Positions 1 through 64,000 of a DNA stretch of 64,000 nucleotides are shown one piece after another; within the stretch, counting starts at the first letter, position 1; every line of letters starts with the position of its first letter. Source of the DNA: Peribolospora baueri (lineage: Eukaryota). The notes under the pieces are model-generated. The model was not told the DNA's origin and did no database searches. It saw only the letters and a list, made by a program, of their open reading frames with translations. The stretch lies in contig JAMDHS010000029.1 of the NCBI GenBank assembly GCA_029717555.1, forward strand, positions 1-64,000. The letters run 5' to 3'. Made by a program: the position numbers and the translations under genes.

Positions 1-210
1 ACGTCCTGGAGCAGGCCAGAGCAAGTGACAAGTAAACACTCAGACGATACCCCTGGGAAGACGATATCCCTGGGTGATGACAAGCCAAGGACGATCTTCC
101 TGCGTTCTTGCAAAGAATTAGGATGCTTTCACTGGAAATGACTACTTTCTTAAATAAGGTTTTTTATTCATGGAAATGGAATTGGAATAAGACGTTTGGG
201 CTGTTCTTTT

Positions 211-1982
211 TCACTCGAGCGACAGCACCACCTTTCCGAAGTTCCGCCCGGTGAAGAGCGACTCGAAGGCTGCGAGATGTGGGGAGAGGGGGAGCAAGGA
301 AAATGCCCGACGTTGAGCAACGATCCACTCCTGTCCAGGCGCCGGAGAGAGCGACACTCACCCTCGCCGCTGTTCTCGATGCCCTTGAACTCGTGCACCT
401 TGGCCTTGATTTCCCCGTCAGCGATCCACTTGGGTACACTCTCCGAGAACTCGGTCATGTACTTGGGCAACAGCTCGAGGACGATAAATCCTTTGTAGGT
501 GAGCTTTCTGGAGACGACGTCCCCGTAGTTGCGGATGGGCGCCGGCTCGTCGTTATAGACCGAGATGGCGCCGCAGCCCTATCAAGAGAGTGGTAGAGTC
601 GAGCGGTGGCGGTGAGCGAGATCGTAACACGATTCTTTCTAAGAAGGTCACGATGAACCAACTCACCGCAATGATACCGTGATCAGCGGCGTTGGGGAAG
701 TAGGCGTCCAGCTGGCCACCACCGACGTTGTCCCACATGTATTCTGGAAGAGAGGAAGCAATGCTGTCAACATGCGTGCTTCTAAACTTGGGAGCCTGAC
801 GGGAACCGAGCCCTCCTCCGCCGAAAGGTACAGGCCAGCTCAACTCACCGATCCCGTCGTCTCCGGCGAACTTGGCAAGTTCCTCGTTAATATCAACCTT
901 CTTGTAGTTTACGGCCCTCTCGACGCCGAGCTCCTTCGTCAGGTACTCCACCTTGGCGTCGTCGCCCGCCGAGGCGAACACTTTGACGCCGGCACGCTTG
1001 GCCAGCTGGCAGACCATCTGTCCGACCGCCCCCGCGGCGGCGTTGACGTAGATTTTCGCTCCAGACTTGAGCTGGCCCATGCACTCGCGCAAGCCCTACG
1101 AGTGAGAGGGTGAATGGAGAAGTCTCATAAGCTCGGCACCGCGGCAGTCGGTGACCGTTGGTCAGATGGCAGAGCGCGGGACGGATGCTCACCATGAATG
1201 CCGTCTGGCCCGGCATACCTACACGCACGTGTATGCATGGACGAAACGTGTCAGATCTTTGGACTGACCTGCCTGATCACCACCGCATAGCTCACCAACT
1301 GGACCAACGAAATAGCTGAGAGGCACTAGAGTATTGCGTCCCGAATGGATCAGACGTGAGCCGGAACAGAGGTAACCAAAAGAAAAAAAGGGCTGCTTAC
1401 AGTTGTACTTATTGTCCAAAGGAGACAGCCTGCCGAGCTGCGATCCAGGGATGACGGCGTAGTTGGACAGGGCTGCTCAACATCATGGGTACAGGGAGGA
1501 GCATTCGACACACGACGGAAAAAGTTCAGATGGACACGCCAGGCGCTCATCGAAGAGGTGAAAGCGACCCGACTCACGGAAGTAGCCATAGACCAGCGAG
1601 CCCACGGGGAACTTGTCCGTCTCTGACCGCACCACTTCACCAACGCCGTAGTTGTCCAGCGGCTGGCCCATCGGGAACGGATCGACATACGACTTTCCGC
1701 CGGCGCGCATGCGGCCGCGCATGTAAGGGTCGATGGAGAACACCTTGAGCTTGGCAAGAATGCCACCGTTGAGCGCCACCTTGTCGGTGTCAAGCTGCTC
1801 CTCTTCCAGCTTGTAGTCCTTGCCCCATTTCGGCAGGCTGTACGAACGGCGGGCGGAGCGCGAGGAAGGGGACGATATTCAGCCGGACTGTGGCTTCGCC
1901 GCTCCGTCCCTTCAAGCGAGGTTTATCACACTCACCCGTGCGGCACGGCGCTGAAAATGACCTTTTTGTTCACGACCGGCAT
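211..1982 (-). CDS. NADP-dependent alkenal/double-bond reductase, MDR superfamily (PTGR1-like); multi-exon
   Basis: Spliced product starts MPVVNKKVIFSAVPHG and contains SIDPYMRGRMR, GMPGQTA, the nucleotide-binding motif VNAAAGAVGQMVCQLAK and WDNVGG. It ends LFTGRNFGKVVLSLE*. Exons are bounded by GT-AG introns. Confidence 0.88.
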
Positions 1983-2939
1983 AATGACTTGTGCTTTGAA
2001 AGGAACGCAATGCTCAAAGGAACAAGACAAATTGTCAGATCACAAAGAGCCGAGCAGGGACGACCTTTCTCCTTGCCTATTTATCCCGATGCTTTCCACA
2101 GGAAGCAAGTGTGGCTTAATCATCCTCCCTCCCTCGCGGAAGCCGTCGTCAGCGTGGACCTCCACCTCCACCACTAGGCGTTCTTAACGACACTTAGAGC
2201 GGGCTTAAAACCTGTTGTCTATACTTAGCCGGTGTGGAAGAATCTCATATTGCTGAGACATGAGTTCCGGAGAGAGAAGGTGTAGAAGGCGGCTTTAACG
2301 GAGTCCGATGGAGGAATGCTTGGTGATCGGTAGAAGACGGGTGCCGATTTACCGGTAGCCGGAGCGACGGTCGGTGCCTTGTCGTGATCGACAGGTGCAG
2401 CGGCCTAAGTCTTATTAATATGTTTGGGCCTGCATGTCCCGCTTAACTAAAGCGCAAGTGGGAAGGACCGGCGGCTGGGCCAGAATTTACTTTGCGACTT
2501 TCGTGTCCCCCAGGCTAACTGACGGTGCCAAGGACAAGAGACACTTGCTGTTAAAAAATGACGTGCTCCCCGCGTCGATGGAACTTACGTATGTTACAAC
2601 CAGCAGGATGCTCTTTGCCTCTCTAATGACACCAGCGCACGACTGTGGACCTCAAAAGACAGAGTGGCGACATGCGCTCTATGGACGCGTACAAAGAAGG
2701 CTTCTCTAGTGGTCAAACGCGAGCATGGGCCTCAGGAGTGCCGCAGCACGTAGGGTTATGACCGCTTCGAGATTTCGGCTCGGAGTCGACGAGATCGGTT
2801 TGGAAGTCTTCTTGAGCAGCCATCGCCGTCGCCATCATCGGTCGTCGTCGCTCCTTTGTAGCATTCACCGATTTGCTCCCAGACTGCGTCTACAACGTCA
2901 GTCTTCTGCTTGGCTGTCCGTCGCGGTGGCACCGGCACG

Positions 2940-8555
<5,616 letters not shown>

Positions 8556-8699
8556 GCTCGGCTGTCCCCCTTGCTCTGCATATTTCTCACGAGTGGGAGC
8601 TTGATCTCCTCCGCATCCGCCCTTTTTCGCACTTTACACATGTACTTTTACCGCATTGGATCTGAGTGAATGATGGTGATGATGTTCATGGACATGGTT

Positions 8700-8800
8700 C
8701 AAACTTTGCCGCCGGCGACAGACGCGCCGTCGCCCTCTCCGCCTTCCGCAAACTGCGCGTAAAGTGGGTCAGCCGCGCGCGCAAACGAGCGCGTTTCGTT
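8700..8800 (+). promoter_or_regulatory. CGCG-rich cluster of MCB-like sites upstream of RAD18
   Basis: ACGCGC, GCGCGTAAA, CGCGCGCGCAAA and GCGCGTTT lie within about 100 bp, 170-250 bp upstream of the RAD18 ATG. They resemble MBF sites (ACGCGT core). Function is inferred. Confidence 0.35.
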
Positions 8801-8965
8801 TCCTCCAACTCGTCCCGATCGCTTATTACATGCTCCTCCTCTCGAACCACCATCCGTAGCTTAAAATCCTCTTGGATATTGTCTCTGCTTTATGCCGTCC
8901 TTTGTCTGATCTCTTCCGCCCCTCTCTGCGAACCCCCATCGGTCCGGTCCACCTTGTCGCACGAT

Positions 8966-11221
8966 ATGGACCTCTCCGCCCTCGCCGCCTTCGGGGACGC
9001 CTCCGACCCCACTGACTGGCCCGACACGTACCTTCCCGTGCGCCAGCTGGACGCCGCCTTGCGCTGCGAGATATGTCAGGTGCGCCTTTATTCTTCTTGA
9101 GCCCTTCCCAAACTTCCGCTTGACCGTTCCTTCCGCGCTTTTGCCTTCATCTGACTTCCCTCCCCTGACTCGTCATGAAGGAGATCTACTCCAATCCACG
9201 GCTCGGCAACGCACCAACAATGATCCGAGAATGTCAGCACGTCTTCTGCGGTGTGTGCGTTCGACAGGCCATCGCCGACAAGGGGGAGTGTCCGAAATGC
9301 AGGAGCAAGGCGGTGCAAAAGTTATTACCGCTTCCCATGTTGGAAACCGCTGCCAAGGCTTTCTATGACGCGAGGTGAGTATGAGACCGGGCGGCCCGTT
9401 CGCGCGGCGCCGTTGATCTGCGCACCTCCCCTGGCGTATTTCTTTCCTGCTGTTTACTTCATTTACTTGCCTTTTCCAGAGGACAACTGCTCCGGCTTGT
9501 CCTCGATGCTGAACAGCGTCGACTGCGTGGGCCTACCCCTCCGCCTTCTTCTTCACCCACACCTTCCGACTCCGGAAGCCTCCGACCGAGGGGCCAGAAA
9601 AGAAAAGCTTCAGTGTCTCCAGGGCAGAGAGTACATGACTCGGAATCTACGTCCGGGGAGAGCTCTCGCATGCGTCTCCGATCCACCACTCGCAACAGGG
9701 ACAGTGCACGCTCCGAATCACCCGCGACGGGGATGACGACCCGCTCCGCTTCCCGGCAAGCGGACAACCTTATTTTTGTGATTGATGATGACACGAACGA
9801 TGGCGACTATGTGCCTGGGTCACCGGGAAGGGACGCACCGGCGCGTGGCAAGGCGAAGGCGCGGACGAGAGAGTCGAGCGCAGCAGGGAACGTGGCGAAC
9901 GGGAGCTCAGGGACGATGGCGAGCGACCAGGACCGTGAGTTGAAAAGGTGGTTTGTCCCACGGCCGGGCGCGTCCCTGTCCCGCTAAGGCTTGGCTGAAA
10001 TCTGTCTTTGCGCCCGTTCTTTCCAGCAAACGTCCTAGTCACCTGCTTCATCTGCAATAAGCAAAAGAAGAACAGGGACATGGACGCCCACATCACCCGT
10101 TGCATGAACGGGCAACCGGATCCCCCGTCTCCCCGACCTGCTGGGAGGGACGGCGGAGGGACGAGTGACTTGAAGGGCTGGTTCGGGTCGTCAGGGATGA
10201 AGCGACCTGGTGGGCAGCAGGGCCAAACGTGAGTGCGACAACATCGAAGGCTCCCTTTGGCAACTCTTTCTGACCTAGCCGACTGGCCTTTCGGTGGTCT
10301 CTTTATAGCAGCACGTTACAGCCGAAGATAGTCAGTCACACCCCGTATCCACAGTACAACCTGTTGTCTAGCAAAGCTCTGAAAAAGATGCTCGTCGTAA
10401 GTAACCGCAACTCACTTTCAGCTCGTGTCTTGCCACAGTTCTGTATCCTAACGCCTGGTCTTGCCGATATGCGACTACCCACCCAGGATGCTGGACTGTC
10501 CACCTCAGGGACCGAAGCCCAGTGGCGCGACCGCCATCGGCATTGGCTGATGCTCAACAATGCCAACATGGAGAGGCAACATCCGGAATCGGAGCACGAA
10601 CTCCGGCGGCGACAGCGGTTATGGGAGAAGGAGCAGGCAGCGCCGAAGAAGGCAACCTATAACATCGATCCGAGGGCGCATCAGGTGAGGCGTGTTTACT
10701 CGGCGTTGGGCCCTATGTCCGCCTCGATGTTTCCGACTGCTAATTGGGGTTGTGGGGCTCCCGGATCACGACAGGCGAAGTATATGGACCAGTTTAAAGA
10801 TATGATCGATAGGGCGCGCTCTTCGAGCAAGAAGGCCAAAGACTTCGCCGATGCGCCGGACGAACCCTGCCCGTCTAGTTCAGCAACGGTGACAGCGGCA
10901 GTCGCCGGCGATCCTGAGAGGGACGTGGTCGTGACGCCCAGTGTCGGTCCACCTCGTGCTACATCCCTCGGTGGCGAATTTTCAGGCACAACAACGACGT
11001 CAGCGGCCGAGATGAGCGCGCGACATCCACCGGAAAACACGCAATGGCCGGTCGCAGAGGACGGCGTCGAGGACGACGGCATCCCTCCCTCTGGTCACAA
11101 TTACAAAGAGACTTATGCGTCGGGGGCCGTGGAGATTGGTGGACATGCGGACGAGAAGGAGAAGGAAAAGGCTGGTTTGTTTGTTGAAAGGGAACCCGAT
11201 GGGGACGCCCGAAGACGATAG
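8966..11221 (+). CDS. RAD18: RAD18-like E3 ubiquitin ligase (RING + UBZ zinc finger + SAP-like region)
   Basis: C3HC4 RING (LRCEIC...CQHVFCGVC...CPKC) preceded by 'DPTDW...LDAALRC'. UBZ-like CFIC...HITRC. SAP-like YNLLSSKALKKML..AGLSTSG..RH..W..L.NAN segment. Acidic disordered tail. Confidence 0.85.
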
Positions 11222-11596
11222 CGTGGCGTTGGAGAAATGGTCGTTGGGTGTCTCTTCTTCGTCTTGGCAGGACGCCCGATGATGGCGGACGGGTCGTGAT
11301 GATGTCGAGCGCTCGAGGCGTGCTCATCATGTTGACACTGAGGCTATCGCTTGCGAAGGACGAATGACATAACAACTTTAGAGACACGAGCACGCTAGAA
11401 GCGCGGAGGGTTGCGAAAAGGACAGACGGGTTTAATTCATCTCGGACACGTACGCGTCTGCCCCGTAGGCGGGATAATGAGCGACGACGACGGCGACGGC
11501 GATGACAAACGGCGAGATGACGATGGCAGTCGGTGAACAAAGTGCCGTCTCTTCGCTCTCCCTTCATCCTCACGCTCCTTATCGACCACGACGAAG

Positions 11597-12719
11597 ATGG
11601 TCTACGACAAAGACGACTTCCACCACATAACCCCGCGCACTCGCACCGCCCTCGGCGTCAAGCCCGGTTCGGTGTATCATGAAACGACGCCGAGGTGGGT
11701 GAGGGCCTTCCTCAAGGACACGTCGGGCGCAGCTCCCAAAACGCCTGGAGAGAGGGTCGAGCCCGTGGTGGACAGCAGGCACGCCAGGATCTGCTGGGAG
11801 AACTTGACGGGTGAGTGATCCCTTCGCCAGTCCTCCGTTCTCGTCCCCGTCACTCCCTCACGCTGCTCATCATCCTCCTTCGACGACTTCTAGAGCCAGG
11901 AAGCATTCCCGTCTACGCTTTTCCGCCCAACGACGTCGACATCTCGCTGTTGCGCCCCGTGAAGGGGAAGCGCGCCCCCTCCTCTCTCCCTCACAGGTTC
12001 GGCCACGGCCAGCTCTCGGCGAAGACGGGAGGGGTGTTCTACGACCTCGTCTACGCGGATCCGTCGACGGGGAAGCAAGTGGAGATCCGCGACGCCGCTT
12101 GGACGTACGGACGGGAGACGCCGGGCGTGGGTGACGGACTGGTGGGCGGCGACGTAACCCAGGACGGGGCGCACGTCGTGTTCGCCGCGTCGGCGCTCGA
12201 CTGGTACGAGGAAGAGGAGGCCGTCCTCGGGCACATTCGAGACCACTACCATACCGTGACCACTATCCCGTCGAGCAGGCACGTACGCTTCCTCAAGCAC
12301 GGCCATGTCGTCGCCGATAGCAAGAGGCCCATCGCCGTGTTCGAGCTGGGGTTCACCACGAGGTATTACGTGCCTTGGGAGGACGTGAACAAGGACCTAC
12401 TGGTTAGCGAGATGCCGAACTCTGTAAAGACCGTTTGCCCGTACAAAGTGAGTCGCTCGCTCGTCCCACTGCCCTCAGCGGCCGTTTCGACGAGCGCTTG
12501 TTGTCTAACATGTCGTCTCCACCCCTCACCATCCAGGGCGTCGCCTCCTACTGGACCCTACGCATCCCGCCCTCGGACGACGCTTCCTCGCCGTCGAACG
12601 AAGAAACCTACGATACCCTGCTCTGGTCCTATACAGACCCTCTACCTCAGTGTGCCATGATCAAAGGCCTGGTTTCTTTCTACAGCGAAAAGATGGACGT
12701 CTTCGTTGACGGGCACTAG
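11597..12719 (+). CDS. DUF427 tandem-domain protein; 2 introns
   Basis: Two copies of the DUF427 pattern: PRWVRA..VVDSRHA..WE..AAWTY and RHVRF..VVADSKR..FE..TRYYVP..TVCPYKGVASYW..WSY.DP..IKGLVSFY.E. Confidence 0.8.
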
Positions 12720-13066
12720 TCTTGGCGCCGACATCGGTCGCATGTACCTAACTATCCGGAAAGGAGAAAAGGAACATAAGCGTCCTACCCTACCCTACCC
12801 TATCTATCTATCTGTCTATCTATTTATCTATCTATCCCTCGAGCATGATGGGGTTCGTCGCCATCATCGCCGCCTGTTGACGGTCGCCTCGTCGGTCCGC
12901 CAGCGCCTGCGAGTGGGCGTGCGCCGCTTCCGGCCGGCCGTCGCCGGTGTCGATCACCGTCCGTCCCTTCGCCTCTCTCGCCTTCCCCCTCACTCCACTT
13001 TCCCTCTCCCTTCACCTCACCGTCGCCGAGTGCAAGGCGCTCTGGCGACTTGCACAACTTCACACC

Positions 13067-15988
13067 ATGAGACACTTCAATCTCGTCGCCGCCGCCGTCT
13101 TGGCCATGGCCTGTTTCGTCCGCTCCGGCTGGGCCCTCGAGCTCACCGAAGCCACTTTCGACGGTACCACCAAGAAGGGGCTCTGGTGAGTTCCGGCCTT
13201 TGGCCTTTGGTCAACCCGTTCGCTGCTCTCGGAGAGCGAATCGGTCAGGACGTTCGAGGCCTCTCAATGGTGGCCTTGCTTGCTCGCAGCTGACTCGCTT
13301 CACCTCGCATTCAACCAACGTTACGCACAGGTTGATCGAGCACTATTCGCCCAAGTGCAAGCGTGAGTGTGGCCCTCATCGTTACAGGCCATGGGCCCTT
13401 GCGTGCAGCAGGACAGCTTTGACGTCGACTTCCCGACGTCTGCCTCTCTTTTTCCGTCACTCACGCCCATTCTGAACTCTCGACGCAGACTGCCGAGCGT
13501 TCGCCCCGACGTGGGCGGAGCTGGTGGAGGCGAAGGGGCCTTTGGCCGATTCGTCCGACTTCCACATGGCGCAGGTGAACTGTCTCGCTCAGATGGGTGA
13601 GTGCTTTGGGTTCCAGGACGGAGATGTCGGGAGGGGATGAAGGGTTGTAGCCGCACAGGTAAGGCCTTCGGAGGCTCTTTTAGAGCAGAGCTGACCGACC
13701 AACTATCTCGCCTGATAGACCTCTGCCTCGAACATGACGTCGACCGGTTTCCCAGAATCGATCTGTGAGTAGCTGTCATTTGCCCCCTTTGTTTGAAAGC
13801 ACAGGCCAAGCGGCTTCCTCATTCTTATCACGTCATCGCCTCTGCGACTCCTCAGCTATCGGGACGGTGAAAAGGTCGACACGTTCGACGACGACCGGAC
13901 GTTCGACCTTTTGTCCAAGTACATCGATGACCACGTCAGGGAGTACAGTACGAAACACAAGGCCACCATTCACCCGGACGCGAATGGCAAGCACATTGAC
14001 GACGACGGCGACCGCCGTCCGACACATGATCCTGCGGCAGGCATCAAGACCCCCAACCTCCGACCCGTCGGCTTGCCTTCCATCCCCTCCCCTCCTCCCT
14101 CCTCTACCACTGCGGCCAAGGCGCAGCCTAAAGCTGAGCAACACGGCATCTTACTCTCCTCGCCCAATCCTTACGGCAAGCTCATCTCTTACGGCGTGGA
14201 CGGATGGACGGGGACTAAGTTCGACAAACTCATTCGCGGTGGTGCCAAGGCCAACGCCGCTGGGCCATCATTCGTCAAGTACTTCGCCCCGTGGTGGGTT
14301 GAGCATTTCAGGCTTGCTCCCCGCTGGCGGGCTTTGATCCTGACATATGCTCTCCGGAACACCATTCCCGATTGAAATAGGTGTCCTCATTGCAGACATC
14401 TTGCCCCAGGTGAGTGGCGAATCGGCCCACGTATCCCCCTCCCTCACGTGAAGGTTGACTTTTTCCGGCTCTCGCTCTCCGAACAGTGTGGCTGGAGCTC
14501 GCTTCCGCCCTAAAAGGCCACGTCAACGTTGTAGAGGTCGATTGCGAGGCGAACCGACAGCCATGCAACGCCGCAAAGGTTCAAAGCTTTCCCACGCTTA
14601 TATTGTGAGTCTCGATCTTACGCACGCGCCCCTCGTCCAGGTTGCTTTTTGGACCATTTCGTTGAGCGTTACTTTGCTCACTTCTTGCCATTCCTAGCTA
14701 TAATGACGGTGAGAAGGTCGAGTACACCGGCTCGCGGTCGCTGGCAGCCATGAAGGCTTTCGCCCTGAAAGCTTCTGCCGCACATCAAGGCATAAGCGAG
14801 GTGTCTCCCGCACAGTTGGAAACCATTTCCCGAAGGGAAGAGGTGTTTTTCCTTTACGTCCACTCGCACACCACGCCCATCCTCGAGCAGGGCGTGGTCG
14901 AGGAAGCTGCAAAGTCGTTGGCCACGACACCAGTGCATATCTACAAGACGACGGACCCTGCCCTCCTCCACCGCTTCTCCGCTTACGTCGACGCAACCTC
15001 AGGCTCCGCTCTGCTCGCTTTCAAAGATCACTACATCGGCTCGCCAACCCGCGCGGTCCATCCCTCTGTTGTGCTGTCTGACCCAGCCATGGTCCGCATC
15101 GGTCCCGCGGGCGCTTTGGCATCCTGGTTGGCTGAAACCCGTCTGCCTACGCTCGTCGAGGTCACCGCTTCCACCTTCTCCGAGGTGGTGTATCCCGATC
15201 GGCCCAACCTCGTCGTCCTGGCCGCATTGAGCGACTCGCATCACGTCCAGGGCGCCTTGGAGCGGACGCGCGAGGCAGAGGTCAAGTCGCTGCGAACCAT
15301 CGCCAAACAGTGGCCCGCTGGCAAGCGCGTCAGGGACAAGCCCGTCGTGTTCGCTTGGATGGATGCAGACAGGTTTGCCAGGTTTATCAAGAGCTCGTAC
15401 GACATCAAGGAGTCGTCGCTGCCCGCGATCGTCGTCGTCGACGGAGCTGTGAGTTGTCGCCGTGATCGCTCCGGTCTGTACAACTTTGCCTTGCTGACGC
15501 GCGGACCTTCGTGCTTCTCGTGCTTCTCGTTCGCAGCGCATGGAGTACTACCCCATCGAAAGCTCGCATTCAAAGACTTCTCGTCCGTACTTTGCCTCCG
15601 CCGACGACATCTTTTCCACGCTTGAAGCCATCAATCGCAAGCTTGTGCGGCCCAAGAGCTCGCAGAACTTTGTTCAGCGAGGGGCGCAGCACGTACACGA
15701 CTTTTTGGAGTCGCTGGAGGTGAGTTGAGTTGGACGGATGTCAGCACCCGATCTCGCTTACGTGGACGGCGTCTCAAAAGCTCACCCGTCCTCGTTCCGC
15801 GTCGACAGGATATGGCGAAGAGACATCCCTTCCTTGCCGCTATTGGCTTCATCATCGTGGCCGTCTGGATCGTCCTCATCCTCAAACGATTGATCGCAGA
15901 GGACAAGCGGCAGCTCCATGCGGGCGCAGAAAAGTACTATACAGTCGGGTCCAACGTGCCGAGGGATGGCTACCCCAAGGCGGACTGA
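13067..15988 (+). CDS. ER membrane protein-disulfide isomerase, Eps1/TMX-like (two CxxC thioredoxin domains, C-terminal TM helix)
   Basis: Signal peptide MRHFNLVAAAVLAMACFVRSGWA. Spliced motifs EHYSPKCKHCRAFAPTW and FVKYFAPWCPHCRHLAP. TM segment FLAAIGFIIVAVWIVLIL. Ends GYPKAD*. Confidence 0.82.
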
Positions 15989-16450
15989 CGGAATCGATGG
16001 CTTACTTTTTTCCTGACGTAGGGCTTCTGTATGTTATAGTATATTCGAGGGATTTTCTCTGCGATCGGCGCATTTCTTATTTAACTCTGCCACGTCGGCA
16101 CATCTTGCTGGACTGGTCGCCCGGAAGAACCTTACGGTGCCTTGTACCGCGTGAGAAGACAAAGTCGGGGACGACATCTTTCGACTCGGCGCGGCTTGCA
16201 AAGAGAGGCCCGTGCGCGTGCGCTGAAGTCGGTTTCTCGCGAAAGGGTGGTAGGAGATAGGAGCATCTTGAGCTGTATTGTATGGGCTGCAATCAAGGCC
16301 GCGATTTCCCGTTGAAGTCGTCGACGGCGACGGCGGAGAAGGAACGCGATCGGGACCCGTACATATATGCGCCATACATAGCCTCCGCCCTTCCTTCTGC
16401 TCGTCACCACTCACCACGTCCACTACCTCCGCTCTTCCTTTTACACGCCC

Positions 16451-17765
16451 ATGTCAGCCTTCCCCTGGCCATCCCCGTGTCTGCTCGCCCGGGCGGCGAC
16501 GCCGGCGGCGCCTGTTCGTGTTCTTCGAATTCCGTCTGCCCTCGTCCGCTCCGCTCGGTCGTTCACCTCTGCAGCCGGTCCGGCCGGAGGAGAGAAGGTG
16601 CGGGCGACGAGGAAGAGAGGGCCGGTGCGAGATTTGCCCAAGGTAAAGGTGTGTTTTTTTCGCTGTCAGCGGGTTCGCCCGTTTGGCGCCCTCGCTTGCG
16701 TCTCGAGTCCACGAGGGTGAAAAAAATTGAAAGAGCTGACGGTTGCGTTCTTCTATTGCGCCGCTCGCTCCTTGCCTTGCATTGCCTTGCTTTGCTTTGC
16801 TTTTCCCACCCGTCGCAGAGCCGGACACCGCTCTTCCTCGGCGCCGCTCTCACGGCGCTGACCTGCTGGGGCGCCTTTGCAGCGTACGCGACGAACAAGG
16901 AACGCCTCGCGAGCTCCGTATTCGCGTCCGCCAGCATGCAACTCCGCCATTCGCCAGAAGTGCAAAGAGAACTCGGCGAACCTGTTCTTCTGGACATTGG
17001 GCTGCTCGGTGATCCTTGGGTTTCTGGGCTGGTGAGATGGGAAACGATTTCTTGAGCTTGGGGTCGGCGCTGCCCTGTTTCGGTTCAATTTATAACACTT
17101 TTTTCGTACCTTGGACTCCTTCGCTTCTTGCCAACGACGCTCCCCGTGCCTAGATCAACCTCATGCAGGGCAAGGTGGACATCTCCTTCGATCTCAAAGG
17201 CCCGAAAGGTGAGCGATCCGCTCGCCCTCGCCTTCGCTCTTTCCTTCCCTTGGCGAGGAAGCCACCACGGGAGAAGGCACGCACCAGAGACGATCCGCTT
17301 CCCGTCCGGGGAGAAAACGACAGAGCGGACCACATCCGTGTGACCCACAACCGGCTCCTTCAGAAACTCACCACCCACGGGCCGTCTACATTTTCTCTTC
17401 TCCCCTCCCGCCTTTCTCCTCCTCCTTCTTCTTCCCTCGTCTCTCCCATCAAATCCCAGGCACTGGCAAAGCCTACTTCACGTCCATCAGAAGGGACAAG
17501 CAATCGGAGTGGGAGATCAGTGCGTCGCGTTTTTTTTTTCTTTCTTCTTCTTTGTCGTGTCCACTTTCTCATCATACATCTTCGCTCATCCTCGTCCTCC
17601 TCCGTACCGTACCCTCCTCCTCCAACGAACCAACCAACGACAGTCCGATTCAAGGTGATCACCGACGCCGGAAAGGAGGTCTCGCTGCTAGACAGCCTCG
17701 GGCCCCTCTCGCTCGACGAGTCGGGCGACGTCGTGTCCGCCGCCGCGAGCGCCCCGGGAGCGTAG
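16451..17765 (+). CDS. COA1: Cytochrome c oxidase assembly factor 1 (Coa1 family); 4 introns
   Basis: Arg-rich presequence, then RDLP, a single TM helix (LTCWGAFAAYATNKERLASSV), DPWVSG, INLMQGKVDISFDLKGPKGTGKAYFTSIR and RFKVITDAG. Confidence 0.8.
17280..17378 (-). pseudogene. Isolated WD40-repeat fragment (fungal NACHT-WD/HNWD type), antisense within COA1 intron 3
   Basis: Translates GGEFLKEPVVGHTDVVRSVVFSPDGKRIVSG, a close match to the EPL.GH...V.SV.FSPDG.RIVSG repeat consensus. No second repeat or NACHT domain is nearby. Confidence 0.6.
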
Positions 17766-18579
17766 CGTCTGCGTCTTCTGACTGGACGGCGTGATGCGCG
17801 GACGTGGGCGAAACAAAGATCGCTCTGCTCTGGACAAGCGGAAGGTCGGGATCACACGCGGGCATGCCGCATGCATACGTGCGCGCCGTGCCATGGGTGG
17901 AAGGGATATGCGCGCCAAACATGGGTCTGCCTGCAATTACTTTGATGCTGTACCGCTAACGAAAATGGGAGGGATGCGCTGAGCTGGGGTTTATTGGGAG
18001 GAGGGTCACACAGCCAGAGACAGACAGAGTCAAGGTCGGATCCAGAGCCAGAGCCAGGGCCGAGAAGGGAGTGGGTCTAGGCGGTGCAAGGCAGGAAACA
18101 GGGAGAAGGACAGGGAGGAGGAGGACGATGGCGACGATGATGATGACGACGATTGATAATGATACAGGGGCAGAGCGGACAGTAGAGGAAGAAAGACTGC
18201 AACGGCGACGACAAGACGATAGGAAGAAGGACCGGCCCTAGCGAAGAAAGACGAAAGACAAAAGGTCATGGAGAAGGAAAGCAAAGAGAAGGGGGCGGGG
18301 GGGGGACGCTTGGCATGGACTAGAACTCGAGACCATGAACCAAAAGTCTGGCCAGGCGGTCCATCGCTTTTAGATAAGAAGAATAAAAAAAAAGATCTAT
18401 TAATATGACCGGCGGGACGGGTCCAAAGAGGCGAGAGGGCCGGACTTTGTCGGGCGCATGTGGTGGACGGACGGGGTATGAGGATGGGACGGTTGGAAAG
18501 ACGGAAGTGCGAGCGAGCGAGCTGGCTGCGAGGGCCAGCCAGGCAAAGCGGAGCCCAACCGAATCGAACCAGACAGGAA

Positions 18580-21500
18580 TCAGGGCGCAGGCGCAGACGC
18601 AACCTCGCCTGCCGGCAGCGGTTCTTGTGGAGGCTCGTCGCCGAGCAACGAGCTTATCCGCACCACCAGCGCCGGCGGGAGCCCTCGTCCTTCGAGGCGC
18701 TTGACGAGCTCCTGCGCGCGGTCGCGGTTACCGGTGCCAAGCTCAGCGCGGACCATGACCTCGTAAGTGGATGGCTCGCGAAAGACGACCTCGTCGTCGA
18801 CGCCGTCCGGTCTCGGAGGAATGCTCGAGCCGTCGGAGGAGGACGTCGACTTGGCCACGTGGTTCCCAGGTGCGGCATGGCCAGCCGGGGCGTCGGCCAT
18901 GGAGTCGAAGATAGCGCGGGCCTCGTCGATCTTGTTGTCAGCGGCGTAACCCCTGATGAGGAGGTTGGCCTGTATACGGAAGAAGGAAAGGGGCGAGAAG
19001 ACGGCTAGCGGTCAGCGAAAGAAAGAATAAAAATTTATTGACGACAGAGGTAGGCAGTTTAAGGCCCAGCACCCACGATGTAGGCGGTCATGTGCACGCC
19101 GCTCTTCTTCAGCCGGTCCACATACTCCGGGATGAGGTCGGTACGGTGATGAGCGACAAAGACGTTCAACAGCGCCTCGAACGCGACCGCGTCCGGCAAG
19201 GGCGACACCGAGTCCCGACCCTGAGTCTGAGCGATGGTGGAAGGGTGGGTGGCGATGGAATCAAAGATCTCCCTCGCTTTTTCCAAGTCCTTCTTCACGC
19301 AACCCCACGAGTAGATCAAGCTGCCCCAATGAGTGCCCTGCACGCGCTCCTTTGGATCGGCCACGAGACGCTCGAACACGTCCGACAGGCTGTCCGAGTC
19401 GACCGGCTCGATGGTCCCGTAGGCGTCCATGAGGAGCTTGTAGGTGTGCGCGCTGGGCGACACGCCGGCCTTGAGCAAGGCGTCAAAGTAGTGGAGCACG
19501 CGCTCCCGGTCGGGCTTGCCGTGGATGTAGAACTGCATCATGGTGTTGTAGGGCGGCACGCGGGGCTTAAAGTTGGGTAGGCTGACCATGTCGTTGAAGA
19601 GCTGCGTCGCTATCTGCTCGTCGCCGATCCTCGCCACCGCGTTGATCAAGGCGCCGTAGGTGACACTGGTGGGGCGCAGGTGTGCCTGCTTCATCTGCTG
19701 GAACAGGTCGAGCGCGACGTCGGCCTTGCGGGCGCGGGAGAGCTTGGAGATGACGGTGTTGAAGAGGAACACGTTCGGACGGACGCCGAGGCGCTGGCTC
19801 TCCTCGAACAGGTCCCGAGCGACGCTCGCGTCGTCGGTCGTGTCGCGCACGTTGTTGACGAGCGCCGCGTACGCGTCGGCGCTCGGAGCGCCGCCAGCGT
19901 CGCGGATGCGGATGCGGTGCATGTTCGCCGCCTCGGGCTGACCGCCGTGAGCGAGGGCGATGATCATGCTGTCCTCGATGGCCAGCCAACCTTGCGATTG
20001 CCACGTCGCGTCGGACGCCAAGCTGGTGACCAGGTGCTGTCCGATCTGGTAGAGCTCCTGCACGCGATCCAATTTGCCCCCGCGACCGAGCGAGTTGATG
20101 AGCCTGGCGAGCGACTCGGGCGTCGGATAGACGCCTTCAGACACCGATTGCTTCAGCTGGTCGTACGCTTGATCCGCGTTGACGTTCATCCAGGGGCGGG
20201 AGTGAAGGTCGAGCCAGTTGGCGAGATCGGGATCGACGATGTTGACGGCGGGAAGGTCGGCAAAGGTCTGGGTAGGGAAAAAGGGGGTGGTGGTCGCGTC
20301 CGCGGGAAGCTCGGTGGTCGCGTCCAGCTCGTGCTGCTGTCGCAAATCACCACCATCCACCTCGGGCGAGCGAGGAGGGGACGTGAGCGTCGTCTCCTGC
20401 GAAGCAACGTCCGAAGCAGAAGAAAGCGCGTCGGAAGACGAAGGGGCCATGACCGAGTCTGTCTGGTCCGCCACCGCCTCCGTCGCCGTCGCCGCCGCGG
20501 CGGCGGGCAAAGGCTGAACGGAGCGCAAGTTCTCGGCGAGCGCGGGGTCGACGGCGGCCAACATCTCTGTGGCGGCCTCCTTTCCGCGGGTGCGCACGAG
20601 AACGCGAGCGGGATGCGTGAGGGAGATGTGCCAACTCTGGCCCTCGACGGCGGCCAAGTCCTTGAGCATGGTCTCGAAGGGGACGAGATCGACTGGCGCC
20701 GGGGCGGCAAAGGCAGAAGCGTCGCCGAGCTTGAGCGACTCGAGGGCGGTGTACGCGTGGAGGATCAAACTCCAGGCCTTAGAGGGCAGGGCGAGCTGCT
20801 TGGCGTCGCCGTTGGCCTCGGATCGAGCGATGGTGTAGATCTGCGCTATGCGTTGGCCGAAGATGGGCGGAAGTCGGGAGGGGAAGCGAAGGGGCGGGAA
20901 GAGGGAATTGGAGATCAGGGCGAGGAACTCGGCGGTGGGCTTGCGGTCGTGGACCTCGAGCACGCGCTCAAAGTCGTCGTCGAGCTTAATCCCGAGGATG
21001 GACGCGGCGGAGTGAAGGAAGTGAGCGACCCTGGGCCGTCGCACGTCGACGAGCGAGTCGTCATAGACGCGAACAGAGCACTGGCAGAAGACCTTGACGG
21101 CGTCGTTGATGCGTCCGAGCGCGACGAGGCGCTCGATGAGGATGCGGCCGTAGGTGTTGGGGAACTTTCTGTAGGTGCTGGTCTGCAGGGAATAGTAGCG
21201 GTCGAAGGTCTCCTCCGCTTGGAGCGCCTTGTCGAGCATGACGTTCGCCAAGGCGGTGTCGCCGGCTTCGAGGGCGGCGTCGGACGCGCGAGCGTTGGCA
21301 CGAATGACGGCGAGGCAGGAGCCGACGCGAAGTTTGACGTTGTCGACGGAAGCGCGTTCGATGGCGAGATGGAAGATGCGGTTGACTTCGTCGACGTGAG
21401 AGGGAGAGGCATGAGAGATATGCTCTATCATCAGGTTGAAAAGGTTCTCGTCTGGCCGTGGGATGGACACGTCCATCGGTGACGTCTCGAGGACGGCCTG

Positions 21501-23153
21501 AAGGCGGTCGAACCACTTGACGGCGGTGTCGTAATCGCCAATGTCGAGGAAACCGCGGATGACGTAGTAATAAGTCAAGGCCGTTGGCACTGGCGGGTCT
21601 CCGGCGACGAGCTGCTCCCCTCTCGCTTTCCTCTCCAGGCTGCCCACCATCTCCTCGACGAGGGCGACGGCGCCGGCCGAGTCGCCATTGGAGAAGAGGG
21701 CGGTAATCATGCGCTCCCAGACGTTCCTGCCCTTGACGGTATACTTGTCAGACTCGTACTCCTCCTTGAAGAAGGCGCGGAACTCGTCGAAGATGAACCG
21801 GGCGTCCTTCATGTGGCCAGCGCGAGCGTAGGCGGAGAGGAGCCAACCGTAGGAGTGGGGGTCGGGCGAGACGTAGAGGTCCGCCTCAAGGCGGGCGAAC
21901 ACGCGACGGGCGTCCTCGAACCTGCCCTGTTTGGCGCACGCGTTGAGAAGGCAGTTGTAGGCGATCAAGCTCAGCGGCTGGGGGCGTTCAGCGGAGATGG
22001 CGGTGAAGAGGCGAAGCGCCTCGTCGAGCTTGGAGTGTTTCTCATAGAGCTGCTCGGTGTCCCACGAGCCTGGCGTGTCATCGAATTCCGACGCGTCGTC
22101 CGAGACGGACGCCGAGTCTTCCTCGGCCGCGGCGTCGGCCTGTGCCGGCTTGCCCTGGCCTAAGAGGGCGGCCTCCATGGCCCTGGTGCGCTTGCGAGAC
22201 TGGGCCTTGGCATGCATCCTGCTGAGCTCGATGTCTCTCTTAGCGAGGGCTTCGAGGATGAGGCTGAAGGTGCGCTTGTTGGGCTGGACGTCCTTGTTGA
22301 GCATGTCGGAGTAGATGTCGGTAATCGGCGTGAGGGGGTCTTCGAAGTTGTGAACGACGACGAGGGCCTCGATGGCCATGTTGAACAGCGTCACGTCCTG
22401 TTCCTCGACGGGCAGCTTGCGGAAGGCGGACACCTCCTTCTTGATGAGCTCGATGTCCCGACGCTGGGCGGCGAACATGAGAGCGCGATACCTCTTCATG
22501 CCGGCCTTTTCCTTTTCCGCCCTGATTTGTGACCTGGGTCTGCGGTCCGGGGTATCAGAAGACGGTGTGGGGGTAGGAGAGGCGGAAGACGGGGTGTCAT
22601 GGTCGTGCTCCGTCGTGTTCGGCACCGCGTTCTCGTCCTCCTCCGACGCGAGTCTCTCTTTCTTCTCTTCCCCGGCCTCGGCGAGGAAACTCTTCCCTCG
22701 GCCGTCGCCGTCGCCCTCTCTCGCGCCCTCGACCTGGCCCTCGCCCTCGCCGCCGACTTGCGCTTCGTCGGACTGGGCGGCGCTGAAGGCATGCCGCCAT
22801 CTCGCCTGGGCCTCGGCGCTGGTGAGGACGAGGTGAGGGCCGTCTGGGCCTCCGGAGGAAAGGATCAAGGCGCCGGTGCTGCGGGCGTCGCCGTAGGTGA
22901 AGCTGCTGCGCCGATCTCGGAGGCGGCTGTGGGCGGGGTAGCGGGAAGGAGGGTCGAGGGAGTTGTTGGAGGAGGCGGCGGCAGCGCCGGCTCGCTTGCG
23001 CTGCTCCTCGCGATCATCGTCCCTGGTGGCGGAGGTGAGGAGAGGGGCGACGTCGGAGGCGCTCTCCCTGGCGCCGTAGTAGAAGGCCTTGCCGGCCTTC
23101 TTGGAGGTGAGGGGGATGCGGGAGGCCTTGAAGTAGGCGGTGGGGCGGAACAT
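18580..23153 (-). CDS. Large pentatricopeptide-repeat (PPR) protein, probably mitochondrial; ~4.1-kb first exon and one intron (~18971-19076)
   Basis: Tandem ~35-aa PPR motifs: AYNCLLNACAKQGRFEDARRVF, PNVFLFNTVISKLSRARKADVALDLFQQM, PTSVTYGALINAVARIGD, PPYNTMMQFY, PSAHTYKLLMDAYG, EPSTYEVMVRAELG. Confidence 0.9.
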
Positions 23154-24000
23154 GACTGTGCCGCTCGGTGGTCAGCGGGAGAAGCGTGCCGTGGGCACTG
23201 CAGCCGCCGCCGTGGTGTGGTCGGTGGTGGTGGGGCTGTGGCTGTGGATGTGGACGTGCGAGGAAGTGAAGGTGTATGTGACGTGTATGTGATGCGTGTG
23301 GAATGTGTATGCGGATGCGGACGTCGTGGTCGTGGTCGCCTTCTTCTTCGTGGTCGTCTTCTTCTTCTTCTTCGTCTTCGTCGTCGTCGTCGTCGTCCTC
23401 CGCCTCCTCCTGGTCGTCGTTGCGCAGTTAGCTAACTTGTTCTTCCTTTCTCCGGTCTGGCCGGGGCGAGGTTCGAGTGAGAAGTCGAGTGTCGTCGATT
23501 CGATTCGAAGTCGTGCGGACGACGGACGAAAGAGTTTTCTTAAGGCCTTCGAGTTCACTTGCTGCGGCGTCCCGGCCCTTCCCTCCCTTCGCCCGTTTCC
23601 TTCCGCGCCGCCGCGTCACCGTCACCGTTCGGCAGGGCGGCCATGGACAAGAGATAATGGATGGGCGCCGAGCCGAGCACGTGACCGGTGACGACCATCC
23701 ACGGCCGTCGACCCTCCCCTCGGCCATTACCGTCGGCCGGCTGTCCGTCGAGCACAGCCCAGCGAGGGAGTGGAGTAGGCAGTGACGATCGATCCACCGC
23801 TTTTTCTGGAATGGAACGAATCGAGCGCAAGGGGCGGGCGGGTGGGGGACGGAGGGAGGGGAGGGAGCGACGGCCACCCTTACCTGACAACGTCGGTCGT
23901 TGCGTTGCGTGTATAAATAAATAAATGATCGATCTCCGATTCTTTGCTTCCCGAGTTCGACAACAGACAGACAGACAGAGCCAGACGATCCAACCCTCAA

Positions 24001-24772
24001 ATGGCCACCGTCTTTCATTCCCCTCCGTACGCGACGGCGCTCGGCCTCGGCCTGTGAGTGCCAGTCTGCCTTCCTAGCCCGCCCCCAATCTCACTCACCC
24101 CTTTCCGCCCGCCAGCGCATCGACGACCTACTTCTTCTGGAGCAACTTGGGCCAGGCGTTCACGGGCATCGTCCCCGCCATCCAAGACGAGCGCAACGCG
24201 CTGGCCTGGGCAGACAGGGTCAAGCTGTGGGCCTGGTTCTACAAGCATGCGTCTGTGCGTTGTGTTCTCCGTCTCTTTCCACCTTGACTTTCGGCGAAGC
24301 GACATGATATCTCATCCCTTTCTTCCGTCGCCCCCTTACGCCCACCAGCGACACATGGCTCCCGCGGCGGCCGTCGGGTTTCTTTCCCATCTCGTCGCCG
24401 CCGCGCTCCAGCCATCCAGTTCCAACCTCCGTTCTGTCTTCTTCTTCGCCGCGGGCGTCGGCATCAGCGTCGTGCCCTTCACTCTCCTAGCCTGTCAGTT
24501 CGGTTGCCCCGAGTGGCGATGCGATTCGCCCAACGCGCACCACGTCGTGCTCACTTGCTCTTTCTGTCTACGCTCCACCAGTGAAACCCATCAACGACCG
24601 ATTGGAGCAGCTCGCCTCGCGCAGCCGAGAGAAGAAGGACGCGCTGACCGAGGCGGAAGAGAGCGAGGCCAAGACGCTGATCGATAGCTGGCGCAAGCGT
24701 CACCGCGTTCGCATCCTCCTCGGTGCCGCGGCCTGGGTGCTCAGCGTGGAGGCGCTGCTCTTGTCTATTTGA
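24001..24772 (+). CDS. DUF1772 / anthrone-oxygenase-like small membrane protein; 3 introns
   Basis: Spliced product MATVFHSPPYATALGLGL...VKLWAWFYK...VVPFTLLALKPINDRL...AKTLIDSWRKRHRVRILLGAAAW matches the P.T...KP.N..L / W...H..R pattern. Confidence 0.7.
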
Positions 24773-25185
24773 AGACTGGCGTCGGATCTGTACTTGGAAA
24801 TTGAAATGGAAATGAAATGGATTTGGATTTGGATTTGGACTTGGGCTTGACATGCACGACTGACTCGTCGACCGACGCCCGCACCGACTCGACCGACTCG
24901 ATGATCGGTGCCACGTGGCCAGCCGCAGCAAGTTACTTCGCTCGAAGAAACCAGACTCGGGGGCGAGTCGAGGTCGAATGACAGACAAAGACAGAAGAAG
25001 AAGCACGTCGTCCGGTTCATCTTCTTCCTCCATCTCATCCACACTCGTCCCTTTCCTTCTCGCCCCGCCCTCTCCTTCGACGTCGCTAGCGTATAGATCA
25101 CACCGTCACCTCCGTTTCATTCACCCTCGGATCTCCCCTCCCTTACCGTTCGCGCCTCCCGCTGCTTTGTAGCACGACATCGCAC

Positions 25186-26498
25186 ATGGCTGTCCGTGAG
25201 TGCGCGCGAACGCAAGCGGCGCGGCGGATCGACGGCGTAGGCTAACGCTATGGGATCCGTTTTGTTTTGTTTTGTTTTGTTTTGTTTTGTTTTTCTTTTT
25301 CTTCTTGCTTAGGTACACAGTTCGAAAACAGCTCCGAGGTCGGCGTCTTCTCCAAGCTGACCAACGGGTACGTCCATTCCTCCCTTCGCCCGCGCCCTTG
25401 TTCGGCTAGCGTTGACGTCTCCTTCTTTCTTTCTTTCTTTTTCGCGCATCTCCCGCAGCTATTGTCTCGTCGCTATCGGCGGCTCGGCCAACTTTTACAG
25501 CACCTTTGAGGCAGAGCTGGCCGATGTCATTCCCGGTGCGTCCGCGTTATTGTCGTGGAGCGAGGGGGCGTGGAGGACGATGGACGGCTGACGCGCCGCC
25601 CGGTTGTGCTTGCGCTTGCAGTCGTTCACACCTCGATCGCCGGCACGCGCATCGTCGGTCGGCTGACCGCCGGAAACCGACACGGCCTTCTGGTGCCGTC
25701 GACGACGACGGACCAGGAATTGCAGCACCTGCGCAACTCGTTGCCGGACTCGGTGTCCATCCAGAGGGTCGAGGAGCGATTGTCGGCGTTGGGAAACGTG
25801 ATTGCGGCGAATGATTATGTGGCGCTGGTACACCCGGACGTGGACCGAGAGACGGAGGAGATCATCGCCGACGTGCTCAAGGTCGAGGTGTTCAGACAGA
25901 CGATCGCAGACCAGGTCCTTGTGGGCAGCTACTGCGCGCTGACCAACCAGGGCGGCCTGGTGCATCCCAAGACAAGCATCCAGGACCAGGACGAGTTGAG
26001 CTCGCTGTTGCAGGTGCCGTTGGTGGTGAGTTGTCGTTGTCGTTGTTGTTGTCCTCGTCCTCGTCCTCGTCTCACGCCTTACATCCGCCGTCCTCCTAGG
26101 CCGGCTCAGTAAACCGAGGAAGCCCAGTGATCGCCGGTGGGATGGTGGTGAACGATTGGAGCGCGTTCACAGGGACCGAAACGACGGCGACCGAGTTGAG
26201 CGTCGTCGAGGCGACGTTCAGTGAGTTCCCGAGCGGGCGGGCGGGCGAGAGGGTTGGTTCTTCTGGCTGACACGGCGCTCCTTTGTGCCCTTGCCGCCGC
26301 CGCTGTCTTTGCTTTCTTTCCCCCCAGAGCTACAGGGCCAAGAGTCGACGGCGATCGTCACCGACATGCGGGATGGTGAGCAGCGTTGCCGGGGCCGATA
26401 TGGGCGCCCTTCGTCGTCATCGTCGTCGTCCCATCTGACCGTGTCGTTGTTTCTTTCCGCTTATCGCCTCGACAGCTCTCGTCGACGCATACGCATGA
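25186..26498 (+). CDS. TIF6: Eukaryotic translation initiation factor 6
   Basis: [21 protein letters not shown]...[21 protein letters not shown]...[22 protein letters not shown]...AGSVNRGS. Ends RDALVDAYA*. Confidence 0.95.
25259..25292. repeat. (TTTTG)n microsatellite in eIF6 intron 1
   Basis: About six GTTTT units read directly from the sequence. Confidence 0.85.
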
Positions 26499-27789
26499 GA
26501 ACCCGGCCCGACCGACGGTGGCCGACGGTTGGCTTTGGCTCTCCTTTCTTTCGTCCTCGCTCGCGCGTTTGCCCCGTCTTTCCTTCCTTCCTTCCTTTGT
26601 TTGTTTGTTTCGTCGCTGCATACGCACGCACGCACATACGGATCACGTCTTCGGCCCTGCTCAGCTCAGCCAGTCGGTCTTGCAATGCAATGCAATCCGC
26701 TGTCATCCAAACAGACAGTCCGAGTGCGAGTGCGAGTCGGAAAGCGAGCGTGTCGAAGGAAGCGAAGCGTCCAAAAAAAACAAAAACAAGAAAAGGAAAA
26801 ACAAAAGGGAAGAAAAAAAAGTGGAGGAGAAGGAGAACGAGGAAAAGAAGGAGGTGCATAGCAAGCAAACAGCGTCATACTACACCAGCCCCACACCAGC
26901 CCACACCAAGCCCATACGAGACGAGACGAGACGGGGGCAGGCGGTTGCGAGGACGGCGTAGTGCGTGGTACCGCTTGCGCTGTCCTTATCGAGCGGGGCG
27001 TCGTCCTTTTTTTTGGATTGGATTGGATTGTTTTTGCTGTGCTTTGCTATGCTATGCTACGCTATGTGTGTGCGTGCGTGTCAATACAAACCGGATGGAC
27101 CTGCTTCCCGACCGAAGCCGTCGTTCGAGTCGTTCGAGTCGTTCAAGTCCGACTCCGAGTCCGAGTCCGAGCCCGTCGGTCGTCCCAGTGGCGCGGGCTG
27201 CGGATGCACGAGGCAGTGGAGTGAGTGACTCGGGTGGCGCTAACGGAAGCGTGTGTGTGTATTGTGTGTGTATGTGTGTAGGCACGCCCACGTGGCATTC
27301 CATCCTTCCTCCACTCTTCTTTCGACGCCACAAGCTCACCCACTCGAGTGCCATGCTCACTCCCATTCCCGTCCGCCGATGGTCGCACGCCGCCCCGCAC
27401 TACGGTGCATAGGCGGACGCGAGCACACAGACACACACAGCTAAGTGATGACCGGAGCCGACGCGGGTCAAGCTAAGCCGTCTCCTTCCATTCGTCTCGA
27501 GACCGCCAGTCACGCTCACCTCGGCGTTCGTCGCTTCCCCCGCGAGTCAGACTGACAGATAGAAAGACAAAAAAGGGACGGCTCGCTGGCTCCCTCCTTT
27601 CAACACAACCACGACCATGACGTAGTAGCCTCCCTTCCCCTTTCCCTCCTCCGCACACGCCACGCCACCGACGCCACCCCTTTGTCCCTCCCTACCACCG
27701 CCTTCCCGGCCACGATCCCTCCTCCCTCCTCCCTCCTCCCCGTCCCAACTCTAACTTCCTCCGACCACCTCACCCGCCCACCTGACAAC

Positions 27790-28381
27790 ATGAGCATGTT
27801 TCCCCCCCAGCTCTACGCTGGCCCACCCAGCTACGGCGGCCAATGGGGTGGCGGCGGTCCGATGTACGGCTACGGAGGGAATTACTCCGGCTCGGGATCG
27901 GATGCGCTGCTCATGGGTGAGTTTGTTGACGTCCCTTCATCCCTCGGACACTTTTTTCTTTCTTTCTTTTGTATCCCGTACGCTGACCGTCCTCCTTACA
28001 CTCCTCGCTCCAGTCTTCTTCTTCGCCCTCCTCGTCACCGTCTGCGTCCCCCTCTACGTCAACCTCATTGCGCCCGCCATACCGAGGCCGCTGACCGAGG
28101 AGGAAAAGAAAAAGAAGGAGGAGGAGGAGAAAAAGAAGAAAGAGGAGGAGGAGAAGAAGAAAAAGGAGGAAGAGGAGAAGAAGAAAAAGGAGGAAGAGGA
28201 GAAGAAGAAAAAAGAGGAAGAAGAGAAAAAGAAAAAGGAGGAGGAGAAGAGGCAGGAGGTAGTCAACATCTTCAAGTCCTTACTCTACGCCGGCGGCAGG
28301 GACCACTACTACGGCGGCGGCAACGGTTATTGGTGTGACCCGTATTATGCCTACGAATGGCCCTACCCGTACGGCTCGTGA
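27790..28381 (+). CDS. Orphan small protein: Gly/Tyr-rich N-terminus, one TM helix, (EEEEKKKK)n tract, Gly/Tyr-rich C-terminus; 1 intron (~27917-28013)
   Basis: ATG at 27790. A GTGAGT...CTGAC...CAG intron joins MSMFPPQLYAGPPSYGG...DALLM to VFFFALLVTVCVPLYVNLIAPAIPRPLTEEEKKKK..., which ends PYPYGS*. Confidence 0.6.
28097..28249 (+). repeat. Coding 24-bp tandem repeat, about 6 units, encoding EEEEKKKK
   Basis: GAG/GAA and AAG/AAA codons vary between units while the peptide is kept. Confidence 0.9.
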
Positions 28382-29084
28382 GCGGACGAGATAGACACCA
28401 GCCCGCACCCACGAGCAGATCCACTCTGGACGGCGGCCAGCCATGGCCATCCCCGCCGTCCGTCCATCCAGGCCGACCACCGTCTCTTCTTCTCGGCCGG
28501 ACGCCCACGACGCCGCCCGCCCCGCCCCGCCGCTCGGACGCACGCACGTCCACCGTCGCCCTGGGCTGTTGGGAATGCAGTACTCACAGTACTTGAATTG
28601 TGCGCCGTCTCCATTTGTTAGTCACTTACTCCGACGTCCTCAAGGGCGGCCGGTAGGATGGATAGGAGAGGAGGCGATGTGATGGGACACGTCCGATTGG
28701 GACACGGCACAATCAGATGATACGTTACGACATGTTACGATAGGATACGCTACCACCTCACTCCCTGATCTCCCTGATCCCCTTCTCTCCCTTCCCACCG
28801 GCCACCGGCCCTTTCATCCGGCGCGAGCGCTCGCTCGCCTTGTCTTCCGAACCGTGAATTCAATCCCCTTTGTCTCCGGCCTACCTGCGTAGGCACAACA
28901 CACCCCGCGAGTGCGTGTGAGAGTGTAACCGGCTGGACCTGTCTGTCCCCAGGCGGAGCGGGTTTTTTTTTTTTTTTATACAAACGATCCGATCGATGTA
29001 AAACCGAACAAACAACGCCCCCATCCACCCATCCACAGACAGGGTCATCGCAACCGACCGGGTGCAGTCATTCATCGGTCCCTC

Positions 29085-29137
29085 CATCCGTCCGTCCATC
29101 CGTCCGTCCGTCCGTCCGTCCGTCCATCCGTCCGTCT
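29085..29137. repeat. (CCGT/CCAT)n tetranucleotide microsatellite abutting the AT-rich island
   Basis: TCCATCCGTCCGTCCATCCGTCCGTCCGTCCG... read directly from the sequence. Confidence 0.85.
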
Positions 29138-29143
29138 GTCTCA

Positions 29144-29645
29144 TTAGAATACAAATACAAATGCACTTGCGGCTAAGAAGAATAGGAAGATACATAGTTA
29201 CAAGATCTTTGAATGGTAAAGTAAGTGGTGTGAATAGCGACAATTTCCCCCAATAATAATAAGATAGAGAATTGACTAATGAAAATGAAGGTTGCAGATC
29301 GCAGACAGAGCTTGGCCTTGTAAAGAAATATCACTTAACAAAATAAATGTAGGTTATTATCGTGTGCGTCGCGCGGTGCGCGTAAAATTGATCACGATAT
29401 TTTAATGCTGCTTTCTAGTTGTTAAGTCAGGATCGTTACGTTATTGTAATTCATAAATTTGAATAATTTGAGTCTTGTAAGTGGGATTAAACCTATTTGG
29501 TAAACGAACTTTGCCAACTCTAGAAGAATTTATTTATACGATATTAGCAGTGATATAAAAATGACCCGATTTAGTCTGTTTAACTTTACCCCATTTCAAG
29601 TTTAAGAAGCAAATAATAAGATAGAGGAGGATATTTGTATTTTAA
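29144..29645. mobile_element. AT-rich island, possible MITE or transposon relic
   Basis: Abrupt AT-rich ~500 bp in GC-rich flanks. The ends TTAGAATACAAATA (29144-29157) and TATTTGTATTTTAA (29632-29645) form a 13/14 inverted repeat. AATAATAAGATAGAG is directly repeated at 29255 and 29612. No transposase ORF. Confidence 0.35.
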
Positions 29646-30246
29646 GCCCAAGTTTCATAAATATCGAATTATATGTTTCTCACAGGGGCCGCCTGGGGAA
29701 AGGGTGGCTGGCGCGCACGTGATGGATTTGATCGACTTGCCGGATGCGGGGAAGGGGGGGAGGAGGGGGAGAGAGTGACGATGACGATGGCGGGTCGGAC
29801 GCCGGACCGGTGCGACTGATGCGACTGATGCAAGACAGCGATTGCCGGCGGCGATTAGGGGCGGATGAGAAGGGGAGGGACGGAGGAGAGGGGGGCACGA
29901 AGATTTGCGAAGGATGAGCGGAGACCGCTTTGATCTCCTTCTCTTTTCTTTGCGAACGGAGGACGTCGAGACGACGTAGGTATATAAACTGATGCGGACG
30001 CCGGCGACGCTCGCTTGCGTCGGTTTTCCCCACTTTGCCTTACTTCTTTCCCTTCCTTTCCCCCACGTCCGGACCTTCTCCTCATCCCTCGCACGCTCTC
30101 CTTCCTTCCTCCAACGACCAGTCCAGGCACTCGTCTGTCTCTCTGTCTGGACCTGGCTTGGCTTGGCTTCGCTTGCCTCGACTTGACTTGTCTTGCCTCG
30201 ACTCGACTTGGGCTTGCCTCGCCCGCTCGCTCACCCAACGCTCGCC

Positions 30247-33200
30247 ATGCGTCTCCTCTCCCTTCTCTCCACCAGCTCGCTCGCCGTCTCTCTCGGCCTT
30301 GCGGCTAGCATCGGCCATTCTGGCGGACGACGCCCCGCCGACAGGCAGATTGCCTTCCGCTTCGAGCCCTCCGCAAATGACAATAACGCCCGGTGGTCTC
30401 CCCTCCTCTCCCAGCGCTCTTCCTCCCCCGGGGCGGCCCCCACCGCGCCCGCGAACACCACCCGCCCGGAAGGACCGTTCCCGGTAACGTGGGACAAATA
30501 CAGCCTGCAGATCGGACAACAAAGACTCTTTCTCTGGAGCACCGAGATTCACTTTGTCCGCGCTCCCGTCCCCGGACTGTGGAGGGACGTGTTGCAGCGC
30601 ATCAAGGCTGCTGGGTTTAACGCTATCAGGTGCGTCAATACGGTGCGTTTGGTTTGGTTCGAGGCTTGACCCACCTCTTCTTCGTCACACAGCATCTACA
30701 CCTTCTGGAGCCTCCACCAACCCTCGCAGGACAGACCGCCCACGTACGGGTCCGAGGAAAAGTTTCTCGACGTCGACCTCTTCCTCACCATCGCAAAGGA
30801 CGTCGGCCTATGGGTCATCGTCCGCCCCGGTCCGTACATCAATGCCGAGACTAGTGGCGGTGGTATGCCTGGTGCGTTTTTTCTCCCTTTGCTCCTCTGT
30901 CCGTAGCGAGTGCGCCCGTCGCGTCTCACCCCTCCTCTCATCCCTCCTTGTAGGCTGGGCAACCCGCGTGCCGGGCATCACGCGCACCAACACAACCGCC
31001 TGGACGGACGCGTGGACGCCGTACATCAAAGGCCTCGCGCCCATCATTGTCAAACACCAGCTCACCGTCGACCAGGCTGGCAAGCTTGGCGGAGGAAGCG
31101 TCATCGCTGTCCAGATTGGTCGGTGTCCGTCGTTTTGCCCGTCCACCCGATGGGATCGGTCCGGCAGGACGGAGGGACGGATAACCGACGGCTGACGTCC
31201 TTCTCCTCCGTCTTCGTTCCGTTCGTGCCCGCTCGCAGAAAACGAATACTACAACAGTTCCACCACCCAGCCTTACTTTGACCAGCTTAATGCGGCCATC
31301 AAGGATGCCGGCCTGGTGAGCAATGTCTCTTTCTTTTCTCCTCCGCCGGCCGGCCGCTCTGACCCTTCTCCCCCCCCCCCCCCTCCCTAACCCGCAGACG
31401 GTCCCCACGACTTTCAACGACGCCGGCATGCATTACAACTTTGTCCACGACGTCGACATTTACGGCGTCGATTCGTATCCTCAAAACTTTGACTGCTCCC
31501 ACCCGGACGTCTGGGCACCCGTGCCCACCAACTACCGGTCTTACCACGACAGCGTGTACGCCACCCACCCGAGCTTCATCCCCGAGTTCCAGGGCGGCTC
31601 CTTTGACCCCTTTGGCGGGCCCGGCTATCCCATGTGCGAACAGCTCACGGACGAGCATTTTACCAGAGTTTTCGATCTCAAGTACGTCCGTCCTTTCCCT
31701 TCCCTCTCCCGACGTGCCCCCGCTGACTTTTTTCTTCTCCTTAAAAGCCTGTGGTCCCAGGGCGTGACCATGTTGTCCATTTACATGGGCTACGGTGGCA
31801 CCAACTGGGGCGGCCTCGCAGAGCCCGACGTCTGTGAGTCTTCCCTCCCGTCCCAGGAGCTTTTTTGTGAGCCTCGTCATCCGACCTACCTCCGTTTCGT
31901 CCTCCCGTTCGTCTCTTTTTTCTTCTCAAGACACGTCATACGACTATGGCAGCATGATTGGCGAGAACCGGATCCTTAACAACAAGCACGACGAGTACAA
32001 GCGTCAGGGCTACTTTCACCAGTTCGTCCCCGACTTTACCCAGACGGACCTCGTTCAGGAGGGCGATGGCGTCTTGGGCGCTCCCCGTGGCATCTACGTC
32101 ACCTATCTCAAGAACCCCAACACCAGCGCTGGCTTTTACTTTGTCAGGCACACCAACTCGTCTTCCACGTGAGTTTCCTCGTCCCCAGCTCCACTGTCCG
32201 TTCTCGATCGCAAACGAACGAACGAAAGACGACCGCTCACCGTGGCCCCGCTCCTGACAGCGCCGTGACCGGATTTTCACTCTCCGTCTCCACCTCGGCC
32301 GGCAACATGACCGTTCCCCGCAACGGCGGCCAGAGCACGCTCTACGGCCGCGACTCGCACGTCATCCAGACAGACTACAAGTTCGGAAAGGCCGGTCACT
32401 TGCTCTACTCCACCGCCTCCGTGCTCGCCGGCTACACTCGCGACGACATCGACGTTTTGGTCCTCCACGGCGACCGTGGCCAGTCGTTCGAGACTGTCTT
32501 GGCCGGCAACATCACCGACGTCAAGCAGTACAACGGCAGCTCCTCCGCCATCACGATCAAGGACGACGCCTCGTCGGGCCAGCTCGTGGCTACCTGGAAG
32601 CCCACCGACGCGGGCATGGCGTGGGTCGGCTTGACCAACAGCGGCACCAAGACGCTCGTCCTGTTCGTCGACACCGTCTCCGCCGGCGCCATCTCCCTGC
32701 CCACCATCCTTGACTCCTCTTCGTCGTCGTCGTCGTCGTCATCTTCGGACCCCTACGCCGCTTTCGCCCCCTTCCACCGCACCCAGCCCGCCGCCTTTGT
32801 CGCCGGCCCGTACCTCGTTCGCAATGCCACCGCCCAAGGCTCCACCCTCGCCCTCACCGGTCAGACCAACTCGAGCGGGCCGATCCAGATCTATGCGCCG
32901 TCCAAGTACACAAAGTTCACCTGGAACGGACAGCCGATCGACATGAGCAGCGGCGGCAGCGGCGGCGGCGGCGGAGGAGTTACGCCTTTGGGCGCATACT
33001 CGGGCCGCCTCCCCGGGCCTTCGAGCCAAGTGCTGTCCTTGCAGCCGCCCAAGCTTACGGGATGGAAGTACCACGACGCGATCCCGGAGGCGAGCAGGAC
33101 GTACGACGACTCGCACTGGGTCACCGCCAACAAGACGTCCACCTCCAACCCGTTCTTCTACGACCCCCAGATCAACACGACCAATGTGCTTTTTGCCAGC

Positions 33201-34232
33201 GAGTACGGCTTCCACGCCAACAACTTCCTCTGGAGGTCAAGGTTCAACGCGACGGGCAAAGAGTTGGCTTTCAAGCTCAACATTCAGGGTGGAAGGTGGG
33301 TTGGGCGCAGCCGTCGGCGACCGAGCTCCGGCCGGATGACGACGAGAACTGATCCTCGCCGAATTCACGCTGACCTCTCCGCTCCTCTCCGCCATCTCTC
33401 GCACCGCCGCCTGCTTTAGGTTCTTCGCCGCGTCCGTCTGGCTCAACGACGTCTACCTCGGCCACACGAACGGCAGCTCTACGGCTAGCGGCGCCAACGC
33501 CACGTTCACCTTCCCCGCCGGGTCGGTCGTTGCCAACGAGCAAAACTTTATCACCATTCTCCAGGGTGAGCAATGAGTGCGCGACCGAGGAGACGAGCGA
33601 GCTCCCATCTGTCGCCACGCCAACGTCCTGCCGTGTCTGGTCGTTGACCCCTTATACATACATGCCTTGAGAAGACCCGCTGACGCCCGTCTTTTCCTCC
33701 CTTCGACAGACTCGTCTGGAATCGAGGAGGAGAAGGGGACCATGGTGAGTCGGTCGTGCGACCGAACGCGCATCGGCGGGTAGGGGAGCACGGCCTACTT
33801 ACCAACCGAGCCGTAAACTTGTATTTTTTTCTTCCTCGCCGCGCTTGCTCTCTCCTCAGGCCATCGGAGGTTCTAAGAACTTGCCTTCCAACAGTGAGTC
33901 TCTCCTTCGGGCGTTGGCTCCGTGTTTCCCCCATTCGGCTCGCTCGTCCAACACGCTTATACCGCCTCCTCGCTTCGCACGCCCCTCACAGACACGCTTG
34001 AGGCCTTCAAGCAGCCGCGTGGCATCATTGCCTACACGCTCGTGGGAGCTGACAGCAAGGACGCTCTCGGGGAGTGGAAGGTGGCTGGAAACCTCGACGG
34101 TGAAGACTATCCGGACAAGACCAGAGGCGTTTACAACGAGGGCGGCCTCTATCCGGACGTGAGTCGCACGGCGGTGGTCCATGCACGCGCGGCGTCAGCC
34201 CCGGAAAGCCGAACTAGTTTCTCACCGCAATC

Positions 34233-34283
<51 letters not shown>

Positions 34284-34931
34284 TTCCTCCTCCGCCGCGC
34301 AGCGCGCCGGATGGCACCTCCCCGGATTCGACGACTCGAACTGGACCGCGCGAGCGCCGACCGAAGGCCTCCAAGCTCCGGGCGTCGGTTTCTTCCGCAC
34401 CACCTTCTCCCTCGACCTGCCCGACGACCACGACGTGCCCATCAGCTTTGTCTACTCCGCCAAGGAGACGAGCACCCTCAAGGCCGGCGAAGGCTACAGG
34501 GCGCTCCTATACGTCAACGGGTGGCAGTTTGGGAAGCGGATCGCGGACCTCGGTGAGGATCCAAGAGGCCCGCCCAGGGATGTGGCGAAAACCAAGGTCG
34601 GCGGAAAAATATGCGTTCCCCGCCGACTGACCGCTCCGCCCCACCTGTTTTTATTCTCCGTTTCCGTCATTTCCTTCCTTCCTTCCCTTCCATCATCATC
34701 CTTTCGCTCGTCACAGGTCCGCAATACAACTTCCCCGTCCCGCCGGGGATCCTCGACACCAAAGGCACCAACACCGTCGGCCTCGCCTTTTGGGGCCTTT
34801 CCAACAGCAGCCTCAAGCTGGACAGCTTCGAGCTCCAGTTCGATGGCAAGTTCGAGGGCGCCGTCGGTCCCGTCGTCGTCGACAATCCCGGTTGGCAGCA
34901 GCTTCGGGGTGGCCGGAGCGGGCCAATCTGA
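30247..34931 (+). CDS. Secreted glycoside hydrolase family 35 beta-galactosidase (lacA-like); many introns
   Basis: Signal peptide [22 protein letters not shown]35 motifs [60 protein letters not shown] (acid/base), [11 protein letters not shown] (nucleophile), [17 protein letters not shown]-terminal [20 protein letters not shown]. Confidence 0.93.
34234..34281 (+). repeat. 48-nt poly(C) homopolymer inside a beta-galactosidase intron
   Basis: Uninterrupted C run between the CTCAC branch-like site and the CAG acceptor at ~34302. Confidence 0.9.
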
Positions 34932-35434
34932 TCCCGGTCCCGAGACGGGTGGGGGGGGGCGAGGGGAAGAGACGAAGACGTTTCGTATCCCAAACTTTTT
35001 ATTTGTTTGTTCGATGGAAATTCACACGCCGACGGTCGCGTTAACCCGAAATACCGTCCATCCATGCATCCATCCATCGTCCGGCTTCGAGTTTTTTTCG
35101 CTTTTCAAACATTCCCGACCGAGCCTTCTGCTTCGCTTGACGCCGGCCGCCGCGACGCGGAAAAGCTGAGGGAGCGGAGCGTGGCGCTGTTTACACAGCT
35201 CCGGCAAATCGCGTCTGCCGAACGCGGAAGGAAATGGACGAAAACAAACGAAACGAAACGATAAAGGCGCGTACGTGTTGACGACAGAAGAAAGCTAATC
35301 CTTATCCCCAACATTACAGGTCATGTCTATGTCGCTCTCTCCCGCTCTCCGGTAGGGAAGCGTCCGTACGCACGACTCGCCGCTCGCGCGACACTCCAGG
35401 AAAAGATGCAGTGGGTTACTTCCGCCCGACCCGC

Positions 35435-37434
35435 TTACACGGTCCGACCGCCAAGGACGCCCATGATGGCCTCGTAGGTGGAGAAGACGATGCCTCCGGA
35501 AAGCTGGATTGAGAGGCGCAGACGTGGACGCGATCCGCTTCAGCCTTCCGATCATACTTCGCACGGGACGGGACGCGAGCAGCTGGCACTTACCACAAGC
35601 CTCGCGAGCCTGGTCGTGCTCCCGCGCCAAAAGGCGGTGATGCCTTCTCGCTTGAATGTTTGCAAGGCGCAGTCAAATGAGTTTTTGTAGTTTTTTCGTG
35701 CCTCGAGGGATTGCATTCGAGTTTTGATGACGCTGTGCCGAAACACGAGTGGGGAGGGATCGATGAGTCAAAAGAGAGCCAGTTGAACGGCTCGACAAAG
35801 ATTCCACTATCCGATCACCGCACCACACTCACTCCAATGGCATCGTCGTGTAAACGGTGACCACACCCGCGATAGCGCCGATACCGAACGTGACGCCGCT
35901 GGGCAAGCTCTGCCCGGGCCGGGTGTTTCCTTGCACGAATTGCTTGAGCGTCGAGTACGTGCCGAACCGAACGGCCGAGTTGGCTCCCTGGCGCATCATG
36001 ACGGGGCCGAGCCCTCGGTAAATGCCGTGGAAACCTTCTTCTTTCACAATGGCAGTCGTTCCGGCAACAAGAGTTCGAGGATAGCGCGGGACTTCACGCT
36101 TCGAGTCGTCGATGAGCTTGGTCCTGAGAAGAAGAGAAAGTGTGATAGATCAGCCGAGCGAGGTCGTCGTAGCTCCCGCGCATGTCCGGTGCCCTCACTT
36201 AATCGTTTCTGATGGAGTCACGGCAAAGATGGCCTCCATCATTCCCGCGCCAAGACCAGCTGGAAGAGAGCACACGTCGAAGGAGAGGAGCAATCAGAAT
36301 GAAGGACAATGCTTGGACTGACATGAAACCTGGAGTCATACATACCCAACAGGCTCCTCGGCCCACTCAATTTACCCTGTGTCGCAAGACGGGACGTAGA
36401 ATAGCGATCATCACGGTGAGCCACGCATCAGAGACTGCCGACGTGGTCCCCACAACCAACATCCAAACAAAAAGGGAGACCAAAAGCATGGCGCTGGAGA
36501 AGAAAGAGACGCACCTCCCTATCCATCAGAAACGTCTTAAAGTAGTCATAGCTCAAGAAACGCACGCCCGCCTTGACCGCGTTGCCGGTCACGAGGGCAC
36601 CGCACCCGCTATAGAGGCCGAAGAAGCCCTCGGTGGCGATCGTTTTGCGGACGATCGAAATCGGGCCCGGAGCCTGTAACAAAAGAGAAGACAGAGTGAG
36701 AGCGTGACCTTTTGCTGATCCTGCCACACAGTCATGCGCCTATATGGCCCCCCGTGGTTGCCCCCAAAGCAGGACACAGGAGGAATTGGGGCAGAACACT
36801 CGAAGAAAAAGGAAAGCACGGCCACCCACCTTCTCACCCTGCTTGGCCGCAAACTGACTGACCGTCTTCGTGTACTCGATGGGGTAAGTCGAAAAGCCTG
36901 ATTCGGGTTAAAAGCGAGAGATGCGGACATGACATGAGTCGTCAGCGGCCCGCTACATACCGGCATGCACAGCCCGTCGAAGCAAACTCCAGTGCCCCGA
37001 CCAGCACGAGAGACTCTCCAGGCAACGGAAGAGGTGTCGATGTGGTATCTAAATAGTCGCCTTCCTCTCTAATTCCCATCTAAATTTAATGCAGCCTGGC
37101 TTTACCTGCCTCCCCCAACGGCCATCGAGCTACAGACGGACGGAGAGAAACGAGCATCGACCGGCGTCCGTCTTCGCTTCCTCGTACGCACCCAGCCAAA
37201 AGTCGACAACTACCGGCCCCAGTTTCGATTCCGCGAGCAGCCCGACGCCATGACTCCACACTCACCCTCAATAGCGCCAGCCGTTGCACCAGCGATCAAG
37301 GAATAGAGCGGCTTATCCTTGCGCACCGGCTGCTGCTGGTGCTGGTGCTGCGGGTTCGTCGCGGAGGAGGAGGACGCGGAGATGGTGGAAGGGTCCGGCG
37401 AGGCGTTGACACCTCGGGTGCTGGAGGTGGCCAT
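35435..37434 (-). CDS. CTP1: Mitochondrial citrate/tricarboxylate carrier (SLC25A1-like)
   Basis: Three carrier repeats with Px[DE]xx[KR] signatures (YPIEYTKT, TPSETIKTK, MPL.VIKTRMQ). Also SLIAGATAGAIEG, GNAVKAGVRF, MMRQGANSAVRF and FWRGSTTRLARL. Confidence 0.9.
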
Positions 37435-38578
37435 GGTGAGGAGGTAGATAGATGGCGTGGGACGTCTTCGATGGTGGTCACGAACAAGTCGCGCTTGTCT
37501 GCTAGAGATAATCGCTGATCGTGCTGCGGCTGGAAGAACGCAAAGCGATGGTTCGAGGTGAAGGCCAGGCCGCCCGCCGAGCGCTGACTTGCTGACGTAT
37601 ATCCATCAGTCCGGACGAGAAGCGCCTCCTCAGAGTCCGCCGATGGGGCGAGGGTTACGGCTTCGAGGTTCGTCCTGGCGCCATGACGGTCGTGTGTTGA
37701 GCAAACTCCTGGAGTGCACCCGAAGGCCGGCGCAAGTGGTCAGTCTGGTCCGTACACGGCATGCTGATCAGTCGCATCTCGCGGTCGCCCAGTTTCCCGT
37801 TCTCATAACTGGCATGTGCTACCACGACAGAGGGGGCAGCTTCTTCCAGTTGTGTTCTGGCTCTGCTGTGTGCAAATTGGCACCTTTTTTGTTATCGGTT
37901 CTTGTTGGCTGACGCCGTCAACAGGACGGACGCTGTCCCTCGTGTCGGTCAACCCATAAAGGGCGCCATGGCCTCTTGACCTCCGCAGAAGCGTCATCAG
38001 ATACGGCCTTGGCCAAGCCAGCACAGCCGTCGCTGACTGGGGGGTTTTCTTGTTCAATTTGTCTCGCCATCGAAAACATCAGTCAGCCGGTTATCGCCAC
38101 CTGGAAACTTTCTACTTCATCTGTCAGTCTCGTCATCTTGTGCTCTTCAATATTCCTTTCCTACTCGATCATCCTCGTCCACATGCCTGTCTCTCCCCCA
38201 GGTCTCGGCGACCCGCTGTTTGGAGGTTTCCTCTTGCTCGTCACTCATGACACTGTTCCCTGTGGCGGTTGGCTGAACCCGGACCAGAACGTCATTCCGC
38301 TACAACGTACCCGCGACCATGGTCGCTTCTGTGCCAACATGACCGGACCAAGGCGGTGAGGGTCTCTTCTTTCTGGTGAAGACCGAATTTTCCTGGTCTG
38401 CCCGGGATTCCAGAAGGAAGGGAGTGGCAGCAGGTTGTCGAGGCCTTGAGGGACCCTCAGGTCATCTTACGCTTCTCGGTCGCCTTCTCCTCCCTCTTCG
38501 CAGTTTCAGGGCCTGAGGACCATGGACTCTGCGCCCTCATTGTCAAGGGAAATAAGGCGTCGGCATGCCTTTTCTCCA

Positions 38579-38770
38579 GTCTTCAAAACAAAACGTGTCG
38601 TCAACAGGGAGGGAAGATAAAGCGGCGAGGAGAAAAGGGTCTTCAACAGGGAGGGAGGATAAAGCAGCGAGAAGAAAAGCGTCTTCAACAAAAAAGGAAA
38701 CGGGTCTTCAACACAACAGGGAGGCAGGATTAAAACGGGCAAGAAGAGAAACCGGTGTCTTCAAACAAAT
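38579..38770. repeat. Degenerate minisatellite with a 42-bp unit and recurrent GTCTTCAA motif
   Basis: Near-identical 42-mers start at 38597 and 38639 (GTC[G/T]TCAACAGGGAGGGA[A/G]GATAAAGC[G/A]GCGAG[G/A]AGAAAAG). Partial units at 38579, 38681, 38704 and 38757. Confidence 0.8.
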
Positions 38771-39599
38771 GTCGTGCCGACGTGGCAAAATGGAAAAAGT
38801 TCGTGGGACGGAGAATTTGTGAAGTGCTGCTGTGGACCGGTTTTGCCTTGCCTGCCTGGACGAACAAAACGCAGCCTACCCCGTCAGAAAATGGATAATA
38901 TGATACTGCCAGGGTTCTTCCCAGGTTGACTGACGGTAAAACTACGTTACGTGCACGGCCAGCGATGCTCCCGCCGTCCCGCACGCTCCACTCGCTCGCT
39001 CTTCCTCACTCTCGGCCACAAAAAAGCGAGCGAGCGTACGCCATTCCCATTCCCATTCAAATCGGCGTCCTATTCTCATCTCATTTCGTACCACATCGAC
39101 CTCGTTCACTTTGCGCCAACGGATGGATAGACGGACAGATGGACAGACGGACGGACGGGACGGAGAGATGAATGGGTTGTAGACCACACCGCACCGCACC
39201 GCACCACACCGCGCCGCACGCGCCGCGCCACGCCACACAGGCTAGGATTTGGGATAGGGACATGGAACGGGAAAGTCGTTCGACAGAAAGACGGACGGAG
39301 GGACAGACTGACGGACAGAGGGGATGAGACGGGCGTTGAAAAGGGAGGGAAAGGGACGGGGGGGGAAGGAAACTTTGAGGGGAAGAGAGAGAGAAGAAGG
39401 AGAAAGGCAGGTGTGGGACCAGGCCTAGCCTAAAAGACGGGGATATTCTGAGGTAACAGAAAGGAAGGGAAAAGAGAACGGAGGGGCAACGGAGCTTGGT
39501 GTTCGTTTTCCTTCGTGACGGCACATCCTCGTCGCCGTCGTCCTCGAGCGGCCTTGTGAACGACGGCGAGAGGGCGGGAGCGTCTCGTGGATCCAGCGC

Positions 39600-41688
<2,089 letters not shown>

Positions 41689-42840
41689 GGCGACTGTTTA
41701 CTTGGAAAAGAGAGAAAGGAAGAAGACGCGGGGGAGAATGGGCGGAGGAGTCTAGGCAGAAGGATGCACCGTCTGAAGAGGCAAGAGAAGGGAGGCCTGC
41801 GTAGTGGTGAAGGTGAAGGTGATGGATGGTGATGGGGAAGGCGACGACGACGTGGAAGACGACGGCGTGGATGGGATGGATGGATGGATGGATCGGGACG
41901 GGAGGCAGAACCGACCAACCACAACGCACAGCCCGGCCAGCCTGGCACGCCAGGGCACAGGGCGGTTGGCGCCCGCTGCGCGGGGAGTAGGGTTGTCAGT
42001 TCCCACGGCGGTCCGTGCGCAAATCCTAGGGTTAGCGGCGCTAGGCGGTCGACACCCGACACCGTCGCCGGTCGGAGAGACGCGGCCGATGGACGCCGAT
42101 GCAGAAAACGTTGGCGCAGCGGACGAGGCGAACGTTCGCTGAGCGTGAGCGACGACGACGCTGGACCGTCGCGCCTTGCACGAAGAAGAAAGCAGGAAGT
42201 GGCGAGCGGTCACAAAGCGCGTTGCCAGCGCAGCGCAGTGTATACTTTCGCGATATGCCCATTTATTTGTCGCCACGCAAGCACACGCATAGACACCCCC
42301 ACACATACACGCACGCCCATGAGCCGCGCCTCTGCCGAGGCCGACAGCCGAGACGTTCCGGCCGCAGCAGTGTCGTACAATCTGACGCGTCCCTCTCGGC
42401 CGGGCTGACCGGACCCGGGTTCCGGCTGTGGAAGAACGTGTCGTCGATATGATATAAGGAGCAAGCACGACTGGCAGGACTGACAATCGAGAGGATAGAC
42501 AGACCGCAAAGAGCGGGCGACGGACGGCGACGGAAGGCAACATCGATAACCACAACCACAACCACAACCACAACCACAGCGACACGACCGCCGCGAGGCG
42601 AGCCCGGCTTGCAGACGTGCCTTCGATAAAAGCCAACACACGCGTGACGGTCATCGCTGATAGAAGACAGGAACAACTGCGAACGGTGCCTAACCCGACG
42701 GCCACCGATCCATTTCCCTCCGTCCTCTCTCCCACCCCCACCTCCACCTCTCCGTTCACCTTCCCTCGTCCACCTCCACCATACTCGCCACCCACATCCC
42801 CCCTCTCCTCCGCGTCGCCCGCCTCGCCCGTCTCGCGAAG

Positions 42841-45121
42841 ATGACTGCCATGGATGCCCCCTCCGAGGCCCCAGCTGCTTCGCCAAGCGCCGGCGGAACC
42901 GCCAAGGTGGCCGGCGCAGCGGCGGGCGCGGCCACCGTCGCCGCCGAGATGTTGGCGCCCATTCCGACTACGCTTAAAAGTGTGAGTTGAGTCGCTGCTC
43001 GTCCGTCGTCTCGCGCGGTGGCGGCTTGGCTACCTGCCGAGGACGACGCTGAACAGAGCCTTTCGTCTCCTTCATCTCTCCCTTGAAACCCCGTCAGTCC
43101 TTCCAATCCTGGTGGTCCGCCACCCCAGCGGCCGCCGCCGCCGTCGAGGCACGTTTGGCAGCGCGCTCCGGCTTTTTCGACCCCTCGGAACCCCACCCAT
43201 CCGGAAAGATCGGAACTCTGGGCCCTGTGTATCTTCGCCCCAACCCCAAGAACCTCCTCCCCTGGTCGGGCGGTGAGGAGAGGCAGATCAACACGCTCGA
43301 GATCGGCACGCCAGAGACGCCGGCCGAGGGCGAGACGAACATCGTCCTCACCCACGGCTACGGCGCCGCGCAGATGTTCTTCTTTCAGGTGAGCCCCGTC
43401 CGAGCCCACGAGCTAGTCCTCAACGTTTCCTCTTGTTGACTTTTTTTTTTTTTTTTTTTCCCCTTTCTCTCTCTCTCCGCCCAGAACATCGCCGCCCTAG
43501 CCTCGATCCCCCATTCCCGCCTCTTCGCAATAGACTGGCTCGGCATGGGTCGCTCCTCCCGCGTGCCTTTCAAGGTGCGCGCCCCGGCCAACGATGTCCG
43601 CGCGAGGGTGGATGAGGCCGAAGACTTTTTCGTGAGCAGTTTGGAGGAGTGGAGGGAGAGGAAGGGCATCGAGAAGATGGTCCTTATTGGACATTCTTTG
43701 GGTCAGTCCCGCGGGCATTGCGTGGCGTCTTCGAGGTGTTGTCTCCGTCTCTCACTCCGGCCTTTTTCCCCTCTCCAGGTGCCTACCTTTCCACGGCCTA
43801 CACCCTCCGCCACCCCACGCGCGTCCAGCAACTGATCCTAATCTCCCCCGCAGGCGTATCCCGTAACCCGTACGAAGGCTCCACAGATCAGGCCCCCGTG
43901 CCGAAGAAAACGGCCATGAAGGAGTTCCAGCAGTCTCAGACAGAGGTGGCGCCTCCTCCGGACGACGACGAGGAGATGGTGCTGTCCGCCGATATGGATC
44001 GGCTGAAGGCCCAGAAGGAAGCTATGAAGAGGGAACCGAAATTGGGCGGCAAGGCGCTGGCTGCGAGGGCCAACGGACACGATTTGGTCAAGGCTAGGAA
44101 ACAGGAAGAAGCGGCCAAGGATAAGGGAGACGATGTGGACGACGAGGAGAATGCGCATAAGCCTCCTTCCAAGAGGATGAGGACCGTGTTTGGCTGGCTG
44201 TGGGAGCAGGTGAGTTACGAGTTCATGGCTCACAAATCCGTACCCGCTTCGCTGGTCCTGCCTATCTATTTACCTATGTGGCGTCCCCATCTTTTTGGGC
44301 GCTTCAGAACGTCTCCCCCTTCTCCTTCGTCCGCAACTCCTTCTTCTACGCCCCACTCCTCGTGGGCAAGTATACTAGTCGGAGGTTCGGCGCGCTTGAG
44401 GAGTCTGCTCTGTGAGTGGACGCCCTGACTTGGTTGGGCTCAGGCCCGTCCTTTTTTTCCGCTTTCTGACTCCCCATCCCGTCCTGTCCACAAATGACCG
44501 CACAGTCGAGACCTCCACCACTACTGCTACGCCATCTTCTCCTCCCGAGGCTCCTCCGAGTACTGCCTCGCTCACCTCCTCGCCCCCGGAGCGTACGCCC
44601 GCCTGCCCCTTCTTGATCGCGTCACGGAGTTGCCCAAGATTCCCATAACTTTTATGTGTGAGTTTTCCTACTTCTTCACGTACACTCCGCGTAGCTCGAC
44701 ATTTTTTTTTTCGCTGATTTCCATTCGTCTTGCGCTCCCACACGCGCTGTGTAGACGGGGAGTACGACTGGATGGACGAAAGCGCGGGCCACGAATCTGT
44801 CAAGCGGCTCAAGGCTTCCGGAAACAAGGACGCACGGTGTTTCCGATTTCCCCATGCCGGTCATCATCGTGAGTGCCCTCCCGACTGCCTCTATCACTGT
44901 GCGCGCAGTCGTTCTTACCTCGACAACCCTTTCGACTTTGCGCAGTCTATCTCGACAACGCCCCGCTGTTCAACAAGCTCATCGTGTCAGAGATCACCGG
45001 GCGCCTCGACAAGGCCAAGCAAGAGCGCTTGCGCTCGACAGAGCCTCGTAACCTTCCCCCGAAGATCGATTCGCTCGCTTCTGCGGCGCCCAGCCCAGCG
45101 ACCGCAGTGGCCGTTTCGTAA
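42841..45121 (+). CDS. Alpha/beta hydrolase of the ABHD4/5 family (Cld1/Ict1-like cardiolipin deacylase or acyltransferase)
   Basis: VLTHGYGAA, AIDWLGMGRSSR, EDFFVSSLEEWR, nucleophile elbow GHSLGAY, LILISPAG, SEYCLAHLLAPGAYAR.PL, YGEYDWMD and the AGHH.YLDN (HX4D) motif. Confidence 0.85.
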
Positions 45122-45420
45122 ATGTCATCCCCGTTCCCGTTCCCCTCGCCGGTTTTCCTCGTTCGCCCCTCCGTCCGTCCGTCGCGGTTCGATCGCCGTG
45201 GTTCTTTCCGATCGAACTCTAGATGGTGCTGGCGCTCTATACCATTTGCCTGACACCCGGGCAACTTACCTTCGCTCCTTCGCTCTCTCCCACTCTTGTC
45301 TAATGTTACTTTCGGTCTGTATTCATAGATCTTCCACTTTGGCCTTGGTTTAACGAGATGCACGTGGTCACTGTCCAATTCCTTCCTTCCATCATCTCAA
45401 CCCGTTTCAGGGAAGGGTTT

Positions 45421-48033
45421 CTAACGATAACAACCGCGCCCCGCGCCAAGGAGGGTTTCGAGGCGAACGAACCGCTTCTCCCCAGTCGCCCTCAGCTGCA
45501 CCTCCACCTCGCCCGTCTTCTCCCAGTGCTTGCCCAGTACGAACACGGCCGTGTAGCCGATCAGCTCGGCGTCCTTGAGGCGGTGACCCAGACTCAAGGA
45601 GTGTCGGTCGTCGATCACCACGTCGTTGCGCAGGTCCAGAGGCGCTCCTCCGTTCGGACGGCGCTCAACGTCGTCGCAAGAGGGCGCCTCCTCCGCATCC
45701 GCACCAAGTCTTTTCATATCGGCCAGCTCGGTCAACTGCGGCTCGCGCAGCTCGGGGAGAACACTCGAGAGCCCGTCGCCTCCCCTCTCCAATGCGCCAT
45801 ACAGCTCCTCCACCGCCCTCGTCTTTGCCTCCGTCTCTGGCGGGCTCGGGATCACGCAAGCCCTGTAAGGGGCCAGGGTGGACGGCCAGCGGAGTCCCCT
45901 GCCGTCGTGACACTTTTGGGCCACCGCGCCCAAAAGCCTGCTCACGCCCAGGCCGTAGCAGCCCATCTGGAAGGGAAGGCGCGTCTGCCCTTGACCTTGA
46001 CCTTGACCTCCTCTTCCTCCCGCCTGCGTGTCCACGGACGGAGAAACGACGGGAGAAGCCGCAAAGGTGGCGCCTAGGGCGGCGGAGTACTTCGTGCCGA
46101 GATAGAATGTATGTCCCACCTCGATTGCCCTGTTCGCCTCCAGCATGCCGCCACACCCCTCCTTCGCGCACCCATCGCCCTCTCTCGCCGTCCTGAGATC
46201 CGCCACTTCGAGCGCCAATGGGGAGGAAAGGAGGGATGGGAAAAAGTCTGAGAGCGCGGGCGTATCGCTCGAAGGAGAAGAAGAATGATTGACTGATGCT
46301 TGCTCGGCCGGACCGGAAGATGGCGAAGAGGTGAGAAGCAGGGCAGACACGAGCGCCTCTTCCAGCTCCTCGTACTCGAGGCCCGCGGCTTCGCCGTCCA
46401 GGACCACCTTCAGCCCGTCGAATCGAGCGAGCGGGCCCTCCGGCTTCCCCTTCCAATCCCAATGAGCAGGCCCGATGCGCTCCGCCTCGGCCCCGCCAAC
46501 AACTTTGGCGGCCTTGAGAGCGTTGAGCTCGCGTGAACGGGGGACGACAAGGACGGTGAGCATCGTCGGGGAGGTAGGATGGGAGAAAAGGTGGATTTGG
46601 ACATCGGAGGAAGAGAGGTGTGAAGTAGAGGAGATGGATGGCAGGGAAAGCGCTCGCTCTGAGTTGGCAGTGTAGCGACAGCGGGCGCACGAGAGCAGGG
46701 TGTCTTCGCCGGCTAGCGATGGGAGAAGGAAGGTATCAGAGAGGAGGCCATCTCCTAAGGATACCCGGACTCCCGGAACGATTTCAAAGAACAGAGACAC
46801 ACCTGGATCGAGATAATGATACTCATGACTGAGATTGCCCCCGATAGCACCCGAGTCGGCCTCAGCGACCGCAAAGTCCACGCCAATGCGTTGGAAGATG
46901 CGACGGTACGCCCCGGACACCAGTTCGTACGTATGACCCGCGTTATCCTCCGAGGAATCAAAAGTGTAGAGGTCCTTCATGATGAACTCTCGCGCGCGGA
47001 GGAGACCTGATCTGGGTCGCGGCTCGTCGCGGTGTTTCCGGGCTGCATGCAATGTCAAAGGTAGTTCACTGTCAGCTAGCTGCTCTATATACAGCTACGA
47101 GGATGCGTGTACGTACTGATCTGATACACGCGCACCGGCAGCTGCTTTTGCGAGCTGACTTCGGCGGCGACGAGCGAAGTAACCTCCTCTTCGTGCGTCG
47201 GAGCCAGCAGCAAGTCGCTTCCTCTTCGATCTCGGAGCTTGAAAAGCTGTTGTCCGTGGTGGTAGTGAGGAGACATGATCAGTAGTAACACTTATGGTCC
47301 GCAAAGACGAGGCCTTATCGTCGAGCCGGTCCGATCAGATGACGTACCTCACTACCTATGGCCTCGTAGCGACCTGTCTTATGCCACAAGGCGGTCGGCA
47401 GAAGGCTGGGCATGGACAGCTTGGACGCCCCGATCTGGGCGGTCGTTGAATGAAGCCGAAGCGTCCAGTGTTCAGAGCATGAAAACATAGAAACCAACTC
47501 GACGAGCCCAACACGCTCACCCACCCTGCACATTTCCTCATCGATCACGCGCTCCAGCTTTTCCACGACTCTGAGGCCGTTTGGCAAAAGGGTGTAGAAG
47601 CCTGACGCCGACTGGTGCACAACTCGGAAGGTGTCCATAAGCGCGGCAAAAGGGAAAGCGCCAGATGAGGAGGTGCACTCACCTGTCGAATGTACCCGGC
47701 GCGTAGCAAGAGCTTGACGCTCTCCAGCGTCGTCGCTCCTTTACTCCCTCCATCTTCGATGCCAGAGCCCTTGACCGTCGGTACGAAGCGGGTGGAGATG
47801 CGATTGCGCACCAGCGCCTGCGTCAAGCAAGCAGGGGCGAGCACTTTAAGTCCTGCAGCCAGAGAGAACTTCTCGCAGCACTCCAAATGCTCACTCACCA
47901 CCGCCGAAGACGACATCTGCTTTCTTCTTGGGGAGTGAATCGAAGCTTGGAAGGCTCGCAAGAAGTCACCGACCGGGCCGGATGCTCGGCTTAGAGTGCT
48001 GCGGCAGGCTCGCTCATAGGAAAGCACGTACAT
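45421..48033 (-). CDS. Mitochondrial prolyl-tRNA synthetase (AIM10/PARS2-like); start may instead be the ATG at ~47916
   Basis: LLLRAGYIRQ, SGFYTLLPNGLRV, LAPTHEEEVT, motif 2 RDEPRPRSGLLRAREFIMKDLYTFD, IEVGHTFYLGTKYS, motif 3 MGCYGLGVSRLLGA and an anticodon-binding domain DDR...LGHRLKDAELIG. Confidence 0.9.
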
Positions 48034-48097
48034 GCTTCCGAGGAGGAGCGAGAGTCTTGCTCAGAAACACCATCCCATCGCCTCCAGCTCCTTTCCC

Positions 48098-50968
48098 ATG
48101 TCGCTCGCTGAATGCTCCAGGAGAGCGCTCGCGAGAGTTCGCACTCTACAGTCTGCTGTCCAGACGGGCGGCCAAGCCTGTGGCCAAGCCTGCGGCTTGC
48201 TGCGAGGTGAGCTTAGGTGGTACGTCTTCCGGATCTTTCCGGGTCGAGGACTGACCTTGATCACCACCCCATACCGTCCATATCGTCCATGCGCTTCTTT
48301 GAGCAGCTGCACGTCCCTATGCAACGCTCTCTCCTCTCCCGGCGTCTCCGGCTTTGGCACATCCATCGACCATTCCGCCGCCAAAGCCGGCGGTATACGG
48401 TCAGCCTCTGCCCTCCACGCACCCTCACCTCCTCGCGCCCGGCGAGCTGACGCCAGGTATCTCGGCCCTCGAGTACGAGCTGCGAAGGACCAAGCTCATG
48501 GCCGGTCTGCCGGAGGGAAGCGTAGTGGTTGCGCTGGCTGGACGGGTAAAGATGATGAGCATGAACATTTTGTGAGCTAGCTCTCTAGAGTCTTCCTTCT
48601 TCTCAAGGTGGGAGGCTCGGACTTGCCAAAGCCTGGCTGGCTTTGGTCGAAGGCATTTCAAATCTTTACCAGAGGCTCTTCGAAGCTGACCCAGCAATTC
48701 TCGTTGTACAGCTATAAGTTCCGACAAGAGAGTAACTTCTGGGTGAGCGCCTGCTCCCCAGCCCTATTTGCGAGTGGACAACCAGCCCACACGAAGTTCA
48801 TTTTTTCTTCATGACCGATAGTACCTTACAGGTTGGCAAGAGCCGGACTCTGCCCTTATTCTAGGTGAGCATGCTTGAAAAGTTTTGGACACGTAGTTGC
48901 TTTGGTCTCAAGTTCTGTGTCATTTCTTAGAGAAAAACTCTAGCCCGCGAGGCTACAAGATGACCATGTTCGGTGAGTATTCACTTTCTTTTGCCTAACG
49001 CCGCTCCATCATGTTTTCTAGTAACTGAACTGGTGCTTTCTATAAACTCATTAGTACCGAGGAAGGACCCCAAAATAGAACTGTGGGACGGCGCTTTCAC
49101 TGGGCCTGATGGAGCAGTGTCAATTTTCGGCGCTGATGACGTGAGTGTCCTAGGCACAGTCTTGATACAGTCAAGCAGCCTCCATCTAATGCATGCATAT
49201 CTATGCTGACCGGTTCCCCATTTTGTTCAGGCGCTCTCGATGGACCCAACATCTCTGGTCTCCTTCCTCCGACCTCTCCTCACCGCAGCCTCCTACATTT
49301 ACATCGACCTTCCCAACCAGCCCACGGTACCACGGCAGTCCTCGCGTCCTCGAAAACCCAAATCCATCCTCGACTACCTCTCACCGCCCTCCTCCCAACC
49401 CCTTGACCTCTTTACAAAGAAGAGCGATTTTGAGGCCGTCATGGCTTTGTGCAACGGCGCTACGAGCTCGAACGGAGAGGGGAGAACGAGGAGCCTTAGA
49501 TATGAGGTGGACAGATTGAGGGTTGTAAAGAGCGAAGCTGAGGCGAGGCTCATGAGAAAGGCCGGAAAGATCAGTAGCGAGGGTCATGCTCTCACAATGG
49601 TCAGTTCCATTCGGCGTCATGTGCACCAACCGGACTCGCGCTCTTAGCTCAGCGATCCTCCCTCCCTTACCCCATATTTACACATCATTTCTTCATCCCC
49701 ATCAGGCTTTCGCCGGGCCAGGAAAGACAGAAGCGCAGCTGGTCTCTCAATTCGAGTACCACTGCAGCTTGCAGGGGTCCGAACGACCAGCGTACGTCCC
49801 TGTGATGGCCTCTGGGCCGAACGCCCTGTCCGTCCATTACACAAAAAATGACTGCGCTTTGCGAGAAGGCGAACGTGTGTAGTTTTCGCTGTCGATCCCG
49901 CTTCGCTATTTCGGTCTCGCCTCCACGTTGACGGCAATTGCTTCTGCCCTACGACCGTATCTCCCAGTTGTCCTGATGGACGCAGGCTGCGAGCTTCACG
50001 GTTACACCTCCGACATCACGCGGTCCTTCCCAGTTTCCGAGTCAGGGCGCTTCACCCCTCCACAAAGGGACCTGTACGAAGCTGTTCTTCGCACGCTCAA
50101 GTCTTGCATCGCCTTAGCGACGGAGTCAAACGGTTTGTCGCTCAACGACCTCCATCGGAGGAGCGTGGACATGCTTCGCTCCGAGCTTGTGGATCTCGGT
50201 TTTGATATGAATCCCGGCGTGGTCGAGAGGCTTTATCCGCATTTCCTTGGCCACATGCTCGGCGTCGATTTGCACGACACTTCCACTTTCGAGAGATCGG
50301 CGCCGTGAGTCGTTGCATCCGCCATCAGCCGTCGAGTTGAGTCATCCTTGCCGACTGACCGCACTTGCCCTTTTTTAGCCTGAAGGCCGGTATGGTCATC
50401 ACTGTCGAGCCAGGTGAGGCCGGTCTCATTATCAGATGCGTGTGGTCAACCATGCTTTGATAACAACGCCCATTGCTTACTGACTGCTTCCTTCATGGCA
50501 GGGTTGTATGTGCCTTACGATGGTGCGTTCCCTAAGCACTTCCAAGGCATCGGCATTCGAGTGGTGAGCCGTATCTCCTCGGCCATGAACATATCTTAAG
50601 AACTCGAGCTAAACGCACCCGCTTGGCTTACACCCCACCCAATATCTGTCTTTTCCATTCGAATGAATAAAGGAGGATGATGTGCTGTGAGTATCTCGCC
50701 TCCTTCTGTTGAGACCTCGGATTCTTACTCAAATCGTTCGCGTTGTCCCGGTCCATGTTTTCTTCCACGCCCCGGCAGCGTGCAAGAAACGGACAACGTC
50801 GTCCTAACTGCGTCCTGTCCGAAGGAGATCTCTGACGTCGAGGCGGTTTGCCAAGGCCGTCTGGAGCGTTTGGAGGCATTGAAAGCCGACGTCGATGGGG
50901 AGAGCGCGGGGCAGGTGTCAAATGGTGACAGCATGGGTTCAACCACATTGCGAGCAGACGGACCATGA
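48098..50968 (+). CDS. ICP55: Xaa-Pro aminopeptidase, mitochondrial intermediate cleaving peptidase Icp55-like; an upstream in-frame ATG exists at 48032
   Basis: [56 protein letters not shown]24 metal ligands in [37 protein letters not shown] and GIRVEDDVL. Confidence 0.9.
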
Positions 50969-51202
50969 TGGTGGCATTCTCGTCTCGCGTTCCCTCCTTT
51001 GCTCAATGTCGGACGTACACATAGATCTGCTAGAATCGAGGACCAGCACGTTGCTTTAGCACGACAGATTTACAAGCGTTTTCAGAACGACCAGAAGCCA
51101 CTGGCTTCCTCTTCTCCCTTGGGGAAAGTGTACAATGCAGTGCGAAGAGACTTTGGAGAGCGAAGAAATACGCGATATACAAGACAGATGGGTCGCTCCT
51201 GC

Positions 51203-53875
51203 CTACACTTTCACTCCCAACGCCACAAGCCCCTTGAGCGCCACGACGGCGGGCATCACAATCTCCCTGACCTTTGTCTCCACCACGACGGTCTTGAGCG
51301 CCTCGACTACGCCCGCCTCTTTCAACACTTCCAGTTCCGTGCTAGCAGGTTTGACGGCGCCGGAAGCGACGATGGCGCGGAGAATCTCGACTCCTCGATG
51401 GCGAAGACCGATCAGCGCCGCTTCGCGCGCGGGTCCGGAGGGCGAGACGTCTTCTCCGTTTTCTTCGTCGCCGCCCGCTTGAGCTCCGTTCTCGTCGCCT
51501 GAAGCCGAGATTTCTCGGAACCTCGAAGGAACGACGAGATCGACCACCATCTCCACTCTCTTCTTCCCCAAACCGATGATAGTCTTTGCAGCACGCGGGG
51601 AACACGCGAGAGTCGCAAGCGCGCCCGAGGCGGCAAGCCTGGTCGGGAGGTCACGCACGGTGGAGAGGGCGAGAAGGAGGTGGAGCTGGCTAGCGGAGCG
51701 GGAAGGAGCGCGACCTTCTCCGCGTTCGTCTTTGCCGGCCGCGGAAGGGGAAGGATCGGACCCGTCGCTTGACGGAGCATCGTCCTCGCCAGTGTATCTC
51801 ACGAACACCTCTTCACAACCCACCAAGTTGCATGTCAGCTCGGTAGCCGCTCTTCGGACCATGTAGTTCTCGTCGAGCAGTCGAGCCTCGATCTCTTCTA
51901 GCAGGAATCTTTGATGACTTCCGTTCGCCTTTGAAGAGGCCGGACCGTCAACGGACCTCTTGGTAGAGCCTCCGACAGACACTTTAAGAGTTGAAATTCT
52001 CATAGGCACCTCGGCACCCACGGAAGCGAGGTTGGTGAGCGCCATGAGGGCTTCGAACTGCTGCAGGAGGGTGGAGACGGGATGGACGAGGAGGACGCCG
52101 AGAGGGAGCAGGGCCGGCAGGACCGACGCGGGAGACGGGCCAAAGAGTACTGGCGGCGGAGAGGTGATGGCCAGTTTCGCGAGGGCTTGCAGCGGCGCCA
52201 GGTCGTCAGCGCTGAGCTCAATTAACGTCGTCGCTTGCTGTTGCGATTGCTGCTCAGCCAAGTCGGGCCGAGGCTTGCCAGAAGGGGGCGCAAGATTCGC
52301 CATGACGGCACTTGAAAGCCTCAAAAGCGCCTTGAGAGCACCGCCTTGGATCGCTACCCCCCGCTCCTCCTTCCTCTCCACCACCGCGAGCCATATCTTG
52401 CCCAACGCTTTCCGGACCGCATCGCTCCTTCTGCGACTTCCCGGTCCGAGTTGGACGGTTGTGGCATCCGGGATCACCGCAATGTCGCCGGTGCCTACAA
52501 GTGCGGGCAGCAGGTCCGCCTTGAGCAGTCGCTGCACCCTCGCGTGTACGGCCTCGTCCGAATTGAGCGGGTGGTTCCGCTCATTGTCGGTGTCGACCTT
52601 CCCTGCCGCACCGGAAGGGGTGGTGGCGCTTTTGGCCTTAGCCATAGCTCGCAGACGCTCCATCTGCGCGTCTTCGGAGGATTGAGGGGTTTTATAAGAG
52701 ACAAGGTGAAGAATGATCGTTGACACGGCGAAGAGCATCGCGGCGTCCGTGCCCTCCCCGCTGATCGAGTCGACTTTTCGCTCCATATCGTCGTACGCAG
52801 AGCTGGAGCTCATTTCGCCTGTATTGACCGAGGACAAAGAAGGGAAGACAGATTTGCGGGATCTGGACGGCAAGAGGGCGAAGAGAGCATGAAGGAAGGA
52901 GATGTCGCGAGAAAGAGCATCCTTGATGGCGGGGCGGAGACAAAGGTAGACGAGACCTTCCAAAGCGGAGAGCAGGCTTTGGGGTGCTTGTCCGTCCTTC
53001 GCCATCCCCTTGGGCGGCTGGGCCAAAGAAGAAGAGAGTACGAGGCCCTTGAACATGTCCGCCAAGCGCTCAGCCTCGCCTTTTCCCGCCGCCCAGGTGA
53101 CCGGCCCTCCGTCTGCTTCTCCCGCACCGCCAGCTTGCAGCTTCGTAAGAGCAACAGCAGCCGAAGCTTTCAGTCGCGCTCCGTCATCATCCGCGCCCTT
53201 CGCCATCTCTCCCACGCATCTACTCGCATCTTCCAGCCATCTCACCGCCTCTCCACCGTCTGTCGCCGTCAACGTCGCCCTGCCCTCCTTGTTGCTCACA
53301 AAGGCCGATAATAGCTCTGCTATTCGACATCGCACGTCGTAAATCCGGCCGGGCAAAGCATTCGCGGTATCGGCAGCTTCAAGGGCTGAGGACAGCAGAG
53401 CAGGAGCGGAGAGGAGGGAGCGGGCGAGCGAGGGGGAGAGCTGGGAGACGGCGATGAGGAAGGAAAGCGCGGACAGGATAGCGGCGGCGTCGGTGTCAGC
53501 GAGCGAAGAGCGGACGACGGGCTCAAATAGGCTGAGGAGCCCCGCGACTTGACCATTGCCATCACCAGCTACGACGTCTGCGCCTTCTCGTGCCAACGCC
53601 GCAGAGAGGGCAAGATAAGCTAGCGAGGTGATCCTCCGCCGATCAGACGAAGATGCGCTCGAGTCGAACGCGGCCACTAGTCGCGAAGCGTCGGAAGTCA
53701 TCAGCGGATCAGCGGATTGAGCGAGTGCGGTGAGAAACGCCCCCGTCTCCTCCACCAACTCTCGGGAGGGCTGCCCGGATGGCTGGGCAAGGCCGTGGCG
53801 AGCGGCCATGGTGTTCGCTGGCTGGCGAGATGGCTTCGAAGACGGTGATGCTGAAGTCGACGCCGCATGGGCCAT
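51203..53875 (-). CDS. UCS-domain myosin chaperone (She4/Cro1/UNC-45-like); intronless
   Basis: Single long ARM-like ORF with ALEGLVYL, ERGVAIQGGA, LLQQFEALMALTNLAS, NYMVRRAATELTCNL, RLAASGALATL and LRHRGV. The start at 53875 (MAHAAS) is chosen by inference; the ORF is open from 54049. Confidence 0.85.
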   Translation of the reverse strand: MAHAASTSASPSSKPSRQPANTMAARHGLAQPSGQPSRELVEETGAFLTALAQSADPLMTSDASRLVAAFDSSASSSDRRRITSLAYLALSAALAREGADVVAGDGNGQVAGLLSLFEPVVRSSLADTDAAAILSALSFLIAVSQLSPSLARSLLSAPALLSSALEAADTANALPGRIYDVRCRIAELLSAFVSNKEGRATLTATDGGEAVRWLEDASRCVGEMAKGADDDGARLKASAAVALTKLQAGGAGEADGGPVTWAAGKGEAERLADMFKGLVLSSSLAQPPKGMAKDGQAPQSLLSALEGLVYLCLRPAIKDALSRDISFLHALFALLPSRSRKSVFPSLSSVNTGEMSSSSAYDDMERKVDSISGEGTDAAMLFAVSTIILHLVSYKTPQSSEDAQMERLRAMAKAKSATTPSGAAGKVDTDNERNHPLNSDEAVHARVQRLLKADLLPALVGTGDIAVIPDATTVQLGPGSRRRSDAVRKALGKIWLAVVERKEERGVAIQGGALKALLRLSSAVMANLAPPSGKPRPDLAEQQSQQQATTLIELSADDLAPLQALAKLAITSPPPVLFGPSPASVLPALLPLGVLLVHPVSTLLQQFEALMALTNLASVGAEVPMRISTLKVSVGGSTKRSVDGPASSKANGSHQRFLLEEIEARLLDENYMVRRAATELTCNLVGCEEVFVRYTGEDDAPSSDGSDPSPSAAGKDERGEGRAPSRSASQLHLLLALSTVRDLPTRLAASGALATLACSPRAAKTIIGLGKKRVEMVVDLVVPSRFREISASGDENGAQAGGDEENGEDVSPSGPAREAALIGLRHRGVEILRAIVASGAVKPASTELEVLKEAGVVEALKTVVVETKVREIVMPAVVALKGLVALGVKV

Positions 53876-54265
53876 CTTTGGCCAAGACAAGAGCTGTGCA
53901 CGTGATGTGCAAGTTGCACATGCCCTTCTCACCACTTCGTTGTCTCGCTCTCTCTCCTCTGTGCGCTTCAGAATCCGACGTCTGCTCTGTGCGTTTCTTT
54001 CTTTCTTGGTTCTCTCCGCTTGTACAGATTTAATTCCACCATATCCCATCCTGTATCCAGTTCGCCGGCCTTAAAAAGAAAACTCGAAGGCTCATGCAAG
54101 TGTGGGACCCGATCTATCCAGATTACTCCGTCCATCTATCCGCCCCTTTAGCCAGCCTTGTGCGCACCGAGCGACCTCAGCTGTGCATAGCCAACTACGC
54201 CCACGAATGTCCGCTCGCCTCCTCCAAGCCCCAAGCCCATGCATGTGGACCAGGTGACAAGCAGG

Positions 54266-57200
54266 TCAATCGATCCTCTGCTTTCCGGCACTCATCTCTA
54301 TGGCGATCCTGCTCTGCCGACGATCGTGCCCAGCCTGCCAGCTCGAGCTACCACGGCTGTTATTGAGCTTAGACGCGTACGCGGGCGAGGCCACGCCCGT
54401 CTTCTTGTAGCCCAGTCGGCCGTGCTTGCCGGACATGTAACCCTGTGGCGATTTCATAGTAGAACAGATAAGCGGCAGAAGAGGGACGATAACAAACCCA
54501 TCGACAATTGGCCGTCTTTGTCCTTCTGCTCACAGGTCCTTCGTACTCGATCGTTTCGATCGGACGGTTGAGACTCGGCCAGGCGACATAGTCCACACCT
54601 CTCTGGAGAATGTAGAAGAGGCAACCAGTGGAAACGGCCAACCAAAAGAGGATGAACGAACGCATCGAATGACCTGTAATGGGAAATTTAAGTGAAGCGG
54701 GAGCGGTGTGAGCGCGGATCGCGATAAAAAGTGGTCAGTCAAGGACGAAATGCGGGTTGGGAAGAACGTACCTCCGGAATTGGGTAGGAGCATGCCGGCA
54801 AGGACCATCAAGAGGGAGAACATGAGGATGTAGGGCACCTACACGCGTAACCCAAGTAGGGGGTCATACATCCGTTAGCCAAAACACAGGGGCACTGACA
54901 ATGATACACCGTCGCTATGACTTACCGCTCTGACGAGGAGCTCTCGCTGGTCACCGAACGAAGCCCCACCTTCCTTGCGAGAATCCCAAGCTCCGGTGAA
55001 GAGGTCATAAGCATCTTGGCGTGGCCCGTCAAGGAAGTTGTTCTTGATGTACCGCATAGCGCTGTTAATGCCGTCGTTCAGTGCGCCTTCACGCGTTCGC
55101 TTGCCCGTGCGCGTGAAATCGGTCTTAAGCGCCCCGGTGCCAGAATACGCCTTGCTGATCACGTCTGCGTGGTCGGCCCAGACTGTAGAACGAGATGACG
55201 TCAAGAGTAAATTGGCAAGTGTCAAACCTACTCAATCGGGTATCGCTCGACGACGAAACGCGTCTGGCCACTGACCATTCCTAAACAGCGTCATGAACTC
55301 CGAATGCTCCTCGACGGACTCCTTCTCATGCAGGACGCCGACCTGTCGCAGCTGCTGGGTAAGAATCCACCGACCGATCGTGCTCTGGACGACGTTCGTC
55401 CGATCTGCAATTGACCACCGAGTTAAAGAAAGCGAATCAGCCGCAAGTTTAGAAATCGTGTGCTCAATTTGGGTTCTACGTCGCCAAAGAAACACACCGA
55501 GGCAATCCATGCAGTTTGTGCGCACGACCTGGCTCTGCATGTGACGGACTGGGTTCGATTGGGTCGAAACGTCGAGATGGAAAAATCTGGGAAAGCGCAC
55601 GACACGACGAAGGACAGAAAAGTTAACTAAGCGCATTGAGGCCTAGACGTTGAACCGATAAAGCGCCACGTACTCATCCCGCCTCCAGCCCTGCGCCTCC
55701 AGCCTCTCCGCGAGCAAGCTGACCCTTTCCCAACGCATGTTCTTACACTCGTGATGAAAATCGAAGTAGGTATAATGCATGTCCGGGTTGCCCAGCGCCT
55801 GGACGGCACGCTCGAACGCCTCCTTAACGGGCCGCTCGTAGCCTTTCTGGTTCACTAGGTTGACGATGTACACCGGACCGTAGAGGCCGATTTGTTGATC
55901 GAAGTGGCGCCTCACGGACTCGATCTGGCAGCGTTGGACAAGATGCAAAAGGTGAGGGTACGCAAGCTCGTAGGCTGTCAGTGAAAAGTTCCGTCCCGTG
56001 ACTTATACCCGCTGTCACCAAAGCCTCTCGCCTCACCGTGGTTGACTTTTCCATGATCTGAAGGTCGGGCTTGTACCTGAGATTATTGACCTCGGCCCAA
56101 TACACGGGGACGCTGCCCCTAGTCTGCACATAGCTCATCCTTACGCTCCCGTCTCCCCTGCCAACACCGACGCCGCCTTTCTCGGCCGCTTCAACCGCGC
56201 CAGGCCCGACGCCAGCTTCAGGAACAGGATCGAGAACGATAAACTGCTCCGTCTCATTGAAGTTACTCGTGTTGCCTTGCGCATCGACGCCTCGAGAGAA
56301 GTAGCGCGTGCCAGCGCGGTGGCGGGAGCGGCGGGCGATGAGGCCAAAAAGAAATGGGTTCGAGTTGATGACGGCGGATTTTATTTCTAGGAAGCCGAAG
56401 ACGACCGGGAGAATGAAGAAAGAGAGCTGTACGGGGGCGAAAGGGGCCGCGGAGCCGCACAGAGTCAGCATGCCAGTGTGATCCATAACTTATACCCCAT
56501 CTAATAAGCCTAGCGTGCGTGCGCAAGCCGGAGGGGCGGAAAATAAGAGACTCACGTCTGGACCATTCGGACTCTGCGTAATATCAATGAACCGAGTTTG
56601 GAGATGACGGTTCCAGAAGAAACGGTCGTCCGCCTGCAGGCAAAGGAGCACGCGAATACAAAAGAATTTCAGCACCGTCGGGGAACACATACGCGGGCAT
56701 CTACGCTCGGTTGCAGGCTTGCAACGAGCGAACGAGAACTACAGCTCACCCTCTTCCAAAGAGGTTCCTGACCCCTGCCCTGCTCTTCTAACTTCCTCTG
56801 TCGCTGCATCGTGTTGGTGAGATCCCACTTGTAGCTAAAATAGAACGGCCCAGAGTAGAGATGATTCTTGACAAGACGAAGGAGCGTCTTCTCAACGGGG
56901 TGCTGGAGCAAAGAAGGCGTGGCGTTGCGGTCGATGGGCAGGACGCGGAAGTCGGTGGCGAGGAAGACGTCTTGGCCGAGGATGCGCGCAACTCGACGTG
57001 CGTCGGTGATGACGACAAGGAAGTCGGCTAGAAGGGAGTTAAGATTACAAACGGAGAGGTGCGATCGGCGCCGGGAAGCCAATCCAGGATGACAAGAGAG
57101 GATGAAGGCGCTCACTCGTGTGCAAAGGAATGATGCCCATCACACCATGTACGGTCATGACCTTCTCGGTCCCCGCGAGCGATGAAGATGCTAAGCCAGC

Positions 57201-57545
57201 CGAGAGAACAGGGAATAGACCACCTGTGTAAGCCCATGTTCCGGTCCCAAGAAGGGCTTGCTTACAAGCAAGCGACGAAGTCACGCAGGAGGGGACGCGA
57301 GCGTACCATCGAGCCTGATCTCGTTTTTGGTGCGATCGATGACCAGCACCTGACCTTTCTCGCTGCCGGCAGCCGAAAGAGGCTCGAGGGTGTACGCGTC
57401 TGGCGCAACGTACCTGAAGACGAGGAGACGGGTGTTGGAGGAGAACCCATGAAGAGTGAGCCAGAGGGGACGAGCGTGCATCGGAAACCGACGACGCCGA
57501 GATGAGGTGGACTGCTCACATCCGAAAACCGTCATGGAGCGACAT
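54266..57545 (-). CDS. SAC1: Sac1 phosphoinositide phosphatase
   Basis: [57 protein letters not shown], catalytic [16 protein letters not shown] (split by an intron), [28 protein letters not shown] and two C-terminal TM segments. Ends KQRID*. Confidence 0.93.
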
Positions 57546-57956
57546 GATGGCTTGGTAGAGCTGGGCGGCGAGTCTCGACGTTCTTCAGACTCGAATGTCG
57601 AGTTGTGACGCTATGGTCGGATAGAGAAGGAGCGACGACTGTATTGCCGAAGCGAAGGCCACTCGGTGCGTTCGCGGCGCGGGGTTGGGTTGCACGTGCG
57701 TCGGGCGTTTCGCAGCACGTGGAAAATCCTTCTCAGGTGGCCAGGCTGTGTGAGCCGCTGACGCTCGGTATCTGGAGAACCACTGACAGCCATTTAGAGA
57801 TCTCGACAACAAGATGCCTTGGTCCGAGAATTTAACAAGGCAATGCGTCGGAACGCGCTGATCGCGAGGACGGAGGATAGAGTACACCGTGCAAAAACGT
57901 ATAGAAACGACGAAGCGAAAGAGACGGATGAATAGACGGCAAGTAACAAGCGCCGC

Positions 57957-58695
57957 CTATCGAGCCTCGAAGGCAACCTAGATGCGAGGGGGAGGAGAGG
58001 CGGGCAAGGGCAAGGGCAAGAACGGTGAGAAGGGTTCATGACACTGTGCTCGCGTCTGGGTTCGAAAAAGATAACAACCGGCACTCACCACTGCAAAGGC
58101 GACGAATAAAACGGGGCAGTGAGCAGGAAACAGGAAAGAGGAAACAGACAGCAAAGGTTACGGTCAGCCACACATTTGAATAAGCACACTGCGTCCATCT
58201 CGTTTGACGCGAACTTCGAGCTTCAGACGTTGTCCCATCTCCAAAGCCGGACAGGCGGACGAAAAGATGACAACACTCACTCCTGTTCGTCCTCTTTTTG
58301 TACATCACACGATGTCCACACTCCTTGCACCGGATCGGCTCGCGCGGTTTAATGTCGTTTGTCGCTCCGCAATCTAGAGGAAAGCAATTATTACCGGAGG
58401 AATGGTCGGGAATAGGTAGTCAGGTGGAAGGAGGAGTGGTCGCGGGTGGGGGTCAGTCCATGGATCAAGCGCGCAAGTGACGCCTCCAGACGTCTCCGAT
58501 GTCGTTCACATGACAGCAAGATATATAGGCGGACGGTGTACCCAAAGTGCACATGTCCAAGCGCCTCTCTTCTCCCGTTATGCACCAATTCATCCACTCA
58601 CCAGCACAAAGGTACTCCATCGGCCGAGGCCTGTTCTGCCCGAACCCGCCGCCGCCGCTCGTCGCACCCGCGCCCGCTGACTGAGGGTAGCTCAT
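57957..58695 (-). CDS. RPB12: RNA polymerase I/II/III shared subunit RPABC4; 4 coding exons including a 2-nt exon
   Basis: Spliced product MSYPQ...[44 protein letters not shown]: zinc ribbon plus the conserved FEAR C-terminus. Confidence 0.93.
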
Positions 58696-58944
58696 TTTCC
58701 TCTCGTATGGCAGCAAGCGAATGGGGAAATTGCAAGGCCAGGAGAGGGGGCAGTGTGGATGGTGGCGAAACGAAAGTAGAATTGATCAAATCAGCGGAAG
58801 ATGCGATCGCAAAGTCGACTCGCGATGCCGCAGCACTTTCGTAGATGTCGCACACACCACACAAAACACAAAACGACGTCGACGGCGACTCGTGACGGCA
58901 GCGACGACAGCCAAGTCCTTCTCGCTTGCGTACCGCTACCGGGC

Positions 58945-60112
58945 ATGGCGGGAAACAAGCGCCCGCGGTCTGAGGAAGAGGAAGGTCCTGCGGACTTGGA
59001 GTGAGTTTTGGAGAGCTGGCTTTTCCTTATGCGCTCCGCGTCGTCGGCTTTCTTTGCTCACCGTATCTTCACAATGTTCCATATCTCTCACGTTGGCCGC
59101 ACCTCTGCCACTATCCGTGCGATTACATCGACCGCAGAGCCCTCCAACAAGAGTTGGACTCGGAACATGCTACGTTGAGGGACCAAGTGTTTGGATGGCT
59201 GCCGCCGCATGTGCGCAAGGAGCTGGAGAGCAGACCCGCTCTCTCGCCCAATGAGTTGAAGCCTCAAAGGGGTAGACCGCCACGGTGAGTCGCTCGAGAA
59301 AAAAAGAGATTCGGGGGAGAGAACCTGAGCTACGGGTTGTCTTTCGAGGTCATGCCTTTCAATCTCACCATTTTCATCCCGCTCGTCTCTTCATTCGTAG
59401 GCTGGGACTAGGAGCGAAGCCGATCTCCAGTACGACGGCGCAAGTTCCGGACCACAGATTGAAGCAAAAACTCTTAGGGTCTACTCGCAGGCGCGAAGCT
59501 GACGGGCCGTTAGGAGGAGATTTAGGCCGTCCGGGCTCGACGTTTGCGGATCGGTCGAGTGAAGATGAGGAGGACAGCAAGGCGATGGTTCTTGAGCGCC
59601 CAAAGAAGGAGAAACACAAGAAAGCTAGGCTGAATGAAGCGGGCACATATGTTAACGGAAAAGGAAAGGATGTGCGGTCCAACGGCGTGGCGACTTTTGG
59701 AAGTGCTACAACGTCTTCACAAGCTTCAATTGCAGGCGCAAACGGCACGCCGAACGACCCGCAACCACATACGCGAGCAGACGACGCCACATCTTCAGAT
59801 TCGGAATCGGACGCCGAACGGAGGGAGAGAACGAGGGCGAACACGAATGGACCTCAGCGCTCGACGACCGTGCTCGACTCGTACTTGGGGCGGAAGAAAA
59901 AGAAGCAGCTGATGGAAGCGAGGATCAATCCTGCTCTTCTGGCGGCGAGTGGTGAGGGAGAAGGAACGGTAGGAACAACGGGTGGCACGGCTTCACATGA
60001 GGCAAAGCAGGATGACCAAGCTCCGTCAATATCGGAGGAGAAGAAGAAGAGGAAGAAGAAAAAGAAGAAAAAGAGGAGGGAGAATGGGTTGGATGTGGTA
60101 AAAGGGGTTTGA
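58945..60112 (+). CDS. DUF3245-like fungal protein of unknown function with a Lys-rich tail; 2 introns
   Basis: Spliced product MAGNKRPRS...LRDQVFGWLPP...RPPRLGLGAKP...LKQKLLG with a C-terminal poly-K/R tract. The family assignment rests on the WLP and RPPRLGLGA pattern. Confidence 0.6.
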
Positions 60113-60206
60113 CGGACTGCCCCTCATTGGCATCGATGGATCGAAGGAAGCTCGTACTCTGCTCTTGCATCTATAAACTGAGGCATATTATGACGGGGAA
60201 CATATT

Positions 60207-62363
60207 TCACACAAGCACTGGAGAATCAATGACGGAAAAGCCAGCAGCCACTCCACCTTCGTCAACTTCCCTTCCCTTCGTCCGAAGCAAATGTCCCACC
60301 GTATCGTTGACCCTCATGTCCACACGCTTGTCCCTTCGCTGCTGAGCGCCTTCAGGTGAGCGGAACAAGGCGACCCCAAAGATGCCCAGCTCGCTCACCA
60401 CGTCCGCCTTCCTCGGTTGAGGCTGGCCAGCCCTGAGCAAGTAGTTGTGCAAATCCTCAGGCGGACGAATGAGCTCCATGAGGATGTAGGCCTCCATCTC
60501 CTTGGGCACTGGCTCCGTCTTCCCCTGCTTTCGTCTCTCCTCCGCCTTGGCCCGATCTCGTTCCTCCATCCTCTCCAGCGCGGGCAAAATGGCGTCCCTG
60601 TAGATGTTGTGGCCACCACCCTCGCGCTGTGGCTTGAGCACGAACCTGGTGGGATCCTCCTTTACAAGTCGCAGAGCTTCCTGACCGAGCGGGGAGTCGT
60701 CGAGCGGATAGAGGGCCGCAAAACTAGATCGCAAGAGATCTACGTCCGCCTTTGTGAACCTTTTCACTGTAGGTGTTACGGCGGAGTGGGAGGGATCGGG
60801 CGCAGAGGAGAGAGAGGATTCTCCCTCTAGGAGGAAACTCTCCAATACGCCAGGCTCGCTCAGCACCTGCTGCACCTTCTTCGCTCCCGCCAGCTGGAGC
60901 GCGATCGTCGGGCACTTGATTGCCTTGGAGCGCTCGAGGAGCAGACGGGTCTCCCAGTCTTGAGAGCAAGTGTAATCATCTGGACCGTAGCCAGCGCGGA
61001 AATAGACAACGGAGATCTCGTCGGCTGTCCGTTCCGCACCCGAGCCGGTAACAGATGGACCCGCGCTGGAGATGGTGGAACGAACGAGGAGGGCGCGCGT
61101 GGATGGGTCAAGATAGGCACGAGAGGCGAGCTCGGAGAAGCTCAATCGGAGAAGGTGAATGCCGTGCCTTAGCCGTCCAAAGCACGGAAAGTGAAGAGGA
61201 CGTTGAGCGAGCGTAGACAAATCGGGCACATAACTTGCACGCAGCGGTGCGGAGATGGGGAGCCCAGGAACGCGACCAAGGAGATACGGATGACGAAAGG
61301 TCAGTCACCCACCTGTCCAGCAGCTCGTATTCGATCCAACGCTGATCAAACGCGTTCCTTTCGCCCGGCTGGACGACCATGACCACCCTTGCACTCTGCT
61401 TGCCGTAGGCCCTATGAGCCTCTGCAATACCGCCGGCCAATCCCTCGGGAGCTCCGTTGGGAGGCAGAGAAGAGTGCGAGAGAAGGGCAGAAGACCCGAA
61501 GAAATTGGTAGAACGTAGCGCGAAACTATGTGCGATGATCAATTTGAAGTGGGTGGACCGTCATGTGCACGAGCAGGATGGGTAGAGGCAGAAATGGGTT
61601 GTGTGAGATCACACCGACAATGTCTGGAATACGTCTGAGAGTGACGCACTTATGCATCTGCGTGACTCGAGCGCTAAGCGCACCAAAAGAGCTCGAGATG
61701 GTGTTGAACTCCACCTGCTTCAGCGTCAGCGTCTCCGTGTTGAATTCCGCGGCGGCATCCTCCGCGGACACTGCAGGGGCTCCTGTTGTGGATGTCGAGT
61801 GGAGGAGATAGTCTGAACGGAAGAGTCCTAGGTGGAGAGGCTGAAGAAGGGAAAGAGCGAGAAAGCGACAAGAGAATACGCGGGAAGGACGGGAACCATG
61901 AAGCAGATATGAGACGTCGGGAAGGAGGTGAACGAGCGCAACAGGACTGCGCATCTGAGCGCCAACTTTCCCTTACCTGCGCAACGCCTTCCTTTGTGAC
62001 GGCTTTATAAATCTCCCAGAGCTTTCCCTGAAAATCGTCCACTTTGCTGACACTACCCCCAATTACGCTCTCCAGAAACTCCTCATCGGAGGCCACGCGT
62101 GCGTAGAGTTCGTTGTATAGCGGTTGGAGCTTGTTGGCAAGCTGGAAGAGATAGAAGGGGTAGGGCGTTGGAAAGAGGGCGAACGGCGCGTGGATGACGC
62201 TGCCGGGGTCGGGAGGAGAGGAAGCGGAAGCGGGAAGCGGACGATAGACGAGCCCGTGCGAGAGCGCCCAGTCAGTTTCGTTTTGAGCGAGTGAAGCGAG
62301 CTGCGCGGACGTCAGGGTGGGAGGCCATGGCGGGAGCTCGCGAGTAGAGATTTGAGAGGACAT
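60207..62363 (-). CDS. GSH2: Glutathione synthetase (eukaryotic ATP-grasp type)
   Basis: DWALSHGL, HAPFALFPTP, LGLFRSDYLLH, KQVEFNTISSSFG, QPGERNAFDQR, VYFRAGYGPDDY, QLAGAKKVQQ, FVLKPQREGGGHNIY, SELGIFG, GHLLRTK and EGGVAAGFSVIDS. Confidence 0.95.
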
Positions 62364-62549
62364 TGTGAAACTGGTTGGGAGGGAAACGAGGTAGTGTAAG
62401 AAAGGACGGCGCCGTCGTTGCTGGTGGTGAGCACACGACGCCCAGGGCAGCTCCCTCTCTCACTTTCAGCGTGGCGAGGTCGGAGACACAGGAAGGTTTA
62501 CCTTGTCGCACCGCTCTTGGCCTGCCTGTCTGCTCTTCGTGCAAATAGC

Positions 62550-62578
62550 GTCGTTGTCGTTGTCGTTGTCGTTGTCGT
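62550..62578. repeat. (GTCGTT)n microsatellite in the GSH2/cysteine synthase intergenic region
   Basis: About five tandem hexamers read directly from the sequence. Confidence 0.85.
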
Positions 62579-62789
62579 CCGGCGTCGTCGGCTGGCCGTC
62601 GTGCTCGCCATTCTCCGTTCCACCATCGTCCTCCCCCTCTCGATCATTTTCTTCCGCAAGTCCGAGTTATCTCCGTGATATATAAATGTGATCTTCGTTC
62701 CGTCCGTCCGGTTCTTCCCTTCTTCATCCACCCTTCCTCGCCTCCTCATCACCGACACCAAGCCGGTGCTGAGATTTTTCTCGCTCACC

Positions 62790-64000
62790 ATGGCGTCCGC
62801 GTTCCGTGCTTTCACCACCTCTGCCCTCCGCAAAGCGCAGTTGGGCTCCGTCGCCGCCGCTCATGCCAAGCCCGTGAACGGTTTCGTCGGCGCCGTGGGC
62901 AACACTCCTTTGGTGAGTTGAAGCTTTCTTCATTCTATCCATGTTGCACGGAAACACGATGCTCAATTCGGCGACTGTAACCGCCACTACGCTTTCAGGT
63001 TCGTCTCAAGAAGCTCTCTGAGGAAACCGGCAGCCAAATTCTCGCCAAGGCAGAATGGATGAACCCGGGTGGGAGCGTCAAGGACCGGGCCGCGCTGTAC
63101 ATCGTTAAGGACGCCGAGGAAAAAGGTGAGCTCACGTTGCTTTGCCGTATAATTATGGGTTGGACATTCCGTCGCCAACTTCCGCTGATTGTTCGGTTTG
63201 TCTCTCTGCTCCGACGCCTCTCCTTCTGTGCCCCGTCTCACCGCCCGGCCACGCCACTCCTCACAGGCCTCATCATGCCCGGCGGCACGGTGGTCGAAGG
63301 CACGGCTGGCAATACGGGTATCGGCCTCGCGCATGTTTGTCGCTCAAAGGGTTACAAGTGCGTCATTTACATGCCCAACACGCAGTCTCAGGAAAAGATC
63401 GATTTGCTCCGCATGCTAGGCGCCGAGGTGTACCCAGTTCCTGGTGAGTGAGCCAAGCGCGGGATGAGCCAGCGAGAAATTCCCGTGTGAATTTGTGTTC
63501 TCACTCGCGCACCCAACGCCTTCTGTCCTTCCCGTCCCTCCCCTTCTCTCGTCACCCTGATTCGCAGCCGTGGCGTTCGACAACCCCCAGAACTACAACC
63601 ATCAAGCTCGACGACACGCTGAGTCCCTTCCGAACGCCGTGTGGACGAACCAGTTTGACAACACCGCCAACCGACGCGCGCACATCGAGACGACCGGTCC
63701 CGAAATTTGGGAGCAGACAGGTGGCAAGGTCGACGGTTTCATTTGCGCGACGGGAACGGGAGGTAGTTTGGCGGGAACTTCGAGGTTTTTGAAGGAGAAG
63801 AGCGATGGCAGGGTGCAGGCTTGGCTTGCCGACCCGCCGGGGAGCGTTCTGCATAGCTACCTGCAGAGCGGAGGCAAGTTGATGGAGAGGAGTGGAGGCA
63901 GCATCACGGAAGGTGAGTTGTCATTGAGGCCGCGAAGGTCCGGCTTGCCTCGTCGTTCTCCCAGTATTGACCCGTCCGTTCTTGGCTCACCTAGGCATCG
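62790..64000 (+). CDS. Cysteine synthase (PLP fold-type II, fungal CysB/Cys11-like); truncated by the window end
   Basis: Presequence-like [26 protein letters not shown]-lysine motif [46 protein letters not shown] and GSITEGI. Confidence 0.93.

Follow-up and report, generated by a model that had tools for sequence, protein, structure and literature searches.

A predicted two-nucleotide exon between two adjacent intron positions in the RPB12 gene of Peribolospora baueri

The RPB12 gene of Peribolospora baueri very probably contains a real and constitutive exon of two nucleotides (TG, positions 58090-58089, minus strand), although its splicing is deduced here from genomic letters. The gene lies in a 64,000-nucleotide stretch of contig JAMDHS010000029.1, referred to below as the window. 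Fungal exons of this size have been described before, and what seems to set this one apart is the coexistence in one gene of two intron positions that lie two bases apart and that other fungal lineages keep singly. RPB12 is a small subunit common to all three RNA polymerases, and its essentiality is known in yeast.

The gene is read on the minus strand. Coding exon 1 (58695-58602, 94 nt) starts at the ATG, reaches as far as the first zinc-ribbon Cys and ends in phase 1. It is followed by intron 1 (58601-58374, 228 nt, GT-AG) and by exon 2 (58373-58281, 93 nt), which encodes the zinc ribbon and the basic stretch and whose last base is the A of a Met codon. Intron 2 (58280-58091, 190 nt) would interrupt this codon in phase 1, a location termed position A, and has a pyrimidine-rich 3' end. 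The TG then fills out the Met codon, and intron 3 (58088-57978, 111 nt) follows in phase 0 directly after the Met (position B). The last coding exon (57977-57957, 21 nt) holds six codons and the TAG stop. GTGAGT is the donor of all three introns, and the acceptors are TAG, CAG and TAG (introns 1, 2 and 3, respectively). The TG is therefore bordered by canonical introns, with CAG before it and GTGAGT after it, and introns 2 and 3 each possess their own donor, branch-like site, pyrimidine tract and acceptor. The candidate branch-like sites are a distal CTGAC (58167-58163) and a proximal CTCAC (58123-58119) in intron 2 and a CTCAC (58029-58025) in intron 3. An earlier interpretation made from the letters of the window (the sequence-only reading) had given the same coordinates, all of which were borne out on re-reading, and the CTGAC/CTCAC sites and pyrimidine tract it had described upstream of the TG are indeed present in this part of intron 2. 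A U-rich stretch that agrees in 12 of 13 bases is found at 58280-58262 and at 58088-58066 (minus strand) and could be a shared splicing enhancer.

The gene name RPB12, already proposed in the sequence-only reading, agrees with the searches. The PF03604 profile matches exon 2 alone with an E-value of 1.4e-14 and 53.9 bits (Pfam cut-off 24), and exon 2 matches solved RPB12 chains with E-values of 7e-11 and up. When the draft assembly (668 contigs, 22.7 Mb) was searched, this locus was the one RPB12 match. By these matches, the locus is identified as RPB12 (RPABC4, ABC10alpha). Compared to the RPB12/RPABC4 family the protein is ordinary, and the gene structure alone departs.

The case for the TG starts from the reading frame. 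With the TG included, a 69-aa protein with the C-terminal ending of the family is obtained. When exon 2 is joined directly to the last exon, the frame is broken, as had been noted before, and a frameshifted product of 110 aa results. Retention of intron 3 gives 99 aa and retention of intron 2 gives 143 aa, neither with the conserved tail. In the gap between exon 2 and the last exon (303 nt), 31 internal exons able to restore the frame are possible. Among these, only the TG at 58089-58090 combines a consensus donor with Met plus six residues; the other 30 have non-consensus donors, and with them the length of the tail is altered or the Met is replaced. The sole alternative exon of 2 nt requires a GC donor and encodes Asn. 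In 104 of 120 relatives the tail after the K.RT.. motif consists of exactly 7 residues (MVQFEAR in 98 of these); the sequence-only reading had given the family ending as KKRT.R[ML]V.FEAR. In the present gene this 7-residue tail is obtained solely with the TG included, and the claim that a 2-nt exon is needed for the conserved C-terminus stands as the sole sensible solution among the 31.

The splice-site motif contributes less. YAGTGGTRAGT occurs once in the window where 0.04 occurrences are expected, and 4 of 100 shuffles also reach one. The pattern YAG-NN-GTRAGT was found 5 times in 528 kb (both strands), corresponding to 0.003 expected in the 303-nt gap. Genome-wide, a loose micro-exon motif gave 29 matches versus 25 for the reversed control, and strong acceptors were present in 7 of the 29 versus a background of 12.7% (P 0.066, not significant). 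The AG-free tract before the TG acceptor (96 nt) is the longest among these 29 matches. However, the tracts of introns 1 and 3 measure 108 and 64 nt, so that a long AG-free tract is a habit of this gene and not special to the micro-exon. The motif alone is not diagnostic. The case for the TG rests on its position and on the exact restoration of the tail.

The same gene could be followed in relatives. A metagenome scan, in which the end of exon 2 and a donor after the A were required, returned 104 loci; its pattern is blind to genes with the donor after the ATG (position B only) and to the Rhodotorula-type motif. Of the 104, 102 carry a single intron, after which the last exon opens with TG; the other two loci are cut short. 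Because these 102 last exons begin with TG after a donor that follows the A, the TG is exonic in the relatives and the position of intron 2 is shared. Their single introns are 47-102 nt long and represent 80 distinct sequences in about 55 clusters. In 102 of the 103 loci that are long enough, an AG stands where the acceptor of intron 1 ends here, at a distance of 93 nt upstream of the donor of exon 2. The encoded proteins of the 104 loci resemble the Agaricomycete RPB12 set. Among the 102 complete loci matching the after-A donor pattern the micro-exon was found in none, and its presence in a relative, Rhodotorula paludigena, is suggested by one protein model (see below). The viral and prokaryotic collections gave 0 matches each.

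Protein models that run into an intron provide a second readout, as they reveal where the intron starts. The best 150 representatives were used, of which 142 were new and 134 contained the motif. Of the latter, 104 break after the first codon base (position A), 13 are complete, 10 break at position B and 7 are of other kinds. The named position-A read-throughs include three chytrids and one Agaricomycete, and several of the remaining position-A proteins resemble solved RPB12 chains that are presumably animal. In the 10 position-B proteins, the Met is followed by Val-Ser/Arg/Gly or by Ala-Arg, a pattern that fits a donor immediately behind the ATG in a gene without intron 2. These cases are genomic, as intron 1 is unspliced in seven of them and some come from contigs 6-42 kb in length; P0245 and P0246, in which intron 1 is absent, might represent transcripts that are partly spliced. 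Another position-B protein, P0378, is almost identical to P0302 of Microstroma glucosiphilum (Microstromatales-like). The tail of the Violaceomyces palustris model fits a phase-0 acceptor before the Val. From two further read-throughs, P0337 and P0348, RPB12 may have yet another intron position, which would lie inside the Val codon, one base downstream of B.

The model from R. paludigena (GJN90826.1) is of a different kind. After the basic motif, it continues with the last exon, out of frame, following a lone A, and this is apparently just what would be obtained if the corresponding 2-nt exon were skipped. Of the 7,370 Ser positions in the proteins collected, only the one in GJN90826.1 gave the strict skip-type fit, and the chance rate of such a fit in genomic DNA is 4 of 20,896. 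A looser skip target gave a second fit at the same junction, in the read-through P0289, and this fit is probably due to chance. Because the machine-made model looks wrong at intron 1 too, GJN90826.1 is a single imperfect witness. It nevertheless agrees with the earlier expectation that gene predictors miss such exons, and it suggests that a 69-aa essential subunit is likely to be mis-modelled wherever the TG exon occurs.

These observations bear on the history of the two introns. Position A is ancient. Position B is predicted in Ustilaginomycetes, Exobasidiomycetes and Microbotryomycetes; both the class with B alone and the Rhodotorula state are deduced from protein read-throughs, not from DNA. 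In near intron pairs and intron shifts, as treated in PMC2891723 and PMC5587772, the positions likewise differ by a few bases across orthologues; here, however, both are present in one gene. By the criterion of two positions less than 32 nt apart, A is found alone in DNA and B alone is inferred from the 10 read-through proteins, while the two are not mutually exclusive within this gene. The sequence-only reading had recognized the exon itself and had missed that introns 2 and 3 form such a pair, whose members are single in other lineages.

The scenario to which we lean, by a small margin of belief, is a surviving two-intron state, with reciprocal loss elsewhere that mimics a two-base intron slide. 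Intron 3 would have been inserted two bases downstream of A early in basidiomycete history, and this gain would have split a former last exon of 23 nt into parts of 2 and 21 nt. Both introns would have been kept here and probably in Rhodotorula, B would have been lost in Agaricomycetes, and A in several smut-type lineages. The TG exon may then well date to the early basidiomycetes, as the intermediate of an apparent slide that is kept in this genome and in Rhodotorula.

As the main alternative, intron 3 could have arisen by independent gains at G|GT in several lineages, or as a recent copy of intron 2, with no long-lived two-intron ancestor. This would be compatible with the DNA, as both introns together are known from this genome alone, and a match as good as the 12-of-13-base stretch just after the donors of the two introns is met in 0.4% of random donor pairs (a post hoc comparison). 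However, when the introns are compared over their whole length, with composition-keeping shuffles as the reference, they show no significant similarity (p 0.12), and both are without other copies in the genome. Moreover, a phase-0 intron at this very place is predicted for the Ustilaginomycetes, Exobasidiomycetes and Microbotryomycetes. The alternative is thus considered a serious though rather doubtful one. Some of its narrower forms were rejected. A duplicate of intron 2 was set aside as the donor-proximal match does not extend over the whole introns, and an introner because introns 2 and 3 each give one self-match in the genome (diverged copies could be missed). A gain unique to this lineage was dropped, since the read-through proteins show position B elsewhere; the scan pattern forced an A|GT donor and thereby hid the position-B class.

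The placement of the host touches on the same question. The best matches of the prolyl-tRNA synthetase (ProRS) in the window are 38-40% identical. In a ProRS tree of 38 sequences chosen from 120 listed matches, a sample in which named Agaricomycotina and Microbotryomycetes are lacking, the window protein is sister to the sampled Ustilaginomycotina (support 100/99). The host is a basidiomycete-type fungus whose lineage is placed loosely.

If the lineage pattern holds true in DNA, the two-intron history favoured above would provide a concrete case in which the members of a near intron pair coexist. Near intron pairs would then be weaker as exclusive markers in intron-rich fungi. It would also add a third route to apparent sliding, namely a gain followed by reciprocal loss via a micro-exon, which near-intron-pair reasoning deems very unlikely.

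For the splicing of the gene, a simple course can be proposed. An exon of two bases is too small to hold both site-recognition complexes simultaneously. The RPB12 pre-mRNA would contain two ordinary GT-AG introns separated by two bases, each recognized across its own length (intron definition) and taken out sequentially. Removal of intron 3 first would leave a single-intron substrate of the Agaricomycete type, and removal of intron 2 first one of the smut type. As each order would leave a normal single-intron substrate, neither should need anything special. In both cases the TG would complete the Met of the conserved M-V-x-F-E-A-R tail. For the 1-nt exon of APC11, intron definition with sequential removal is likewise the explanation favoured by the authors of PMC4674806. 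RNA structure around the TG is weaker than in shuffled sequences (z +1.45; 94 of 100 shuffles fold at least as well). The RPB12 transcript is short, serves a housekeeping function and has consensus donors at all three introns, and so offers a clean substrate for studying the order of removal and the rate of skipping.

The sequence-only reading had also suggested that skipping of the exon could act as an on/off switch, with the TG left out under some condition and RPB12, and so all three RNA polymerases, cut back. Skipping would indeed destroy the tail (the 110-aa frameshifted product), a regulated micro-exon switch is reported for Trichoderma Xlr2 (PMC11121469), and retention of both introns since the early basidiomycetes, if so, may point to selection. 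However, the TG has a full-consensus donor and an acceptor with the 96-nt AG-free tract, RNA folding around it is unremarkable, and each intron appears to be lost in other lineages with the protein unchanged. Since the skip frame would run past the normal stop of the last exon, the cell would be left with a scrambled protein instead of a clean off state. In APC11, moreover, the 1-nt exon is described as constitutive (PMC4674806). The switch is thus unsupported and considered quite improbable.

Less probable still is the reading that there is no micro-exon, so that one long intron is removed and the frame is restored by a non-canonical or weak site or by another small exon. The options considered were a donor shifted two bases downstream, which would give Ser, a donor of the GC-AG type or farther away, and another small exon. 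The gap does contain the 30 other frame-restoring AG..GT/GC combinations, and a donor at 58260 would give an in-frame insertion of 7 residues. All of these alternatives, however, involve a non-consensus donor together with an altered length or replacement of the Met. In the related loci the donor after the A is present in 104 of 104 (as required by the design of the search) and is followed by AG|TG in 102. A stwintron was rejected as well, as each intron has its own complete signals and the two intervening bases are coding. An assembly error or a pseudogene is barely conceivable: the assembly is a draft of 668 contigs, but the 111-nt insert carries a donor, a branch-like site, a pyrimidine tract and an acceptor and sits exactly between codons, and the coding parts are all intact in a gene with no other RPB12 match in the assembly.

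A 2-nt exon in itself will not surprise a fungal genomicist. According to PMC12230235, Coprinopsis cinerea has 13 annotated exons of a single nucleotide, 57 of two and 27 of three, and omission breaks the frame in 63 of the 89 gene models with exons of 1-3 nt. The rarity that the sequence-only reading implied was thus overstated, given the 57 exons of 2 nt and 13 of 1 nt in this source. Exons down to 1 bp are likewise reported for Cryptococcus neoformans in PMC3990503. Both fungi are basidiomycete, and C. cinerea also has internal 2-nt exons whose omission is frame-breaking. However, those exons rest on long reads or RNA-seq and the RPB12 exon on genomic sequence. A search of the five supplementary files of PMC12230235 for RPB12, rpc10, RPABC4 and PF03604 gave no match.

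The closest parallel is found in plants. Arabidopsis APC11 contains a constitutive 1-nt exon that is conserved in most land plants (PMC4674806, PMC8831610). Like the TG of RPB12, it is a frame-setting tiny exon in a small housekeeping subunit that was missed by annotation, and it too was merged into a larger exon where lineages lost introns. The APC11 exon is 1 nt long, from a plant and experimentally shown, whereas that of RPB12 is 2 nt long, from a fungus and deduced from sequence. Most monocots are intronless in APC11, whereas each flanking intron of RPB12 appears to survive alone in different lineages. A paper on an RPB12 micro-exon was not found in the openly accessible literature.

Several other candidate tiny exons were encountered in this genome. 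A candidate obligatory 2-nt exon AC lies at L145:810-811 (G000:C262, about 112449-112450, plus strand) in an ExoIII/APE1-like gene; the introns on its two sides measure about 108 and 113 nt, and its inclusion gives one open frame across the flanking exons. The downstream exon matches the ExoIII/APE1 family only, and weakly (E 0.3-1.5), and the upstream exon does not match this family. In a gene that we take to be a glycoside hydrolase, a candidate 2-nt exon TG (L025:1510-1511, G000:C16, about 52064-52065, plus strand) would start a Trp codon, and the next exon is about 11 nt long. At L013:698-699 (plus strand), the bases AT form one more candidate 2-nt exon, whose acceptor is strong and whose donor is GTGCGC. 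A further motif match, L143 (G000:C230, about 138190, minus strand), was rejected as an ordinary exon beginning with Gly-Val-Ser, in what is presumably a PHF5A/Rds3-like gene.

Other observations concern the window itself. Besides RPB12, it contains exons at about 4490-8380 (plus strand) that presumably encode the largest RNA polymerase III subunit. The motif match at 39898-39914 (minus strand) is a mimic formed by the end of an ordinary actin exon. Several introns interrupt this actin gene (39600-41550, minus strand), in which position 41550 is the start of a candidate exon of 17 nt. At 57413 (minus strand), a strong-looking acceptor is directly followed by a donor-like hexamer, which would correspond to a zero-length exon or to an exon starting with GTA.
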